Source of the DNA: a candidate division FCPU426 bacterium
GTDB taxonomy: Bacteria; Oederibacteriota; PGYV01; Palsa-1178
NCBI GenBank assembly: GCA_963840035.1
Contig: CAWIXE010000002.1
Span: forward strand, 736,001-800,000
Direction: 5' to 3'
Length of the DNA: 64,000 bases
A model generated the notes under the pieces. The model was not told the origin of the DNA, did not search any database, and saw only the letters and a program-made list of their open reading frames with translations. Of the stretch, positions 1-64,000 are shown piece by piece; position 1 is the stretch's first letter; each line of letters starts with the position of its first letter. A program made the translations under genes and the position numbers.

Positions 1-1164
1 TGGCTTGTTTACCGACTGACAGATTCCGCCTTCATGCTCGGGCTGGTGGCTTTTACCGGGCAGTTTCCCGCTTTTTTCATCGCGCCATTTGCCGGTATTT
101 TAAGCGACAGGATTGACAGGCGCAAACTCATACTGGCTGCAGACATACTTCAGATGCTTCAGGCCATAGTGCTGGCCGCGCTTGTTATTTTTGGAGCTGT
201 GAAACCATGGCATATAATCATACTCTCTTCAATACTCGGAATAGCCAACGGTTTTGAGATGACTACGAGGCACGCCATAGTCCCGGACATAGTAAATAAT
301 AAAAATAACCTTGGAAATGCCATTGCATTAAACTCGGGTATGTTTAACCTGGCAAGAATCATAGGGCCGTCAATAGCCGGTTTTGTAGTTGCGTACTACG
401 GGGAAGGAATGTGTTTTGCCATAAACGCCGCGAGCTACATTGCCATAATATACGCGCTCCTGGCTATGAAATTGCCTGTAAATAAATATGGCGGAACAGC
501 CACGCGACCCATGAACGACCTGAAAGAAGGTTATAAATATGTTTTTTCCTTCAAGCCGCTGCGGGATATTATTTTTCTTATGGCGTTTATCAGCCTTACA
601 GGCTCGTCTGTAATAATATTACTTCCGGTTTTTGCCAGGGATATCCTGAATGGAGGCCCTCAGATGCTTGGTTTTTTAATGGCGGCCCTGGGCACAGGCG
701 CGCTCACAGGCGCGGTATACCTGGCATCCAGGAAGTCGATACCGGGGCTTGGAAGGGTGATTGTTGCCGCGCTGCTGGTATTCGGGACTGCTGTCTGCTG
801 CCTGGCTTTTGTATCGGATAAATGGCCGGCGCTTTTTCTGCTGATGGCGGCAGGTTCAGGGATGATGATGCACATGGCATCATCAAATACGCTCATACAG
901 ACCATCGCTGACGACGATAAAAGGGGCCGGGCTGTGAGTTTTTACATTATGGCATTTTCGGGTTTTGGCCCCATTGGAAACCTTATCGCGGGTTATGCGG
1001 CAAAAAATTTCGGGGTGAAAATTACGGTTTTGTGCGCGGGATTCATGACTCTGGCCGGGGCCGCTGTTTTTGCTTATAACCTTAAGAAAATGAGGGTTTT
1101 ACTGGAACCTGTGTATATAAAACGCGGTGTATTGCCGGCGGAAGACATTATTGAGCCGAAATAG
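1..1164 (+). CDS. MFS transporter (MFS_3/DUF894-like), 5'-truncated by the window edge
   Basis: Frame is open from base 1 (WLVYRLTDSAF then MLGLV...). MFS motif A GILSDRIDRR, many hydrophobic helices. Confidence 0.9.
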   Translation, partial: WLVYRLTDSAFMLGLVAFTGQFPAFFIAPFAGILSDRIDRRKLILAADILQMLQAIVLAALVIFGAVKPWHIIILSSILGIANGFEMTTRHAIVPDIVNNKNNLGNAIALNSGMFNLARIIGPSIAGFVVAYYGEGMCFAINAASYIAIIYALLAMKLPVNKYGGTATRPMNDLKEGYKYVFSFKPLRDIIFLMAFISLTGSSVIILLPVFARDILNGGPQMLGFLMAALGTGALTGAVYLASRKSIPGLGRVIVAALLVFGTAVCCLAFVSDKWPALFLLMAAGSGMMMHMASSNTLIQTIADDDKRGRAVSFYIMAFSGFGPIGNLIAGYAAKNFGVKITVLCAGFMTLAGAAVFAYNLKKMRVLLEPVYIKRGVLPAEDIIEPK

Positions 1165-1188
1165 GGAATAATAAGTTCTGTGATAATT

Positions 1189-1216
1189 TTGAATTCATAA
1201 TAATATATGCTATAAT
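1189..1216 (+). promoter_or_regulatory. sigma70-type promoter for the histidine kinase operon
   Basis: TTGAAT-16 bp-TATAAT with TG extended -10 (TGCTATAAT). Confidence 0.6.
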
Positions 1217-1277
1217 ATCTATTGGATTAAGGGATTATCTAACATCTTAAACTCAAATAACAGGCTAAGGGGATATT

Positions 1278-4200
1278 GTGTCAAAATTGCGTTTTTTTCT
1301 AAAAAAACATGAATTTTTACTGGCGGAAACGGGTATTGTCATTATTGCCGCTATATTATTCCTGTTTTTCCAGAGAAACGCGATTAATACGCTGAAAATA
1401 AATTTTGAAAATGATTCATCCATAAGGATCAACCAGATTTATAAAAATATGGAAACAGGCGTGGTCCAGCTGGCCATGCTCGACGCTTTTTTTGAAGGCT
1501 CTGATTTTGTGTCGGAGGAGGAGTTCAGGACATTCTCAACACACCTCATGAAGGACAATGCCATTGACGCGCTGACATTTTCAGTTTTTGGCAGGTCCAC
1601 GGCATCGGTCTCGGAATTATATCCCCTGGAAAGGGGCGCGTTGTTTAAGGTAAGGCCATTCGATGAAAATAACGGTTTTGGGGTAAATGGCTATGATACA
1701 TGTGCCGTCATTTACGCGGAACCGCCGGAGCCGTACCGGCCGGTCAGGGGTATGAACCTTCTGACTGAAAAGACGAGATCCATGGCAATCGATACATGTA
1801 TAAAAAATAAAAGCGTAATTGCCAGTTCCCCTGTGGATATAATTGTGCTTAAAGACGGGGAAAATTCTGGATTCATTTTGTTCTCCCCGGTAAGTTTGAA
1901 AAACAGCAAAGGTAAAATTGCCGGAGTGGCGGCAGCGGTCTTTTCGGTAAAAACTCTCGTGACAAAATCCATAGAACCCACACCTCCGCTTAATATATAC
2001 ACTGATTTTTATGACGTTACGAACGGCAACGAGGAATTGCTATACAAGTGGCAGCCCCGCGTACCTGACAGCGCCGCTGGGAAAGTAATGTTCATGCCCT
2101 TTTATCCGAAGAATATTGAAAACCGCGTTTATAAGGAGATTGCCGGAAGAAAATGGCTGATTGTAACCCACCCGGGAAAGGTATATCTTAAACGCCATTT
2201 TTCCATGACTTTTTTAATATTTATCCCGCTGTGCATCGTTTTCCTTGGGCTCCTTTTTTATTACGGCGGCTCAATGAGAAAAAGGGTTGTTGAGGCGGAA
2301 AAGATTGCCGATGAAAAAGGAGCAAGTCTTGAGGAAAAATCAAGGGAATTGCTCATGTTTTTTGAGACGACCATTGACCTGTTTTGTATCGCAAATCTGA
2401 ACGGATATTTTATCAAACTTAACAAGGAATGGGAAAAAACCCTGGGATACAGCCTGGATGAGCTTGAAGGTACAAAATTCATCAATTTTGTCCATGCAGA
2501 TGACAAAGAGGCTACTTTGGCCACATTATCAGGTCTTGGACAAGGGCGATCCATATTAAACTTTGTGAACAGGTACAGGCACAAGAACGGGTCGTACAGG
2601 TGGATTGAATGGCGTTCATCCATGAAAAACGGCCTTGTCTACGCGGCGGCAAGGGACATCACTGACAGGATGAAGTCCGAGGAACTGCTCCGCGACAATG
2701 AGGCGAAATTCAGGGCGTTATTTCTCGCGATACCGGATCCAACTGTGTTAAACAGGGCTGTTGACGGAAGTTATGTCATGGTTAATGACAGGTACCTTCG
2801 GATGTCCGGATATACGCGGGAGGAAGTCTTATCAAGTAATTCAAAAGACCTTAAAATATGGGCCGATTACGACGACAGGCAGAAAGTGATGGATGAATTA
2901 AAAAAGTCCAATTACTTAAATAATGTGCAGGTCAGGTTCAGGATGAAGGACGGAGCGGTCAGGAACTGCCTTGTTTCCGGCTCAGTGATAATGTTCAACG
3001 AGGAACCGCACATACTGCTGACTGCAAGGGATATTACGGACAGGCTTGAAATTGAAGACAGGCTAAAAAAACAGGAGTTCTGGCTCCGCGAGTCACAGCG
3101 CGCCGGACGTATCGGGTCTTTTGAGATTGATATAACGGCGAAGAACTGGATATGCACCCGGGTCCTGGATGAAATATTCGGGATAACGGCTGATTTTGTC
3201 AAATCACTTAAAAACTGGAACGCGCTGATATACGATGAGGATAAGAAAATGATGGAAAATTATTATGGCGAGATTACAAAAAAAATGGCTCAATTTAACA
3301 GGGAATACAGGATAAAAAGGCCGTTAGACGGTTCCATAAGATGGGTTCATGGAAGGGGGGATTTTAGTTTCAATGAAGCGGGTAAGCCGGTAAAACTCAT
3401 CGGCACAATACAGGATATAACTGAGCGCAAAAACGCGGAATTGGCGCTTAAGGACAGCGAAGAAAAGTTTAAAACGGCTTTTGTGACGAGTCCGGATGTC
3501 ATTGCCATAAACAGGGCGCGGGACGGCATGTATGTGCTTGTAAATGACGGGTTCTTAAGGACTACCGGTTATACAAAAGATGAAATCATAGGAAAAACAT
3601 CAAAGGAAATTGCCATATGGGATGATTACGCGGACAGGGACAAACTTGTGGAAATGCTTAAAGAAAAAGGCTATGTAACCGGATATCAGTTCAAGTTCAG
3701 GGTAAAGGATGGAAAAAGCAAAACATGCCTGATGTCCGCCAACATTATTATGCTCAATAACGAACCGCATATAATGGTGAACGTAAAGGATATTTCAGAC
3801 CGTATACTTTTTGAAGAACAGTTAAAAGAGCATGAATTCTGGCTTCGCGAATCGCAGAAGGCGGCAAACGTAGGCAGCTATGACCTCAATATAAAAACCG
3901 GCATATGGAAATCGACAAAAGCCCTGGACGACATATTCGGCATCGATGATTCATACGTGAAAAACATGGATGGCTGGGCCGGGCTTATAAATTCCGCGCA
4001 GCGTGATGAGATGAAAAAATATGTAAGTGAGATTGTTAAAAATAAAGCGGTTTTTGACAGGGAGTACAGGATTGAACGCGCAAAAGATAAAAGCGAACGC
4101 TGGGTTTACGGCAGGGGAAAAATTGTTGCCGGGGCTGACGGATCGCCCGAACGCATGATCGGAACCATAACAGATGTGACTGAACTGCATGAAAAGAATC

Positions 4201-5303
4201 TTAAAATCATTGAAAGCCAGGAAAAACTCCACGTACTTTTTGAGTCCATGACCGAAGGCGTGGCCCAGCACGAATATGTTTTTGAGCGGGGAAGGATTGT
4301 CAATTACAGGATAGTGGATGCTAATAAAAGTTATGAATCCATACTCGGGGTAAAGAAAGAAAATATAACGGGCAAGCTGGCGACAGAGGCTTACGGGGTC
4401 CCTTCGCCTCCATATCTTGAAGAGTTCTCCAGGCCGTATAATGAAGGCGTTAATTTTTACTTTGAGACATACTTTCCGCCGATGAAGAAACATTTTTCCA
4501 TATCCGTGGCAAAATGGGGCGACAGGGGTTTTGCCACCATTTTTACGGATATCACTGCCAGAAAAAAGCATGATGAGGAAAGAGAAGAGATGATGAAGGT
4601 GACAGAGGACAAAAACGCCGAACTGGAGAGATTTATTTATACGGTCTCACATGACCTTAAAAACCCGCTTATTACCATAAACGGTTTTTCGGGGCTGTTA
4701 AAAAAACACCTCGATGCGGGAAAACTTAACGACGCGCAAACCGACGCGGACCTTATCATGAACGCGGCAGGCATGATGGATAATCAGCTTAAGGACCTGC
4801 TTGAAATGTCGCGGATAGGCAGGGTCGCGAATAAGCCCGAGAATATAAAAGTCGCTGATATAACAAGGGACGCGGTCAAGCTCATCCAGGGGGAGTTAAT
4901 CTCAAAAAAAGTGGAAATATCCATAGACAATGAACTTGATGATGAATACATTTACGCGGATAAACAGCGCTTAACCGAAGTGCTGCAGAACCTGCTTTCT
5001 AACGCAGTGAAATTTATGGGAGCGCAGAAACACCCGCAGGTTGAAATCGGCGTTAAAAACAGTTATAATGGTTATGAGAGGGTTTATTACATAAAAGACA
5101 ACGGGATAGGGATTGAAAAACAGTTCTTAACCAGGGTATTTGGCCTTTTTGACAGGCTGAACCCGAAGATAGAAGGCACCGGTATAGGCCTTGCAATCGT
5201 GAAGAGGATTATAGAACTTCACGGAGGCAATATCTGGGCCGAATCAGACGGGCCGGGAAAAGGTTCCGTGTTTTATTTCACGGTCCCGGAAGTAAAAATT
5301 TGA
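1278..5303 (+). CDS. Membrane sensor histidine kinase: CHASE-like periplasmic domain, about 6 PAS/PAC domains, HisKA and HATPase
   Basis: Two TM segments flank a CHASE-like region. Repeated PAS/PAC (DITxRK) modules. H-box VSHDLKNPL, N-box QNLLSNAVKF, DNGIG and GTGIGL boxes. Confidence 0.92.
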   Translation: MSKLRFFLKKHEFLLAETGIVIIAAILFLFFQRNAINTLKINFENDSSIRINQIYKNMETGVVQLAMLDAFFEGSDFVSEEEFRTFSTHLMKDNAIDALTFSVFGRSTASVSELYPLERGALFKVRPFDENNGFGVNGYDTCAVIYAEPPEPYRPVRGMNLLTEKTRSMAIDTCIKNKSVIASSPVDIIVLKDGENSGFILFSPVSLKNSKGKIAGVAAAVFSVKTLVTKSIEPTPPLNIYTDFYDVTNGNEELLYKWQPRVPDSAAGKVMFMPFYPKNIENRVYKEIAGRKWLIVTHPGKVYLKRHFSMTFLIFIPLCIVFLGLLFYYGGSMRKRVVEAEKIADEKGASLEEKSRELLMFFETTIDLFCIANLNGYFIKLNKEWEKTLGYSLDELEGTKFINFVHADDKEATLATLSGLGQGRSILNFVNRYRHKNGSYRWIEWRSSMKNGLVYAAARDITDRMKSEELLRDNEAKFRALFLAIPDPTVLNRAVDGSYVMVNDRYLRMSGYTREEVLSSNSKDLKIWADYDDRQKVMDELKKSNYLNNVQVRFRMKDGAVRNCLVSGSVIMFNEEPHILLTARDITDRLEIEDRLKKQEFWLRESQRAGRIGSFEIDITAKNWICTRVLDEIFGITADFVKSLKNWNALIYDEDKKMMENYYGEITKKMAQFNREYRIKRPLDGSIRWVHGRGDFSFNEAGKPVKLIGTIQDITERKNAELALKDSEEKFKTAFVTSPDVIAINRARDGMYVLVNDGFLRTTGYTKDEIIGKTSKEIAIWDDYADRDKLVEMLKEKGYVTGYQFKFRVKDGKSKTCLMSANIIMLNNEPHIMVNVKDISDRILFEEQLKEHEFWLRESQKAANVGSYDLNIKTGIWKSTKALDDIFGIDDSYVKNMDGWAGLINSAQRDEMKKYVSEIVKNKAVFDREYRIERAKDKSERWVYGRGKIVAGADGSPERMIGTITDVTELHEKNLKIIESQEKLHVLFESMTEGVAQHEYVFERGRIVNYRIVDANKSYESILGVKKENITGKLATEAYGVPSPPYLEEFSRPYNEGVNFYFETYFPPMKKHFSISVAKWGDRGFATIFTDITARKKHDEEREEMMKVTEDKNAELERFIYTVSHDLKNPLITINGFSGLLKKHLDAGKLNDAQTDADLIMNAAGMMDNQLKDLLEMSRIGRVANKPENIKVADITRDAVKLIQGELISKKVEISIDNELDDEYIYADKQRLTEVLQNLLSNAVKFMGAQKHPQVEIGVKNSYNGYERVYYIKDNGIGIEKQFLTRVFGLFDRLNPKIEGTGIGLAIVKRIIELHGGNIWAESDGPGKGSVFYFTVPEVKI

Positions 5304-5306
5304 GGG

Positions 5307-5756
5307 GTGTTTAAAATGAAAGACGATATGAATCCGCTGGTATTGCTCGTGGAAGACAATGACGGGCACGCGCAGCTTGTAAGCATGGGCATGAGGGACT
5401 GCGGCATAGACCATGAGCTCATAAGGGTCTCTGACGGCACGGACGCCGTTAATTTCCTGAAAAAAACCGGGGAATTTAAATCGGACAGCCATAAACGGCC
5501 GGACCTTATTTTGCTTGACCTAAGGCTTCCGAAGATGGACGGCCTTGAAGTTCTAAAGGAAATTAAAAGCGATGAAAAGCTCATGGGTATACCGGTCGTG
5601 GTGCTGACGACCTCGGAATCGGAGAAAGATATAGCTAAGGCGTATGAAGGAAGGGCAAACAGTTACCTGGTAAAGCCCATGCATTATGAAGAGCTTTCAT
5701 CCATGCTGCAGGAGACCGGTTTTTACTGGCTGGCCTGTAACAGAAGGGCGTACTGA
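5307..5756 (+). CDS. Single-domain response regulator (Rcp1-like)
   Basis: LLVEDN, LILLDLRLP, VLTTS, NSYLVKP, C-terminal FYW. The true start may be 5316 or 5328. Confidence 0.9.
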   Translation: MFKMKDDMNPLVLLVEDNDGHAQLVSMGMRDCGIDHELIRVSDGTDAVNFLKKTGEFKSDSHKRPDLILLDLRLPKMDGLEVLKEIKSDEKLMGIPVVVLTTSESEKDIAKAYEGRANSYLVKPMHYEELSSMLQETGFYWLACNRRAY

Positions 5757-5760
5757 AAAA

Positions 5761-6204
5761 ATGACAAAGACCATACTGATAGTGGACGACGATGAGTCCC
5801 TGTCAAAACTTGTTTCAATATGCCTTGAGGAATCCGGTGAAAAAGTGAATGTGATGCATGTTGAAACAGGCGAAGAGGCGCTTGATTATCTCTCAGGCAA
5901 GGGCAGGTATTCAGACAGGCGGCTAAACCCGGTTCCCGCGGTTATCCTGCTTGACCTCGGTCTTCCCATGATGAGCGGGATGGAACTGCTTAAAAGGATT
6001 AAAACCAGCGATGAATTAAGCTCAATTCCGGTCGCTGTCCTGACGGCAATGGAGTCGCGCGGCGACATAAAGCGTGTTTTTAACCAGTTCGCCAACAGCT
6101 GCATTATAAAACCTTTTGGCCTTGACGAGATGAAAAAAGTGCTTAACAGTTTTGCCGCGTACTGGCTGCGCTATAACAGGCTGCCTGAAGAAAAGACGCA
6201 TTAA
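5761..6204 (+). CDS. Single-domain response regulator (Rcp1-like)
   Basis: Start moved to ATG 5761 (MTKTILIVDD). LLDLGLP, IIKP, AAYW. Confidence 0.88.
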   Translation: MTKTILIVDDDESLSKLVSICLEESGEKVNVMHVETGEEALDYLSGKGRYSDRRLNPVPAVILLDLGLPMMSGMELLKRIKTSDELSSIPVAVLTAMESRGDIKRVFNQFANSCIIKPFGLDEMKKVLNSFAAYWLRYNRLPEEKTH

Positions 6205-6420
6205 ATACAATTTTCTATTTTAAATTTTCTATTTTCAATTGAGTACTAAAACACTGCTGAAAAATAATACAAAAAACCATAAAAGCGCCTTTTAAAACTG
6301 GCGTTTTCCGCTGTAAAACAAAAAAAGTTCCCAAAAACCATGAAATTATGATAATATATCATCTCATTTTTGTAATTTATCGTTTAAATAAAAACTATTT
6401 GCATACAAGGAGCTTAGAAG

Positions 6421-9400
6421 ATGAAATCAAAAGCAGGTTCGGCCAAAGCGTTTGGAATATGCCTCGGCGCGTCCACAATAAGCGCGGTTGAGGTAATAAA
6501 AGAGGGAAATGATATAAAAATAGGCAGGATAATACGCAAAGAGCATGACGGCAACCCGCGTGAGATTTTCGGCGAGGTTGTAAATGAACTCAATACGGGC
6601 GACGCGCCGGTGCTGGTAACAGGCAGGCGTTTCAGGAGTTTTGTAAGTCTTCCTTCGGTAACAGAACCGGAAGCTGTAGAATCAGCCCTTCATTACATAC
6701 ATACCAGGACAGGTTCTACCGCGCATGAAAAATATGACGCCCTTGTTTCAGCCGGCGGCGAGACTTTCATGGTATACAGGCTTGATGACGACCAGCGTAT
6801 AGTGGGTATTTCCACCGGTAATAAATGCGCTTCAGGGACCGGGGAGTTTTTCCTTCAGCAGATAAAGAGGATGGACCTTACCATAGAAAAAGCCGTGGAA
6901 GCCGCTGTAAACGGAGACCCGTACAGCGTCTCGGGCCGTTGTTCCGTATTCTGCAAGTCGGACTGCACACACGCGCTTAATAAAGGCGTTCCGGTATCCG
7001 ATGTCACGGCCGGCCTTTGCGAGATGATAGCCTCCAAGATTATTGAACTTGTCGTAAAAATCCCGCATAACAGGGTGCTGGTTACAGGAGGAACAGCGCT
7101 GAATGCGGCAGTAATTAAGCATGTAAAAAAGCACTTAAAACATATCCATGTGCCGGAAGAAGCCCCGTATTTTGAGGCGCTCGGCGCGGCAATAGCAGCC
7201 TTTGATAAAGGCGAGAAAGCCAAGGAAAATCTTTTTAAGGAAGGCGAGTCAAGCTTTAACCCGCTGCCTTCACTCAAAGAGGCGGAGTCGCTTGTTGTTT
7301 TTAATGAGTTCAAACACGGTAAGGTTAAGGACGGCGATGAATGCATAGTGGGCCTTGATGTGGGTTCCACAACGACAAAAGCCACGCTCATGCGCTTATC
7401 GGACGAAAAGGTGCTCGCGTCCATATACCTTCGCACCAACGGACAGCCGGTGGAAGCTTCTCGCAAATGTTTTGAGTCTTTAATCGAGCAGACCGCCGGA
7501 GTCAAATTTAAAGTAACCGGCATAGGCGTTACAGGTTCAGGCAGGCAGATTGCCGGGCTCTACGCGCTCACTGACGGCATTATAAATGAAATAATCGCGC
7601 ACGCTTCGGCGGCCGTATATTTTGACCCGGAAGTCGACACCATATTTGAAATCGGCGGCCAGGACGCGAAGTACACGCACTTAACCAACGGCGTTGCCTC
7701 TGATTACGCCATGAATGAGGCCTGCTCGGCAGGCACGGGTTCGTTCCTTGAAGAAGCCGCTTATGAATCGCTCGGCGTGGATTACAGGGAGATAGCGGAC
7801 CTTGCGATAAAAGGCGTCAACCCGCCCAACTTCAATGACCAGTGCGCGGCGTTCATATCATCGGACATCAAGAACGCCACGCATGAAGGCATTTCGCGCA
7901 ATGACATTCTGGCGGGTCTTGTTTATTCCATATGCTTTAACTACACAAACCGCGTAAAAGGCCACAGGCCCGTGGGCAACAAGATATTCATGCAGGGCGG
8001 CGTATGCTATAACAAAGCCGTGCCGCTTGCCATGGCGTCCATAATGAAAAAACAGATCATAGTGCCGCCGGACCCGGGCATGATGGGCGCGTTTGGAGTT
8101 GCCCTCGAACTTAAGAAAAGGCTTAACCTGGGGCTTATTGAGAAAAAGGAATTTGACCTTAAAGCCATCATCGGCAGGAAAGTGGTAAATGAAAAGCCCT
8201 TTATCTGCGCCGGCGGCAAGGAAAAATGCGACCTGAAGTGCTCCATCAATATGATAAGGATAGAGGAAAAAGTTTATCCCTTTGGCGGGGCGTGTAACAG
8301 GTATTACAACCAGCGCTTCAGTATAACCGTTGATGACAAAGACCTTGACCTCGTAAAAGCCAGAAATGAGCTGGCGTTCGGCAAGTACAGCCCGCCGGCA
8401 AAGCTTCCGGCAAAGGCGCCGGTAATAGGCATTAATAAATCGCTGATAGTTTATCAGCTATTTCCTTTGTATTATAACTTTTTTACAACGCTCGGCTGCA
8501 AGGTCGTCACATCGACTGAAGTCGTCGAGGAAGCCACGCACAGGCACACCACGTCATTTTGTTATCCGGCGCAGGTTTCCATCGGGCTTTTTGACAGCCT
8601 GATATCGCTTAAGCCTGATTTTTATTTTATGCCGCACACGGAAGAGCTGCCTGTCGAAGGCGGAATGAAGAGGAAGGAATTCTCCTCCACATGCATATTT
8701 ACCCAGGGCGAGGCCTTCTGGATGCGCCAGATATTCAAGGACAAGCTTGAAAAAGAAAAGGTGCTTTCGCCCACGCTGAACTTCGCCAACGGGTTTGACA
8801 AGGAAACCGAAAACTTTATTAAGATAGGAAAGAAACTCGGCTTTTCCGCCAAAAAATCACGCGCCGCTTTTGAAAAAGCCATAAAAGTCCAGCAGGCGTA
8901 CCGCGACGAGAAAAAGGAAATGGGAAGGCTGGCGCTGGAAGAACTCCACAAGCACCCTGAAAAGATAGCCATAGTGCTCTTCGGGCCGCCGCATAACGCG
9001 CTCTCGGACGAGACCAATAAGGGAATACCGAAAAAACTTACGTCGCGCGGATATATGATAATGCCTTTTGACATACTCCCGACGGAAAAAGAAACCATAG
9101 AAGACCCGCACGAGGATTACATGCACTGGGAAATGGGACAGAAGATCATAAGGGGCTCGCAGATTGTAAAGAAAGACCCCCAGCTCTTCGGCCTGTATAT
9201 TACAAACTTCCTGTGCGCCATTGACTCACTGCTGGTGACATATTTCAGGCGTATCATGAAATCCAAGCCGTCATTGACCCTCGAGATTGACGGACACACG
9301 GCTGACGCAGGCATAGACACCAGGGTGGAAGCTTACCTTGATGTTATTAAGAATTATAATGAAGTCCAGAAGAAAGCGGTCGCTAAAACGGCGGACACTT

Positions 9401-10782
9401 TCGTGCCTGCCATCATTGACGTCACGGCAAGCGGCATGTTCTTCGTGGATTCGAAAGGCAAGAAATTCGCGTTAACAGACCCAAATGTAAAGCTTATAAT
9501 TCCTAACATGGGCGACACGGCGGCACTCAGCCTTGCGGCCGTATTCAGGAACCAGGGAATACGCGCTGAAGGCATGCCTGTCTCGGACAGGGAAGCCTTA
9601 AGGCTGGGACGCAGCGTAACAACCGGCAAAGAGTGCCTTCCCATGGTGCTGTGTATCGGTTCCATGCTGCGCTATTTAAAGCACAGGACAAACCCGAATG
9701 AAAAGCTTGTTGTTTTCCAGCCGCGCGCCGCGGGTTACTGCAGGCTCGGCCAGTACCACGTTTATATGAACATGCTTATTAAAGAAAGAAAACTTGAGGA
9801 TGTGGCGCTGCTTTCGCTCGCGAACGAGGAACGCTATACCGGCGTCGGGCCGACATTCACGCTTAACGCGTGGAAAGGCCTGCTCGTGGCTGACGTAATG
9901 GACGATGTAAGAAACGCCATATGGACCATAGCGACCGATCCGGTTAAAGGCGAAAAAATATTTGATGTTGAGTATGACAAATTAATGCAGTCCCTGGACG
10001 GCAGCTCCAAAGTTGATTTTTACAGGCAGCTGAAGGCTTCCATGGCTGAACTGAAGAAAATTCCCAAGAAAGTTGAACTTGATAAAACGCCTGAAGTGGC
10101 GGTTGTCGGCGAGATATTCGTCCGCAGGGATTCTTTCTCAAACAAGGACATTGCCAAAAGGCTCGCGGAAAAAGGTTACATAGCAAAAGTCGGGCACTTA
10201 ACAGAGTGGCTGTATTACCTTAACTATATGATCAAGCATAAGCTCCACGTGCCTGATTACACCATGCTGGGCTGGCTTGAGTTTGTCCTCTCCGACGCCA
10301 CGCAGAGGTTCGTTGAGGTGAAGGTAAAAAAGATCATAGCTGAATCAGGGTTCTATAATGTTGAATTGGTGGACATTGAGGATATCATCAGGTACTCGGA
10401 ACATATAGTGCCGAAAGATTTAAAAGGCGAGCCCGGGCTTATAATGGGAATAACGCTTCGCGACATATTCTCAAAATACGCGGGTATAGTCAACATCGGC
10501 CCGTTCTCCTGCATGCCTGTGCGCTTTACCGAAGCCATCATGGCCAACAGCCTTGACATGAAAAGCAGGGAAGAGGCGTATAAAAGCGCGGGCAAAGCCA
10601 TGAACAATAAGTCCTTCAGGGATACGGAGCGCATACCGTTTCTGACCATAGAAGCGGACGGCAACCCGTACCCGCAGCTTTTAGAGGCGCGTTTTGAAAG
10701 TTTCTGCCTGCAGGCAGGAAGGATAGCCAAAACGCAGGGCAAGGAACTTTACATAAAAGAATTAGCCGTTAAAAAAGTATAA
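6421..10782 (+). CDS. 2-hydroxyacyl-CoA dehydratase activase-type fusion (two BadF/BcrAD ATPase domains + DUF2229 + dehydratase-like C-terminus)
   Basis: GICLGAS and GLDVGSTTTK, CASGTG and CSAGTG, CSVF and CAAF Fe-S motifs, EIGGQDAK, TGKECLP. AAGGAG RBS. Confidence 0.88.
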   Translation: MKSKAGSAKAFGICLGASTISAVEVIKEGNDIKIGRIIRKEHDGNPREIFGEVVNELNTGDAPVLVTGRRFRSFVSLPSVTEPEAVESALHYIHTRTGSTAHEKYDALVSAGGETFMVYRLDDDQRIVGISTGNKCASGTGEFFLQQIKRMDLTIEKAVEAAVNGDPYSVSGRCSVFCKSDCTHALNKGVPVSDVTAGLCEMIASKIIELVVKIPHNRVLVTGGTALNAAVIKHVKKHLKHIHVPEEAPYFEALGAAIAAFDKGEKAKENLFKEGESSFNPLPSLKEAESLVVFNEFKHGKVKDGDECIVGLDVGSTTTKATLMRLSDEKVLASIYLRTNGQPVEASRKCFESLIEQTAGVKFKVTGIGVTGSGRQIAGLYALTDGIINEIIAHASAAVYFDPEVDTIFEIGGQDAKYTHLTNGVASDYAMNEACSAGTGSFLEEAAYESLGVDYREIADLAIKGVNPPNFNDQCAAFISSDIKNATHEGISRNDILAGLVYSICFNYTNRVKGHRPVGNKIFMQGGVCYNKAVPLAMASIMKKQIIVPPDPGMMGAFGVALELKKRLNLGLIEKKEFDLKAIIGRKVVNEKPFICAGGKEKCDLKCSINMIRIEEKVYPFGGACNRYYNQRFSITVDDKDLDLVKARNELAFGKYSPPAKLPAKAPVIGINKSLIVYQLFPLYYNFFTTLGCKVVTSTEVVEEATHRHTTSFCYPAQVSIGLFDSLISLKPDFYFMPHTEELPVEGGMKRKEFSSTCIFTQGEAFWMRQIFKDKLEKEKVLSPTLNFANGFDKETENFIKIGKKLGFSAKKSRAAFEKAIKVQQAYRDEKKEMGRLALEELHKHPEKIAIVLFGPPHNALSDETNKGIPKKLTSRGYMIMPFDILPTEKETIEDPHEDYMHWEMGQKIIRGSQIVKKDPQLFGLYITNFLCAIDSLLVTYFRRIMKSKPSLTLEIDGHTADAGIDTRVEAYLDVIKNYNEVQKKAVAKTADTFVPAIIDVTASGMFFVDSKGKKFALTDPNVKLIIPNMGDTAALSLAAVFRNQGIRAEGMPVSDREALRLGRSVTTGKECLPMVLCIGSMLRYLKHRTNPNEKLVVFQPRAAGYCRLGQYHVYMNMLIKERKLEDVALLSLANEERYTGVGPTFTLNAWKGLLVADVMDDVRNAIWTIATDPVKGEKIFDVEYDKLMQSLDGSSKVDFYRQLKASMAELKKIPKKVELDKTPEVAVVGEIFVRRDSFSNKDIAKRLAEKGYIAKVGHLTEWLYYLNYMIKHKLHVPDYTMLGWLEFVLSDATQRFVEVKVKKIIAESGFYNVELVDIEDIIRYSEHIVPKDLKGEPGLIMGITLRDIFSKYAGIVNIGPFSCMPVRFTEAIMANSLDMKSREEAYKSAGKAMNNKSFRDTERIPFLTIEADGNPYPQLLEARFESFCLQAGRIAKTQGKELYIKELAVKKV

Positions 10783-10802
10783 TAATGCTTCACGGGAGTC
10801 AC

Positions 10803-12623
10803 ATGCAAAAGAGGATAACGCTGCTTGTTTTTTTAATGGCGGCGTTTTCCTCTTTTTGCTTTTCCGATAACGTGGCTCTTTGTTACCATAAGTTCGGATA
10901 CTCCATCAGTGATATTTATTCCGTGCTTCCCGAGGTGCTGGAGTGGCAGTTAAGTTATATTAAAAAGCAGGGCATACCTGTGACAAATATGGAAGGGCTT
11001 GAAAATATCCTCTGCCAGGAAAAGGAAGCTGAGAACCCGAGCGTATTGCTTACCGTTGACGACGGGTGGAAAAGCAGCAAGAATATCCTGCCCATCCTCG
11101 CGCGTCAGCAGGTCACCGCGATGTTCTTTCTTTATCCCATAGTCATTCACAAGGATGTAAAAAAATACCTGACGCCGTCCGACCTTCATAATGTCATGAA
11201 AAGCCCGTGGGTCGAGTTCGGCTGCCACAGTTATTCTCACCCGGTCCTTTCCAAAATTGATGACAAACAGCTTTATCATGAGGTTGTGGACTCAAAGCAA
11301 CGGCTTGAGCAATGGCTGGGAACGACTTTAAATGTCATGGCGTATCCTTACGGCATGGCGAACAAACGGGTCAGGGACTTCTGCAGGAAGCATTATGAAT
11401 ACGGATTTACCGCAAGCGACGGGGTTAATAATTTTTCCACGGACCACTTTGATTTAAAGAGATTTATCATTTACAGGAACACCACTTTTGGCGAATTCAA
11501 GGATATTATCAGCAGGGCCAATGGCAAAAAAGAGGCAAAGGAATACAAACTTGTCAAAATAGGCAGGAACGACGATTACGGCAAGTACGGAATATTCCCG
11601 GACAATAAGTATTACAGATTCCCGCCGGGAAAAACAGCGGAAGCGCCTGAGGTTATCTTCATACCGTCATCAGGCCTGGGCCCGGGCTGGTTATATATGA
11701 CCATAAAGAAAGCTGTCGCGGGAAACATGGCGTGCGGCGTTATGGTAAACAGGAACAATAATATCCCTTTTTACCGCGGTGAAAAGGACATATACAAAGC
11801 CGCCAAAAACTGGGGGCTGCCCGCGTATATGGAAGACCTGAAAGAAGGCCTTGATTTTGCCATGAAAGGCGGAAAAAAGGCCGTGATTGTCACGTGGGGC
11901 GACGGTTTCGATGTGCTTATATCCCTGCTGTCACAGCCCGGGGACGATTTTTCCTCCCGGATAAAAGGCATTATCGCCATAAATCCGATGCTTCCCAAGG
12001 GCGATAACGGAGATGACTTCTACAGGCGCAACCACGAAGAATTATTAAAACAGATAGCTGACGGCAAATACATTTCATCGGGGCCGCAGGATTTCCTGGA
12101 GTTTAAGACATTATCCGACCTGGCATACTTAAAACCGAAATCTGCAAGCCCGTTCGCCGCGCGGTATGAATACGGCGATAAAATATCAAATAAAGAACTG
12201 CTCGCGTCAGTCCTGAATTCTTCAAGCAACCCTGATATGGCGCTGGATTACAAAAGCGCGTATTTTACCGACGGCAGCTTCTGGAAGGCGTTCATGCAGC
12301 CGCTTCCGCTGTTTCCGCAGGTAATACCCACGGCTTTGCTCGACGACATAAACATGCTTGAGCTTAATAATTTCAAGCTGGAAAGCGCCGGGGTGCCGGG
12401 TCCTGTGAAACTGTCAATGCCTGTGTCTTATGCTTATACAGATAATTACGCGGCGTCTGTAAAAAAGGCGAGGGAACTCTTCCCGGGAACAGGGATTGCC
12501 GCCGAATATAAAGCGGGCCCTGTAAAGACCATGGAAGCCATGCTGTCCTCGGGTGTGTCCGATTTCATACTGCGGACGGCCGGGGAAATGATGAATGAAG
12601 GGCAATTTAAAATTCAAAATTAG
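10803..12623 (+). CDS. Secreted CE4 polysaccharide deacetylase fused to a degenerate alpha/beta-hydrolase-like domain
   Basis: Signal peptide; LCYH, LTVDDG, HSYSH, AYPYG NodB motifs. GGGAG RBS precedes ATG 10803. Confidence 0.75.
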   Translation: MQKRITLLVFLMAAFSSFCFSDNVALCYHKFGYSISDIYSVLPEVLEWQLSYIKKQGIPVTNMEGLENILCQEKEAENPSVLLTVDDGWKSSKNILPILARQQVTAMFFLYPIVIHKDVKKYLTPSDLHNVMKSPWVEFGCHSYSHPVLSKIDDKQLYHEVVDSKQRLEQWLGTTLNVMAYPYGMANKRVRDFCRKHYEYGFTASDGVNNFSTDHFDLKRFIIYRNTTFGEFKDIISRANGKKEAKEYKLVKIGRNDDYGKYGIFPDNKYYRFPPGKTAEAPEVIFIPSSGLGPGWLYMTIKKAVAGNMACGVMVNRNNNIPFYRGEKDIYKAAKNWGLPAYMEDLKEGLDFAMKGGKKAVIVTWGDGFDVLISLLSQPGDDFSSRIKGIIAINPMLPKGDNGDDFYRRNHEELLKQIADGKYISSGPQDFLEFKTLSDLAYLKPKSASPFAARYEYGDKISNKELLASVLNSSSNPDMALDYKSAYFTDGSFWKAFMQPLPLFPQVIPTALLDDINMLELNNFKLESAGVPGPVKLSMPVSYAYTDNYAASVKKARELFPGTGIAAEYKAGPVKTMEAMLSSGVSDFILRTAGEMMNEGQFKIQN

Positions 12624-12714
12624 AAATATAAAATTATGGAGTGCTGTGGCACGTTATATTATAATATTGCTGGGGCCGTGTTTTGGCCCGCGGCAATAAA
12701 CGCTGGAGGCAAAT

Positions 12715-13146
12715 ATGACAAAAACTGACAGGGCAGGCGAGTTGTTTAAGAGCGGGTTTAACTGTTCTCAGGCTGTGTTTACGGCTTTTAAGCAGGATTC
12801 AATTGATGAAAAGACCGCCCTAAAACTTTCCACAATATTTGGCGCGGGCGTGGCTGCGCAGGGCGCGGGCGTGTGCGGCGCGGTTTCAGGAGCCCTGATG
12901 GCTATTTCATTAAAACACGGCAGGGAAAACCTTGAGGCCGTTGACGCAAAGACAAAAACTTATGAGCTTGGGAGACAGTTTATGGCAAAGTTTGAGGAAG
13001 AAAACGGCTCTGTCATGTGCGAGAAACTGCTTGGGATAAACATAGGAACACCTGAGAATATGCAGAAGGCAAATGAGGCGGGATTGTTTAAGACAAAATG
13101 CTATAATCTGGTTCTATCAGCGGGGAAGATTTTAGAGGGATTGTAG
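12715..13146 (+). CDS. C-GCAxxG-C-C family redox-active protein
   Basis: NCSQAV, VCGAVSG, VMCEKL, KC motifs. GGAGG RBS. Confidence 0.9.
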   Translation: MTKTDRAGELFKSGFNCSQAVFTAFKQDSIDEKTALKLSTIFGAGVAAQGAGVCGAVSGALMAISLKHGRENLEAVDAKTKTYELGRQFMAKFEEENGSVMCEKLLGINIGTPENMQKANEAGLFKTKCYNLVLSAGKILEGL

Positions 13147-13162
13147 GTTTGTAGAGATTTCT

Positions 13163-13225
13163 GTAGAGACGCAGCTTGCTGCGTCTCAAACGTTGAAGGC
13201 AAGACACAGCAAGCTGTGTCTCTAC
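13163..13225. repeat. GTAG-type REP doublet (REPIN-like), family A
   Basis: GTAGAGACGCAGCTTGCTGCGTCTC (13163-13187) and an inverted copy reading GTAGAGACACAGCTTGCTGTGTCTT on - (13201-13225). Confidence 0.85.
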
Positions 13226-13246
13226 AACAACACAAGGGAGCTAATC

Positions 13247-13999
13247 TTGGCGTACTTTAAATACAACGACAAAAAAGTTTATTTCAATACTTACGGCAAA
13301 AAAGGACCGTTCCTGCTTTTATTGCACGGTAATACAACGGCGTCCTCCATGTTCAAGAAAGAAATCGTGCGTTTTTATTCCAAGTATTTTAAAGTCTTTA
13401 CCTTTGATTATCCGGGCCACGGCAAGTCTGAAAAGATTGATAAATTCCCTGAAGATTTCTGGTATGAGAACGCGAAAGTCGCAATCTCGTTATTTGAGCG
13501 CCTAGGCGTGGATAAAGCATACATAGTCGGGACAAGCGGCGGAGCCATGGTGGGGCTTAATATAGCGCTGGAAAGACCTGATTTGGCCATAAAATGCGTG
13601 TGTGACAGCTTTATCGGGGATAGGATGCCTGTTGCCATGGCTGAGAAGATAAAAGAAGCCAGGATGCAGGAGAAGAGCGGCGAGATGGGTTTCGCGTGGT
13701 TTATGCTTCACGGTTTTAAGTGGGAAAAGGTTGTGGATATGGATACGGAGATGATCCTGAATGCCGCGAAAAAATCCCTGAAGTTTTTCCATAAAGACCC
13801 GGCGGCTGTAACTGTGCCTGTACTTTTAACAGCAAGCAAGGTTGATGAAATGCTGCCGGGGATAGAAAAGACGTACAACGATTTAAAGTCAAAAAACAGC
13901 AAATATGAAGTGCATATGTTTGAACATGGAAGCCATATGACCATGCTGACGAACAGGTATGATTTTACGAGAGTGGTTAAAGACTACTTCAACCGTTAA
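13247..13999 (+). CDS. Alpha/beta hydrolase
   Basis: LLLHG, DYPGHGKS, GTSGG nucleophile elbow, HGSH. TTG start after GGGAG; the longer ORF reads through the REP. Confidence 0.88.
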   Translation: MAYFKYNDKKVYFNTYGKKGPFLLLLHGNTTASSMFKKEIVRFYSKYFKVFTFDYPGHGKSEKIDKFPEDFWYENAKVAISLFERLGVDKAYIVGTSGGAMVGLNIALERPDLAIKCVCDSFIGDRMPVAMAEKIKEARMQEKSGEMGFAWFMLHGFKWEKVVDMDTEMILNAAKKSLKFFHKDPAAVTVPVLLTASKVDEMLPGIEKTYNDLKSKNSKYEVHMFEHGSHMTMLTNRYDFTRVVKDYFNR

Positions 14000-14010
14000 T
14001 GTAAAAATTC

Positions 14011-14089
14011 GGGCGACCCACCGGGTCGCCCCTACGAAAGCAAGGCGGGATTTGTCCTGTTCTCGTAGGAGCGAGCCGGTGGCTCGCCC
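14011..14089. repeat. GTAG-type REP doublet, family B, with GTAG ends facing inward
   Basis: GTAGGGGCGACCCGGTGGGTCGCCC on - (14011-14035) and GTAGGAGCGAGCCGGTGGCTCGCCC on + (14065-14089). Confidence 0.85.
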
Positions 14090-14103
14090 GGTTTTGTTTT
14101 GCC

Positions 14104-14262
14104 TTATTTTTGTTTTTTAAGTTCTTCAAGTATTTCTTTTAAAGTTTTATCAATCGACCACAGCTTTATCGGCGCCAAAAATATCATTACCGCTAGCATG
14201 ATGCCGACAATGACCATCAGGACATAAAAGAACGTCATCAAACTGAACCCTGCATCCACCAT
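14104..14262 (-). CDS. 52-aa small membrane protein, absent from the ORF track
   Basis: MVDAGFSLMTFFYVLMVIVGIMLAVMIFLAPIKLWSIDKTLKEILEELKKQK. Strong AAGGAGG RBS 5-6 nt upstream; one TM helix plus an amphipathic tail. Confidence 0.7.
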   Translation of the reverse strand: MVDAGFSLMTFFYVLMVIVGIMLAVMIFLAPIKLWSIDKTLKEILEELKKQK

Positions 14263-14357
14263 AAAAAACCTCCTTAAATTATAGAACGTATTTTAGTTTT
14301 GTGTTATATTATAATTGTAAATGGAAAATTGTAAATAGTAAATTTAAAGGAGTTCTC

Positions 14358-14972
14358 ATGGGCAGCACGGTATACTTGGAGCGCATACAGACAAAAGTCC
14401 CGCTGGAAAATATCATGTTCCGCATGGGTTATAAAAAGGGCATGACGCAGATATCGGCGGAACAGCAGAAATCCATAGATGACGGGATAAAACTCGGCGA
14501 AATGTTATGCGAGCTTAAAGGCGCGTATGAATTCATAAAAATTGATTCTATCAGGGGCGGTGCTATTACGCTTGCAAACGGCATATCCTTTGAAAGCAGG
14601 CAGCTCTGCGGATTATTTCAGGGGTGCGAGGAAGTCCTGCTGACCGCGGCTACGGCAGGGAACGCAATAATAGAACGCCGCGACGCTGAGATAAAAGGCG
14701 GCAACGCCTCGCTCGGGATAATTCTTGACGCTGTCGGTTCGGAGACGGCTGACACAGGCCTGGACTGGATGGAGGAATTCTTAAAAGCCCAGTCCGCGAA
14801 AAAAGCCAGGACAATAACAAGGCGTTTTTCACCCGGTTATGGCGACTTGAGGCTGGCGTATCAGAAGGATATTTACGACGCGATGAAGCTTTCAAAGATA
14901 GGCATCACCATTACGGATAGGTATTTGTTATCCCCGGAGAAGTCGGTTATCGCGGTGGCGGGAGTTCTGTAA
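14358..14972 (+). CDS. B12-dependent methionine synthase activation (AdoMet-binding) subunit
   Basis: TRRFSPGYGDL and LSPEKSV motifs; AAGGAG RBS before ATG 14358; lies next to metH. Confidence 0.88.
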   Translation: MGSTVYLERIQTKVPLENIMFRMGYKKGMTQISAEQQKSIDDGIKLGEMLCELKGAYEFIKIDSIRGGAITLANGISFESRQLCGLFQGCEEVLLTAATAGNAIIERRDAEIKGGNASLGIILDAVGSETADTGLDWMEEFLKAQSAKKARTITRRFSPGYGDLRLAYQKDIYDAMKLSKIGITITDRYLLSPEKSVIAVAGVL

Positions 14973-15101
14973 AACCGTTCGGAGGGTGGAGGGTAGAGTC
15001 CGAAGTTAGAAGCCTTTGCGTTTGTAAATCGTAAGTTTCTGTGCTATTATTGATTTATCGACCGGGAATTCCCAATAATAAAATTAAACAATGGAGTATT
15101 T

Positions 15102-17525
15102 ATGGCAAAAAAAGCGAATTCAAAGGACAGATTAAAAAAGCTGATAAGCAAAGGGCTCGTCATTCTTGACGGCTCCACCGGTGTGGCGCTGCAAAAGCGC
15201 GGGATGCCAAAGGGCGCATGCCCTGAGAAATGGGCGCTGGAGAATCCCAAACACCTGATGGAACTCCAGAAGGAATACCTGCTCTCCGGGACACAGATAC
15301 TATACACGTTTACCCTGGGCGGCACGCGGATAAAACTTGATGAATTCGGCATGGGCAGCGAGACTTTAAGGATAAATGAGGGGCTTGCCAGGCTTTCTAA
15401 AAAAGTAGCGGGCACAAAAGCCCTCGTGGCCGGGGATATAGGGCCGACAGGGCGTTTTCCAAAGCCTTTTGGCGATATGCCTTTTGAAGAGTGTATAAAT
15501 ATTTATAAGGAACAGGTCAAAGGGCTTTTAAAAGGCGGCGTGGACCTTTTTGTCATAGAGACCATGATTGACATACAGGAGACAAGGGCGGCCCTGCTCG
15601 CGGTCAAGGAAAGCTGCGATAAGCCGGTTATTGTCTCCATGACCTTTGATAAAGATATGAGGACGCTTACCGGGACCGATCCTGTCTCGGCACTTATCAC
15701 GCTGCAGTCGCTGGGCGCGGATGTAGTGGGCGTGAACTGCTCCACAGGCCCGGCAGAGATGGTCAAAGTCATAAAAATGATGAAGCCTTACGCGAAAGTG
15801 CCGCTAATGGCAAAACCGAACGCGGGACTGCCGAGGCTCTTAGACGGGCAGACTGTTTTTGACATGGACGCGAAATCATTCGCCTCACATACAAAGGCTT
15901 TCTTAAGCGCCGGATGCAATATGCTCGGCGGCTGCTGCGGCACAAGCCCGGCGTATATTGCCAGCATGGTATTGAGCGCGGGCAGGACAAAGCCGGCAAA
16001 AACGGAGATCATTGGCACAAGCTGCCTGACTTCAGCGAGAAAAACCGTTTTTATTTCACCGGATATTCCCGTGACTATAATCGGCGAGCGGATAAACCCG
16101 ACCGGAAAAAAGCAGCTGCAGGAAGAACTTAAAGCAGGAAAGACCGAGGAAGTCAGAAAATTCGCGGTAGAGCAGGCGGAAAAGGGCGCCCTGGTGCTGG
16201 ATGTAAATGTCGGCATGCCCGGCATTAACGAGAGGGAGACCATGATAAAGATAGTGGAGATGCTGGGCTCCCTAAGCGACCTGCCGCTTTGCCTGGATTC
16301 GTCTTCACCGGATGTCATTGAAGCGGCTTTGCGCGTCTATCCGGGAAGGGCGCTGATAAATTCAATTTCAGGCGAGCCGGAAAAGATGAAACGCATGCTT
16401 CCCATCGCGGCAAAATACGGCGCCATGTTCATATTGCTGCCGCTTGGCGGAAAAGGCGTGCCGGCCACCGCGAAAGAACGCATTGCCATAATCGGCAAAG
16501 TGGCTGCGGAATCAAAAAAATACGGCTTCACCTCAAAAGATATTGTGATAGACGGGCTTGTGATGACGGTATCATCTGATCAGAAAGCAGCCGGGGAAAC
16601 ATTAAAGCTCATAGAATGGGCGGGAACTAACGGATATAACTCGGCCGTCGGCCTTTCAAATGTGTCCTTCGGCCTGCCCGAGCGCGCGTATGTCAACGCC
16701 GCGTTCCTGGCCATGGCTGTCAACAGGGGCCTTACCATGGCCATTGCCAACCCGTCGCTTGACCTGCTTATGAACGTAAAAGCCGCGGCTGATGTCCTGA
16801 CGGCAAAAGACAGGAACAGCGAGAATTACATAAAACGCTTCTCGTCAGTTGCGGCGCATCCGTCAGGGCTTAAAGCGGGGCCTAAGGGGGCAATTGACAA
16901 CCTGCAGGCTGTGCATGAAGCCGTCATCGGCGGCAATGCGGAGTCGATACAGGAGCATATACAGGCGTCATTAAAGGAAGGCAACAAGCCAAAAGACATC
17001 GTTGACCTGATACTTATACCGGCAATCTCGCAGGTGGGCGACCTGTATGAGAAAAAAACATATTTTTTGCCGCAGTTAATCGCGAGCGCCGACGCCATGA
17101 AAGCGGCTTTCAAAATACTTGAACCCCTGCTGGCGCTGGAGCCGGGTAAAAAAGAAAAAAAGACCGCCATTGTCGTGGCGACGGTAAAAGGCGATATTCA
17201 TGACATAGGCAAGAACATAGTGGCGCTCATGCTTAAAAATTACGGGTTTGACGTCATTGACCTTGGCAAGGACGTGGACGAGTTCGCCATAATCCGCGCC
17301 ATAAAGGATTCAGGCGCTAAGATAGCGGCATTATCGGCGCTTATGACTACGACCATGGTGGAAATGAAGACGGTGATTGCCCTTGCAAAAAAACAGGGGA
17401 TAAAATGCAAGTTCATGGTTGGCGGGGCTGTTGTGACAGAAAGTTTCGCGAAGGAAATAGGCGCGGACGGGTATTCAAAAGACGCGTATGAGGCTGTAAA
17501 GACGGCAAGAAAGCTGGCTGAGTAA
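15102..17525 (+). CDS. metH: Cobalamin-dependent methionine synthase (Hcy-binding, pterin-binding, B12-binding domains; no fused activation domain)
   Basis: GVNCS, PNAGLP, GGCCGT, IGERINPTGK, GLSNVSFG, GDIHDIGKNIV, LSALMTTT. Confidence 0.93.
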   Translation: MAKKANSKDRLKKLISKGLVILDGSTGVALQKRGMPKGACPEKWALENPKHLMELQKEYLLSGTQILYTFTLGGTRIKLDEFGMGSETLRINEGLARLSKKVAGTKALVAGDIGPTGRFPKPFGDMPFEECINIYKEQVKGLLKGGVDLFVIETMIDIQETRAALLAVKESCDKPVIVSMTFDKDMRTLTGTDPVSALITLQSLGADVVGVNCSTGPAEMVKVIKMMKPYAKVPLMAKPNAGLPRLLDGQTVFDMDAKSFASHTKAFLSAGCNMLGGCCGTSPAYIASMVLSAGRTKPAKTEIIGTSCLTSARKTVFISPDIPVTIIGERINPTGKKQLQEELKAGKTEEVRKFAVEQAEKGALVLDVNVGMPGINERETMIKIVEMLGSLSDLPLCLDSSSPDVIEAALRVYPGRALINSISGEPEKMKRMLPIAAKYGAMFILLPLGGKGVPATAKERIAIIGKVAAESKKYGFTSKDIVIDGLVMTVSSDQKAAGETLKLIEWAGTNGYNSAVGLSNVSFGLPERAYVNAAFLAMAVNRGLTMAIANPSLDLLMNVKAAADVLTAKDRNSENYIKRFSSVAAHPSGLKAGPKGAIDNLQAVHEAVIGGNAESIQEHIQASLKEGNKPKDIVDLILIPAISQVGDLYEKKTYFLPQLIASADAMKAAFKILEPLLALEPGKKEKKTAIVVATVKGDIHDIGKNIVALMLKNYGFDVIDLGKDVDEFAIIRAIKDSGAKIAALSALMTTTMVEMKTVIALAKKQGIKCKFMVGGAVVTESFAKEIGADGYSKDAYEAVKTARKLAE

Positions 17526-17572
17526 GTATTCTGATCCTATCATGTATTTAACATATAACTTAGGGGGGGCAT

Positions 17573-18133
17573 ATGGCTTTAAAAATTCTCGGCATCTGCG
17601 GCAGCCTGCGTGAAGGCTCGTATAACAGGAAGCTTCTTAAGATAGCTGAAGGCATAGTAAAAAATGCGGGGGAAGAATACGCGGAGTTTGACATTAAAGA
17701 GTCCGGCATCCCGGTTTATAACGGCGACATTGAAGACAAGGGAACACCTGAAAGCGTGGCGTCATTGAAAACTGCTGTCGAATCATCCGACGTGGTGCTT
17801 TTCGCGCTACCTGAATATAACCATTCAATACCCGGCGGATTAAAGAACGCCATTGACTGGGCTTCGCGATGCGGCGGAAACTCATGGGGAGGCAAAGTCG
17901 CGGCCATATTTGGCGCTTCAACAGGGCCTTTCGGCACGGTCAGGAGCCAGCTTGCCATAAGGCAGTCATTTTTGACCCTTAACATACTCGCGCTTCCGTC
18001 ACCGCAGGTGTTTGTCCCGAACGCTTCAGCGGCTTTCAATGACGACGGCTCGCTGAAGGAAAAAAAGACATTTGATTCCCTGAAAAAACTCATTGAAGCG
18101 ACCCTTGCAGAGGCAAAAAAAAGGAAAGCGTAA
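17573..18133 (+). CDS. NAD(P)H-dependent FMN reductase
   Basis: GSLREGSYN and PEYNHSIPGGLKNAIDW motifs. Confidence 0.93.
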   Translation: MALKILGICGSLREGSYNRKLLKIAEGIVKNAGEEYAEFDIKESGIPVYNGDIEDKGTPESVASLKTAVESSDVVLFALPEYNHSIPGGLKNAIDWASRCGGNSWGGKVAAIFGASTGPFGTVRSQLAIRQSFLTLNILALPSPQVFVPNASAAFNDDGSLKEKKTFDSLKKLIEATLAEAKKRKA

Positions 18134-18139
18134 ACATAT

Positions 18140-19246
18140 TTGAAAAGAATATACGGTTTCATAAAAGAAGAAACATTCCTCTTCATCCTGATAATTCTGT
18201 TCATATTTCTTACGGCTTTAATGCCGGGATACATGCAGCATTACCATGAATTCATCGGCTGGAAAACCATAGTGCTTCTTTTATCCCTTATCATGGTTGC
18301 CACCGGCATTAAACAGAGCGGTTACCTTGATAAATTGGCGCGTCATTTGCTCTCCGGAATAAAGGATGAGAGGGTGCTCGCGGGCTTCATGGCGGGGTTG
18401 TCAGCGCTGCTTTCAATGTTTTTGACCAACGATATTACCTTATTCATCGTGGTCCCCGTCACGGTAGCTATGCAGAAAGTATTAAAAAATGACCTTGTAA
18501 AAGTTGTGATTTTTGAAGCCGTAGCTGTTAATGTGGGTTCAACTTTAACCCCTATAGGAAACCCGCAGAATATTTTTATATGGAACGGATGGGGCATTTC
18601 ATTCGCTTCTTTTATGGTAAAAATGGCGCTTCCGTCAGCTGTTATGGCCGCGGCGCTTTTTCTTTTTATTTTCTTTACTGTAAAGCCGCGCGCGCTGCAT
18701 TTTAATATGGAGCATGGCGGAATAAAACAGGACAAAAAACTCGGGCTGGTGTCATTTGCCCTTATGGCGTGTTTTCTTGTTTCGCTGCAGTTTAAGGCCG
18801 GGGCGTACGCGCTGCCGGTTATTGCCGCGGTGTATTTTATCTTTTATAAAAAAGTCCTGGCTGATGTGGACTGGCTGCTTATACTCACGTTTATAATTAT
18901 GTTTATTGATTTTTCACTGTTGGCAAAAGTGCCGTTTATGATATCGCTTGTTTCCTTATTTAATATGAATAATCCTAAAGATGTATATCTCGCGTCGGCT
19001 TTGGTTTCGCAGTTCATTTCAAATGTCCCCGCGGCGATATTTATGTCCAAGTTTTCAGGTAACTGGCAGGCTATTGCTTACGGCGTTGATTTAGCCGGCA
19101 ACGGCACTGTCGTAGGGTCGCTTGCAAATATAATAGCTTTAAGGCTTCTTAATTCAAAAAAGCAAGGGCTGTTGTTGGAGTTTCATAAGTATTCAATACC
19201 GTTTTTTATTTTGACCGCGCTTGTAGTCTGGCTGGTTGTGGTATAA
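18140..19246 (+). CDS. IT-superfamily (ArsB/NhaD/SLC13, YbiR-like) anion permease
   Basis: SMFLTND, GSTLTPIGNPQN, ISNVPA, GSLANII motifs. Confidence 0.88.
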   Translation: MKRIYGFIKEETFLFILIILFIFLTALMPGYMQHYHEFIGWKTIVLLLSLIMVATGIKQSGYLDKLARHLLSGIKDERVLAGFMAGLSALLSMFLTNDITLFIVVPVTVAMQKVLKNDLVKVVIFEAVAVNVGSTLTPIGNPQNIFIWNGWGISFASFMVKMALPSAVMAAALFLFIFFTVKPRALHFNMEHGGIKQDKKLGLVSFALMACFLVSLQFKAGAYALPVIAAVYFIFYKKVLADVDWLLILTFIIMFIDFSLLAKVPFMISLVSLFNMNNPKDVYLASALVSQFISNVPAAIFMSKFSGNWQAIAYGVDLAGNGTVVGSLANIIALRLLNSKKQGLLLEFHKYSIPFFILTALVVWLVVV

Positions 19247-19256
19247 TTATTGTAAT

Positions 19257-19318
19257 GTAGCGGCAGCATTATATGCTGCCGGCCTTTAATGCACGGGCGC
19301 ATATAATGCGCCCGCTAC
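19257..19318. repeat. GTAG-type REP doublet, family C
   Basis: GTAGCGGCAGCATTATATGCTGCCG on + and GTAGCGGGCGCATTATATGCGCCCG on -. Confidence 0.85.
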
Positions 19319-19350
19319 AGGAGCTAAATGCTTACTGCGGAGGGAGTACC

Positions 19351-20358
19351 ATGAAAAACTTCACTGAAATAGGCGTAAGTTATTTTTCGAACAGGCACTT
19401 AAACCATTTTGTTGCCGATTTAAAGTCCCTTAAAAAAGACGGTTTTAATTCCATTTTGCATACATTTTCCGAGGAAGACCTCATGTACAGCAGCGAAAAT
19501 GTAAAGGATATGGTAAAGGCGGGCCGTGATTATGGGTTTAAGACTTGGATAGACCCCTGGGCAGTCGGCAGGGTCTTTGGCGGGGAATCATTTTCAAACT
19601 TCCTGCTTGAAAATACTACGGCCTGGCAGGTGCTCTCAAACGGAAAAAAAATACCGGCAGCGTGCCTTAATAACCCGGTCTTCAGGAAATTTATGAAAGA
19701 GTGGGCCGACGCGGCCATAGACATGGGTGTGGACGCGGTACTCTGGGATGAACCGCATTTCCAGGTAAAAAAATCAGGCAATAAGACAGCGTGGGCGTGC
19801 AGGTGCCCTTATTGCAGGGAAGCGTATGAAATCGAGAACCTGAAAGCCATGCCGGTCTTTAAGATGGACTTAAGCGTGATAAAATTCCGCGAAAATTCCG
19901 TAAAGAGATTTGTATCCGACATGAGCGCGTATATAAAGGACAAATCGCGCGGAAAAATAAAGATATCAGTGGTGCTTTTGACATCGGTGAGCGACATACA
20001 GCGGAGCGCTACGTTTGAGTCGATGGCGGGAATAAAGCAGGTCGATTCCCTCGGGGTTGACCCGTATTGGTACTGGATGAAAGGCAAAACTGACGTATAC
20101 TCGCAGAACTATACAGCCGCGTCCAGAATCAATGAAATCTGCGCCATGGCTGGCAAAGAACCGCATTTCTGGCTTCAGGGTTTTGGGTATAAAAAAGGAA
20201 AAGAAGCCCAGGCATTACAGGCAATCAAAGCCGCGAAAGACGCGGGCATCAAAAACCTGTGGGTCTGGGGTTATAAAGGCGGAGAAATGATGTCGTCTTT
20301 ATCAAGCGACAGGCCTGATGTTGTGTGGAAGACGGTTTTAAAAGGAATTTTCAAATGA
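19351..20358 (+). CDS. Uncharacterised glycoside-hydrolase-like TIM-barrel protein
   Basis: GGGAG RBS before ATG 19351. GVSYF, HTFSE, DPW..G.VFGGE, WDEPH, VDPYW, WLQGF pattern. No signal peptide. Confidence 0.6.
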   Translation: MKNFTEIGVSYFSNRHLNHFVADLKSLKKDGFNSILHTFSEEDLMYSSENVKDMVKAGRDYGFKTWIDPWAVGRVFGGESFSNFLLENTTAWQVLSNGKKIPAACLNNPVFRKFMKEWADAAIDMGVDAVLWDEPHFQVKKSGNKTAWACRCPYCREAYEIENLKAMPVFKMDLSVIKFRENSVKRFVSDMSAYIKDKSRGKIKISVVLLTSVSDIQRSATFESMAGIKQVDSLGVDPYWYWMKGKTDVYSQNYTAASRINEICAMAGKEPHFWLQGFGYKKGKEAQALQAIKAAKDAGIKNLWVWGYKGGEMMSSLSSDRPDVVWKTVLKGIFK

Positions 20359-20373
20359 TAATACCAATTACTA

Positions 20374-21531
20374 ATGACTAATATAATAATAGCCGCAGAT
20401 AACAGCACATTAAATGATGCTATAAAACTTTCGGAAGATGTTTTCAAGTCAAAATTCATGTCCGGGCTCACCCTAAAAGAAGACGGGTTTAAACCTTCCA
20501 ATGTCAGGCTGTTATATCATGGGGCAAAACTTGCCAGTTCAATCACCGTGATACCGCGTGAAATGTACTTTGACGGCGTGTTCATGCCTTTAGCCGGTAT
20601 AGGCGGTGTGGCAACCTCTCCAGAGTGCAGAGGAAAGGGATACGCCAACTCGCTCATGAAAGACGCCATAAAGTATATGGCGGAGGAAGGATATGGGCTT
20701 TCTGTCCTGTATCCTTTTAAGGCGGATTATTACGCGCGTTTTGGCTACAGGGAAATACTCACCCCGCACAAAATAATCAATAAAGAAATGGCGGCTGATC
20801 CCGGGGAATATGTCATAAAGAATGTTTCCGCGAGGGATTTCGCCGCTTTAAATAATATTTATGAGCGTTTTTCAGCGGGAAAAACCGGTATGGTAAGAAG
20901 GAACCTTAATTACTGGAGAAATACGACAGGCTTCAGAAAAGGGGAGTACCGGATAACAGGCGCATTTTATAAAAACAAGCTGTCTGCGTATGCCGTGATA
21001 AGCCCGCTACAGAAGGCCTGGACCGAAAATCCCTGCGCAATGAAGTTAATCGAGTTTGGATGCCTCTTTGGCCATGAATCCGCGTCAAAAGCCCTGTTAA
21101 ACGCCGCGCTCACAGCCGCCCGCGAAAATGGATTTAACGCGATTTTTTATGATGATTGCCGGGCTATGGAAGCGTTCCCGGGAAGAAAGCCTGACGCCGC
21201 GCAGACAAAACAATATAAGAATTTAAAGCAGATAAAAATGTTCAGGATATGCAATTTTAAAGTTTTTATGAAGATACTCTCGGAACTTTTTGCCGGCAGA
21301 ATGAGAAAAGCCGGGGCAAAAGGCGCCTGGAATGATTATCTTGCAATATCCCGTGATGTAAGAGAACTGCAGCCTGTTGTTACTGTGAGGCTGATTAAGG
21401 AAAAGAAAATAATGCGGTTTGATGAGGGTGATTTCCTGAAATTGGCGCTGGGTTATAAAGCGGGCAAGGGTGTATTAAAATTTTTTTTCCCGGCTTTAAG
21501 GCCTGTGTTTTGGGATTTTGATTACCTGTAA
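20374..21531 (+). CDS. Eis-like GNAT N-acetyltransferase
   Basis: GIGGVATSPECRGKGYA and LYPF..DYYARFGY motifs. Confidence 0.85.
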   Translation: MTNIIIAADNSTLNDAIKLSEDVFKSKFMSGLTLKEDGFKPSNVRLLYHGAKLASSITVIPREMYFDGVFMPLAGIGGVATSPECRGKGYANSLMKDAIKYMAEEGYGLSVLYPFKADYYARFGYREILTPHKIINKEMAADPGEYVIKNVSARDFAALNNIYERFSAGKTGMVRRNLNYWRNTTGFRKGEYRITGAFYKNKLSAYAVISPLQKAWTENPCAMKLIEFGCLFGHESASKALLNAALTAARENGFNAIFYDDCRAMEAFPGRKPDAAQTKQYKNLKQIKMFRICNFKVFMKILSELFAGRMRKAGAKGAWNDYLAISRDVRELQPVVTVRLIKEKKIMRFDEGDFLKLALGYKAGKGVLKFFFPALRPVFWDFDYL

Positions 21532-21593
21532 TGGTTTTACCGCAACTTTTGCCATATAACATTGTCATATTATAAACTAAAACAGGGGGACTT

Positions 21594-22460
21594 ATGGTTA
21601 AAAAATTGCTAATTTTGGTTTCTGTAGCGTTGATAAGTATTTCATGTTCCAAACAAAATCCGGCATCGCCGAATGTCTGGGAAGCCGGGGCGCTGAATAC
21701 GGCTGCGCCGTCAACTGTCACGAAACTTGTCTTCATCCACCACTCGGTGGGCGGATATCTAATGGCCACCGGCAACGGAAATATGGGCGCAGGGCTAAAT
21801 ACCAATAACTACTATGTCTCAGAAACCAATTATGGGTGGAGTGCGCCTCTTGATACCGGCTGTACCGGGCTGGCGCCTATCGGCTCCAATACAAATACAG
21901 GCGACTGGCTATGCTGGTTTAATGACACTACCATGCCTACTGTATACGCTAACACTTCACATTCTGATTATCCGTCAAACACCATGTCTGACCCGGGCGG
22001 TTCAAACGCCGTTATTATGTTCAAGTCGTGTTATCCCAACAGTGAAGTTGACACTTCAATTGATGATGAAAAAGCCATATACAATTCGATGCTGACATAC
22101 TTCGCGGCGCATCAGGATAAGATGTTTGTATTGCTGATACCGCCGCCGGAAATAATTATAAGCAGCGCCGCTTTGACCAGGGAGCTGTCAAACTGGCTTG
22201 CGAACAGGGAAACAGGCTGGCTATCGGCTTACGGCCACAATAATGTCTACACTTTTGACCTGTATAATGTATTAACACACCCGGATAACCATCACTGGGT
22301 TAAAAATGGAAAAGAAGAGCACATAGTAGCAAACAGCCAGAATACGTTGTATTATTATTCCGGTTCGGACGACCATCCGACAAGCGCCGGCACCCAAAAG
22401 GCCACGGCCGAGTTCCTGCCGCTTTTAAACGGCTGGTACAATAAGTGGAAAGGTATTTAA
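21594..22460 (+). CDS. Lipoprotein, possible SGNH-like hydrolase
   Basis: Lipobox ISISC; FIHHSVG, MFKSCYP, DDHP motifs. Confidence 0.65.
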   Translation: MVKKLLILVSVALISISCSKQNPASPNVWEAGALNTAAPSTVTKLVFIHHSVGGYLMATGNGNMGAGLNTNNYYVSETNYGWSAPLDTGCTGLAPIGSNTNTGDWLCWFNDTTMPTVYANTSHSDYPSNTMSDPGGSNAVIMFKSCYPNSEVDTSIDDEKAIYNSMLTYFAAHQDKMFVLLIPPPEIIISSAALTRELSNWLANRETGWLSAYGHNNVYTFDLYNVLTHPDNHHWVKNGKEEHIVANSQNTLYYYSGSDDHPTSAGTQKATAEFLPLLNGWYNKWKGI

Positions 22461-22547
22461 ATACAATTTACGATTAATAATTAAATGAAAAATGTCTTTT
22501 AATGGCAAGTTGTAAATAGTATATTTTCATCTTACTACCCCAATATA

Positions 22548-22593
22548 TTGACTAAATTGGACATTTCTGTTATAGTCAGGTAAACGTGAACCT
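22548..22593 (+). promoter_or_regulatory. sigma70 promoter plus candidate LacI-type operator
   Basis: TTGACT-17 bp-TATAGT with TG extension. Immediately followed by the imperfect CG-centred palindrome AGGTAAACGTGAACCT (22578-22593). Confidence 0.6.
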
Positions 22594-22620
22594 AAATATA
22601 TTTATCTGAACGGGGAATAT

Positions 22621-23607
22621 GTGAAAAGGACAACAATCAAGGATGTAGCGAAAAAAGCCGGTGTAACACATGTGACGGTTTCCAAAGTGATTAACAATAA
22701 AGGCAGCATAAGCGAAAAGACGAAAAAACGTATATTTGAAGCCATTGAAAAACTGGATTATCATCCAAATTCAGCCGCCCGAAACCTTGTAAAAGGCTCC
22801 ACTAACAACATCGCTGTCATAGAGCCCGGGTTTACCGGATTTCCGGCCACCATAATAGCCGGGGCCCAGGAGGCAAACTGTTCTTCGGTATATGACCTTA
22901 ATCTTTATTCCTCGCGCGCGACAGGCGAGGGCGCGGTCAATATTTTCAGGAAGATCCTCAATGAAAAAAACGCGGACGCGGTAATAGTCATATCCATCGG
23001 CATTGATGATTCAATTCTTGCAGAATACAAAAAGTCAGCCATTCCGGTAATACTCATAGAGACCGAATCCAAAGGCGCCAGTTCAATACTGGCGGATAAT
23101 GAAAGAGGCGCTTTTATCGCGACTGATTTCCTGCTTAAAAAAGGCAGGAGAAAAATAGGCTTAATAGCCGGGGACCTGAAAAACACCAGGCCGCAGATTG
23201 AAAGGTACAGGGGTTATGTAAATGCACTTAAGGCGGCGGGGCTTGAACCGGATAAAGACCTTATATTTAAAACTGCAAGTTATCTTTACAATGACGGCAA
23301 AGAAGCTTTTCATCAGCTGCGCAGCAAAGGCGCTGACGCCATATTTTCAATAGCCGGAGATATACTGGCTTTCGGGGCTGTCGACGCGGCCAAGAAATCA
23401 GGGCTGAATTTACCGGGTGATTTTTCCATAATCGGGTTTGACGATGAGTTTATGTCCGAGAACCTGGAACTGACCACTGTAAAACAGCCAATCCACGAAA
23501 TGGGCAAGAAGGCATATGAGCTTGCCGCGCTCTCGGCCGGCAACAAGAAAAGGGAGCCTGAAACCATTGTTTTTCCCACGGAACTTATCGTAAGAGGCAC
23601 GGCATAA
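22621..23607 (+). CDS. LacI family transcriptional regulator
   Basis: TIKDVAKKAGVTHVTVSKVIN HTH; SIIGFDD, LTTVKQP, LIVRGT. Confidence 0.95.
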   Translation: MKRTTIKDVAKKAGVTHVTVSKVINNKGSISEKTKKRIFEAIEKLDYHPNSAARNLVKGSTNNIAVIEPGFTGFPATIIAGAQEANCSSVYDLNLYSSRATGEGAVNIFRKILNEKNADAVIVISIGIDDSILAEYKKSAIPVILIETESKGASSILADNERGAFIATDFLLKKGRRKIGLIAGDLKNTRPQIERYRGYVNALKAAGLEPDKDLIFKTASYLYNDGKEAFHQLRSKGADAIFSIAGDILAFGAVDAAKKSGLNLPGDFSIIGFDDEFMSENLELTTVKQPIHEMGKKAYELAALSAGNKKREPETIVFPTELIVRGTA

Positions 23608-23634
23608 AACAAAAACACTCTTCACATAATCAAC

Positions 23635-23663
23635 TTGCATAATTATTTATTTTAGCGTATAAA
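23635..23663 (+). promoter_or_regulatory. sigma70 promoter of the GH44-GH74-GH1 operon
   Basis: TTGCAT-17 bp-TATAAA. Confidence 0.55.
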
Positions 23664-23729
23664 TTAAGGATAATAAGAAACTTTATCTGTTTTGGATTGT
23701 CGAAATAGCATACCAAATGGTGAGGCTAT

Positions 23730-26700
23730 ATGAGAATAAAAGCGGCGGTATTTTTCGAAATCCTTTTGTTAATCTTATTATATAACCTTGCCCATTCCGC
23801 AACCATTACCATTGATGTAACTCAGGAGCGGGCGGCCATATCTCCGCACATATATGGATGCAATATCGCCGGTGATGCCGATAATTCCGCGGAACTAAAC
23901 CTGGCTGGCGACATAAACTGGTCCGCCCGCAGGCAGGGAGGCAACAGATATTCCGCGTATAACTGGGAGATAAATGCCAGCAACGCGGGCGTTGATTACG
24001 GGCCCAACAGCAGCGACCCTTATCTTTGCCAGGCCTATGGTGTTACAGCCTGCGATACTCCCGGTGAAGTCTTAACCAGGTTTCATAACCAGTGCCTGGC
24101 AAGGGGGCAAAGCGACCTCGTTACTGTCCAGCTTGCAGGTTTTGCCGCCGCGGACAAGATATGGAACAATAACGTAACCTCGCCCGGCGTAACCGACTCC
24201 ACATCAGACAGGTTTAAAACCGTAATATCCAAAAAACCAAGCGGCGTATTTGCGCTAAATCCCGATACTTCTGATGAATACGTATACATGGACGAATATG
24301 TAAACTGGATGGTGAATAAGTTCGGCGGCGCCTTAAGCCCCACCGGCGTAAAAATGATATCACTCGACAATGAGCCGACGCTGTGGAAATCAACCCACCC
24401 CATGGTTCACCCTGCGCCTGTGACTTACCTTGAACTCAAGGATGAAAGCATAGCCCTCGCAAAGGCCATAAAGGATGTCGATCCCAACGTGGAGATTTTC
24501 GGCCCCGCTGATTTCGGATGGTCGGGTTTTGTCAATTTAAACAGCGCGGTTGACTCGGCTGCTCAGGGTTCGGGTTATACGGGAACATTTAATTTTCTCG
24601 CGTATTACCTGGATAAGTTCAGGGCCGCTTCGGCAACATATGGAAAAAGGCTTCTGGATGTCCTGGACGTGCACTGGTATCCTGAGGATATGGGCAATAG
24701 CTGCAGGATAGTATACAGCGGCTGCGCTGACCCTTCGACAAGTTCGGACGCGCGCATGCAGGCGCCAAGGTCGTTGTGGGATCCGACTTATAATACAACA
24801 GCATGGATACCAAATCCCGAACAGATGCTTGTCAAAGTGCAGTCGGTTATCGACGCGTATTACGCAGGCACAAAAATTGCGGTCACTGAATATGATTTTG
24901 GCGGGGGAGCTATATATTCCGGAGGCATAGCCCAGGCCGACGCGCTCGGGGTTTTTGGTAAATTCGGCGTTTACGCCGCGTACTGGTGGGATCTCCAGGA
25001 TACAACCGCAAATCCTTACACCCTGGCAGGCGTGAAGTTATACCGCAATTATGACGGCGCAAAATCCACATACGGCGACACTAAAGTAAAAGCAAATACA
25101 AGCGATGTGGCGAATGTGACAGTATACGCATCGCAATTTGCCTCTGATAATTCAAAACTTCATGTAATTTTGATAAATAAGAACGCTTCAGCCCAGGCGG
25201 CAAACATAACCATAGCAGGGCCATATCAGTTCGATTCCGCCAGGGTATGGGGATTTGACAGCGCTTCATCTAACATTACGGAAAGGGCGCAGATACCCTC
25301 CATAACAGGCAATGCTTTCACATATAACATCCCGCCTTACACGGCGATTCATATGGTTTTATCATCATCAATGCTCACCCCGACATATACGCCCACCATA
25401 AACCTGTCAAACACAAGGACGGCCACGCCGACAAATACACCGCTAATAACCTCGTTTTTGCTTGATGACTGCGAGGATGGCAATGGTAAGAATAACTGGA
25501 ACGGCGACTGGTACAACTATGTCAGCAACACATGCACCATTATCCCAGCTTCTTTCTCAATGACCGCGGGTGGCATGCCAGGGTCGTCTAATTACTGCGC
25601 GTCGATGGGCGGGAACATAGTGTCCGGCGGTTACGCCGGGACGGGGACAAATCTCGCTGCGGGTTCAAATGTGCCGGTCGACCTCACAGGTTACACAGGG
25701 GTTGAATTTTACGTAAAGGGGTCGGGCAGCTACTGGTTCCAGCTTACCCAGCCTGCCGGAGACCCTTACGGTAAGGGGTTTACCGCTACATCCACATGGA
25801 CTAAAGTAACGGTTAACTTTGCCTCTGACTTGACCCTGAGATACGGTTCAGGGACATTGACATTAAATTCAATAATCGCATTTCAATGGGCGAATAACGC
25901 CACCGGCGCCTTGGACGTGCAGATAGACGACATAAGACTATTAATGGCGGGAGCGCCATCATCCACAAATACCCCCAATACAACGCCTACATACACACAA
26001 ACCGCGACAAATACCGCCACCCGTACAGTCTCAACTACGCCTACTGGAACGCGGACTCCTACACAAACACAGACAATGACGCCGACTGCCAGCGTATCAG
26101 GAACGCCGTCACAGACAAAAACCGTGACAGCCACGCAAACGCCGTCGCTGACGGAAACGCCGGATGTTCCCGGCAGCACTAACACGCAGACATCGACTTT
26201 TACATCCACCCGCACGTCAACGAACACAAAGACATCCACCCCAACAAATACATTTACAAACACAGGGACTTCCACACCCGATATTTCATCTACGGCGACG
26301 CCTACCGCAACTGATTACGCCGGCTCGCCGACAGATACTCCGACTATTACACAAACACCCACGGACACCGTCTTTATAAGCCCGACAGATACTCCGGTAA
26401 ATACTATCACCGATACCCCGACGCCCGCAAATACAGCGACAGGGACGTGGACGCCTGCACCGAGCGCGACATTTACTCCTTCGCGCACAGTGTCAGTTAC
26501 ACCGACAGCGGTATTAAGCGCTACTAATACTCCGGCATTTACAGCTACCTTCACGCCGACAGATACGGCCCAGGTCAGCGGGACATATACGGCTACCGCA
26601 GAGGGGACGGCTACTTATACTGAAACCGCGGCACAACCGACAAACACCGCCTCACCTGAGGATACGGGAACCTCCACGCCGCTGCCCAGCGCGACAAATA

Positions 26701-27146
26701 CTCAACAGATACCCACCGGCACAAATACGCCGCAGCCGACTTTTACACAGACGCCTGTGCCTACCGCGACCAAGACAGCCACGCTTCAGCCGACAATGAC
26801 CCGTACTCCGGCTGCAACAGCGACTATTACCGCGACAGCCACCTGCGCGTGCACGCCGGCGGCAACACCCGCGGGGATTTATCCAAACCCGCTGAACCCT
26901 GAGAAATCAGACCTTTATATTTTGTTGAATATAGATAAACCCGGAAAGACGACGCTTAAGATTTATACTGACGGCTACAGGCTTGTGCGTATATTAGAAC
27001 TTGGCGACCTGCCTGAGGGCGTTTACTCAGGCATAATAGGAAGGGTTTATTTTAAGGCGCTGGCAAACGGAATATATTATTACACTGTGCAGAATGAAAA
27101 ATCGCGGGATAAGATAAAACCCGGAAAATTGATGATTATCAGATGA
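23730..27146 (+). CDS. GH44 endoglucanase/xyloglucanase + CBM11/CIA30-like module + long Thr-rich linker + T9SS-type-A-like CTD
   Basis: Signal peptide; RQGGNR..YNWE.NASNAG.D, LDNEP (acid/base), DVHWYPE, VTEY (nucleophile); LLDDCEDG...IDDIRL module; YPNP CTD. Confidence 0.9.
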   Translation: MRIKAAVFFEILLLILLYNLAHSATITIDVTQERAAISPHIYGCNIAGDADNSAELNLAGDINWSARRQGGNRYSAYNWEINASNAGVDYGPNSSDPYLCQAYGVTACDTPGEVLTRFHNQCLARGQSDLVTVQLAGFAAADKIWNNNVTSPGVTDSTSDRFKTVISKKPSGVFALNPDTSDEYVYMDEYVNWMVNKFGGALSPTGVKMISLDNEPTLWKSTHPMVHPAPVTYLELKDESIALAKAIKDVDPNVEIFGPADFGWSGFVNLNSAVDSAAQGSGYTGTFNFLAYYLDKFRAASATYGKRLLDVLDVHWYPEDMGNSCRIVYSGCADPSTSSDARMQAPRSLWDPTYNTTAWIPNPEQMLVKVQSVIDAYYAGTKIAVTEYDFGGGAIYSGGIAQADALGVFGKFGVYAAYWWDLQDTTANPYTLAGVKLYRNYDGAKSTYGDTKVKANTSDVANVTVYASQFASDNSKLHVILINKNASAQAANITIAGPYQFDSARVWGFDSASSNITERAQIPSITGNAFTYNIPPYTAIHMVLSSSMLTPTYTPTINLSNTRTATPTNTPLITSFLLDDCEDGNGKNNWNGDWYNYVSNTCTIIPASFSMTAGGMPGSSNYCASMGGNIVSGGYAGTGTNLAAGSNVPVDLTGYTGVEFYVKGSGSYWFQLTQPAGDPYGKGFTATSTWTKVTVNFASDLTLRYGSGTLTLNSIIAFQWANNATGALDVQIDDIRLLMAGAPSSTNTPNTTPTYTQTATNTATRTVSTTPTGTRTPTQTQTMTPTASVSGTPSQTKTVTATQTPSLTETPDVPGSTNTQTSTFTSTRTSTNTKTSTPTNTFTNTGTSTPDISSTATPTATDYAGSPTDTPTITQTPTDTVFISPTDTPVNTITDTPTPANTATGTWTPAPSATFTPSRTVSVTPTAVLSATNTPAFTATFTPTDTAQVSGTYTATAEGTATYTETAAQPTNTASPEDTGTSTPLPSATNTQQIPTGTNTPQPTFTQTPVPTATKTATLQPTMTRTPAATATITATATCACTPAATPAGIYPNPLNPEKSDLYILLNIDKPGKTTLKIYTDGYRLVRILELGDLPEGVYSGIIGRVYFKALANGIYYYTVQNEKSRDKIKPGKLMIIR

Positions 27147-30100
27147 AATCCATTACATCAGGCAAATCAATACTATTGTTTTTACTTTTGTTTTTTTCGG
27201 CATCCACGGTTACGGCCGCCTATAACTGGAAGTCTGTTATAGTGGGAGGAGGCGGGTTTGTCACTGGCATAATTCATCATCCGTCAGAGGCTGGCCTGAC
27301 ATACGCCAGGACCGATATGGGCGGTGCTTACAGATGGAATACAAGCCTTAATCAATGGGATGCAATAACCGATTTCCTTGACCGGACAAACACAGACTAC
27401 ATGGGAATTTTATCAATAGCCTTGGATCCAAGCAACACTGATAAGGTATATATGATGTGCGGAAAATATACCGCGTCATGGGCCGGCGCCGGCGCCATAC
27501 TTGTATCGAACGACAGGGGGACGACATGGGCCATAAACAAACTCGATGCATACGCGGTCAAAGTTGGCGGCAATGAAGACGGCAGGGGGGCGGGCGAGAG
27601 GCTTGCGGTTGACCCTAATAAGGGAAATATACTGTTTATGGGAACTACCAGGAACTGTCTCTGGAAAAGCATTGATAGCGGGGTTACCTGGGCGCGCGTG
27701 ACATCATTTGCCCCTAACGCCGTGACGCATACAACCGTTAATTTTGTCCTGTTTGACCCGACAACGGGCACGGCGGGAAATCCAACCAATAATATATATG
27801 TGAGCATAACCAATACTACAAATCCCGGAACGCTTCAGACCCTATACCGGTCAACTGATGCCGGAGCTACATGGAACCCTGTAGCAGGACAACCAGCGGG
27901 ACAGTGCCCTGTAAGGGCGGACATTTCAGGCAATAATATGTTTTTCGCGTACGCTAACCAGACCGGGCCCAATAACGCCGGGGCCGGGGCCGTATGGAGG
28001 TATAATAAATCAACCGGCGTATGGACCAATCTGAACGCCCCTGCAGGGCAGGGTGGATTCGGGGGAGTAAGCGTTGACGCGAACAATCCGAACCATATTT
28101 TAATATCAACCTTTGACCGCTGGTGGCCGTTCGACGAGGTATTTCGCACTACAAACGGAGGCACCACATGGACGCCTCTTTTGGCAACCGCTGTTTTTGA
28201 TTATTCATACGCCCCATGGTCGGCATCACGAAAACCTCACTGGATGCAGGACATTAAGATTGACCCTTTTGATTCAAATAAGGCTATGTTTGTCACCGGT
28301 TACGGTATCTGGGCCTGCGATAATTTAAGCGCGTCACCCACAACATGGTATTTTAAAAATAAGGTTCTTGAGGAAACCGTTCCGCTTGATATGATAAGCC
28401 CTCCGGCAGGCGGGCCGCTTTTGAGCGCCATGGGGGACCAGGGCGGATTTGTCCACAATACGCTTGATTCATCACCTGCGGCCGGTTTTTATTCTGATAA
28501 TGTTGGCACTACTCTTGGAATCGATTTTGCGGAAGCCGTACCCGCAAAAATAGTCAAAGCGGATGACAGCGGCGCCACGAAATATGGCGCGTATTCCGTG
28601 AACGGCGGTGTAAACTGGACTGCTTTTGGGTCGAATCCGGCCGGCGCGAACAGAGGCGGTTCAAAATCAATTGCAGTATCGCCGGACGGCGTAAATATAA
28701 TTTGGATGGCTTCCGGCGCGTATTTGTCATATTCAACCAATAACGGGACAAACTGGACGACATGCGCAGGAGGGCCCCCGCAGGACCGTTATATTATTTC
28801 TGACAGGGTGAATTCTAATAAGTTCTATTATTATGACGCTGTGGCGGGGACTTTATGGGTGTCTGTGAACAAAGGACAGACATTCGCCGCAGCTGCTTCC
28901 GGGCTTCCTGTACTTCCGGGCTGGGGTTACGGGGACGGCACCATAGCTTCGCCTTTTGGCATTGAAGGGCATGTATGGATTACAACCGGCGCCGGAGGAC
29001 TATACAGGTCCACTGACAGCGGCGCGACTGCGGCAAAAGTCGGCACTGTCACCGAAGCTTACCGGATAGGATTTGGAAAGGCTGCAACCGGCTGGACTTA
29101 TCCGGCCATATATCTGCACGGAATTGTCGGAGGCGTGCTCGGAATATTCCGTTCTGATGACACTGCGGCTACATGGACCAGGATAAACACGAACGCAAAC
29201 CAGTACGGCGGCATACATACTGTAATAGGCGACCCGAACATATATGGCCGCTGCTATGTATCCGCTGAAGGACGCGGCGCGTTTTACGGGGAACCGGCAT
29301 TGGGTAATTCCCCGACATCCACGCCGACGAAAACACTGACTCGTACCGCGACACGTACTTCCACCGCGACAGGCACCGTTTCATCCAGCCAGACAGCGAC
29401 TTTTACCAAAACACACACACCCACCCTGACACAGACAAAATCCATGACAGCCACATATACATTCACTCAGTCCGTTACCGGGACGGCAACAAAAACACCA
29501 TCGCCTTCATTCACGGCTACGCGGACAGCTTCAGTGACATCAACCTGCACCAATACGCCGCTGGACTCAAGCACCGCGACAGCCAGCTTTACACCCACAT
29601 TATCCGTAACATACACAGCGACACGCACGGCCACCATTACCAAATCCTCCACGGCAACCGTGAGCGGCACAATCACTGGAACATTTACCATTACAACCAC
29701 AAACACACCGGGCAGCACGCCGACATTTACCGAAACCCCTTCAAAAACGCAGTCACAAACACCTTCTGTTTCTGCTACTATTTCAAGCACACCTACAGGC
29801 ACCGCGAGCATTACCGCTTCCTATACGGCCACGCCTGTTTCAACTGCCACGATAACCCTTACAGCTACATGCACAAAGACCGCGTCCCCGTCATTCACAG
29901 AAACTGAATTTGTAACTTTTACACAGACGCCTTCAGAGACTGATTATGCCGGCAGCCCCACATTTACCTGCACGGCCACTGAAACATCATCTACGACATG
30001 TACTTATACCTCTACAATGTCCTGTACGCTTACTAAAACAGCGGTTAATACATTTACCGCGACAAGGACTCAGTCTTATACGGCAACACGCACGGCCACC

Positions 30101-30496
30101 AGAACGGTTACCGGGACGCCCACACCGCAGCCCTCACAGTCCTTTACGCCTACAATAACGCCGACTGACGCCGTGCCTGCGGCGAAAGAACCAGTAACCG
30201 TGGAACTGGTCTGGCCAAACCCTGTAAACCCGGACATTTCAGGCCTTAATATCAGGTTGCTGCTCAGGGCCTGGTCAAAAGAAGTTACTTGTTCCATTTA
30301 CACAGTAAATTACAGGCTCGTCAGGCAGATTAGCTGGGGCAGCCTGCCAGGGGGAATATGCCTGCAGACAATATCTCATGACAATCTTAAGGGCATGTCG
30401 AACGGAATTTACTATTTCGTCGTAAAAAGCACAGGCTCAAACACCGGCAGCTCCAAAATCGGCCAGTTTGTGCTTATCGGGAAAGGAAATAAATAA
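27143..30496 (+). CDS. GH74 xyloglucanase + long Thr-rich linker + T9SS-type-A-like CTD
   Basis: GGGGFVTG, ARTDMGG and SAMGDQGG catalytic Asp motifs, GERLAVDP, BNR S.D.G.TW repeats; WPNP CTD. ATGA overlap with GH44. Confidence 0.92.
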   Translation: MKSITSGKSILLFLLLFFSASTVTAAYNWKSVIVGGGGFVTGIIHHPSEAGLTYARTDMGGAYRWNTSLNQWDAITDFLDRTNTDYMGILSIALDPSNTDKVYMMCGKYTASWAGAGAILVSNDRGTTWAINKLDAYAVKVGGNEDGRGAGERLAVDPNKGNILFMGTTRNCLWKSIDSGVTWARVTSFAPNAVTHTTVNFVLFDPTTGTAGNPTNNIYVSITNTTNPGTLQTLYRSTDAGATWNPVAGQPAGQCPVRADISGNNMFFAYANQTGPNNAGAGAVWRYNKSTGVWTNLNAPAGQGGFGGVSVDANNPNHILISTFDRWWPFDEVFRTTNGGTTWTPLLATAVFDYSYAPWSASRKPHWMQDIKIDPFDSNKAMFVTGYGIWACDNLSASPTTWYFKNKVLEETVPLDMISPPAGGPLLSAMGDQGGFVHNTLDSSPAAGFYSDNVGTTLGIDFAEAVPAKIVKADDSGATKYGAYSVNGGVNWTAFGSNPAGANRGGSKSIAVSPDGVNIIWMASGAYLSYSTNNGTNWTTCAGGPPQDRYIISDRVNSNKFYYYDAVAGTLWVSVNKGQTFAAAASGLPVLPGWGYGDGTIASPFGIEGHVWITTGAGGLYRSTDSGATAAKVGTVTEAYRIGFGKAATGWTYPAIYLHGIVGGVLGIFRSDDTAATWTRINTNANQYGGIHTVIGDPNIYGRCYVSAEGRGAFYGEPALGNSPTSTPTKTLTRTATRTSTATGTVSSSQTATFTKTHTPTLTQTKSMTATYTFTQSVTGTATKTPSPSFTATRTASVTSTCTNTPLDSSTATASFTPTLSVTYTATRTATITKSSTATVSGTITGTFTITTTNTPGSTPTFTETPSKTQSQTPSVSATISSTPTGTASITASYTATPVSTATITLTATCTKTASPSFTETEFVTFTQTPSETDYAGSPTFTCTATETSSTTCTYTSTMSCTLTKTAVNTFTATRTQSYTATRTATRTVTGTPTPQPSQSFTPTITPTDAVPAAKEPVTVELVWPNPVNPDISGLNIRLLLRAWSKEVTCSIYTVNYRLVRQISWGSLPGGICLQTISHDNLKGMSNGIYYFVVKSTGSNTGSSKIGQFVLIGKGNK

Positions 30497-31854
30497 TGGC
30501 TGAAATTATTTTTCCGGAGGGCTTTTTATGGGGTACGGGCACTTCAGCCTACCAGATAGAGGGCGCGTGGAACAGGGACGGCAAAGGCCCGTCCATATGG
30601 GATGAATACACACACATACCCGGAAACATAAAGAATAACGACACAGGGGATACGGCCTGCGACCATTACTACAGGTTTAAGGAAGACGTGGCCATCATGA
30701 AGGAACTCGGCCTGACCAGCTACAGATTTTCATTATCATGGCCGAGGATTTTTCCGGAGGGACGCGGTACAGTCAATAAAAAAGGGGTGAGGTTTTACGA
30801 CGACCTTATTAATGAACTGCTAGCCAACGGCATAGAGCCATTTGTCACGCTTTACCACTGGGATATGCCTTCAGCATTAATGGATAAGGGCGGCATGGAA
30901 GACAGGGAATTCATAAAAATTTTTGCCGACTATGCTGATTTTGCTTTTGAGCATTTCGGGGACAGGGTTAAAAAGTGGATTACATTCAATGAACCGTGGG
31001 TGGTCACATATATATCCCTGGCAAAAGGGTTCATGCCGCCAAAGGCAAGGTCCATTGACCGCGCTTTAAAGGCGACACACATCCTTAATTTATCGCACGC
31101 CGCGGCGGTTAAAAGGTTCAGGTACAGGAATATTAAAGGCGGCATAATAGGCGCGGCTCACTGCGCGTTTCATTTTTATCCCAATACTGATACAAGGACA
31201 AATCATGAAGCGGCCGCGCTGGCTGACGGCTATATGAACAGGATATTCTGGGAACCCGGCCTTATAGGCTCCTATCCCGCTGAAATGATATCGTACTTTG
31301 ACACAGTCCACAAAGCGGAGTTTGGCATTGATAAAGGGGATATGGACCTTATTAAGAACAATACTTCTGATTTTATGGGGGCGAATTATTATTTCAGGCT
31401 TATGGTAAAAGACCCGGGGAAAAAGAGCGATTTCAGGGAGACAAGCCACGTTTACATGGGCGGCAATGAAGAGCACAGGACAGACATAGGCTGGGAAGTA
31501 TACCCCGAAGGCCTTTATGACTTATTAAAACGCCTTGAAAGGGATTATAAAAAGGACGTATATATAACTGAGAACGGTATTGCGTGCAAAGATTCAGCCC
31601 GTGAGAACGGGATGATACAGGATGATGACAGAATTGAATATGTAAGAAAACACTTGGAATCCTGCAACAGGGCAATTAAAGAAGGGGTAAAACTAAAAGG
31701 GTATTACCTGTGGTCGCTGATGGATAATTTTGAGTGGTCGCACGGCTATTCAAAAAAATTCGGCATAGTAAGCGTGGAACCCGGCAATCTTAAGAGGCAT
31801 CTAAAAAAGAGCGCGTTGTGGTACAGGGAAGTGATAAGGGATAACGGCTTTTAG
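30496..31854 (+). CDS. GH1 beta-glucosidase, cytoplasmic
   Basis: SAYQIEGAW, TLYHWD, TFNEP, YITENG, DNFEW. TAATG coupling with GH74. Confidence 0.95.
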   Translation: MAEIIFPEGFLWGTGTSAYQIEGAWNRDGKGPSIWDEYTHIPGNIKNNDTGDTACDHYYRFKEDVAIMKELGLTSYRFSLSWPRIFPEGRGTVNKKGVRFYDDLINELLANGIEPFVTLYHWDMPSALMDKGGMEDREFIKIFADYADFAFEHFGDRVKKWITFNEPWVVTYISLAKGFMPPKARSIDRALKATHILNLSHAAAVKRFRYRNIKGGIIGAAHCAFHFYPNTDTRTNHEAAALADGYMNRIFWEPGLIGSYPAEMISYFDTVHKAEFGIDKGDMDLIKNNTSDFMGANYYFRLMVKDPGKKSDFRETSHVYMGGNEEHRTDIGWEVYPEGLYDLLKRLERDYKKDVYITENGIACKDSARENGMIQDDDRIEYVRKHLESCNRAIKEGVKLKGYYLWSLMDNFEWSHGYSKKFGIVSVEPGNLKRHLKKSALWYREVIRDNGF

Positions 31855-31927
31855 AAGTTTATAATTGAAAATTCAGAATTTAGAATTCGGAATCCGTTTG
31901 TTGATTAACATTTGATTAACAAAACCG

Positions 31928-31956
31928 TTGATTTATTAATGCGGCGGATGTATAAT
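31928..31956 (+). promoter_or_regulatory. sigma70 promoter of the tandem LacI genes
   Basis: TTGATT-17 bp-TATAAT. Confidence 0.65.
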
Positions 31957-31980
31957 AATTATTGTAAACAGGAGGCTGAC

Positions 31981-33012
31981 TTGGAAAAACACGCGACATT
32001 AAGCGACATAGCAAAGATAGCGAAACTAGCCAAAGGCACAGTTTCAATGGCCTTGAACAATGACAGCCGTATTTCGGCTGAGACCAGGAAAAAAGTCCAG
32101 AAAATCGCTGAAAAGCTCAATTATTACCCCAATGAATCCGCAAAAAAGCTCGCTACCGGAAACACGGATTCCATAGCTTTTATCTCAATGAAATTTACCG
32201 CTTCATTCTACTCAAGCATCTTAAGCGCCGTGGAAGACAGGGCTTTTAAGACGGGGAAATACATGCACGGCATTACGCCGTATTCAACCAGGAATATTTT
32301 GAGCGTAAAGGAAAATCTCCTCAAAAAAATATTGTATGGAAGGAAAGCTGACGCTGTAGTGCTTTTTACGTCAAAGCCCAGCGTGGAAATAGTCCAGCAG
32401 TATATAAAGAACAGGATACCCCTGATACTCGTGGAAAACGAGATGAAAGGCGTGCATTCGGTTAAGCTTGATGATTTTTCCGGGGCGTATAAGGCTACAG
32501 ATTACCTGATAAAAAAATATGGTAAAAATGTCGGAATAATCATAGGAGAAACACAGCCTCCGCTCGGGGAAGAAGCGCACTATCCGTCCATTGAAAGGCT
32601 CAAAGGCTATAAAAAAGCTCTCTCTGACAACATGCTTGAGTTTGACAAGAATTATGTAAAATATGTCAGGAATTATTCCTATGATGACGGAAGGGAAAGC
32701 ACGCTTTCATTCCTGCGCGCCAAAACACCCATCCGTTCGCTTTTCTGCGCGGCAGGGGATGTTACCGCCATTGGAGCCATAGACCAGCTTAAGAAGGAAA
32801 ATATCAGGGTACCGCAGGATATACCTGTCATAGGATATGACGATATTTTAGCCGCGAAATTCCTTAATCCGGCCTTAACCACCGTAAGGCAGCCTCTGGA
32901 AGAACTCGGCAATATCATATTTGACATTGCCATTGACTCAATTGAGGGTAAGATAACAGAGGAAAAACACATAAAAATAGAGCCTGAACTTATCAAAAGG
33001 GAATCGGCATGA
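31981..33012 (+). CDS. LacI family transcriptional regulator
   Basis: TTG start after GGAGG. TLSDIAKIAKLAKGTVSMALN HTH; IGYDD, LTTVRQP, IKRES. Confidence 0.93.
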   Translation: MEKHATLSDIAKIAKLAKGTVSMALNNDSRISAETRKKVQKIAEKLNYYPNESAKKLATGNTDSIAFISMKFTASFYSSILSAVEDRAFKTGKYMHGITPYSTRNILSVKENLLKKILYGRKADAVVLFTSKPSVEIVQQYIKNRIPLILVENEMKGVHSVKLDDFSGAYKATDYLIKKYGKNVGIIIGETQPPLGEEAHYPSIERLKGYKKALSDNMLEFDKNYVKYVRNYSYDDGRESTLSFLRAKTPIRSLFCAAGDVTAIGAIDQLKKENIRVPQDIPVIGYDDILAAKFLNPALTTVRQPLEELGNIIFDIAIDSIEGKITEEKHIKIEPELIKRESA

Positions 33013-34040
33013 AAAAAGTAACCATAAGGGACGTTGCAAAAGCCGCAAAAGTTTCTTATGTGACAGTTTCAAACGTGATTAATTCAACGGGCAGGATGTC
33101 TGAAAAGACAAAAAACAGGGTTTTAAAGGTCATTGAAAAAATGGACTTTCACCCGGATTTGTCAGCCAGGATACTGGCCCGTGGAAAGTCGGACGCGATT
33201 GCATTTGTAAGTTCATACCTTTCTTCGCCGTTTGTAATTGGCGTGCTTTCAGGGGTGGAACGCCGTATCTTTGAGACGGATAAGATGAAGCACAGGCTGG
33301 AGCATTATGCCACGCACGGCGCTACGGAACTCAAGGACGTAACCCTTAAAAACATACTTTACGGAAAAAAGGCTGACGCGGTAATAATGCTGACCATCAA
33401 ACCCGACATAAAACTGATGAAACAGTTCAAGGAAAGGGCCATACCTGTTATTCTTGTGGAAAACTCGACGCCGGGCGCGCATAGCGTAAGGATTGACAAT
33501 TACCGCGGTTCCTATGACGCGGTGGATTACCTTGTCAAAAAAGGAAGAAAGAAGATAGTATACATAAGCGGGCCCATGGGGCCAAGCGCCTATGATGAAG
33601 AGGAAAACCCTGTGGTCATGGACAGATTTAACGGTTATAAAGACGCGCTAAAGGACAATGGCATTGAGTTTGACCAGAACATGGTTTTTCCTGTGATATA
33701 TTTTAACCAGGAGGAAGGCATGCGCATTATGGAACTGCTGCGCAGGTCGTCCATGAAGGCAGACGCCATTTTTTCAGCGGCGGGCGACATGGTTGCGCTT
33801 GGCATCCTTTATCAGGCAAAAAAATACGGGATAAAAATCCCTGAGGATATTTCACTTGTGGGGTTTGATGATGTGGCGGTGGCTTCGGTAATGACCCCGC
33901 CGCTTACAACCGTAAGACAGCCGATGGATGAAATGGGAAGAGTGGCATTTGACCTGGCAGTAAAGTCGCTTGATGACCCCAATTTAAAAACACAGACAAT
34001 TATTTTAAAACCGGAACTTATAATACGGGAAAGCACATAA
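33009..34040 (+). CDS. LacI family transcriptional regulator
   Basis: TIRDVAKAAKVSYVTVSNVIN HTH; VGFDD, LTTVRQP, IIREST. ATGA overlap with the previous gene. Confidence 0.95.
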   Translation: MKKVTIRDVAKAAKVSYVTVSNVINSTGRMSEKTKNRVLKVIEKMDFHPDLSARILARGKSDAIAFVSSYLSSPFVIGVLSGVERRIFETDKMKHRLEHYATHGATELKDVTLKNILYGKKADAVIMLTIKPDIKLMKQFKERAIPVILVENSTPGAHSVRIDNYRGSYDAVDYLVKKGRKKIVYISGPMGPSAYDEEENPVVMDRFNGYKDALKDNGIEFDQNMVFPVIYFNQEEGMRIMELLRRSSMKADAIFSAAGDMVALGILYQAKKYGIKIPEDISLVGFDDVAVASVMTPPLTTVRQPMDEMGRVAFDLAVKSLDDPNLKTQTIILKPELIIREST

Positions 34041-34089
34041 TTTATAGATGTTTTTTACGTTTTGTCCTAAAAAAAACCTGACGAAAAAT

Positions 34090-34117
34090 TTGACTTGTTG
34101 AATTCGAATGCTATAAT
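34090..34117 (+). promoter_or_regulatory. sigma70 promoter upstream of the diguanylate cyclase
   Basis: TTGACT-16 bp-TATAAT with TG extension. Confidence 0.6.
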
Positions 34118-34246
34118 AGTAATATAAATATAAAACTGCATTTAAAGGCAGACTTACGGGTCTCTAAACAAAAATATTGTTATAACCTAATATACCCAAA
34201 ATCAACTCAAATCACCCTGTGCGTATTCTGTTTCCCGGGAGGGATT

Positions 34247-36592
34247 ATGAGCCGACCGCTGCGCTTACTTATTATTGACGATTCCGAGCCTGATTCCATA
34301 CTTATTATTAATGAGTTAAAAAACTACGGATTTAATATGTCATGGATGCGGGTGGATACAGCTGACGCGCTTAAACACGAGCTACACACAAAAGAGTGGG
34401 ATATAATAATATGCGATTATATCATGCCCATGTTTTCAGCCATGGACGCCATAAATATCATCAATAAAGAAAAAATTGATGTCCCGGTCATTGTAATGAC
34501 AGGCATGCTCACCGATGACATAGCGCCTGAATTGATAAGGGCCGGAGCGAGCGACTTTATATCGAAAAATGAAATAAACAGGCTTTCAGCCGCTGTCGAG
34601 CGGGAGTTAAAAAGGACTGTGGCCGCAGTTGAGGAGAAAATAACAGAAGAGGAAAAAAAGATCAAAACCTTTAGCAAGCCGGTTTACAGGAAACCGCTGC
34701 TGAACATCGCAGGCAGGTTTGCCGTGGTCTTTGGGATAATTTCTGCTGTAGTCATATCCTACACGCTGATAATTGCGTTTAAGTCGGCAAAGGACACTGA
34801 AGCGCTGATATACGCGCAGGTGGTAGCCATGTCAGGCTCGGTTGCGTCCGCGATAAGCGATTTTAATACCCATGATAACGGCATTAGCGGGGAATCGCTC
34901 GTTAAGACGCAGGAATATTTAAAAGACTTGAAAAATACCCTTAACTATGAATCCGCAGTCATATTGCCGGGTGGGGGAATACTGGCAGGTTTTGGTTCTG
35001 TTGCAAACAGTATTTACAAGGCCGGCATGGGAAGTTCGGTTGACAGGGTTATGGAAGACGGCGCCACGATGAAAATCCGGCTGCCATCCGATAACGGACA
35101 TATCGCCGAGGTACTGCTCACCAGGATTAACAAATTTTCAGGGCCGGTTGAAGGCGTCCTGGCCATTGATTATTCGGACTACTACAGCGCAGTGACCGAA
35201 CTTGCACGGGTCAACGCTGAAATTGGGTTGTTAATAATTGCTTTCTCGCTGATTATTATCGCGCTGGCGGTTTATCTCGCGGCTGATTCCTTTATACGCC
35301 CCATACGCGAGATTAAAAAGGCTACGGAGCTTATTTCGGCAGGCGACCTTGATACTCCGGTAAATATTAAAAGCTTTGATGAAATGGGCGAAATTGCCTT
35401 GTCTTTTGACGGAATGAGGGCATGCCTGAAGGAGAACATGGAAAAATTGAAGGCGGAAATCAGCGACAGGCACCTTGCCGAGCAGGCGCTTCAGTCGCTT
35501 CATCTTAAGCTTACAAGGTGGGTATCGGAGCTTGATAAAAGGACCCACGAAATAACCCTTATGAACCAGATGGGAAAGATGCTTCAGTCCTGTAAAAACG
35601 TGGAGGAATTCCATCAGGTTACTTTGCGTTACGCGGAACAGCTTTTTCCGGATGACCACGGCGCCGTTTACATGTTCAATGATTCCGGAAAGTTCATGGA
35701 AGCGGTATGCATGTGGGGGAAAGAACCCATAGAACACAGTTTTGCCCCGGATGAATGCTGGTCTTTACGCAGCGGCCATCTGTATACGGCTGACTCGCCG
35801 GATAACCCCAATATGCTTTGCAGGCATATAAGGGCAAGGGGTTTTGACAAGAGCCAGGTTGAGACCATATGCGTGCCCATGATGGCGCAGGGCGAGACCA
35901 TAGGCATGTTCCACATACGCAGCACCCCCAAGCCGGGCGATACCGCCACGAACATCCATTCAAAGAGAAGTTTTGCCAGGGAACAGCTGGTAGGGGCGGT
36001 AGCGGAGCAAATCACCCTTGCGCTGTCAAATCTGAAGCTGCAGGATTCCTTAAGGCAGCAGTTAATATTGGACCCCCTGACCGGCCTCTTTAACAGGCGC
36101 TACATGAAAGATTCGCTTGAAAGAGAATTGTACAGGGCTAAAAGGCACAATATCCCGTTTGGCGTCATTATGCTGGACATTGATTTCTTTAAGAAATTCA
36201 ATGATTCATACGGACATGATATCGGGGATATGGTCCTGGAACGCATAGGAAAGCTTATCAAATCAGCGGTTAGGCCTGAGGATATAGCGTGCAGGTACGG
36301 CGGCGAGGAATTTCTTGTTATTTTGCCCGGGACTACCATGGAAGGGACAAATCAGTGCGCGGCAAGGATACTCAGCGAGTCGCATAACATAAAGATAAAA
36401 AATAAGGGTGTGATGCTGGGCGGGGTTACAGTATCGCTTGGAGTGGCGGCTTTCCCCGCAAACGGGGTTACGATAGAACAGGTGGTAAAGGCGGCTGATA
36501 ACGCGCTTCTGGAGGCGAAAAATTCCGGAAGGGACCGGATAATACTGAGCAATGAGACCTTCCCCCTGGCGGATAATCAACATTTACAATAA
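34247..36592 (+). CDS. Diguanylate cyclase: REC-TM-sensor-TM-HAMP-GAF-GGDEF
   Basis: LIIDD/CDYIMP receiver; HAMP GDL...DEMGEIA; DPLTGLFNRR; RPED I-site and RYGGEEF. Confidence 0.92.
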   Translation: MSRPLRLLIIDDSEPDSILIINELKNYGFNMSWMRVDTADALKHELHTKEWDIIICDYIMPMFSAMDAINIINKEKIDVPVIVMTGMLTDDIAPELIRAGASDFISKNEINRLSAAVERELKRTVAAVEEKITEEEKKIKTFSKPVYRKPLLNIAGRFAVVFGIISAVVISYTLIIAFKSAKDTEALIYAQVVAMSGSVASAISDFNTHDNGISGESLVKTQEYLKDLKNTLNYESAVILPGGGILAGFGSVANSIYKAGMGSSVDRVMEDGATMKIRLPSDNGHIAEVLLTRINKFSGPVEGVLAIDYSDYYSAVTELARVNAEIGLLIIAFSLIIIALAVYLAADSFIRPIREIKKATELISAGDLDTPVNIKSFDEMGEIALSFDGMRACLKENMEKLKAEISDRHLAEQALQSLHLKLTRWVSELDKRTHEITLMNQMGKMLQSCKNVEEFHQVTLRYAEQLFPDDHGAVYMFNDSGKFMEAVCMWGKEPIEHSFAPDECWSLRSGHLYTADSPDNPNMLCRHIRARGFDKSQVETICVPMMAQGETIGMFHIRSTPKPGDTATNIHSKRSFAREQLVGAVAEQITLALSNLKLQDSLRQQLILDPLTGLFNRRYMKDSLERELYRAKRHNIPFGVIMLDIDFFKKFNDSYGHDIGDMVLERIGKLIKSAVRPEDIACRYGGEEFLVILPGTTMEGTNQCAARILSESHNIKIKNKGVMLGGVTVSLGVAAFPANGVTIEQVVKAADNALLEAKNSGRDRIILSNETFPLADNQHLQ

Positions 36593-36617
36593 GATCATAT
36601 TTTTATGGAGGTGATCC

Positions 36618-37076
36618 ATGGCAACAGAGGTAAAATGCGCTGACATTTTGATTGTTGAGGATAACCCCGGTGACGCAAAACTTGTAATGATGGCAATCAG
36701 GAAATCCGACCCGGGGAAAGAGGTCCTTTGGCTTGAAGACGGTGAAAAAGCCCTTAATTACCTTATGGGTGAAGGCGCGTACTCAACCCGCAATACAAAG
36801 AACCAGCCGCAGCTTATTCTCCTTGACCTGACATTGCCAAAACTAAGCGGAAAAGAACTGCTTCGGAAACTTAAGGCGAGTAAAATAACAAATAAGATAG
36901 AGATTGTTATCCTGACCGGGTCACAAAATGAGGCGGATCTGGCTGAGAGTTATGGATTTGGCGTTAAGACATATATCAGGAAACAGATAGCGGCAAAGAA
37001 CTGTATCAGGTTCATATGCGGCGAGGGCAGGGAAAATGACATAGAAAAGATACTTTCAGAGGCCTACAAGGAATAA
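36618..37076 (+). CDS. Single-domain response regulator
   Basis: ILIVEDN, LILLDLTLP, ILTGS, YIRK. GGAGG RBS. Confidence 0.9.
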   Translation: MATEVKCADILIVEDNPGDAKLVMMAIRKSDPGKEVLWLEDGEKALNYLMGEGAYSTRNTKNQPQLILLDLTLPKLSGKELLRKLKASKITNKIEIVILTGSQNEADLAESYGFGVKTYIRKQIAAKNCIRFICGEGRENDIEKILSEAYKE

Positions 37077-37129
37077 TTTTACGCCATTAATCCGGTTATG
37101 GTATAATTTTAATATGACCGGAGGTTAAA

Positions 37130-38341
37130 ATGGCTGAAACAGGCGGTAAAAACAATTCTTTTTTTTCAGGGATGTACGCTTTAGCCGCGATAGGGGTCGT
37201 GGTTTTCGCCGCGGCAGGGCTTGACCTGCTAAGCACACGGACAGGCATTATTTTCCTCGCGCTTTACACTCTAATGGCAGTCCTTTTCATAACCGGACAC
37301 ATAAAAATACTCTTCCTTGGTTTTGCCTTAATTTCCACGGCGCTTACATTCTCTTTCCTTTGGATATCGGCTGATTTAAACATCATAGCAGGCCCGCCGG
37401 GACTTATATTTCTGGTGATGTGGACCGTTGTTATGATGCTTTTCCTGGAATACTTCTTTGTCTCATCTGATAAAAGGCTGGAAAAAATGGATTTCTATAA
37501 AAAATACACCTTTTTGAATATGCTCCAGGTATTCATAATCATGATATCAATGGCGCTGGTTTTCTTCGGCCCCAGGATCACTGCCCTTGAAGGCAACACC
37601 CAGGCAATTGTGCTTGACCTGGTTACTGTGCTGGTCATACTCTTTACCGCATCAGCGGTATTATTCGGTATTTTCATATATCAGAATTTTTCCTCTGCCA
37701 GGTTCATGGCCGATTTCGCGCAGTCGCTATCGGGGTTGTCATCCGGCGCTGAAAGTGAAAAACCGCCTGTTGAAATTGAGAAGACCTTCAGGCGGATGCG
37801 GCTTTTCAGCTATGTGCTTTTAGCCGCCTCGCTCATAAGCATTTACCTGATAGCCAGATACAGGATAATTGACATTTATGCGTCAGTAATGTCACAAAGA
37901 AACAGCTTTATGTACGCGCTGATGAACTTCAGGCTGCCGCCGGCTGTGCTGTCGCTCATGAAAACAGGCTTTTTCATCTTTGATATCATTATCCTGAAGG
38001 AAATAATTGAAATGCTGACCCATAAGAAAATAGGGGACCTTATAAATAACCTGATTGACAAAACAGCACCTGTTAAAGGCGGGCCTTTTAGTGCTGCTGA
38101 AACAGGAGAGGGAAGGTTAATCAAGGGTTTTATCAGCGAAAATTGCGCCTTAAAGCACGGCACAAAAGACGGGTTGTGCGATGTTTGCGCGCCGGTACTT
38201 GAATACGCTATGGCAAAGCTTCAGGTTTGCCCGTACATGCGCGGCAATATATACGAAAAGCCGCCATGCAGCGCGTGCCCAAAAGACTGCTATAGCCCGG
38301 ACATGAGAGCCTTTGTTAAGGATATATACAAATACTGGTAA
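37130..38341 (+). CDS. Multi-pass membrane protein with C-terminal YgbA-like (nitrous-oxide-stimulated promoter family) Cys domain
   Basis: About 8 hydrophobic segments, then C..H....LC..C....YA......CP.......KP.C..CP..CYSP, the same spacing as the 39256 ORF. Confidence 0.75.
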   Translation: MAETGGKNNSFFSGMYALAAIGVVVFAAAGLDLLSTRTGIIFLALYTLMAVLFITGHIKILFLGFALISTALTFSFLWISADLNIIAGPPGLIFLVMWTVVMMLFLEYFFVSSDKRLEKMDFYKKYTFLNMLQVFIIMISMALVFFGPRITALEGNTQAIVLDLVTVLVILFTASAVLFGIFIYQNFSSARFMADFAQSLSGLSSGAESEKPPVEIEKTFRRMRLFSYVLLAASLISIYLIARYRIIDIYASVMSQRNSFMYALMNFRLPPAVLSLMKTGFFIFDIIILKEIIEMLTHKKIGDLINNLIDKTAPVKGGPFSAAETGEGRLIKGFISENCALKHGTKDGLCDVCAPVLEYAMAKLQVCPYMRGNIYEKPPCSACPKDCYSPDMRAFVKDIYKYW

Positions 38342-38399
38342 TTTGTTTTGTTTTTTGATACCATTAAGGTATAATTAAGAAAAAATAAAGGCGGGATAC

Positions 38400-39242
38400 A
38401 TGGCAGAAAACATGAATGTGCGTAAGAAAACAGATTCACATACCGTTGCTGTCGTAACTCCCCTGGTGGCAAACAGTTTTTTAAGCGAACTTTTAGAGGG
38501 CATCCAGACGGAATTTATGAAACTGGAATACGACATGCTTCTTTACGCTACCAGGGTGGCCGCCAAAAATGATTTTTATATACTTGAGAGGATACTGAAG
38601 GAAAAGAAGGTCTCGGCCTGCATAGTGGTGTCGCTGCCCATGAGCAGGGACATGCTTTCCGCGTATAAAGCGGCGGGCATTGAAGTGGTTTTAGTTGAAG
38701 GGCACCAGGAAGGAGCGCACCTGGTAAGGGTCGATAACACAAAGGGGGCTTATGACGGCACCGAGTACTTAATCAGGAAGGGGAAAAAGCGCGTGGGCGT
38801 CATACTCGGCAATCCTGATTATGTTAAGTCCCAGAAGGAACGTCTTGACGGGTATAAGGCTGCGTTGGAGGCCAATAAGATTAAATATGACCCCAGATAT
38901 GTCTGGGAACTCAATAATTACGCCTATAAAGAAGGCAGGGAAGGATTGCTTTATATGTGGGAAAATTACGCTGACGCGGTCTTTTGTTTCGCCGGGGACC
39001 ACGTGGCCTATGGCATCATAGAAGAGGCGAGAAAGCAGGATATACGCGTTCCGGTGGATATGCCTGTCATGGGTTTCGACGATATTGAAATGTCGGCTGC
39101 GGTCAACCTTACCACCATCCGTCAGCCCATAAGGGAAATGGGAATAGCGGCCTCAAAGTTTGCCATTAACGCTTTAAACGGACATAAGGAAATTCAGGAG
39201 GCAGTATTTACGCCTGAACTTATCATCAGGGAAACCGCATAA
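38400..39242 (+). CDS. LacI-type ligand-binding protein lacking the N-terminal HTH
   Basis: Begins at the hinge/core boundary (TDSHTVAVV). DNTKGAY, MGFDD, LTTIRQP, IIRET present; no HTH. Confidence 0.85.
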   Translation: MAENMNVRKKTDSHTVAVVTPLVANSFLSELLEGIQTEFMKLEYDMLLYATRVAAKNDFYILERILKEKKVSACIVVSLPMSRDMLSAYKAAGIEVVLVEGHQEGAHLVRVDNTKGAYDGTEYLIRKGKKRVGVILGNPDYVKSQKERLDGYKAALEANKIKYDPRYVWELNNYAYKEGREGLLYMWENYADAVFCFAGDHVAYGIIEEARKQDIRVPVDMPVMGFDDIEMSAAVNLTTIRQPIREMGIAASKFAINALNGHKEIQEAVFTPELIIRETA

Positions 39243-39255
39243 AAGGAATTTCTAC

Positions 39256-39591
39256 ATGAATGAGGATAAAAAGATAAAAAGGGAACGCGAAACAATAAAA
39301 ATAATGATAAAAATGTACTGCCATGACATCCATAAGACTCCAAAAAGTGTTCTTTGCGGCGACTGCAGCCGGATTACGGATTACGCCATGCAGAGAATCG
39401 ACAAATGTCCCTTCATTTTGGACAAGCCAACCTGCCTGAAGTGCCCGGTGCATTGCTACAGCCCGGAAAACAGGGAGCACATCCGGCGGATTATGCGCCA
39501 CAGCGGCCCGAGGATGCTTGGAAGCCATCCTGTCCTGGCAATTTTGCACCTTCTTGACGGTTCGAGGAGGGTAAAATATCCGCTGAAGTGA
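39256..39591 (+). CDS. YgbA (nitrous-oxide-stimulated promoter) family protein
   Basis: RERETI..MI.MYC...H, LC.DC, CPF...KPTC.KCPVHCY, IMR.SGPRM..HP. Confidence 0.9.
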   Translation: MNEDKKIKRERETIKIMIKMYCHDIHKTPKSVLCGDCSRITDYAMQRIDKCPFILDKPTCLKCPVHCYSPENREHIRRIMRHSGPRMLGSHPVLAILHLLDGSRRVKYPLK

Positions 39592-40196
39592 AGTTACACA
39601 TCCTGAAACTTCCGTTCCGGGACGTTTCAGACCCTGTCCGGGCGCGCTCTCGGGTGATTTTTTCAGAATTTTTTCTGTTTTCACTCTCCTTTAAAATTTT
39701 TTTTTAAGAAAATAAAAAAAATCGTCCGCGTGAAAAAAACGCGAAAAATATGTTTGACCAGCCTAACAATGTCTAAAAAAAACACTGATTTCTCACCAGG
39801 ATCGTTTCTGTTGAGAGATTTTTATTTTCGGCTACAATCACCCTGGCAAAAAAAAATATCGCGTTTTTTATTTTAGGTTTTTTTATGGATGTTCGGCGCT
39901 CCGGGACCATATAAAATTTTATAAAGCGGGACGATTTTGGGGCAACTTGTACACCGGGAAGAAACACGTGCGCGATTTAAGCTGCCGGTCATGGATGCGG
40001 ATGCAATTGAACCCGGGACCAGCCGGACTACCATATTTGGGGCTTTTTTAGGGGGTGCAGATATGCCTGCCTTATAAAAATATCGCGTTGTAGGGCATCC
40101 TGAACGCCCGATAAACACATAACAATGCTGCAATCAGGCTATAATTGCTTTGTTTTGATGATTATATTGAAAGTTATAATACACATGTGCATGCGT

Positions 40197-40228
40197 TGTG
40201 GATAGGGGAGTTATCCACATATGGATAA
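40197..40228. promoter_or_regulatory. Cluster of three DnaA-box-like 9-mers
   Basis: Perfect TTATCCACA (40211-40219). One-mismatch boxes on -: TGTGGATAG (40197-40205) and TATGGATAA (40220-40228). Confidence 0.6.
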
Positions 40229-40495
40229 GGTGTGAATTGCACAAAGGCTATTTTAAATTTTCGATTTTCAATTTTAAATTTAGAAAACAAATATAGATCT
40301 TAAAGATTTGTAACCCAACTATGGCCTAGAAAAAACATTAAGCATATAAAAAAATCCCATACAAACATGGCGGATAGTTTTGAGTTAAAGTATTGGATGA
40401 AGATTAAAAATCGACCACGAGCCGCCGGACAGCCTGCGGGGCTGCGCGGCAGTGAAGGCAACGTTAATTATGTACGGTTTATTTTCGGACATTCT

Positions 40496-40523
40496 AGTTA
40501 ACATAATATACATTATGCGAAGT
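40496..40523 (-). other. dif: dif site (XerC/XerD chromosome dimer resolution site)
   Basis: Minus strand reads ACTTCGCATAA-TGTATA-TTATGTTAACT, matching the 11-6-11 dif layout (E. coli GGTGCGCATAA-TGTATA-TTATGTTAAAT). It sits where gene orientation converges. Confidence 0.92.
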
Positions 40524-40685
40524 TGAACGAAATAGCGCAATTGCTTTGAGTTTAATGTATTTGATTGTTTTGCGTGTTTTGATCCCGTATATTCATGGTG
40601 TTTAATCTCCACATATTTGTACTTATATTGTCTATGTTGCAGCAACCAGTGGCTATATTACCTGTTTAGGTGCCTTATGGAAGAC

Positions 40686-40898
40686 TTACCAAGGCCTGGA
40701 CCATTACTAAGGCCTGGACCATTACCAAGGCCCAGACCATTACCAAGGCCCAGACCATTACCAAGGCCCAGACCATTACCAAGGCCCAGACCATTACCAA
40801 GGCCCGGACCATTACCAAGGCCCAGACCATTACCAAGGCCCGGACCATTACCAAGGCCCGGACCATTACCAAGGCCCGGACCATTACCAAGGCCCGGA
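40686..40898. repeat. 18-bp tandem repeat, about 12 copies (TTACCAAGGCCYRGACCA)
   Basis: 11 full units plus a 15-bp partial, contiguous, no spacers. Confidence 0.97.
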
Positions 40899-41162
40899 TT
40901 GCGAATCTGTTTATTAAGATAATCTGCAGCCGTAAATATTGTTGAAATTATTTATGTTAGAAATATAAAAATTCTGCAAGTGTCGGCTGATTTTTTTAAT
41001 AATTTATACAGGAAAATTATGGCCGATTATAGAATTTATGAAATGTGTTTAAATAGTAAAAATTGACGGTAACGGCGGTATCCCGGCATGTACGCCGTAA
41101 TGTGGTTTAAACGTATAAAGTTAGCGATACCTAACTCTTTTTGTGAAGCTTATAACGGGCAT

Positions 41163-41195
41163 AAAAAAGGGCCGGCATTAAATGCCGGCCCTTTT
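41163..41195 (-). terminator. Intrinsic terminator, probably bidirectional
   Basis: AAAAAAGGGCCGGCATT-A-AATGCCGGCCCTTTT, 15 nt beyond the stop of the 41211 gene. Confidence 0.85.
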
Positions 41196-41210
41196 AAACA
41201 GCTTTACTGA

Positions 41211-42488
41211 TTAGAAGTTTATGCCTGTTCCCAGCGAAATGGTCAGGTAAGTGTAATTATACAGCCCCAGCGCTTCCCACTCCATATTTGAGTTATAGCG
41301 AGAGTAGTTGATGTCAAAGTTCCAGTCCCAGTAGTCGGTGATCTTCTGGTTTAAGTTGGCTGAAAGCGTGTAATTATTATCAGCCTGTTTTGCCGCCGTG
41401 TAGTCGCCTATTTTATCTCTGACCCGCCTGCTGTCGTAATTTAAAAAATCCGCAATGAAAGACACTGTGATAACGGGCGGCTGGGAGTTTACAACCTGCC
41501 ACGGGAATACCTTCCATGGGAAAGGAGTGCTGACAGTGAACTTCAGGACATTCTCAAAATTGTCATAATACCCCGCGTTGAAGACATCGTCGGTCATGTC
41601 CATATTGGTACCGCGGGTGTCATAATAATTCTGGTTTGAAAAGGTCTTTGAAAAAGAATACTCAAAGGCAGACCATGACTTGTCAGCGCCGGTGTATGGC
41701 GTGGAAAAAGTAATCTTTGCCGTCTTATCCGCCCTTTTTAACGCCTCAAGCGCGCCGTAATCGCCGGAGATTAACCGCTGGTCAAAGTAAGCGGTATAGT
41801 CATAGCTGAACTTTAAGGCTATCTTCCAGCCGTCCTTTCCCGGGTTGTATACGCCGTCAGCGTAAGCGCTGTAAACGATATTGTCTTTTTCCTTTGTATA
41901 CGCGTTAGGGGTGCCGGTGCCTATACCGCCGGGCATTATGCCGGATATCAGGGTGTTATAGTTTCTGAACCTGCGGTCTATATATTTGAAACCTTCTGTA
42001 AATGAAATGGACGGTCCGTCAAAGGCGAATTTGTTGAAATTTTCGGCATATATCCCCGAATCTGTAAAATCATACAACCCGAGACCCATTAATTCGTTCG
42101 CGGCCTGTTTTGAAAAATCGGTTCTGAATGTACCGCGCGCTTTTACGACCCATTCTTTTGAAAATTCGTAGTTCAGTCCGTAGGAAACATAGGCGTCAAG
42201 CCATTCGGAAAAAAGGAACCTGTCATCGCCGACGTTTAAAGGCTGCGCTGTATTTGAGTAGTTAACCAGTACCGTGGGTATGAACCACAGCTGTGGAAGC
42301 GCGTCAAGGTTCACCATGCATGATGAGGCAAGGTTCGCGGAATACGAGAACTTTTTCTCGGGCGATTCCGTATTTGACACCAGGGACGGGTATGTCCCCT
42401 GCCCTGAAAGCGAAAAAGCCGGCACAAACTGAGCGTAAATAAACGCTGGTAAAAATAATATTAATGCTGCTGCGGGTATTCTTTTCAT
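41211..42488 (-). CDS. Putative outer-membrane beta-barrel protein
   Basis: Signal peptide, alternating aromatic/polar beta-strand pattern, C-terminal ...ISLGTGINF (terminal Phe). Confidence 0.65.
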   Translation of the reverse strand: MKRIPAAALILFLPAFIYAQFVPAFSLSGQGTYPSLVSNTESPEKKFSYSANLASSCMVNLDALPQLWFIPTVLVNYSNTAQPLNVGDDRFLFSEWLDAYVSYGLNYEFSKEWVVKARGTFRTDFSKQAANELMGLGLYDFTDSGIYAENFNKFAFDGPSISFTEGFKYIDRRFRNYNTLISGIMPGGIGTGTPNAYTKEKDNIVYSAYADGVYNPGKDGWKIALKFSYDYTAYFDQRLISGDYGALEALKRADKTAKITFSTPYTGADKSWSAFEYSFSKTFSNQNYYDTRGTNMDMTDDVFNAGYYDNFENVLKFTVSTPFPWKVFPWQVVNSQPPVITVSFIADFLNYDSRRVRDKIGDYTAAKQADNNYTLSANLNQKITDYWDWNFDINYSRYNSNMEWEALGLYNYTYLTISLGTGINF

Positions 42489-42504
42489 TTGTTCCTCCGT
42501 GGTT

Positions 42505-44253
42505 TTATGGTGCGTATCCGTAATCGTTTATGCCGTATATGCTGCCGTAGTTATACGGGTCAAGAAGCGTGTCGCCGTTTGTTATCAGCGTCTTTGAAAC
42601 AATGTCTATGTCCCCGTTTCTGAAGTCTGAGGAACTTATCTGCATCTCGAGGTTGCCGGTAAGTGCAAGGCTGTAGATATCAAATGAATTATTATCATTC
42701 ACAAGGCTCACACCGTTATCGTTAATCAGATAATAATTGATGTTCAGCGTGGAAGCGTCGTTATAACTTTTATTCATACTTTTTATGTAAGTACCGTCGC
42801 CGTAGGTGTAGCTTTGTTCGGTGTAGGGATGATCGGGATCGGCATGCGATGTCTTGTCATTTGCGGTCTTTATCATGTAATATCCATAAGACGGATATCC
42901 GTAGTCGGTATAATTAAATTCATATTCTTCCTTGATGCAGCCGTTTATGCTCAGGGTCTCATTTTGTTTTACGTTTACCATTGACGACGCCGACTGTGAA
43001 CCTGACCAGGAAGAACCATACATCATCATGTAGTCTGTATTTAAGGTCAGGTCGTCAACGGTGTTCGAAAAAGTAATATTCTTATTTACCAGAAAATTCT
43101 CTGGGAAGTCGGATATGCCGTAGAATACGCTGTCCCACATTGTATCTGTCCTGTGCAGAAATACGTCGGCCGCGAAGACGTTTTTAATCTTCAGGTAATC
43201 AAGCCTGTTATCCCTGAATGTGAGTGATATCTGGTCAATTTCCCGGTTTATTGACTGGGCCGTGCCCGGGCCGTTGGCGCTGTATCCTATTAACAGCTCT
43301 TCCTTTGGCGTAAAGACATATTCCTCTATCCTTACCCTGTTGCCGTGAACGTCAAGCATGGTCTTTCCAAGATGAAAGTCCGCCTGCATCTGTTCGTTAA
43401 TGAATTTCAGGTCGTCAAAAGCGTGCTGTTTGGCGCCATTTAACTCGTCCTTGAGTTGCTGTTTTATAAGCGCTTCGACTCCGCCTGAATTGCCTGCGTT
43501 GCCAATGTTTACCTCGGTCTGGGTTCCTCCGGATACTCCTTTTTCTTTGTTCTTCTGTTCGAGGTAATCTTTTAATTTACCTTCTTTTTTTAACTGTTTA
43601 ATCAGGTCGAGTTGGCCTTTTAAACCCGACATTAGTCCGCCATAACCCGAAAAGTTCTTAAAGCCTCCCGGCGCTCCGGGCTTGCCGTCGCTGCCTGTTG
43701 TTGATTCGTTTCCGCCGGGTACGTCTACGCTGTTCTGCCCGGTTAAATCCATGTACGCTACAAGGCCCTCAAATACGGCAAGCGAAGATGCGGTGTCATC
43801 CGCGGAAATACCAAGTTCAGTGCCCTTTACCGCGGCTATGGCCATCTTTGTATGAACTTCAAAGGTGTCCTTCGGGCTTTTTAGTTTATCCACGATGGCG
43901 AAGATTTTGCCCATGGTCAGGTTAAAGATGGTTTTTGCGGTATTATTTTCTCTTTTTAAATTTGAAATGAGCATGGTGGCGTTTTCATCGAGCCTGACGA
44001 TGGTGGCGTCGTCAAATGTAATCTCCAGGTAACTGCCTTTGCCTGTGGAATACTCATCGCCTTCGTAAACAGGCATGTTGATGGCCGCGCTTTTTTTCTT
44101 GGCAGCGCTCATGGCTTTTACGGAGCATTTTCCAGAATAATCAGTAATAACCGCTATCGAATCCAGGATGCTGCTGTCAGATGCCGCAAAAAGCGTGGAA
44201 ATTGAAGCAAGTACGACTGCAATTACGATAAGGCAAAATTTTAAATATTTCAT
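42505..44253 (-). CDS. Secreted FecR-domain protein with an uncharacterised C-terminal region
   Basis: Signal peptide; EGD...TG..S..EI.FDD....RL..N, FEVHT..AIAAVKGT, VFEG.V. AAGGAG RBS supports ATG 44253. Confidence 0.8.
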   Translation of the reverse strand: MKYLKFCLIVIAVVLASISTLFAASDSSILDSIAVITDYSGKCSVKAMSAAKKKSAAINMPVYEGDEYSTGKGSYLEITFDDATIVRLDENATMLISNLKRENNTAKTIFNLTMGKIFAIVDKLKSPKDTFEVHTKMAIAAVKGTELGISADDTASSLAVFEGLVAYMDLTGQNSVDVPGGNESTTGSDGKPGAPGGFKNFSGYGGLMSGLKGQLDLIKQLKKEGKLKDYLEQKNKEKGVSGGTQTEVNIGNAGNSGGVEALIKQQLKDELNGAKQHAFDDLKFINEQMQADFHLGKTMLDVHGNRVRIEEYVFTPKEELLIGYSANGPGTAQSINREIDQISLTFRDNRLDYLKIKNVFAADVFLHRTDTMWDSVFYGISDFPENFLVNKNITFSNTVDDLTLNTDYMMMYGSSWSGSQSASSMVNVKQNETLSINGCIKEEYEFNYTDYGYPSYGYYMIKTANDKTSHADPDHPYTEQSYTYGDGTYIKSMNKSYNDASTLNINYYLINDNGVSLVNDNNSFDIYSLALTGNLEMQISSSDFRNGDIDIVSKTLITNGDTLLDPYNYGSIYGINDYGYAP

Positions 44254-44346
44254 GCTGCACACTCCTTTAATAAAATATTTTACCGTCTTACTTCTTCAAA
44301 ATAATTCTCATTCTAATGAATAAATTGTTTATAAACCGATTTCCGT

Positions 44347-45438
44347 TTAATAAGACCTTGCAAGGCGGAAGCCATAAGTGTTTGAAGGGCCATTAGGCGT
44401 ATAGCCATATCGTGTTCCAATTTGAAGATAGTCGGATCCCGGAGTAAGCGCGCTGGCTCCTCTGAGTACGCGTGACCCTGTGGATGCGGGAGGCCTGTAA
44501 TTTGTGAAATCTCCTGGATAAGTTCCGGTATTATCCCAGCAATATTCCCATACATTACCGGTCATGTCATATATGCTAAGCGCATTCGGGGTTTTACCAC
44601 CCACATCATGAATCATTGAGCCGGAATTGGCAATATTCCATGAAACCAGGTCGTTTTCTGCGGCATTTGAGGTATCAAAAGACGCGCCGCTTGCATAATT
44701 ATATGGCGTCCAATTTGTGCCGTCAATATAGCTTGCGGCATACATCCATTCGCCTTCCGTCGGCAGCCTGTAGCCGTTATTGCCCCACTGGCAGGTTACA
44801 TTTTGCAGTGTTGTCAAATTGGTGCTCCTCGAATCCTTTATTATAACGCCTAAATATTCAAAGCAGGGCGAAAGCCCGGATTTTTCACTGTATGCGTTGC
44901 ACCAGACTATCATATCATACCAGCATATTGTCGTGACGGGTTCATTCACGGAAACAGAAGGGGACGCTCCTATTATCCCGTTTTTGCCTTCCCTTCCCGG
45001 GTTTGCGAAGTAATATTCGTGATCAACCGCCCATTGATAGATTTCATACCAGAGATTATAAGTTACCTCGTACCTTCCGATATTGAAGGGCGATAAGGTA
45101 TGAAAAAAGCCGCTGGACCCGTCTGTCTGATAAAATGTGCCTCCGGGAACCTGCCGCATATATCCCAACGCGATAGTAATTGTCACCGTTGCAGTATGCG
45201 TCGGGCTGGGCGTATGCGTCGGCGTTACTGTGACTGATATGGTCAGAGTTTGTGTGAAAGTTGTTGTTGCAGAAAAAACTGTCTGCGTAATTGTAGTGGT
45301 GCATGAACCGGTAGCGGTCATGGTTGACGTATAATAAGGTTTCGGGCCTGTCGGGGTCCTTACATTTTTACATCCGTTTGACATGAATACGGCTGACAAT
45401 AATAAGGCAAGGCACATGACTGCGGTGATGTTTTTCAT
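44347..45438 (-). CDS. Lipoprotein with Thr-rich linker and FGE-sulfatase (SUMF1/CLec-fold) domain
   Basis: Start moved to 45438 (MKNITAV...SNGC lipobox). YEVT, YRLPTEGEW, YDMTGNVWEYCWD, RVLRG, YGFRL. Confidence 0.85.
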   Translation of the reverse strand: MKNITAVMCLALLLSAVFMSNGCKNVRTPTGPKPYYTSTMTATGSCTTTITQTVFSATTTFTQTLTISVTVTPTHTPSPTHTATVTITIALGYMRQVPGGTFYQTDGSSGFFHTLSPFNIGRYEVTYNLWYEIYQWAVDHEYYFANPGREGKNGIIGASPSVSVNEPVTTICWYDMIVWCNAYSEKSGLSPCFEYLGVIIKDSRSTNLTTLQNVTCQWGNNGYRLPTEGEWMYAASYIDGTNWTPYNYASGASFDTSNAAENDLVSWNIANSGSMIHDVGGKTPNALSIYDMTGNVWEYCWDNTGTYPGDFTNYRPPASTGSRVLRGASALTPGSDYLQIGTRYGYTPNGPSNTYGFRLARSY

Positions 45439-46250
45439 TTGAAAGACCCTCCGGCGCAGAATATTAACGTGCTGCCCGATGTGTTCAATCCAAACTTGAC
45501 ATCGGAGGGAAAGATGTTCTTGAACCAGATGTAATCCGCGATGGTATAAGCTATGGCTGCTCCGGCAAGGCATGCGCCTGCCATTACCACGGCCTGTTTG
45601 TCATCGACTGATTTCTTCATTGATATAAGCCTGTCGTAGTTGGTTCCGAAGGGATTATCGAGCGCCGGAAACTGCCTTTCATAATCATCAGCGGCTTTGC
45701 GCTGGTCATATAGCATATAAGCGGTAAACCCGGATAATCCGATGTCAAGAAGCGCAATCCCGGTGCTTTTCCAGTAATCGAAACCGGGCGCGTCATTTTT
45801 TTGCGCTTCAGCCAATATTACTTTTTTTTCCTCGTTTTTTCCGGTTATCAGCAGTTCTATGCGCCTGTTCGAACTCCGCCCCTGTTCAGTTGAATTATCG
45901 CCTATAAAATTAGAGGCTCCGAGGCCCCGTGCGGTGAAATACTCGCCGCTTAAGCCCCTGTCTTTATATTTATCAAGGATAAACATCATTATTGACATGG
46001 CTCTGGCCTGGGAGAGTATTATATTGTGTTCCGGAGTGCCGGTATTATCAGTATAACCGTCAATGCGTATCGACGGTATTTCCCTCTTTTCAAGGAAATC
46101 ACCGATAACATCAGTCAGCCTGTTAAGCTCACTGAAATATTCAGCGGGTATGACTGAACTGTCGATTGCGAAAGTCAGAGCCCGTGAAAATATCGGCATT
46201 AAGAATAATGCAAAGATAAACAAACATATACGTGTCTGCCTTGAATACAT
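45435..46250 (-). CDS. OmpA-like peptidoglycan-binding protein with C-terminal hydrophobic helices
   Basis: IDGYTDNTG...N..LS.ARA, G.G.S, GR..NRRIE motifs. Confidence 0.85.
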   Translation of the reverse strand: MYSRQTRICLFIFALFLMPIFSRALTFAIDSSVIPAEYFSELNRLTDVIGDFLEKREIPSIRIDGYTDNTGTPEHNIILSQARAMSIMMFILDKYKDRGLSGEYFTARGLGASNFIGDNSTEQGRSSNRRIELLITGKNEEKKVILAEAQKNDAPGFDYWKSTGIALLDIGLSGFTAYMLYDQRKAADDYERQFPALDNPFGTNYDRLISMKKSVDDKQAVVMAGACLAGAAIAYTIADYIWFKNIFPSDVKFGLNTSGSTLIFCAGGSFK

Positions 46251-46292
46251 TAATATCCCCTTATATTATTACAATGTTTTGGCGTTAGTGTG

Positions 46293-48908
46293 TTATTCGT
46301 TTTTTCCGCAGCACTTCTTGTATTTTTTTCCCGACCCGCATGGGCATGCGTCGTTTCTGCCTACTTTGGGCTTATCACGGCGTATTGTTTCCACCTTTGC
46401 CTCGCCTTCAGGCGAGTTGGCGTACATTTCCCTTTCGTCCATGGGCGGCGGCCCGTTCTGCGCCGCCGGCAGCCTGAACTCAGGCCTTGATTCCTTCATC
46501 TCTGAGGCAAACTGCCTTCTTGTGAGCTGGGATTCATTAACTACCTGAACCCTGAAGAGGAACTCTATTACCTCGGTTTCAGTGGAAACTATCATATCCT
46601 GGAAAAGCTTGAAGGCTTCTTTTTTGTATTCAAGCAGCGGGTCTTTCTGCGCGTAAGCGCGCAGCCCGATGCCTTCCTTTAAGTGGTCCATGGCGTAGAG
46701 GTGCTCGCGCCATTTGGTGTCAACAACCTGAAGCACTATGTTCCTCTCGATGTCGCGCATGAGTTCAGAACCGAGCAGGTTTTCTTTCCTGTCATATTCT
46801 TCCTTTAGTTTATCAAAAATATCGCTTTCCAGAAGTTCGGGCGTAAGCTGGCTTATATCCTGTTTTGTTTTATCTATGGCATACTCGACGCCATATACGC
46901 TTTTGATTTTTTCGCGCATCATATCAAAGTCCCATTCCTCGGGGTATGTCTTTTCCGGGGCCACTTCATATACGATATCCTTTACAACTTCGGAAAGCAT
47001 TTCCATGACAGAGTCCTTAAGGTTCCTGCCTTCGAGTACGGCAACGCGGCGGCCGTATACTACCGAGCGCTGGTTGTTCAAAACGTCGTCAAAATCGAGC
47101 AGGTGTTTTCTTATTGAAAAATTATGGCCTTCCACGGTTTTCTGCGCGCGTTCTATTGATTTTGATATCCATGGATGCTCGACCCTGTCTTCGTCAGTCA
47201 TTCCCATGGTTTCCATAACGCCTTTAATCTTGTCTGAGCCGAAAATCCTCATTAAGTCGTCCTCGAGCGAAACAAAAAATCTTGATTCGCCCTCGTCTCC
47301 CTGTCTTCCTGAACGGCCGCGGAGCTGGTTGTCGATTCGCCGTGATTCATGGCGCTCGGTGCCTATGACATAAAGCCCGCCTAATGCCTTGACGCCTTCG
47401 CCTAAAACTATGTCGGTGCCTCGGCCTGCCATATTGGTGGCTACTGTGACCGCGTCTTTCTGCCCGGCTTTTGAGACAATCTCAGCCTCGCGTTCATGGT
47501 TCTTGGCATTCAGGAGTTCGTGTTTAATACCTCTTTTATTGAGCATTTCGCTTAACATTTCATTTTTTGAAATAGAAGTGGTTCCTACAAGCACGGGCTG
47601 CCCGAGCTTGTGTCTTTCCACTATTTCGCCCGCTATGGCCCGGTACTTGCCTTTTTCATTTTTATAAATGGCATCAGCACCGTCTATCCTTATCATGGGG
47701 TTGTTTGTCGGCACTGTAATGACGTCAAGCTTGTATATCTGCCAGAACTCCTCGGCCTCGGTCTGGGCCGTACCTGTCATACCGGCAATTTTTTCATATA
47801 TCCTGAAATAGTTCTGAAGCGTTATGGTGGCAAGCGTCTGGTTCTCACGCTCGATTTTCACCCTTTCTTTTGCTTCCACTGCCTGGTGAAGCCCGTCAGA
47901 CCACCTGCGTCCCGGCATTAAACGGCCGGTGAATTCGTCAACTATTGTGACCTTGCCGTCCTTTACGATATAATCCTTATCCCTTTTGAAAAGCGTGTGA
48001 GCCTTTAGTCCCTGGTTAACATGGTGGATAATCTCAATGTTCTGCGGGTCATACAGGTTTGGCTTATTCAGCAACGCCTCACACTTTGCCACGCCTGCCT
48101 CGGTTAAGAATGCGGAATGCGCTTTTTCATCTATTTGATAGTCAGTTTCCTTGAATAATTTCGGTATAATCCTGTCTATGGTGTAATAAAGCTCCGTGGA
48201 TTCTTCCGCCGGACCGGAAATAATGAGCGGGGTCCTTGCCTCGTCGATTAGGATGGAGTCAACTTCGTCAATGATGGCGTAATGAAGCGAGCGCTGCACC
48301 CTTTCCTGGGGGTAAACAGCCATATTATCGCGCAGGTAGTCAAAACCATATTCGTTATTTGTCCCGTAGGTCACGTCCGCGGCGTATGCGGCCTGCCGTT
48401 CTTCAGTGGAAGAGCCGTTCTTTATGCATCCGACGGTAAGGCCGAGGAAGTTATGAATGGTTCCCATGCCCTTAAAGTTGCCTTTTCCGAGCGAGTCGCG
48501 CTCAGCCAGGTAGTCATTAACCGTAATAACATGCACGCCTTTTCCTGTAAGCGCGTTTAAGTACGTGGGCAGTGTGGCAACAAGGGTTTTTCCTTCGCCG
48601 GTGCGCATCTCTGATATTTTACCCTGGTGAAGCACTATGCCGCCCATGAGCTGAACATCAAAGTGGCGCATTCCCATTACCCTTTTTGAGGCCTCGCGCA
48701 CAACCGCGAAAGCAGCCGGAAGTATGTCATCTAAGGTCTCGCCATTGGCGAGCCGCCCTTTAAACTCGGTTGTTTTTGCCTTTAATTCCTCATCAGAGAG
48801 TTTCTGGATCTCCTCTTCCATGGAATTAATTAGATCGACAAGAGGCTGTAGTTTCTTTATCTCCCGTTCATTCCTGGTCCCGAATATTTTTTTTATAAAC
48901 CCGAACAT
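46293..48908 (-). CDS. secA: Preprotein translocase ATPase SecA
   Basis: [70 protein letters not shown]. Confidence 0.99.
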
Positions 48909-49004
48909 AGTTGCTCCTTTACAGCTGATTAATCAGCATGCGGTTAAGTTTGAAAACAAGTAAAATATTAGATATTAAACGCTTTTACGCGCCCGTTAGT
49001 TTTT

Positions 49005-49847
49005 TTACTTGATCTCGAAATCGTAATCTTTCTTGCGCCTTGACGAATCTCCGCCTCTCCTGGCTATGAGGATTATGATAAGTATGAGAAGCAGCAATCC
49101 CACCCCGATGATTATGTAAAGAAGGTAAGGGCTCTCCGGCTCGACGGAAATGTCGAGCGGGAAATCTTTTTCCATGGCTGAATACTTCATCTTTAATGTC
49201 AGCGGAAGCCTGGCGTCGCCGTCATAACTGCCGAGAATCAGTATCTCGAAAGTAAGTTCTCTTTTATCGCCTGCCAATACGGTCTGCAGGTCTTTGTCCT
49301 TATCTTTATCGGAAATAATAATGCTTGTATGGCCGCTTAAGAGGCTTGCGGATGTGTAAAAAGATGGCTGCTCGCCGGTATTCTGCAGGGTAAATATCAT
49401 CCTGAATTTCCTGTCCCTGTCTAAAACCCCGAAATAATTCCCAAAGTTCCTTTTCTTCGCTATTTCCTCTGCTGAAGCGGCTACTATACTGAACTCAGCC
49501 TGCCTTCCGGCGGGTGTGGGTGCTGCTGTCGGATAAGGAGTAGGTACAGGCGTGGGCTGTTTTTTTACGATTTTTTTAGGCGTGGGTTTCGCTGTAGCTT
49601 TCGGGGCCGGTTTCTCAGTCGGTTTGGGTGTGGGCGCAACAGTGGGTTCGTCGGTCGGAACTTCTGTCGGGACAGCGGTAGGCTTATCCACCTTGTCTAC
49701 TGTGCCAGAATCAAGCAGGCTCCCGGTGTCATGTTTATTGACCTGGTCTGTTTCCAGAAAGTCGCTGTCGCTTTCATCCTCTGCCATGCTGAAAGCCGGA
49801 AATAGTATAAAAACCGCGATAATAAATGATAATAAAATTTTTTTCAT
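49005..49847 (-). CDS. Secreted protein with Pro/Thr-rich stalk, Ig-like domain and C-terminal membrane anchor
   Basis: Signal peptide, PT repeats, LQNTG beta-sandwich, TM helix plus basic tail. Confidence 0.7.
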   Translation of the reverse strand: MKKILLSFIIAVFILFPAFSMAEDESDSDFLETDQVNKHDTGSLLDSGTVDKVDKPTAVPTEVPTDEPTVAPTPKPTEKPAPKATAKPTPKKIVKKQPTPVPTPYPTAAPTPAGRQAEFSIVAASAEEIAKKRNFGNYFGVLDRDRKFRMIFTLQNTGEQPSFYTSASLLSGHTSIIISDKDKDKDLQTVLAGDKRELTFEILILGSYDGDARLPLTLKMKYSAMEKDFPLDISVEPESPYLLYIIIGVGLLLLILIIILIARRGGDSSRRKKDYDFEIK

Positions 49848-49955
49848 TTCAATCCTCCGTAAATTGGTTTTTTACCCTTTATATATTATCATATTTTGAC
49901 ACTTTTTCAACAGATATAAACCAATATTGAGGGTTAAATTGCCGCTTGTAAGGAG

Positions 49956-50153
49956 TTATTTTTTGCCTGTTTTTTTAGTTTTTTTTGTCTTTGTATTCTT
50001 CGGGGCAGATATTTTTTCTTCCCCGTCCTTTAAGCCTTTTTCAAATTCGCCTTTTGCCTTTCCAAGCGAGCGCGCGATCTTCGGTATGGCTGCCGCACCG
50101 AATAAAAGCAGTACTATGAGACCTATTACGATTATTTCCTGAAGTCCTATCAT
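49956..50153 (-). CDS. tatA: Twin-arginine translocase TatA/E
   Basis: MIGLQEIIVI..IVLLLFG...IPKIARSLGK...EF. GGAGG RBS supports ATG 50153. Confidence 0.9.
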   Translation of the reverse strand: MIGLQEIIVIGLIVLLLFGAAAIPKIARSLGKAKGEFEKGLKDGEEKISAPKNTKTKKTKKTGKK

Positions 50154-50169
50154 GTTTCCCTCCTGTTTT

Positions 50170-50913
50170 TTAAGTGCCTGTGGCAAGCCGCTCGATGAGC
50201 TCGCGCGGCATGCCCAGTTTTATCATTTTCTCCTGAGTGGCTTTATAGTTATAGCTAATTCTTTTGAATGTCAGTGTGCATGATTTTGTATCATAAAAAA
50301 CAACGCATGCCGATGGCTTGTAATCCCTTGGCTGTCCGACAGATCCGACATTTATTATGTACTTTTTGTCCTGGGCTAAGTTGATTATTTCCAGGTCCTC
50401 ATCAAGGTTCATGCAAAGGCCGTGCGCTTTTGACATGTCGTAAATGTAAATAAGGGGGTGGTGGGTGTGCCCTACAAAACACACTTTTTCTGGGAAATAA
50501 CTCATGTTTTCCCTGAATTTTTCCACGAGAAAAAGGTATTCATTCAGGCAGTCCCTGGGCGAGCCGTGGACAAAACGTACGTCGTTTTCAGATATGAATT
50601 CATCAAGCATAAGCAGGTAGTTTTTATCCTCTTCAGTCATCATTTTCAGGTTGGCGGCAAGAGATGCTTTTGCGGGTTCGTTAAAATCAAAGTCAGATAT
50701 CCTGCCTGACGCCGCCGCATCGTGGTTGCCCGCCACTGAGCGGAAATTTGTAAGGCTTTTGACAGCGTCAATGCAAAGGCGCGGGTCAGGCCCGTAGCCT
50801 ATTATATCGCCGCATGATATGATTTTGTCCACGGGGTTTGTTTTTAAATAGTCAAGGACAGCGGTGAGGGCTTCATAATTTGAATGAATATCTGAAATAA
50901 CGCAATATCTCAT
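50170..50913 (-). CDS. Calcineurin-like metallophosphoesterase
   Basis: SDIHSN, GDIIGYG, GNHD, HGSP, GHTH, NVGSVGQPRD. Confidence 0.93.
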   Translation of the reverse strand: MRYCVISDIHSNYEALTAVLDYLKTNPVDKIISCGDIIGYGPDPRLCIDAVKSLTNFRSVAGNHDAAASGRISDFDFNEPAKASLAANLKMMTEEDKNYLLMLDEFISENDVRFVHGSPRDCLNEYLFLVEKFRENMSYFPEKVCFVGHTHHPLIYIYDMSKAHGLCMNLDEDLEIINLAQDKKYIINVGSVGQPRDYKPSACVVFYDTKSCTLTFKRISYNYKATQEKMIKLGMPRELIERLATGT

Positions 50914-50930
50914 CTTCCCTCCATCCGGGT

Positions 50931-51863
50931 TTACTTAGTTCCTGATTGTTTGTTGCCTGACATTTCATTTATGTTTTTTATCTTCTTTTTTGTTTTGGAA
51001 ATGTTATCGAGGATCTTTTCATCGCCCGGTGTCAGTATCAGGACCTTTTCCCAGAGGGCGATGGCTTCGTCATATTTCCATCCTGTATATTTTTCCACGG
51101 CCGCGATATTGAGCCTGTCAGCCTCATTTTTTATCCTGATATCCATGGACTCAAGTGTCGAAGCCGCCATTGTATTGCCCGGGTCGAGTTCGCCTATTTT
51201 TCTTAAGGCGTATACTGATTCTGTTATCAGCCCTTTTTTTTCATTGGAAACGGAATCGGCAAAGAGCGCGTCTATGGCTGCCGAATAGGCTTCTTCAGCT
51301 GCTTTTAAAAGTGCTGCCGCGTCACCGTTTCCCGGATTAAGTTTGAGCGCCTGTTTATACGCGTCGCAGGAAGCGCGGTAACTGCCATTTTTTGAGAGTT
51401 TAAGCCCTTTACTTAAAAGTTCCTTGAATTTTTTTTCGTTTTTTGCCAGTTCATTCCGGCACTTATTCATGGAGGTTTTAAGGGTTTTAGGCTTGTTTTT
51501 ATCTGTAAAGAGCATATCAGCGGATGTTAATTCATCAAGAGCTGATCTATAATTGCCGTTTTTCATAAGCGCGGCAGCTTTGTCGAAATGTCCCTGCGCT
51601 TCTTTAATGGAAGTATCCTCAGGAGTTTCCGCGACAGCCTGTGCCGCAGCGGTTTTTGTGGATGTTTTTTCTTCCGGAAGCGCCGGCTCGTTGCCGGTTA
51701 AGTCTTCCTTTACGTCAGGCATTTCCGGCTCGTCTTTAATGACCGGAAGCGCAGCGGGTTCCTCTGCAGAAATATCAACTATGTCAGCCGGATCCGATGA
51801 TATGACAGCTGACGGCATAGCGGCCAGGAGCAGTATCATGGCCGGTAATAAATACCGGTGCAT
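50931..51863 (-). CDS. Secreted TPR protein
   Basis: Signal peptide, acidic linker, TPR motifs (AL.LNPGN, LDPGN). Confidence 0.8.
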   Translation of the reverse strand: MHRYLLPAMILLLAAMPSAVISSDPADIVDISAEEPAALPVIKDEPEMPDVKEDLTGNEPALPEEKTSTKTAAAQAVAETPEDTSIKEAQGHFDKAAALMKNGNYRSALDELTSADMLFTDKNKPKTLKTSMNKCRNELAKNEKKFKELLSKGLKLSKNGSYRASCDAYKQALKLNPGNGDAAALLKAAEEAYSAAIDALFADSVSNEKKGLITESVYALRKIGELDPGNTMAASTLESMDIRIKNEADRLNIAAVEKYTGWKYDEAIALWEKVLILTPGDEKILDNISKTKKKIKNINEMSGNKQSGTK

Positions 51864-51864
51864 G

Positions 51865-52401
51865 TTAATACCTTTCTTCCTTTGTCATTATTCCGGTTTC
51901 ATCAAACTGGCGTATCTGAAGAAGTTTGCCTTTTTTATATACCGCGTCGGTTTTTACGCGGCCGGTGCCGTAGTATTCCCTGACGACCCCGTCTAAAATG
52001 CCGTTTACGTATGTTTCCTCGGCTTCCACCATGCCTGTCTCAAAATACATCCGGAAAAGTCCGGCGCGTTTGCCTTTCTTGAAGGCGCCTTCAATCTTCA
52101 AACTTCCGGTTTCGTGAAATTGTTTCCAGTAGCCGTCTAGCTCGTTCTGCCTGAAGGCCCCTTCCTCGTCTATTTTTCCCTGTTCGGATAAAAGCAGGTA
52201 CCTGCCGTTAAGTTCATTATTTTTATATGTCATTTCAGATGACAGCATGCCCGAAGGATGATACATGCGCACTATGCCTGATATCTTTTTTCCTTCTTTT
52301 TTAATAGTGCCGTTATCGTCATATATCCAGCGGGCTATTTCCTTCCTGTCTTTGTAAAAAAACTGTATGTTTGCTGTCATTGAAGCGGTCAGTTCGTCCA
52401 T
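51865..52401 (-). CDS. MORN_2-repeat (YwqK-like) protein
   Basis: Repeated G.....Y..G......Y/F..G units. Confidence 0.88.
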   Translation of the reverse strand: MDELTASMTANIQFFYKDRKEIARWIYDDNGTIKKEGKKISGIVRMYHPSGMLSSEMTYKNNELNGRYLLLSEQGKIDEEGAFRQNELDGYWKQFHETGSLKIEGAFKKGKRAGLFRMYFETGMVEAEETYVNGILDGVVREYYGTGRVKTDAVYKKGKLLQIRQFDETGIMTKEERY

Positions 52402-52441
52402 AAGTACCCCTTTTTAACTGTAATATGCTATTTTAACACAA

Positions 52442-53572
52442 TTATTCCCCGCCAATAACTATTATTTTTGACTTTTTTGCCAGTTCGCGTTTTTTTCTTC
52501 GTTTTTTCATGTTTATGACAAATATGGCGGTTAAAGCCGCGAGTATGGCCAGTAATATGACAATAGTAATGCCCTTAAAGTTCCTGTTGGCCAGCAGCCC
52601 TTTTAATGCCCATATTTTCAGGGATCCGTCCCTGCATGCCGTTGCAAGGTATTCCGAACCCGGGGAAACTGAGACTGAATATACCTCGTCGTTGTGGCCG
52701 CTTATTACCTCGGAGAGCCTTCCGGTTTTGGCGTCCCATATTTTTGTCAGAGTGTCTTTGCCGGATGAAATCAGGAGGCTGCCGTCCGGAGAGAATACCA
52801 GGCCCCATATGATGTTTTCGTGCGCTACGTTTGTCCATATGAGAAGGCCGTCTTCAGCCCTCCAGAATTTCAAAAACCGGTTCTCGCCTCCCGCCGCCAC
52901 ATACTGCGAGTCCGCGGAGAAAGCCGCCGCGTAGACAAGCGAACCGTGGTTTAGTACCCTTGCCTGCTTAAATGAGACGCCGCCTTTGCCGAGGATGGAG
53001 TTGATAAGATTCTTATGGTCTATCTCCCATAAGATGACTGATTGGCCGCAACCGGCAGCCATGAACTTACCGTCATTTGAAAACTTTATTGACCTCGCGT
53101 ACAGGTCGCCTATTGGAACTTCAAAATATTTTTTTCCGTCCTTCACTCCAAAGACCGAAATGTTGCGGTAGGTTCCTACCGCTAAAAGCTTTGAATCGCT
53201 GGAAAACGCCGCCGAATAAAGAGGCTCCTTAAAAACATCAAAAGCTTTGATGAGGTTTCCGCCGGTTGTTTCCCAGAGTTTTAAGGTGTTATCGCGGCCG
53301 GCGGTGGCGAAATATTTGGCGTCCGGAGAAAACACGGCGCACTCTACCGCGGCCCCGTGGTTTATGGACAAAAGACATGTATTCCTGTCCACGTCCCATA
53401 TCTTAACAGCGCCGCCTAAATCAGCCGAGAGCAGGTATGAGGTCTTTTGCGAGAAATCCACGGATGAAACGGACATCGTATGCCCTTTTAAGTCCCTGTA
53501 AAGGACTGCGGAAGCAGATAATGATGAGAAAAATGTTGTTAATGTTATAAATAAAAGTAAAAAATTCTTCAT
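52442..53572 (-). CDS. WD40 beta-propeller with signal peptide and C-terminal membrane anchor
   Basis: About 7 GH...FSPDG...WD/WE repeats; TM helix plus KKRRKKR. Confidence 0.9.
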   Translation of the reverse strand: MKNFLLLFITLTTFFSSLSASAVLYRDLKGHTMSVSSVDFSQKTSYLLSADLGGAVKIWDVDRNTCLLSINHGAAVECAVFSPDAKYFATAGRDNTLKLWETTGGNLIKAFDVFKEPLYSAAFSSDSKLLAVGTYRNISVFGVKDGKKYFEVPIGDLYARSIKFSNDGKFMAAGCGQSVILWEIDHKNLINSILGKGGVSFKQARVLNHGSLVYAAAFSADSQYVAAGGENRFLKFWRAEDGLLIWTNVAHENIIWGLVFSPDGSLLISSGKDTLTKIWDAKTGRLSEVISGHNDEVYSVSVSPGSEYLATACRDGSLKIWALKGLLANRNFKGITIVILLAILAALTAIFVINMKKRRKKRELAKKSKIIVIGGE

Positions 53573-53631
53573 GTTGTCTCCTTGTACGTTAAGTAATAAG
53601 TTATAAACCGGAAGTGTTTTTTACGGTGCTG

Positions 53632-53699
53632 GTAGCCGCGGCCTTTAGGCTGCGCAAGGGCGCAATGCCGGCCTTTCGCAACCTGAAGGTTGCGGCTAC
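53632..53699. repeat. GTAG-type REP doublet, family D
   Basis: GTAGCCGCGGCCTTTAGGCTGCG on + (53632-53654) and GTAGCCGCAACCTTCAGGTTGCG on - (53677-53699). Confidence 0.85.
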
Positions 53700-53744
53700 C
53701 AATACACAAAAACGCGTCCCTTTCCGCCATTATATTTCATGCTT

Positions 53745-56700
53745 TTATCTGTTCTTCTTCTCTTCAATCGTCTTTGACAGTTCCGGCTTTAATTCCAGCG
53801 CTTTTGCGAACGCTTTTTCAGCTTCTTTATGTTTGTTTTGTTCGTGAAAAAGGAAGCCTATTCGCATGTGTGTCTCGGCATGGCCCGGGTTTAAATCAAG
53901 GGCTTTTTTGAATTCTTTTTCAGCCACGTCATACCTGGTCTCGTCATGATAAATCTCACCCAGGCTTAAATGAAGCTTATAATCGCCGGGCTTAAGGGCG
54001 ATGGCTTTCCTGAAGTACTCTTTTGCGTCATCATATTTTACAAGCCTGAAGCATATATTTCCAAGAAGCGAATAAATTGCCGGGTTTGATTCCTGTTTTT
54101 CAAGCATGGCCAGCAGCAGGGCTGAGGATTCATCAAAGCGCCTGGCCTCGTATAGGGCTGAGGCAAGGCTGTATTTCAGCGTTGTGTCGTCCGGCTTTAA
54201 TCCGGAAAGTTTTTTAAGCTCGTCAATGGCTTTCTCCGGCCTTTTAACGGCGGTATAAAAAGTATAAAGGCTGAAGTGCGCTTTATAATCATCCGGGAAC
54301 ATTTCAAGGATGTTTAAGTAAGCGGCTTCGGCTTCATCTTTTTTTCCGGCTTTCATCAGTGATGAGGCGCAGTTGTGCATTATTTTTACGTCATTGGGCT
54401 TGAGCACGCAGGCTTTTTTAAATGTCTCGGAGGCTGTTTCAAAACTTCCGTTATTGTAATACAGCTGAGCCAGCTGGTCGTAAGCCTCGGCGGAATCGGG
54501 TTTTAATTCAAGTATCCTCTGGTATTCTTTTTCGGCGTTGTTGAAATCGCCTCTATTGTAGTATATCTGGCCGAGGTTTAAGTGCACGTTCAGGTTGTCA
54601 GGCTCAAGCTCGACGGCTTTTTTAAGTTCCGCCTCGGTTTCTTTTTCCCTGGAAGGGCCGGATTTCTGTATGGCGACCGCCAGCCCGGCGTGGGCTTCAG
54701 CGTTTGACGGGTTTATGGATATGGATTTTCTGTAACATTCCTCTGATTTATCCGTTTGCCCCGACTGAAGAAAACATGCTCCGAGGCTGTACCAGGTTTC
54801 CGCGTTACCGGAGTCAAGCCCGGCTGCCTTTTCAAGCAGCGGCTCTGCTTCGGCGTACATGGATTTTTGAAGGAGAAAAGTTCCGTAATTGTGCAGGGCC
54901 TGCGGGTCCTCCGGATTAAGTTCCGTACCCCTTTTTAAATATGTTTCCGCTTCTGCCACGTTACCCTGCCTGCTGTAAATAAGCCCGAGAAGGCTTAATG
55001 CGCGGCCGTTTTCCGCCTCGGCAGAAAGAATGGCCTTGCATTCCGTTTCTGCCTGGGAATAAACATTGTGTTTAAAAAAGAAGAGCGCGAGGTCGTATCT
55101 GGCCCGCAGGTTATTCGGGTTCGCCGTAAGTATCCTGGAAAGTGTTTCCTGCGCCTCTTTATCGCGCCCGCTTTTCAGGCATCCGGAAATGAACAGGTCG
55201 AGGGCCTCTGTGTGATTGGGGTTAATCAAGACCAGTTTCTTCAGGGTTTTAATCGCGTCGTCATCCCTTCCCTGGGCGTAAATTGAAAGCGCCATCCTGT
55301 ACATCGCGTCGAGGTTCATCCTGTCGAGTTCAATGGTCTTTTTAAAGGCTTCTTCGCTTTCGGGGTATTGTTTTAGTTCCAGCAGGCATAGCCCCTTTTC
55401 ATAAGGCGCTGTTTTGTCGGCGGGATCAAGTTTCATCACTTCGTCGAACTGATGGCCGGCATTGGTATACTTTTTTTCCTTCATCAGGGTTACACCGAGC
55501 CTCAAATACGCGTCTTTATATGCGGGCTCCGTTTTTACGGCTTTTTCATAATTTTTTGCTGCTTCAGCGTAGTTTTCCTGCTCGAAGTAAATGCCGGCCA
55601 GCGCGTAATACGCCCGCGAATTGGCCGCGTCCAGCGAGAGTTCCTTTTTAAATGACGCTTCAGCCTCGGCCTTTTGTCCCATGTTGTAATAGGCCATGCC
55701 GAGCGCGTAATTAACCCTGGAAAAACCCGGCTTAATTTCAGAGAGTTTTTTCAGGGCTGCCGCGGATTCCGCGAACTTTTTTATTGTGTACCTTGCCACG
55801 CCGAGGTTGTACCAGGCGTTGTAATTGTCCTTTGCGTATTCGGTGGTCTTAAGGAAATACTCCTCAGCATCCTCGTTTCTGCCTTCGCTGCGCGCGATAA
55901 GCCCCAGGTTATACCATGCCTGGGCGTGCGCCGGGTCGTTGGCCAGGAGTTTTTTATATATCTCCCCTGCTTCGCTGAATTTTTTGTTGTCATAATATAT
56001 CATGGCAAGCGTGCTGTATGATTCCGAGTGGGCCGGATTTTTCTCTATGGCGTCGCGGAAAAAGCTTTCGGCTTTATCATATTCCTTGTTGTTATAATAC
56101 ATAAGGCCTATGGAATAGTAAGCGTCATCATGGCCCGGGTTCGCGCCTATGGCCCTTGAAAAAGCTTCTTTTGCCTCTTCTGATTTGCCTTCTTTGGTAT
56201 ATATGTGTCCAAGCAGATACCACGCGTCCGCGTTCATGGGGCTGATATCAACGGCTTTTTTAAAGGCGTTTTCCGCGTCTTTTAACCTGTCCAGGTCGTA
56301 ATATATCTGGCCCAGAAGGCTGAAAGTCTCGGAATATCCCGGGTTTATCCTGATGGACTTGTTGAGCAGGTCAATGGCGTTTTCATGGCTGCCCGTGCCT
56401 TCAAAAAAGCGCGCCATCTGGGTCAACAATATGCCGGCGGTGTTTATGTGTTCCAGGGTGCGTTTGTATATGATCTCTTCCCTGGGCGCCTGGGTAAACG
56501 GGTGCTGTACGCCCTTGTCCCTCATGTTTATGTTTATCTTGGTGGAGCCGTCGTCATAACGCAGAAAGAAGTGGCCGGGCGCCACCGAACCGTACACGGG
56601 CATATATACGGCGTCGGCTATCAGAAGGTATATCAGAGATAAAGTGATGCATACGCCTTCTTTTTCCTTCATGACGCGGTAAATGGAAAAGTATTTCAAA

Positions 56701-57023
56701 ACCTCGTCGGCGTTGGTTACCTGCTTTTTCTTGGCTGAATTGAAAAAGAACTTGTCCCAGCGTTCGTTGAACTTAAAGCCTTTATCACGGAAGAAATAAC
56801 TGCTTAAAAAGTTTATCTGCTCCCGCGGCGAGTCAGCCTTGTTTAATTCCGGACGGAATTCCTTTACCATGGAGTTAATCATTTCGGCGCACAGGTCCTG
56901 GTCAAAATCATTTTCCATCAGGCCAAAAAGGCCGAAAATAGTCTTGTTTAATTCGAACGAATGGGCGTCGTCCGGAAATATCCTGTTAAGCTTTTCTGAA
57001 AATGTTTCTTCGTTTTTTTGCAT
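53745..57023 (-). CDS. SirB1-like transglutaminase-core protein with a long TPR array (about 25 repeats)
   Basis: EGVCITLSLIY...APGHFFLRY, then continuous 34-aa TPRs. Confidence 0.85.
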   Translation of the reverse strand: MQKNEETFSEKLNRIFPDDAHSFELNKTIFGLFGLMENDFDQDLCAEMINSMVKEFRPELNKADSPREQINFLSSYFFRDKGFKFNERWDKFFFNSAKKKQVTNADEVLKYFSIYRVMKEKEGVCITLSLIYLLIADAVYMPVYGSVAPGHFFLRYDDGSTKININMRDKGVQHPFTQAPREEIIYKRTLEHINTAGILLTQMARFFEGTGSHENAIDLLNKSIRINPGYSETFSLLGQIYYDLDRLKDAENAFKKAVDISPMNADAWYLLGHIYTKEGKSEEAKEAFSRAIGANPGHDDAYYSIGLMYYNNKEYDKAESFFRDAIEKNPAHSESYSTLAMIYYDNKKFSEAGEIYKKLLANDPAHAQAWYNLGLIARSEGRNEDAEEYFLKTTEYAKDNYNAWYNLGVARYTIKKFAESAAALKKLSEIKPGFSRVNYALGMAYYNMGQKAEAEASFKKELSLDAANSRAYYALAGIYFEQENYAEAAKNYEKAVKTEPAYKDAYLRLGVTLMKEKKYTNAGHQFDEVMKLDPADKTAPYEKGLCLLELKQYPESEEAFKKTIELDRMNLDAMYRMALSIYAQGRDDDAIKTLKKLVLINPNHTEALDLFISGCLKSGRDKEAQETLSRILTANPNNLRARYDLALFFFKHNVYSQAETECKAILSAEAENGRALSLLGLIYSRQGNVAEAETYLKRGTELNPEDPQALHNYGTFLLQKSMYAEAEPLLEKAAGLDSGNAETWYSLGACFLQSGQTDKSEECYRKSISINPSNAEAHAGLAVAIQKSGPSREKETEAELKKAVELEPDNLNVHLNLGQIYYNRGDFNNAEKEYQRILELKPDSAEAYDQLAQLYYNNGSFETASETFKKACVLKPNDVKIMHNCASSLMKAGKKDEAEAAYLNILEMFPDDYKAHFSLYTFYTAVKRPEKAIDELKKLSGLKPDDTTLKYSLASALYEARRFDESSALLLAMLEKQESNPAIYSLLGNICFRLVKYDDAKEYFRKAIALKPGDYKLHLSLGEIYHDETRYDVAEKEFKKALDLNPGHAETHMRIGFLFHEQNKHKEAEKAFAKALELKPELSKTIEEKKNR

Positions 57024-58064
57024 TTATTTTTTCCTTTTACGGTTTAGTTCTTCCAGCGCGGCGGCGGCAAGCCGGTTATTCGGGTCAATGTTAAGCGCCT
57101 TTTCCAGGTTGTTTTCAGCCAGCAGCCAGCGCCCCTGCTCTGTATAAAGCGACGCCAGGTTTACATATCCGTTTGAGTAATTTGGGAAGAGGCGCAGCGA
57201 CTCGGTAAATTCCGCCTCGGCCTTTTCATATTGTTTTTTTTGGTCGTATATCAGCCCCAGGTTGTTATGCGTTTCCGGGAAATCCGGCAGCATTTCAATT
57301 GATTTCTCAAGCATTATTTCGGCTTTTGGGATGGCGCCGGTGCGCATCAGCAGAATTCCCATATTATTTAAAGCCGCTGCTACCGTGTCGTAGCGCGACA
57401 GGGGTTTGTTATAAATAACTTTTGACGCGTCTATGAAGCCTGTGTTTGTTAATTCCTTATAGCCATAGTACTCGACTCCGCCGAAAGTGGTCTCGGAGTT
57501 TATGCCGGAGTGGCCCGGTTCCTGGTAGCGCACAAAAATATGGCCCGGAACAAGCACTCCGTATATCGGCAGTTTAAGTTTATCCGCTATCATCAGGTAT
57601 ATAAGCGACAGCGAAAGGCAAATGCCCTGCCTGCGTTCCAGGACGCGCGGTATGGAGTTGAAATTGAGAAAATCATCGGCCGATATGGCTGCAAGTTCGC
57701 TGCCGGACATAAAAGCGTTCGCTTTTTCATCAAAACGGAACCCTTTATCTTTAAATATGAAATTATTGATGTTATTCATTACCGCGTCAGCGCGTATGTC
57801 GTCCATTATTACGGGCTTCAATTCAGCTGTCATTGCCGATATTTCGTCAGATGCCTTCTTATAATCGGATTCCGGATCTATGATGGACGAAAGGCCCAGA
57901 ACTACGGAAGTAAAGTCAAAGTTGTCTTTATCCTTTGGCAGGACGTTTTCCAGCTGTTCCCTGAACCGGCGTTCTTCTTTTAGTGAAGACCCGCTGTTAA
58001 GCCACCAGCTCATTAACAAAAAACCGGCCAGTATACCGATTATGAATTTTAAAGTTTTTGACAT
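57024..58064 (-). CDS. Membrane-anchored SirB1-like transglutaminase-core protein with about 3 TPRs
   Basis: N-terminal TM helix; QGICLSLSLIY...VPGHIFVRY; TPRs at the C-terminus. Confidence 0.85.
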   Translation of the reverse strand: MSKTLKFIIGILAGFLLMSWWLNSGSSLKEERRFREQLENVLPKDKDNFDFTSVVLGLSSIIDPESDYKKASDEISAMTAELKPVIMDDIRADAVMNNINNFIFKDKGFRFDEKANAFMSGSELAAISADDFLNFNSIPRVLERRQGICLSLSLIYLMIADKLKLPIYGVLVPGHIFVRYQEPGHSGINSETTFGGVEYYGYKELTNTGFIDASKVIYNKPLSRYDTVAAALNNMGILLMRTGAIPKAEIMLEKSIEMLPDFPETHNNLGLIYDQKKQYEKAEAEFTESLRLFPNYSNGYVNLASLYTEQGRWLLAENNLEKALNIDPNNRLAAAALEELNRKRKK

Positions 58065-58144
58065 TTCCCCTCCGGAAACGAAAAAATATGATTTCTAATT
58101 ATATAAGTACTTTTCTTGTTCTTATATTATCCACCCACTACCCG

Positions 58145-59369
58145 CTATTCAATCCGTATTTTCTTTATCTTCGCGCCTTTATAATAATACCGCAGTATCT
58201 CGTCGTAATACCTGCCTTCGTCAGCCATCTGACGGGCGCCTTCCTGGGACATGCCCACGCCGTGGCCCCAGCCTTTACCGGTGAAGTAAAACATGTCCCC
58301 GCGCTTCTGGACCTCAAAATTAGTCGACTTGAGCTGGTCAACTCCTATGTAGGCGCGCAGGTCCTTGCCTTTTATTGGGGCGTCCCTGTTTACCCCGTGT
58401 ATTATTGCGTTCTTTACCCTGTCGCTTGACGTCCTTTCAGTCACGCTTATGTCGTTTATGTATCCCGTATCCAGCCCGTTTTTGGCAAAGAGTTTGCCCA
58501 GCTTATCAGCGTCAATGGAATACTCCCATTTGAACTTTTTAGCGTTGGTGCTGTACGGGTCATCCACGCCCTGCAGATAGGTCATGTCTGCCTCCCCACA
58601 CTTCCTCTGATGACGCGGTCCTCCCGCCTGAATTGGCGTGAAAAAATGCCTGTATGACTTCGCCGTTGTATGAAAGCACCTCTCCGGCTGTTTCATCTAT
58701 GGCGCTGTTTGTCGGCGCGGCTTCGACGTCCCTGCCGCTATACACTTGAGAAGCGACTGAACAATCCAGGTCATATTCAGGGGTTTTATTCTTGAGCCTG
58801 TTATATATGGCAAAAGACCTTGCCGCTACCGCCTGCGCTTTTAAAACTTCCTTTTCCCAGCTGTAGGATACTTCCGAAGGAAGCACACCGTAAAGGTATT
58901 GTTCAAGTTCCAGCTTGTTTACCAGCATTAATGTGCCGCTTTTTAGAAAAACCATGAAAGAACCGCGGTATGATTTTTTATTAAAGACGAGGTATCCGTC
59001 TTTACATGTAATTTCGAGTAATTTTTTACCGGTGTCGTCCCCGTTAATTGATATGAAGCCATCAGGCAGCGCGGTAATGACGAACTTCTTCCCTTCAGCC
59101 ACGGATGAATCGGCAATTGATGCCTGTCCGCTGGAGGAAACTCCAAGAGGGCCTGATGATTTGGCGAGAAGGACTTTAACCATTATGACTTTTGAGTGTT
59201 CGTCCGGCTGCTCCGAAGCGTTATAGGTTTTGACTTCCTTGGATTTGAGTTCTTCTTTTGTTATTTTGACAGTTCTTCCTGTGCCCAGGTTTCTTGTAGA
59301 CATGGAAACGCATGAAGTAAGCATGGCCAGAGCGCAGGCTGAAACAATCAGGATTGAAGGCCTGTTCAT
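58145..59369 (-). pseudogene. SpoIID/LytB-domain lipoprotein interrupted by a frameshift near 58590
   Basis: N-part: lipobox LTSC, LEQYLYGV.PSE, LKAQAVAARS, SQVY.G, EEVWGG. It continues in another frame as DMTYLQGVDDPYS...GKGWGHGVGMSQEGA...ILRYYY. Confidence 0.75.
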
Positions 59370-59581
59370 TTTTTGCCCACAAAATAGAAGATAACGGACA
59401 GTATAATACTGATTATTATGGAAGTGGTTATGGGAAAGTAAAATGAGGTGTTTCCGTTTTCTATGCGTATGTCGCCGGGCAGCTTTCCCAGCGGAATCCC
59501 CTTGAAGAAAACAAGAACCACGCCGGCGATAATAAGCAGCGCGCCGAGCGCTATGAGGAATTTGCCGGTTTGTTCTGGCAT
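59366..59581 (-). CDS. DUF2905 family small membrane protein
   Basis: LGKLPGDIRI...FYFPITTSIIIS motif. Confidence 0.9.
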   Translation of the reverse strand: MPEQTGKFLIALGALLIIAGVVLVFFKGIPLGKLPGDIRIENGNTSFYFPITTSIIISIILSVIFYFVGKK

Positions 59582-59582
59582 G

Positions 59583-61286
59583 TTATCCGGCTGTCGCTGA
59601 AATAACTTCGTCTATGGTTGTCATGCCGCGCAGCATTTTTGCCACGGCAGACTGGCGAAGCGATCTCATTCCGCTTTTTAAAGCCATTTCCTTTATGACA
59701 GTGGCGTCAGAGCCTTTTAATATGGTCTTTTTCAGATCATCGCCGATTTCCATGAGCTCATATATGGCGACCCTGCCTTTATAACCCGAGCCGTTGCATG
59801 TCGGGCAACCCTGGCCTTTCATGAACGTGGCGCCCTTTGCCATCTCAGCTGTAATGCCGACAGATTCCAGAAGTTCAGGCGTAAGCTGGATTGGCTGTCC
59901 GCAATCCCTGCAGACCTTTCTTACAAGCCTCTGGGCGAGTACGAGTATTACGGCAGAGCCGATATAGAAAGGCTCTATGCCCATGTCTTCGAGCCTGCTT
60001 ATGGTCGTGGGCGCGTCATTTGTGTGAAGCGTGGATATTACAAGGTGGCCGGTTAAGGCGGCTTTTATGGCGATCTCGGCTGTTTCCTGGTCCCTGATTT
60101 CTCCGACCATTATTACATCCGGGTCCTGCCTTAAGAAAGAGCGCAGCGTGCTGGCGAAGGTGAGTTCGGCCTCCGGGTTCATCTGCACCTGGTTGATGTT
60201 TGGAAGGTTATATTCGACCGGGTCTTCTGCGGTCATGATATTTATGTCCGGGCTGTTTATGGTGGAAAGCGCCGAATAAAGCGTGGTAGTCTTACCGCTT
60301 CCCGTGGGCCCCGTTACAAGCAATATGCCGTAGGGCGCGTTAATGGCTTTCTGGAATTTTGTAAGTTCTTCCGGCTCAAAGCCGAGTTTTGTCAGGTCGA
60401 GCTGGAGGTTGGTCTGGTCCAAAATACGCATGACTATCTTTTCGCCCCAGACTGTCGGCAGCGTCGATACGCGCAGGTCAATGGTGCGGTCCTTTACTTT
60501 TATCTTGATCCTGCCGTCCTGAGGTTTTCTTTTCTCAATGATATCAAGGCGCGCCATAACTTTATAGCGCGATGTTAATGCCCTTTTATATGACACTGGC
60601 GGAGATGGCTGTTCTATGAGCGAGCCGTCTATCCTGTAGCGTATTTTTATCTCTTTTTCAAATGGTTCGACATGGATATCAGAGGCGCCCTTACCCACGG
60701 CGTCGGCAATGAGTGAGTTACAAAGCCTGATAACAGGCGCTTCATCCACGGATTCAGAGTCTTCAGCCTGTTGCTGCTGGTCCTTTAGAATCTCAAGTTC
60801 GTCTTCCCCTGAACCGGACATTTCTTTAAGCGTTTCGGCTGTTGCGCTTTTGTCCTCTTTTTTCATTCCCTGGTCTATTGCAAGTTTGATATATGATTCA
60901 GGCGCCATGCCGAGTTCCACTTCAGCGCCGCCTTTGAACTTGAATTCTTTCATGAAAGAGGAAAGCTCAGGGTGCATGGGATCGGCGCACGCGAATATGA
61001 TGGCGCTGCCTTCCCTGCGTATCGGGAAAATGCTGAGGGCTTCAGCTTTGGAACGAGGTATTATTGAAAGCAATGTGGGGTCGACTTCCACGGCCATTAA
61101 GTCTATATAATCAACTCCGTAATGGTTGGCGAGCCGCTTTGTTATCTCTTCCTCGTCAGCCCCCAAAAGAGCGAGGTTAAATCCCACACCCGATTTATTC
61201 TGAGCCTGCATTTCTTTGGCTTTGTCATACATTTCATCGGAGATAAGCCCGTCGTCGATAAGTTTTTTCCAGATGCCGGTCGCCAT
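59583..61286 (-). CDS. pilB: Type IV pilus assembly ATPase PilB/GspE
   Basis: ASDIHVEP, PQDGR, GPTGSGKTT, EDPVEY, LRQDPDVIMVGEIRD, TLHTND, tetra-Cys motif. Confidence 0.93.
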   Translation of the reverse strand: MATGIWKKLIDDGLISDEMYDKAKEMQAQNKSGVGFNLALLGADEEEITKRLANHYGVDYIDLMAVEVDPTLLSIIPRSKAEALSIFPIRREGSAIIFACADPMHPELSSFMKEFKFKGGAEVELGMAPESYIKLAIDQGMKKEDKSATAETLKEMSGSGEDELEILKDQQQQAEDSESVDEAPVIRLCNSLIADAVGKGASDIHVEPFEKEIKIRYRIDGSLIEQPSPPVSYKRALTSRYKVMARLDIIEKRKPQDGRIKIKVKDRTIDLRVSTLPTVWGEKIVMRILDQTNLQLDLTKLGFEPEELTKFQKAINAPYGILLVTGPTGSGKTTTLYSALSTINSPDINIMTAEDPVEYNLPNINQVQMNPEAELTFASTLRSFLRQDPDVIMVGEIRDQETAEIAIKAALTGHLVISTLHTNDAPTTISRLEDMGIEPFYIGSAVILVLAQRLVRKVCRDCGQPIQLTPELLESVGITAEMAKGATFMKGQGCPTCNGSGYKGRVAIYELMEIGDDLKKTILKGSDATVIKEMALKSGMRSLRQSAVAKMLRGMTTIDEVISATAG

Positions 61287-61520
61287 GAAGCCTCCTCAAG
61301 GTTGATACTTGGTGAAGTCAAATGTCAAAAGTCAAAACTCAAAAGTGGAACTTGAAGTCAAAATCCCCAGAAACAATTATAAATGGCAAATCGTAAATAT
61401 ATTAGTATTATATAAGGTTTTTAGGTGAAAGTAAAGTGCGATATAATTGGTGGTATTGTATATAATAGTGTGTAAATTCATTTTGGCCGTAAAATATGTT
61501 TGTTTCCATTATAAACGACT

Positions 61521-61609
61521 TCCCCCTCTCCTCTTAGGAGAGGGGCCGGGGTGAGGTGAAACCAATTGGTTTGTTCCCCTCACCCTACCCTCTCCCAAGG
61601 GGAGAGGGA
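61521..61609. repeat. Inverted doublet of the CCCTCACCC-CCTCTCC repeat (BoxC-like)
   Basis: CCCCTCTCC-TCTTA-GGAGAGGGGCCGGGGTGAGG and, inverted, CCCCTCACCCTACCCTCTCCC-AAG-GGGAGAGGG. Confidence 0.8.
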
Positions 61610-61761
61610 AAAAAGAACAAAACAATTTACACACAATTCTTGACAATATCATAATTGGTTCGATATTTTTGATTTTCGCAGTGGCGAGCCGGCTTGCGCG
61701 TTGAGCAACAGCGAAAACGTGTGGCTCGTCAGGGTTTATGGTTTGTTTGATTTTGCCTTTC

Positions 61762-61786
61762 GTAGAGCCGCCGCTTGCTGCGGCTC
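61762..61786 (+). repeat. GTAG-type REP (family A-like), left arm
   Basis: GTAGAGCCGCCGCTTGCTGCGGCTC. Confidence 0.88.
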
Positions 61787-61812
61787 AGACGAGGTCTTAA
61801 CTTATCGCGGAT

Positions 61813-62220
61813 TTAGTAGTTGTTGGTTTTATTTCTTTCCAGTTTTTCGTAAATCTTTTCCTTTTTCATCTGCACTTCGTTTTCCCTTATTCTTCTGTAT
61901 TCGGATAAGATTTTAGCGTCTGTTTCCCATTCGAAATCAGAAATTAAGTATGTGATTATAGCGGTTAATCCAAATCCTGCGGCTGTTAAGGCTAAAAATG
62001 TTGGCTTCAATTCTTCTGGTGCGGCCATAGTGATTCCCGAACCAATAACACCGACGCTAATTGCAAACATACTGGAAAACATTGCTTGTTGTTGTGTTTT
62101 TTGTGTAATGATTTCTTCCTGGTACTTTTTATCCATGTTGTAATAGCTTGTAGGCAAATGTGCGCAGCCTGACAATAATAAAATTGTTGTAATAGTTATT
62201 GCGTGTTTTAAGATTTTCAT
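61813..62220 (-). CDS. AT-rich orphan lipoprotein with two hydrophobic helices
   Basis: Start 62220 after a GGGGA RBS. MKILK...LLSGC lipobox; charged helical C-tail. Confidence 0.75.
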   Translation of the reverse strand: MKILKHAITITTILLLSGCAHLPTSYYNMDKKYQEEIITQKTQQQAMFSSMFAISVGVIGSGITMAAPEELKPTFLALTAAGFGLTAIITYLISDFEWETDAKILSEYRRIRENEVQMKKEKIYEKLERNKTNNY

Positions 62221-62232
62221 CGTTTCCCCATT

Positions 62233-62257
62233 GAGCCGCAGCAAGCGGCGGCTCTAC
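62233..62257 (-). repeat. GTAG-type REP (family A-like), right arm
   Basis: Exact reverse complement of 61762-61786. Confidence 0.88.
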
Positions 62258-62341
62258 AAAAACGTTTTGTTTTGAATTGTCAATCGACAATCGTTAATAA
62301 ATGCAGTTAATTGAAAATTGAAAATATAAAATTGAAAATTA

Positions 62342-64000
62342 TCACTTTTTCCACGTAAACCATACATTCCCCGGCCCTGCCACCTGTTCGAGCTGGTGGA
62401 TTACGTCTTCGGTCACGTTTATTCTGCTTTCCTCGCTTAGCGTCATGTCAACTTCCTTGTTGTCCCTGGTCATGACGTGCATTATTACCGTTGATTCGCC
62501 CTTGTTGCGGGCTATTATGTTGTTTATTTCCTTGGCTGTGGTTTCTTCCAGGCCTATTTCGCGCAGTTTGATGTGCACGTATTTTCCCAGCGTGTGGTAG
62601 GCTTCTTTCATGGGGATTACACTTTCTAAAAACATTATGGCGTCGTCTCCGTAGAAGTTTGCCCTGGCTTTTATCATGAAGACGGCGTTTTCCTCAAAGA
62701 CCGGTTTTTCTTTGCGCGTCTTTTCGCTCACTATGACTTCGATTTTATCCGTTAAATCTTCGAGTATGAAGTGGAGCGTTTCCTCGCCTTTTGAGTTTAT
62801 CTTGTTCTGCAGATCGTGGATGATGCCGCCTGTTATGACAAATCCGGCTGACGGTCCCTCGCCTTTTTTGATTTCCTTGATGGTTGTTGAAACGTTCGCC
62901 AGCAGTTTCTGGTATTTCATCAGCGGGTGCGTGGATATGTATGTGCCGAGCACTTCTCGCTCAAAGGTCAGGCGCTGGCTCTCGGGCCATTCGCCAACGT
63001 CCGGCATCTGTACTTTTTCATCGGAAACTTCAAAAAGGCTGAACTGCCCTATTGCGGCGTCCTTCTGGAAACCTTCCGCTTTTTTCATGGCAAGCGGTAC
63101 GGCGGCGTACAGGCTTGCCCGGTCCTGGTAAATGGTATCAAACGCGCCGGCTTTAACGAGCGACTCTATGGTTTTTGAATTTACTATCCTGCCGTTTATC
63201 CTCCGGCAGAAGTCAAAAATGTCTGTGTAATCCCCTTTTTCTTTGCGTTCCCTGGCTATTTCCTCGGCGGCGCCGACGCCTACATTCTTAATGGCGGCAA
63301 GGGCGTATCTTATCATGCCGCGCTCGACTGAAAACTCAGCTTCGCTTTTATTAACGTCAGGCGGAAGTATTTTTACGCCATTGTTCCTGCAGTCGTCCAC
63401 GTAAAATGACGACTTGTCTATGCTTCCCATGATGCTTGTCAAAAGCGCGGCCATGTATTCGCCGGTAAAATGCGTTTTTAAGTATGCCGTCTGATATGCC
63501 AGAACCGCGTAAGCGGCCGCGTGTGATTTATTGAAGCCGTACTGCGAGAACTGGTTGAGCTTTTCAAAGAGTTCCTCTGCCTTGTCCTCGGGTATGTTGT
63601 TCTTTTCCTTCGCGCCTTTTACGAATTCCACGCGTATCTTTTTCATTTCCTTTTCTTTTTTCTTTGACATGGCCCTTCTGAGATTGTCAGCTTTTGTCAC
63701 GGTAAAGCCCGCCACTTCAACGGCTATCTGCATTACCTGCTCCTGATAAACGGCAATGCCGTATGTTTCCTTTAAGACCTTTTCCAGTATGGGAAAGTCA
63801 TACGTGACCGGCAGTAACCCCTTTTTACGCTTGATAAACTCATCTATGTACTTCATGGGCCCGGGCCTGAAAAGCGATATGATGGCTATAATATCCTCAA
63901 AAACAGTGGGTTTCATCTTGGTCAGAATGTCCCTCATGCCCTCGCTTTCAAGCTGAAACACGCCCTGGGTGTTACCCGCTGATAAGAGGTCATATATTTT
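62342..64000 (-). CDS. dnaE: DNA polymerase III alpha subunit, 5'-truncated by the window edge
   Basis: Open frame to the window end. GVFQLES.GM, LFRPGPM, YQEQVM, YGFNKSHAAAY, PPDVN.S, IKNVG, G.Y.S.HP. Confidence 0.98.
   Translation of the reverse strand, partial: KIYDLLSAGNTQGVFQLESEGMRDILTKMKPTVFEDIIAIISLFRPGPMKYIDEFIKRKKGLLPVTYDFPILEKVLKETYGIAVYQEQVMQIAVEVAGFTVTKADNLRRAMSKKKEKEMKKIRVEFVKGAKEKNNIPEDKAEELFEKLNQFSQYGFNKSHAAAYAVLAYQTAYLKTHFTGEYMAALLTSIMGSIDKSSFYVDDCRNNGVKILPPDVNKSEAEFSVERGMIRYALAAIKNVGVGAAEEIARERKEKGDYTDIFDFCRRINGRIVNSKTIESLVKAGAFDTIYQDRASLYAAVPLAMKKAEGFQKDAAIGQFSLFEVSDEKVQMPDVGEWPESQRLTFEREVLGTYISTHPLMKYQKLLANVSTTIKEIKKGEGPSAGFVITGGIIHDLQNKINSKGEETLHFILEDLTDKIEVIVSEKTRKEKPVFEENAVFMIKARANFYGDDAIMFLESVIPMKEAYHTLGKYVHIKLREIGLEETTAKEINNIIARNKGESTVIMHVMTRDNKEVDMTLSEESRINVTEDVIHQLEQVAGPGNVWFTWKK

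What the first reader, a model, noticed from the sequence alone, without database searches (positions are those of the whole stretch)
61762..62257. A complete foreign-looking gene enclosed by two identical inverted REPs (cargo-carrying REPIN)
Seen: GTAGAGCCGCCGCTTGCTGCGGCTC and its exact reverse complement, GTAG ends outward, enclose 446 bp that is almost entirely one lipoprotein ORF with its RBS. The start is 12 bp from one arm and the stop 26 bp from the other. The insert looks more AT-rich than dnaE/pilB (by eye). A related doublet at 13163-13225 has the same geometry with a 13-bp spacer, like an empty version. Established: REPINs are non-autonomous RAYT-mobilised units, usually with short non-coding spacers. 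Inference: a REP-bounded, promoterless single-gene cassette, suggesting RAYT-mediated gene capture or shuffling. This is the best candidate for an undescribed system here.
Basis: partly seen in the sequence, partly recalled or inferred. Interest (0 to 1): 0.75.

Follow-up and report, generated by a model that had tools for sequence, protein, structure and literature searches.

The report
Orphan gene inside a REP pair
A small AT-rich gene with no known relatives sits tightly between two identical, mirror-facing hairpin repeats, at a spot where related bacteria lack it; it was likely caught once inside an ordinary selfish-repeat pair rather than moving as a reusable cassette, which hints that such pairs are occasional entry points for foreign genes.

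Summary
Confirmed: two identical 25-bp GTAG-headed REP hairpins, GTAG outward, enclose 446 bp, of which 408 bp is one 135-aa predicted lipoprotein gene (35.5% GC). It has no credible homologue in 5.8 billion proteins or 40 relatives. In 8 relatives dnaE and pilB are 28-142 bp apart, so the gene is an insertion.

The genome holds about 850 GTAG-REPs, 208 empty doublets and 8 RAYT loci, so one flanked gene proves little. But partner-family pairs in this geometry enclose 4 non-RAYT genes against 0.8 expected (P=0.005; 0.035 without this one), and 3 of the 4 are AT-rich orphans.

Against a mobile cassette: every filled pair is single-copy, there is no target duplication here, no RAYT gene lies beside this REP family, and the same gap holds four other repeats. 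The 13163 doublet is a sister family, not the empty form.

Best reading: a one-off capture in a REP doublet's spacer (0.5). Close rival: REPs landed around a gene already there (0.35). The scan noted this pattern before, at two other loci of this genome and in other genomes. New variant of a known kind.

The parts
62233..62257 (-). Upstream REP arm (GTAG tag plus imperfect hairpin), family A
   Evidence: exact match; 46 family copies in the genome
62221..62232 (-). 12-bp leader: the first 4-7 nt resemble the family's inner flank; GGGGA ribosome-binding site at 62225-62229
   Evidence: 3 of 116 REP-to-ATG distances are this short
61813..62220 (-). Orphan gene, 135 aa: predicted lipoprotein (Cys19), two hydrophobic helices, charged C-terminal helix
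   Evidence: (all-helical single-sequence model, pLDDT 67.7)
61787..61812 (+). 26-bp trailer; the first 8-15 nt match the family's inner flank pattern
61762..61786 (+). Downstream REP arm, identical to the upstream arm, inverted
61678..61730 (+). Decayed long-loop REP of another GTAG family, outside the pair
   Evidence: 6 related copies elsewhere
61451..61651 (.). About 200-bp repeat with 33-nt inverted ends around a CCCTCTCC-type hairpin doublet; not part of the REP pair
   Evidence: 24 hits covering at least 80% of it, this copy included
62272..62341 (.). 7-base-unit repeat hairpin right after the dnaE stop; not part of the REP pair
61313..61375 (.). 7-base-unit repeat arm upstream of pilB
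59583..61286 (-). PilB/GspE-type ATPase gene, downstream neighbour
   Evidence: PF00437, PF05157
62342..64000 (-). 3' part of dnaE, upstream neighbour and likely source of read-through transcription
   Evidence: PF17657, PF14579
13163..13225 (.). Empty REP heterodimer of a sister family, 13-bp spacer; not the empty form of this pair

Best explanation
Two identical REP hairpins of a 46-copy family face outward around an almost bare AT-rich orphan gene that relatives lack at this site, and the gene likely entered the spacer of an existing REP doublet in a one-off event, probably after a RAYT nuclease nicked single-stranded DNA beside a REP. Shown: anatomy, foreign composition, absence in kin, single copy, REP/RAYT context, and a modest excess of such filled pairs. 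Inferred: (1) an empty doublet stood here first; (2) a RAYT acting in trans, probably one of the two sister-family enzymes, cut near the REP; (3) foreign DNA was joined in by RAYT strand transfer or by host repair of the break, replacing the doublet's 40-70 bp middle; (4) the gene is likely transcribed by read-through from dnaE, since no promoter-like site precedes it. The pair acts as a landing place, not as a cassette that has been shown to move.
For: Of 54 non-RAYT genes with a REP within 160 bp on both sides, 4 lie inside a partner-family GTAG-outward pair. Permutation gives a mean of 0.77, P=0.005, or 0.035 without this case. Low-GC3 genes 3 of 7 against host-like 1 of 47 (p=0.005). Among genes of 100-220 aa, 3 of 38 low-GC3 against 1 of 829 others (p=0.0003; 0.005 without this case; D=160, GC3 at most 0.40). 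At two sister loci (G000:C2:114911-115527 and C2:130991-131700) the conserved spacer of another REP family is visibly split by an AT-rich ORF, and neither ORF was found in 98 other genomes of the phylum. Family-A spacers take insertions: 3 of the 7 other A-A outward pairs hold REPs of another family. The insert is nearly the bare ORF; 3 of 116 REP-to-ATG distances are 12 nt or less. E. coli TnpA_REP cuts ssDNA at CT on either side of a REP, over more than 400 nt, and does strand transfer with low specificity (PMC3333891, passages). REPs are known insertion hot spots for IS elements (PMC1525189, abstract).
Against: The numbers are small and this case was picked for the property. Partner-family share among outward pairs is 4 of 7, against 9 of 47 for inward and direct pairs: p=0.05, and 0.12 without this case. 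With size control among doubly flanked genes it is 3 of 6 against 1 of 18, p=0.035, and 0.11 without this case; at D=100 it is not significant. An earlier adjacency count that missed one locus gave 3 of 9 against 9 of 65. Family-A spacers are not conserved, so no split spacer can be shown here; 3 of 4 empty spacer middles are unique in the genome. No RAYT gene lies beside family A. No close relative shows an empty doublet at this site: the relatives read have no REP there. Outward pairs also form around resident DNA: two RAYT genes are cut by their own REPs, and a host-like TfoX_N gene sits in an identical-arm pair. Foreign genes are no more often next to a REP than host genes (24 of 134 against 434 of 2531, p=0.81).
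Confidence: 0.5

Rival explanations
1. The gene arrived first by an unrelated route. A family-A REP then landed on one side and a local inverted copy landed on the other, jumping the small gene because insertions inside it are selected against.
For: About 850 REP calls, one per 4 kb. The 1,055-bp gap holds four other repeat elements. Neighbouring REPs are partner-family in 9 of 47 inward or direct cases, above the 8-9% random level. Outward pairs enclose pieces of resident RAYT genes and a host-like TfoX_N gene whose homologues in 7 relatives show no convincing REP. Empty-doublet spacers are mostly unique.
Against: It does not explain why 3 of the 4 enclosed genes are AT-rich orphans even after size control, nor the split conserved spacers at the two sister loci, nor the loss of nearly all upstream DNA.
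Confidence: 0.35
2. The REP-gene-REP unit is a true cargo-carrying REPIN that a RAYT excises and reinserts as a single-stranded circle, a gene-cassette system.
For: The geometry equals that of 3 intact RAYT genes and 2 RAYT fragments in this genome. The arms are identical and can pair as ssDNA. RAYT cleavage reaches over 400 nt (PMC3333891, passages).
Against: One copy only. No second filled family-A pair was seen in 14 metagenome loci, 1 genome locus or 13 relative loci; part of that output was cut. No homologue anywhere searched. Junction types differ among the filled pairs. RAYT genes in the same geometry are reported as single-copy and non-mobile (PMC3337134 parts 1-2; PMC5581495 passages).
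Confidence: 0.07
3. The gene came in on transforming DNA from a donor that shares this REP family, with the two REPs serving as short homology anchors for host recombination; no RAYT step at the moment of entry.
For: The same REP occurs in 3 of 7 other genomes of the family. A PilB-type ATPase gene, often part of DNA-uptake pili (established knowledge), lies next door.
Against: 25-30 bp anchors are short for RecA (established knowledge). The donor would itself need a REP-flanked gene. No donor was found.
Confidence: 0.05
4. A former REPtron whose RAYT gene was replaced by the orphan gene, leaving family A without its enzyme.
For: Family A has no adjacent RAYT, and the 446-bp spacer is near REPtron size, 551-669 bp.
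Against: No RAYT remnant at the site. REPtrons here carry several REPs nearby, whereas this site has one family-A REP per side. At least two other abundant families also lack an adjacent RAYT.
Confidence: 0.03

Closest known systems
REPIN / REP doublet with RAYT (PMC3337134, parts 1-2 of 3 read; GTAG dimers in PMC3733652, passages)
   Same: Two GTAG-tagged REPs of one family in inverted orientation, extragenic, from a multi-copy family, in a genome with several RAYTs.
   Different: Published spacings are 18-112 bp and non-coding, and the spacer keeps a hairpin. Here it is 446 bp, 91% coding, and the strong pairing is between the arms. No cognate RAYT was found.
REPtron (tnpA_REP flanked by REPs; PMC3333891, PMC8266576, passages)
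   Same: One short gene enclosed by inverted REPs, GTAG outward; five such RAYT cases in this genome.
   Different: The enclosed gene is a predicted membrane lipoprotein with no match to Y1/HUH families, and there is no REP cluster around it.
REP-targeting IS elements (ISPsy8, ISPa11, ISPpu9/10, ISRm19/22; PMC1525189, abstract only)
   Same: Foreign DNA inserted at REP sites.
   Different: The insert has no transposase and no ends of its own, and lies between two intact REPs.
Integron mobilization unit and MITE-flanked composite elements (PMC3184786, passages)
   Same: Two identical non-autonomous repeats flank passenger genes.
   Different: Those repeats are 288-439 bp TIR elements, with 5-bp flanking repeats reported for one of them; mobility was shown for IMU. 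Here the arms are 25-bp REPs, with no duplication and no sign of movement.
Integron gene cassette (recalled, not from a call)
   Same: Promoterless, nearly bare ORF of unknown function bounded by ssDNA hairpins.
   Different: Two inverted REPs rather than one attC per gene, and no array.

Membership tests
GTAG-type REP (each arm) | 5' GT(A/G)G tetranucleotide followed by a palindrome | tested here: met
GTAG-type REP (each arm) | Many extragenic copies in the genome | tested here: met
   46 copies within 3 mismatches, lying between called genes or touching their ends
REPIN | Two REPs of one family in inverted orientation | tested here: met
   same geometry as 7 other family-A pairs
REPIN | Closely spaced, short non-coding spacer that keeps a hairpin | tested here: not met
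   446-bp coding spacer; 198 of 227 partner outward pairs have spacers under 100 bp
REPIN | Cognate RAYT flanked by the same REP | tested here: inconclusive
   None of 8 RAYT loci has family A beside it; two sister families do have RAYTs; the assembly is 98% complete
REPIN | Moves or excises as a unit | not testable with these tools
   single copy; no sequencing run was listed
REPtron | Enclosed gene is a Y1/HUH RAYT | tested here: not met
   no Pfam or NCBIfam match; no tblastn match to the genome's RAYTs at this site
MITE/IMU-type composite transposon | Target-site duplication outside the element | tested here: not met
   no direct repeat at matching junction positions; the longest are 6-7 nt, from the palindrome or out of register
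MITE/IMU-type composite transposon | Same unit at more than one site | tested here: not met
Integron gene cassette | attC site and cassette array | tested here: inconclusive
   by eye no array and the bounding hairpins are REPs; no attC model was run
Integron gene cassette | Integron integrase in the genome | not tested
   no search made

The most novel reading that the evidence does not exclude
REP doublets and their RAYT nucleases form an unrecognised gene-capture route: RAYT opens the spacer of a doublet and joins in foreign single-stranded DNA, so bare orphan genes are installed behind resident promoters. This genome shows 3-4 such captures among about 210 doublets. If general, sampling of foreign genes could be the host benefit that keeps single-copy RAYTs in genomes.
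Probability: 0.2. Interest if true: 0.75.

Novelty: new variant of a known kind. Interest (0 to 1): 0.4.

Why it matters
Why bacteria keep RAYT genes that cannot copy themselves is an open question (PMC5581495, passages; it floats the idea of REPINs as bait for incoming DNA, to be degraded). Filled doublets would give a testable alternative: the bait sometimes keeps the DNA. They would also be one concrete entry route for small orphan membrane genes. Five full-text searches listed no paper describing non-transposase genes inside REP doublets. The library lacks most subscription papers and I read no supplements; the REPtron and distance tables of PMC3733652 could bear on this. As it stands this is one modest statistical signal in one genome, with no sign of mobility.

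Tried and rejected
Homologues of the ORF: only itself among 14 candidates of near length; none among 984 longer candidates; itself plus one 918-aa protein at E 2.8e-4, 26% identity over residues 27-79, set aside as likely compositional and not aligned further; none in viral contigs; two weak hits in 40 relatives, E 0.009 with 2 stops inside and E 0.068, rejected; no Pfam hit over cut-off, no NCBIfam hit, one PHROG at E 0.008 on the signal peptide. Atlas: best 0.90 to a 'putative Lipoprotein' cluster with recognition below threshold, a lead only. A possible paralogue at C2:173862 (E 0.17) lies inside an unrelated 502-aa gene and was rejected. The single-sequence structure model is all-helical, pLDDT 67.7, pTM 0.42; no fold search was run. 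Sequencing runs: none was listed, which is no evidence either way. Target duplication: none. The idea that doublets have one C and one T before GTAG, as this pair does, failed: 36% observed against 47% expected. Replication in relative G003: I read 398 kb of about 2.9 Mb, found 14 hairpin calls of which about 5 look like real REPs, and stopped for lack of power. My first census missed family A (stem offset error, fixed) and counted heterodimer partners as different families (fixed). Sixteen mirror calls of one family were dropped before the counts (865 to 849). Genes come from my own crude caller, and 'foreign' is a GC3 proxy, checked by homology only for the four enclosed genes. One search's output was cut, so some loci were not seen.

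Full report
Observation. The window is G000:C2:736001-800000. The 25-mer occurs exactly at 61762-61786 (+) and 62233-62257 (-), with none expected by chance. The 446-bp spacer holds one ORF on the - strand, 62220 to 61813, 135 aa, 12 bp and 26 bp from the arms. My early searches used a 136-residue reference with one extra N-terminal residue; later ones used the true start. The protein begins with a hydrophobic stretch and LSG-C19 (lipobox, read by eye), then two hydrophobic helices and a charged tail; the single-sequence model is all-helical and of modest confidence. An ORF of this length arose in 1 of 3000 shuffles. GC is 35.5% against 48-50% in the neighbours, in the lowest 1% or so of called genes.

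The gene is an insertion. It matches only itself in the 5.8-billion-protein set, has no credible hit among 1.84 billion representatives, and none in viral contigs or 40 relatives. Of 29 relatives' dnaE loci, 0 carry it. In 8 of these, dnaE is followed by the pilB orthologue after 28-142 bp; here the gap is 1,055 bp. In several others dnaE is followed by the SpoIID-type gene or a small gene, with pilB absent from the spot. No relative of the same genus was available, so the state just before the insertion is unseen.

The arms are ordinary members of a large repeat system. The genome has about 850 GTAG-hairpin calls in some 16 family groups and 208 empty partner doublets. Family A has 46 copies and also occurs in 3 of 7 other genomes of the family. 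Eight loci carry RAYT genes or pieces with their own REPs, one confirmed as REP_Tyr_transpos below the curated cut-off. None has family A beside it. The doublet at 13163-13225 belongs to a sister family whose RAYT is on C3. The same gap also holds a 7-base-unit hairpin, a decayed REP of another family, a 200-bp repeat and a second 7-base-unit arm, so the site collects insertions.

Is a gene inside a pair more than chance? Partner-family outward pairs with spacers of 250-1000 bp number 11: five hold RAYT genes or pieces, four hold one other gene, one holds an antitoxin/PIN-like pair (one arm degenerate; names from my reading of the sequences) and one is non-coding. Among 54 non-RAYT genes with REPs on both sides, 4 are in this geometry against 0.77 by permutation (P=0.005; 0.035 without ours). 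Three of the four are AT-rich: 3 of 7 against 1 of 47 host-like genes. With size control it is 3 of 38 against 1 of 829 genes (p=0.0003; 0.005 without ours), but among doubly flanked genes only 3 of 6 against 1 of 18 (p=0.035; 0.11 without ours), and it fades at a 100-bp cut-off. Against the local-clustering control it is 4 of 7 against 9 of 47 (p=0.05; 0.12 without ours). The signal is likely real but small. Earlier notes of this scan led me to count heterodimer partners; I checked those two loci myself. In both, a conserved spacer is split by an AT-rich ORF, one with a roughly 28-bp duplication and one whose stop codon lies inside the REP. Neither ORF was found in 98 other genomes. The fourth gene is a host-like TfoX_N gene with homologues in 8 of 40 relatives; the 7 loci read are in other gene contexts and show no convincing REP.

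Junctions here. Family-A REPs carry a loose 8-15 nt inner flank. The left arm keeps it; the right arm keeps 4-7 nt and runs straight into the ribosome-binding site. So the insert is almost the bare ORF and the middle of an empty doublet (spacers 64-103 bp) is missing. There is no duplication. Three of the 7 other A-A pairs hold REPs of another family. Empty spacers are mostly unique, which also fits pairs being made by local inverted copying around whatever DNA lies between. Two RAYT genes cut by their own REPs show that this can happen.

Mechanism. I favour a one-off entry into an existing doublet (0.5). E. coli TnpA_REP binds single-stranded GTAG-REP, cuts at CT on either side, up to more than 400 nt away, and rejoins ends with low specificity (PMC3333891, passages); group 3 enzymes cut at CT or CA (PMC8266576, passages). 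That would let a nick in a spacer be healed with foreign DNA, by RAYT strand transfer or by host repair. These steps are inferred; none is shown here. REPs landing around a gene already present is a close rival (0.35). A mobile cassette is unlikely (0.07): all filled pairs are single-copy, and no second filled family-A pair was seen in the 28 outside loci fetched, part of that output being cut. Expression is likely by read-through from dnaE, as no promoter-like or terminator-like site was called between them.

Comparison and novelty. It is built like a REPtron or REPIN but fails the short-spacer test of a REPIN and the RAYT-gene test of a REPtron, so I file it as a variant and not as a member. 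Papers seen: PMC3337134 (parts 1-2 of 3); passages of PMC3333891, PMC8266576, PMC3733652, PMC3686654, PMC3184786, PMC5581495 and PMC3390384; abstract and outline of PMC1525189. Five searches listed no description of passenger genes inside REP doublets; no supplements were read. Other-genome notes of this scan describe the same pattern; I did not test them and do not count them as support.

Verdict. Observation confirmed, interpretation partly supported, new variant of a known kind, interest 0.4. The gene-capture reading has probability about 0.2 and would merit 0.75.

Noticed in passing
G000:C2:254598-255109 (L077): A TfoX_N-domain gene (115 aa, host-like codon use) inside identical outward REPs of another family; the left arm and about 25 nt of its flank are repeated directly just after the right arm.
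   Followed up: partly
G000:C3:134453-135336: A small two-gene operon that reads like an antitoxin plus a PIN-domain toxin (by eye, no family search) inside an outward pair of one REP group, one arm degenerate.
   Followed up: no
G000:C1:545095-545733 and C2:162278-162881: Two RAYT genes interrupted by REPs of their own flanking family, leaving outward pairs around gene fragments.
   Followed up: partly
G000:C1 near 1106700, C2 near 1581046, C2 near 254520: Family-A-like REPs whose loop is replaced by a 25-45 nt insert; the first two share nearly the same insert. REP loops seem to be targets for other hairpin repeats.
   Followed up: no
window 61451-61651: About 200-bp repeat with 33-nt inverted ends enclosing a CCCTCTCC-type hairpin doublet; 24 near-full-length hits in the genome. 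Its mobilising enzyme was not sought.
   Followed up: partly
window 62272-62341 and 61313-61375: 7-base-unit repeat arms after the dnaE stop and before pilB; about 200 partial matches in the genome for the first.
   Followed up: partly
window 58145-59369: The SpoIID-type gene appears split across two overlapping frames (58560-59369 and 58145-58696), whereas relatives seem to have one frame; a frameshift or an assembly error.
   Followed up: no
G000:C3:278093, C3:318387, C2:583882 (L001, L002, L006): Three long (320-335 aa) Y1_Tnp proteins with C-terminal extensions and no GTAG REP within 400 bp.
   Followed up: no
G000 against G003: REP density differs about tenfold or more: one per 4 kb here, against about 5 real-looking REPs in 398 kb of G003, which points to an expansion in this lineage.
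   Followed up: partly
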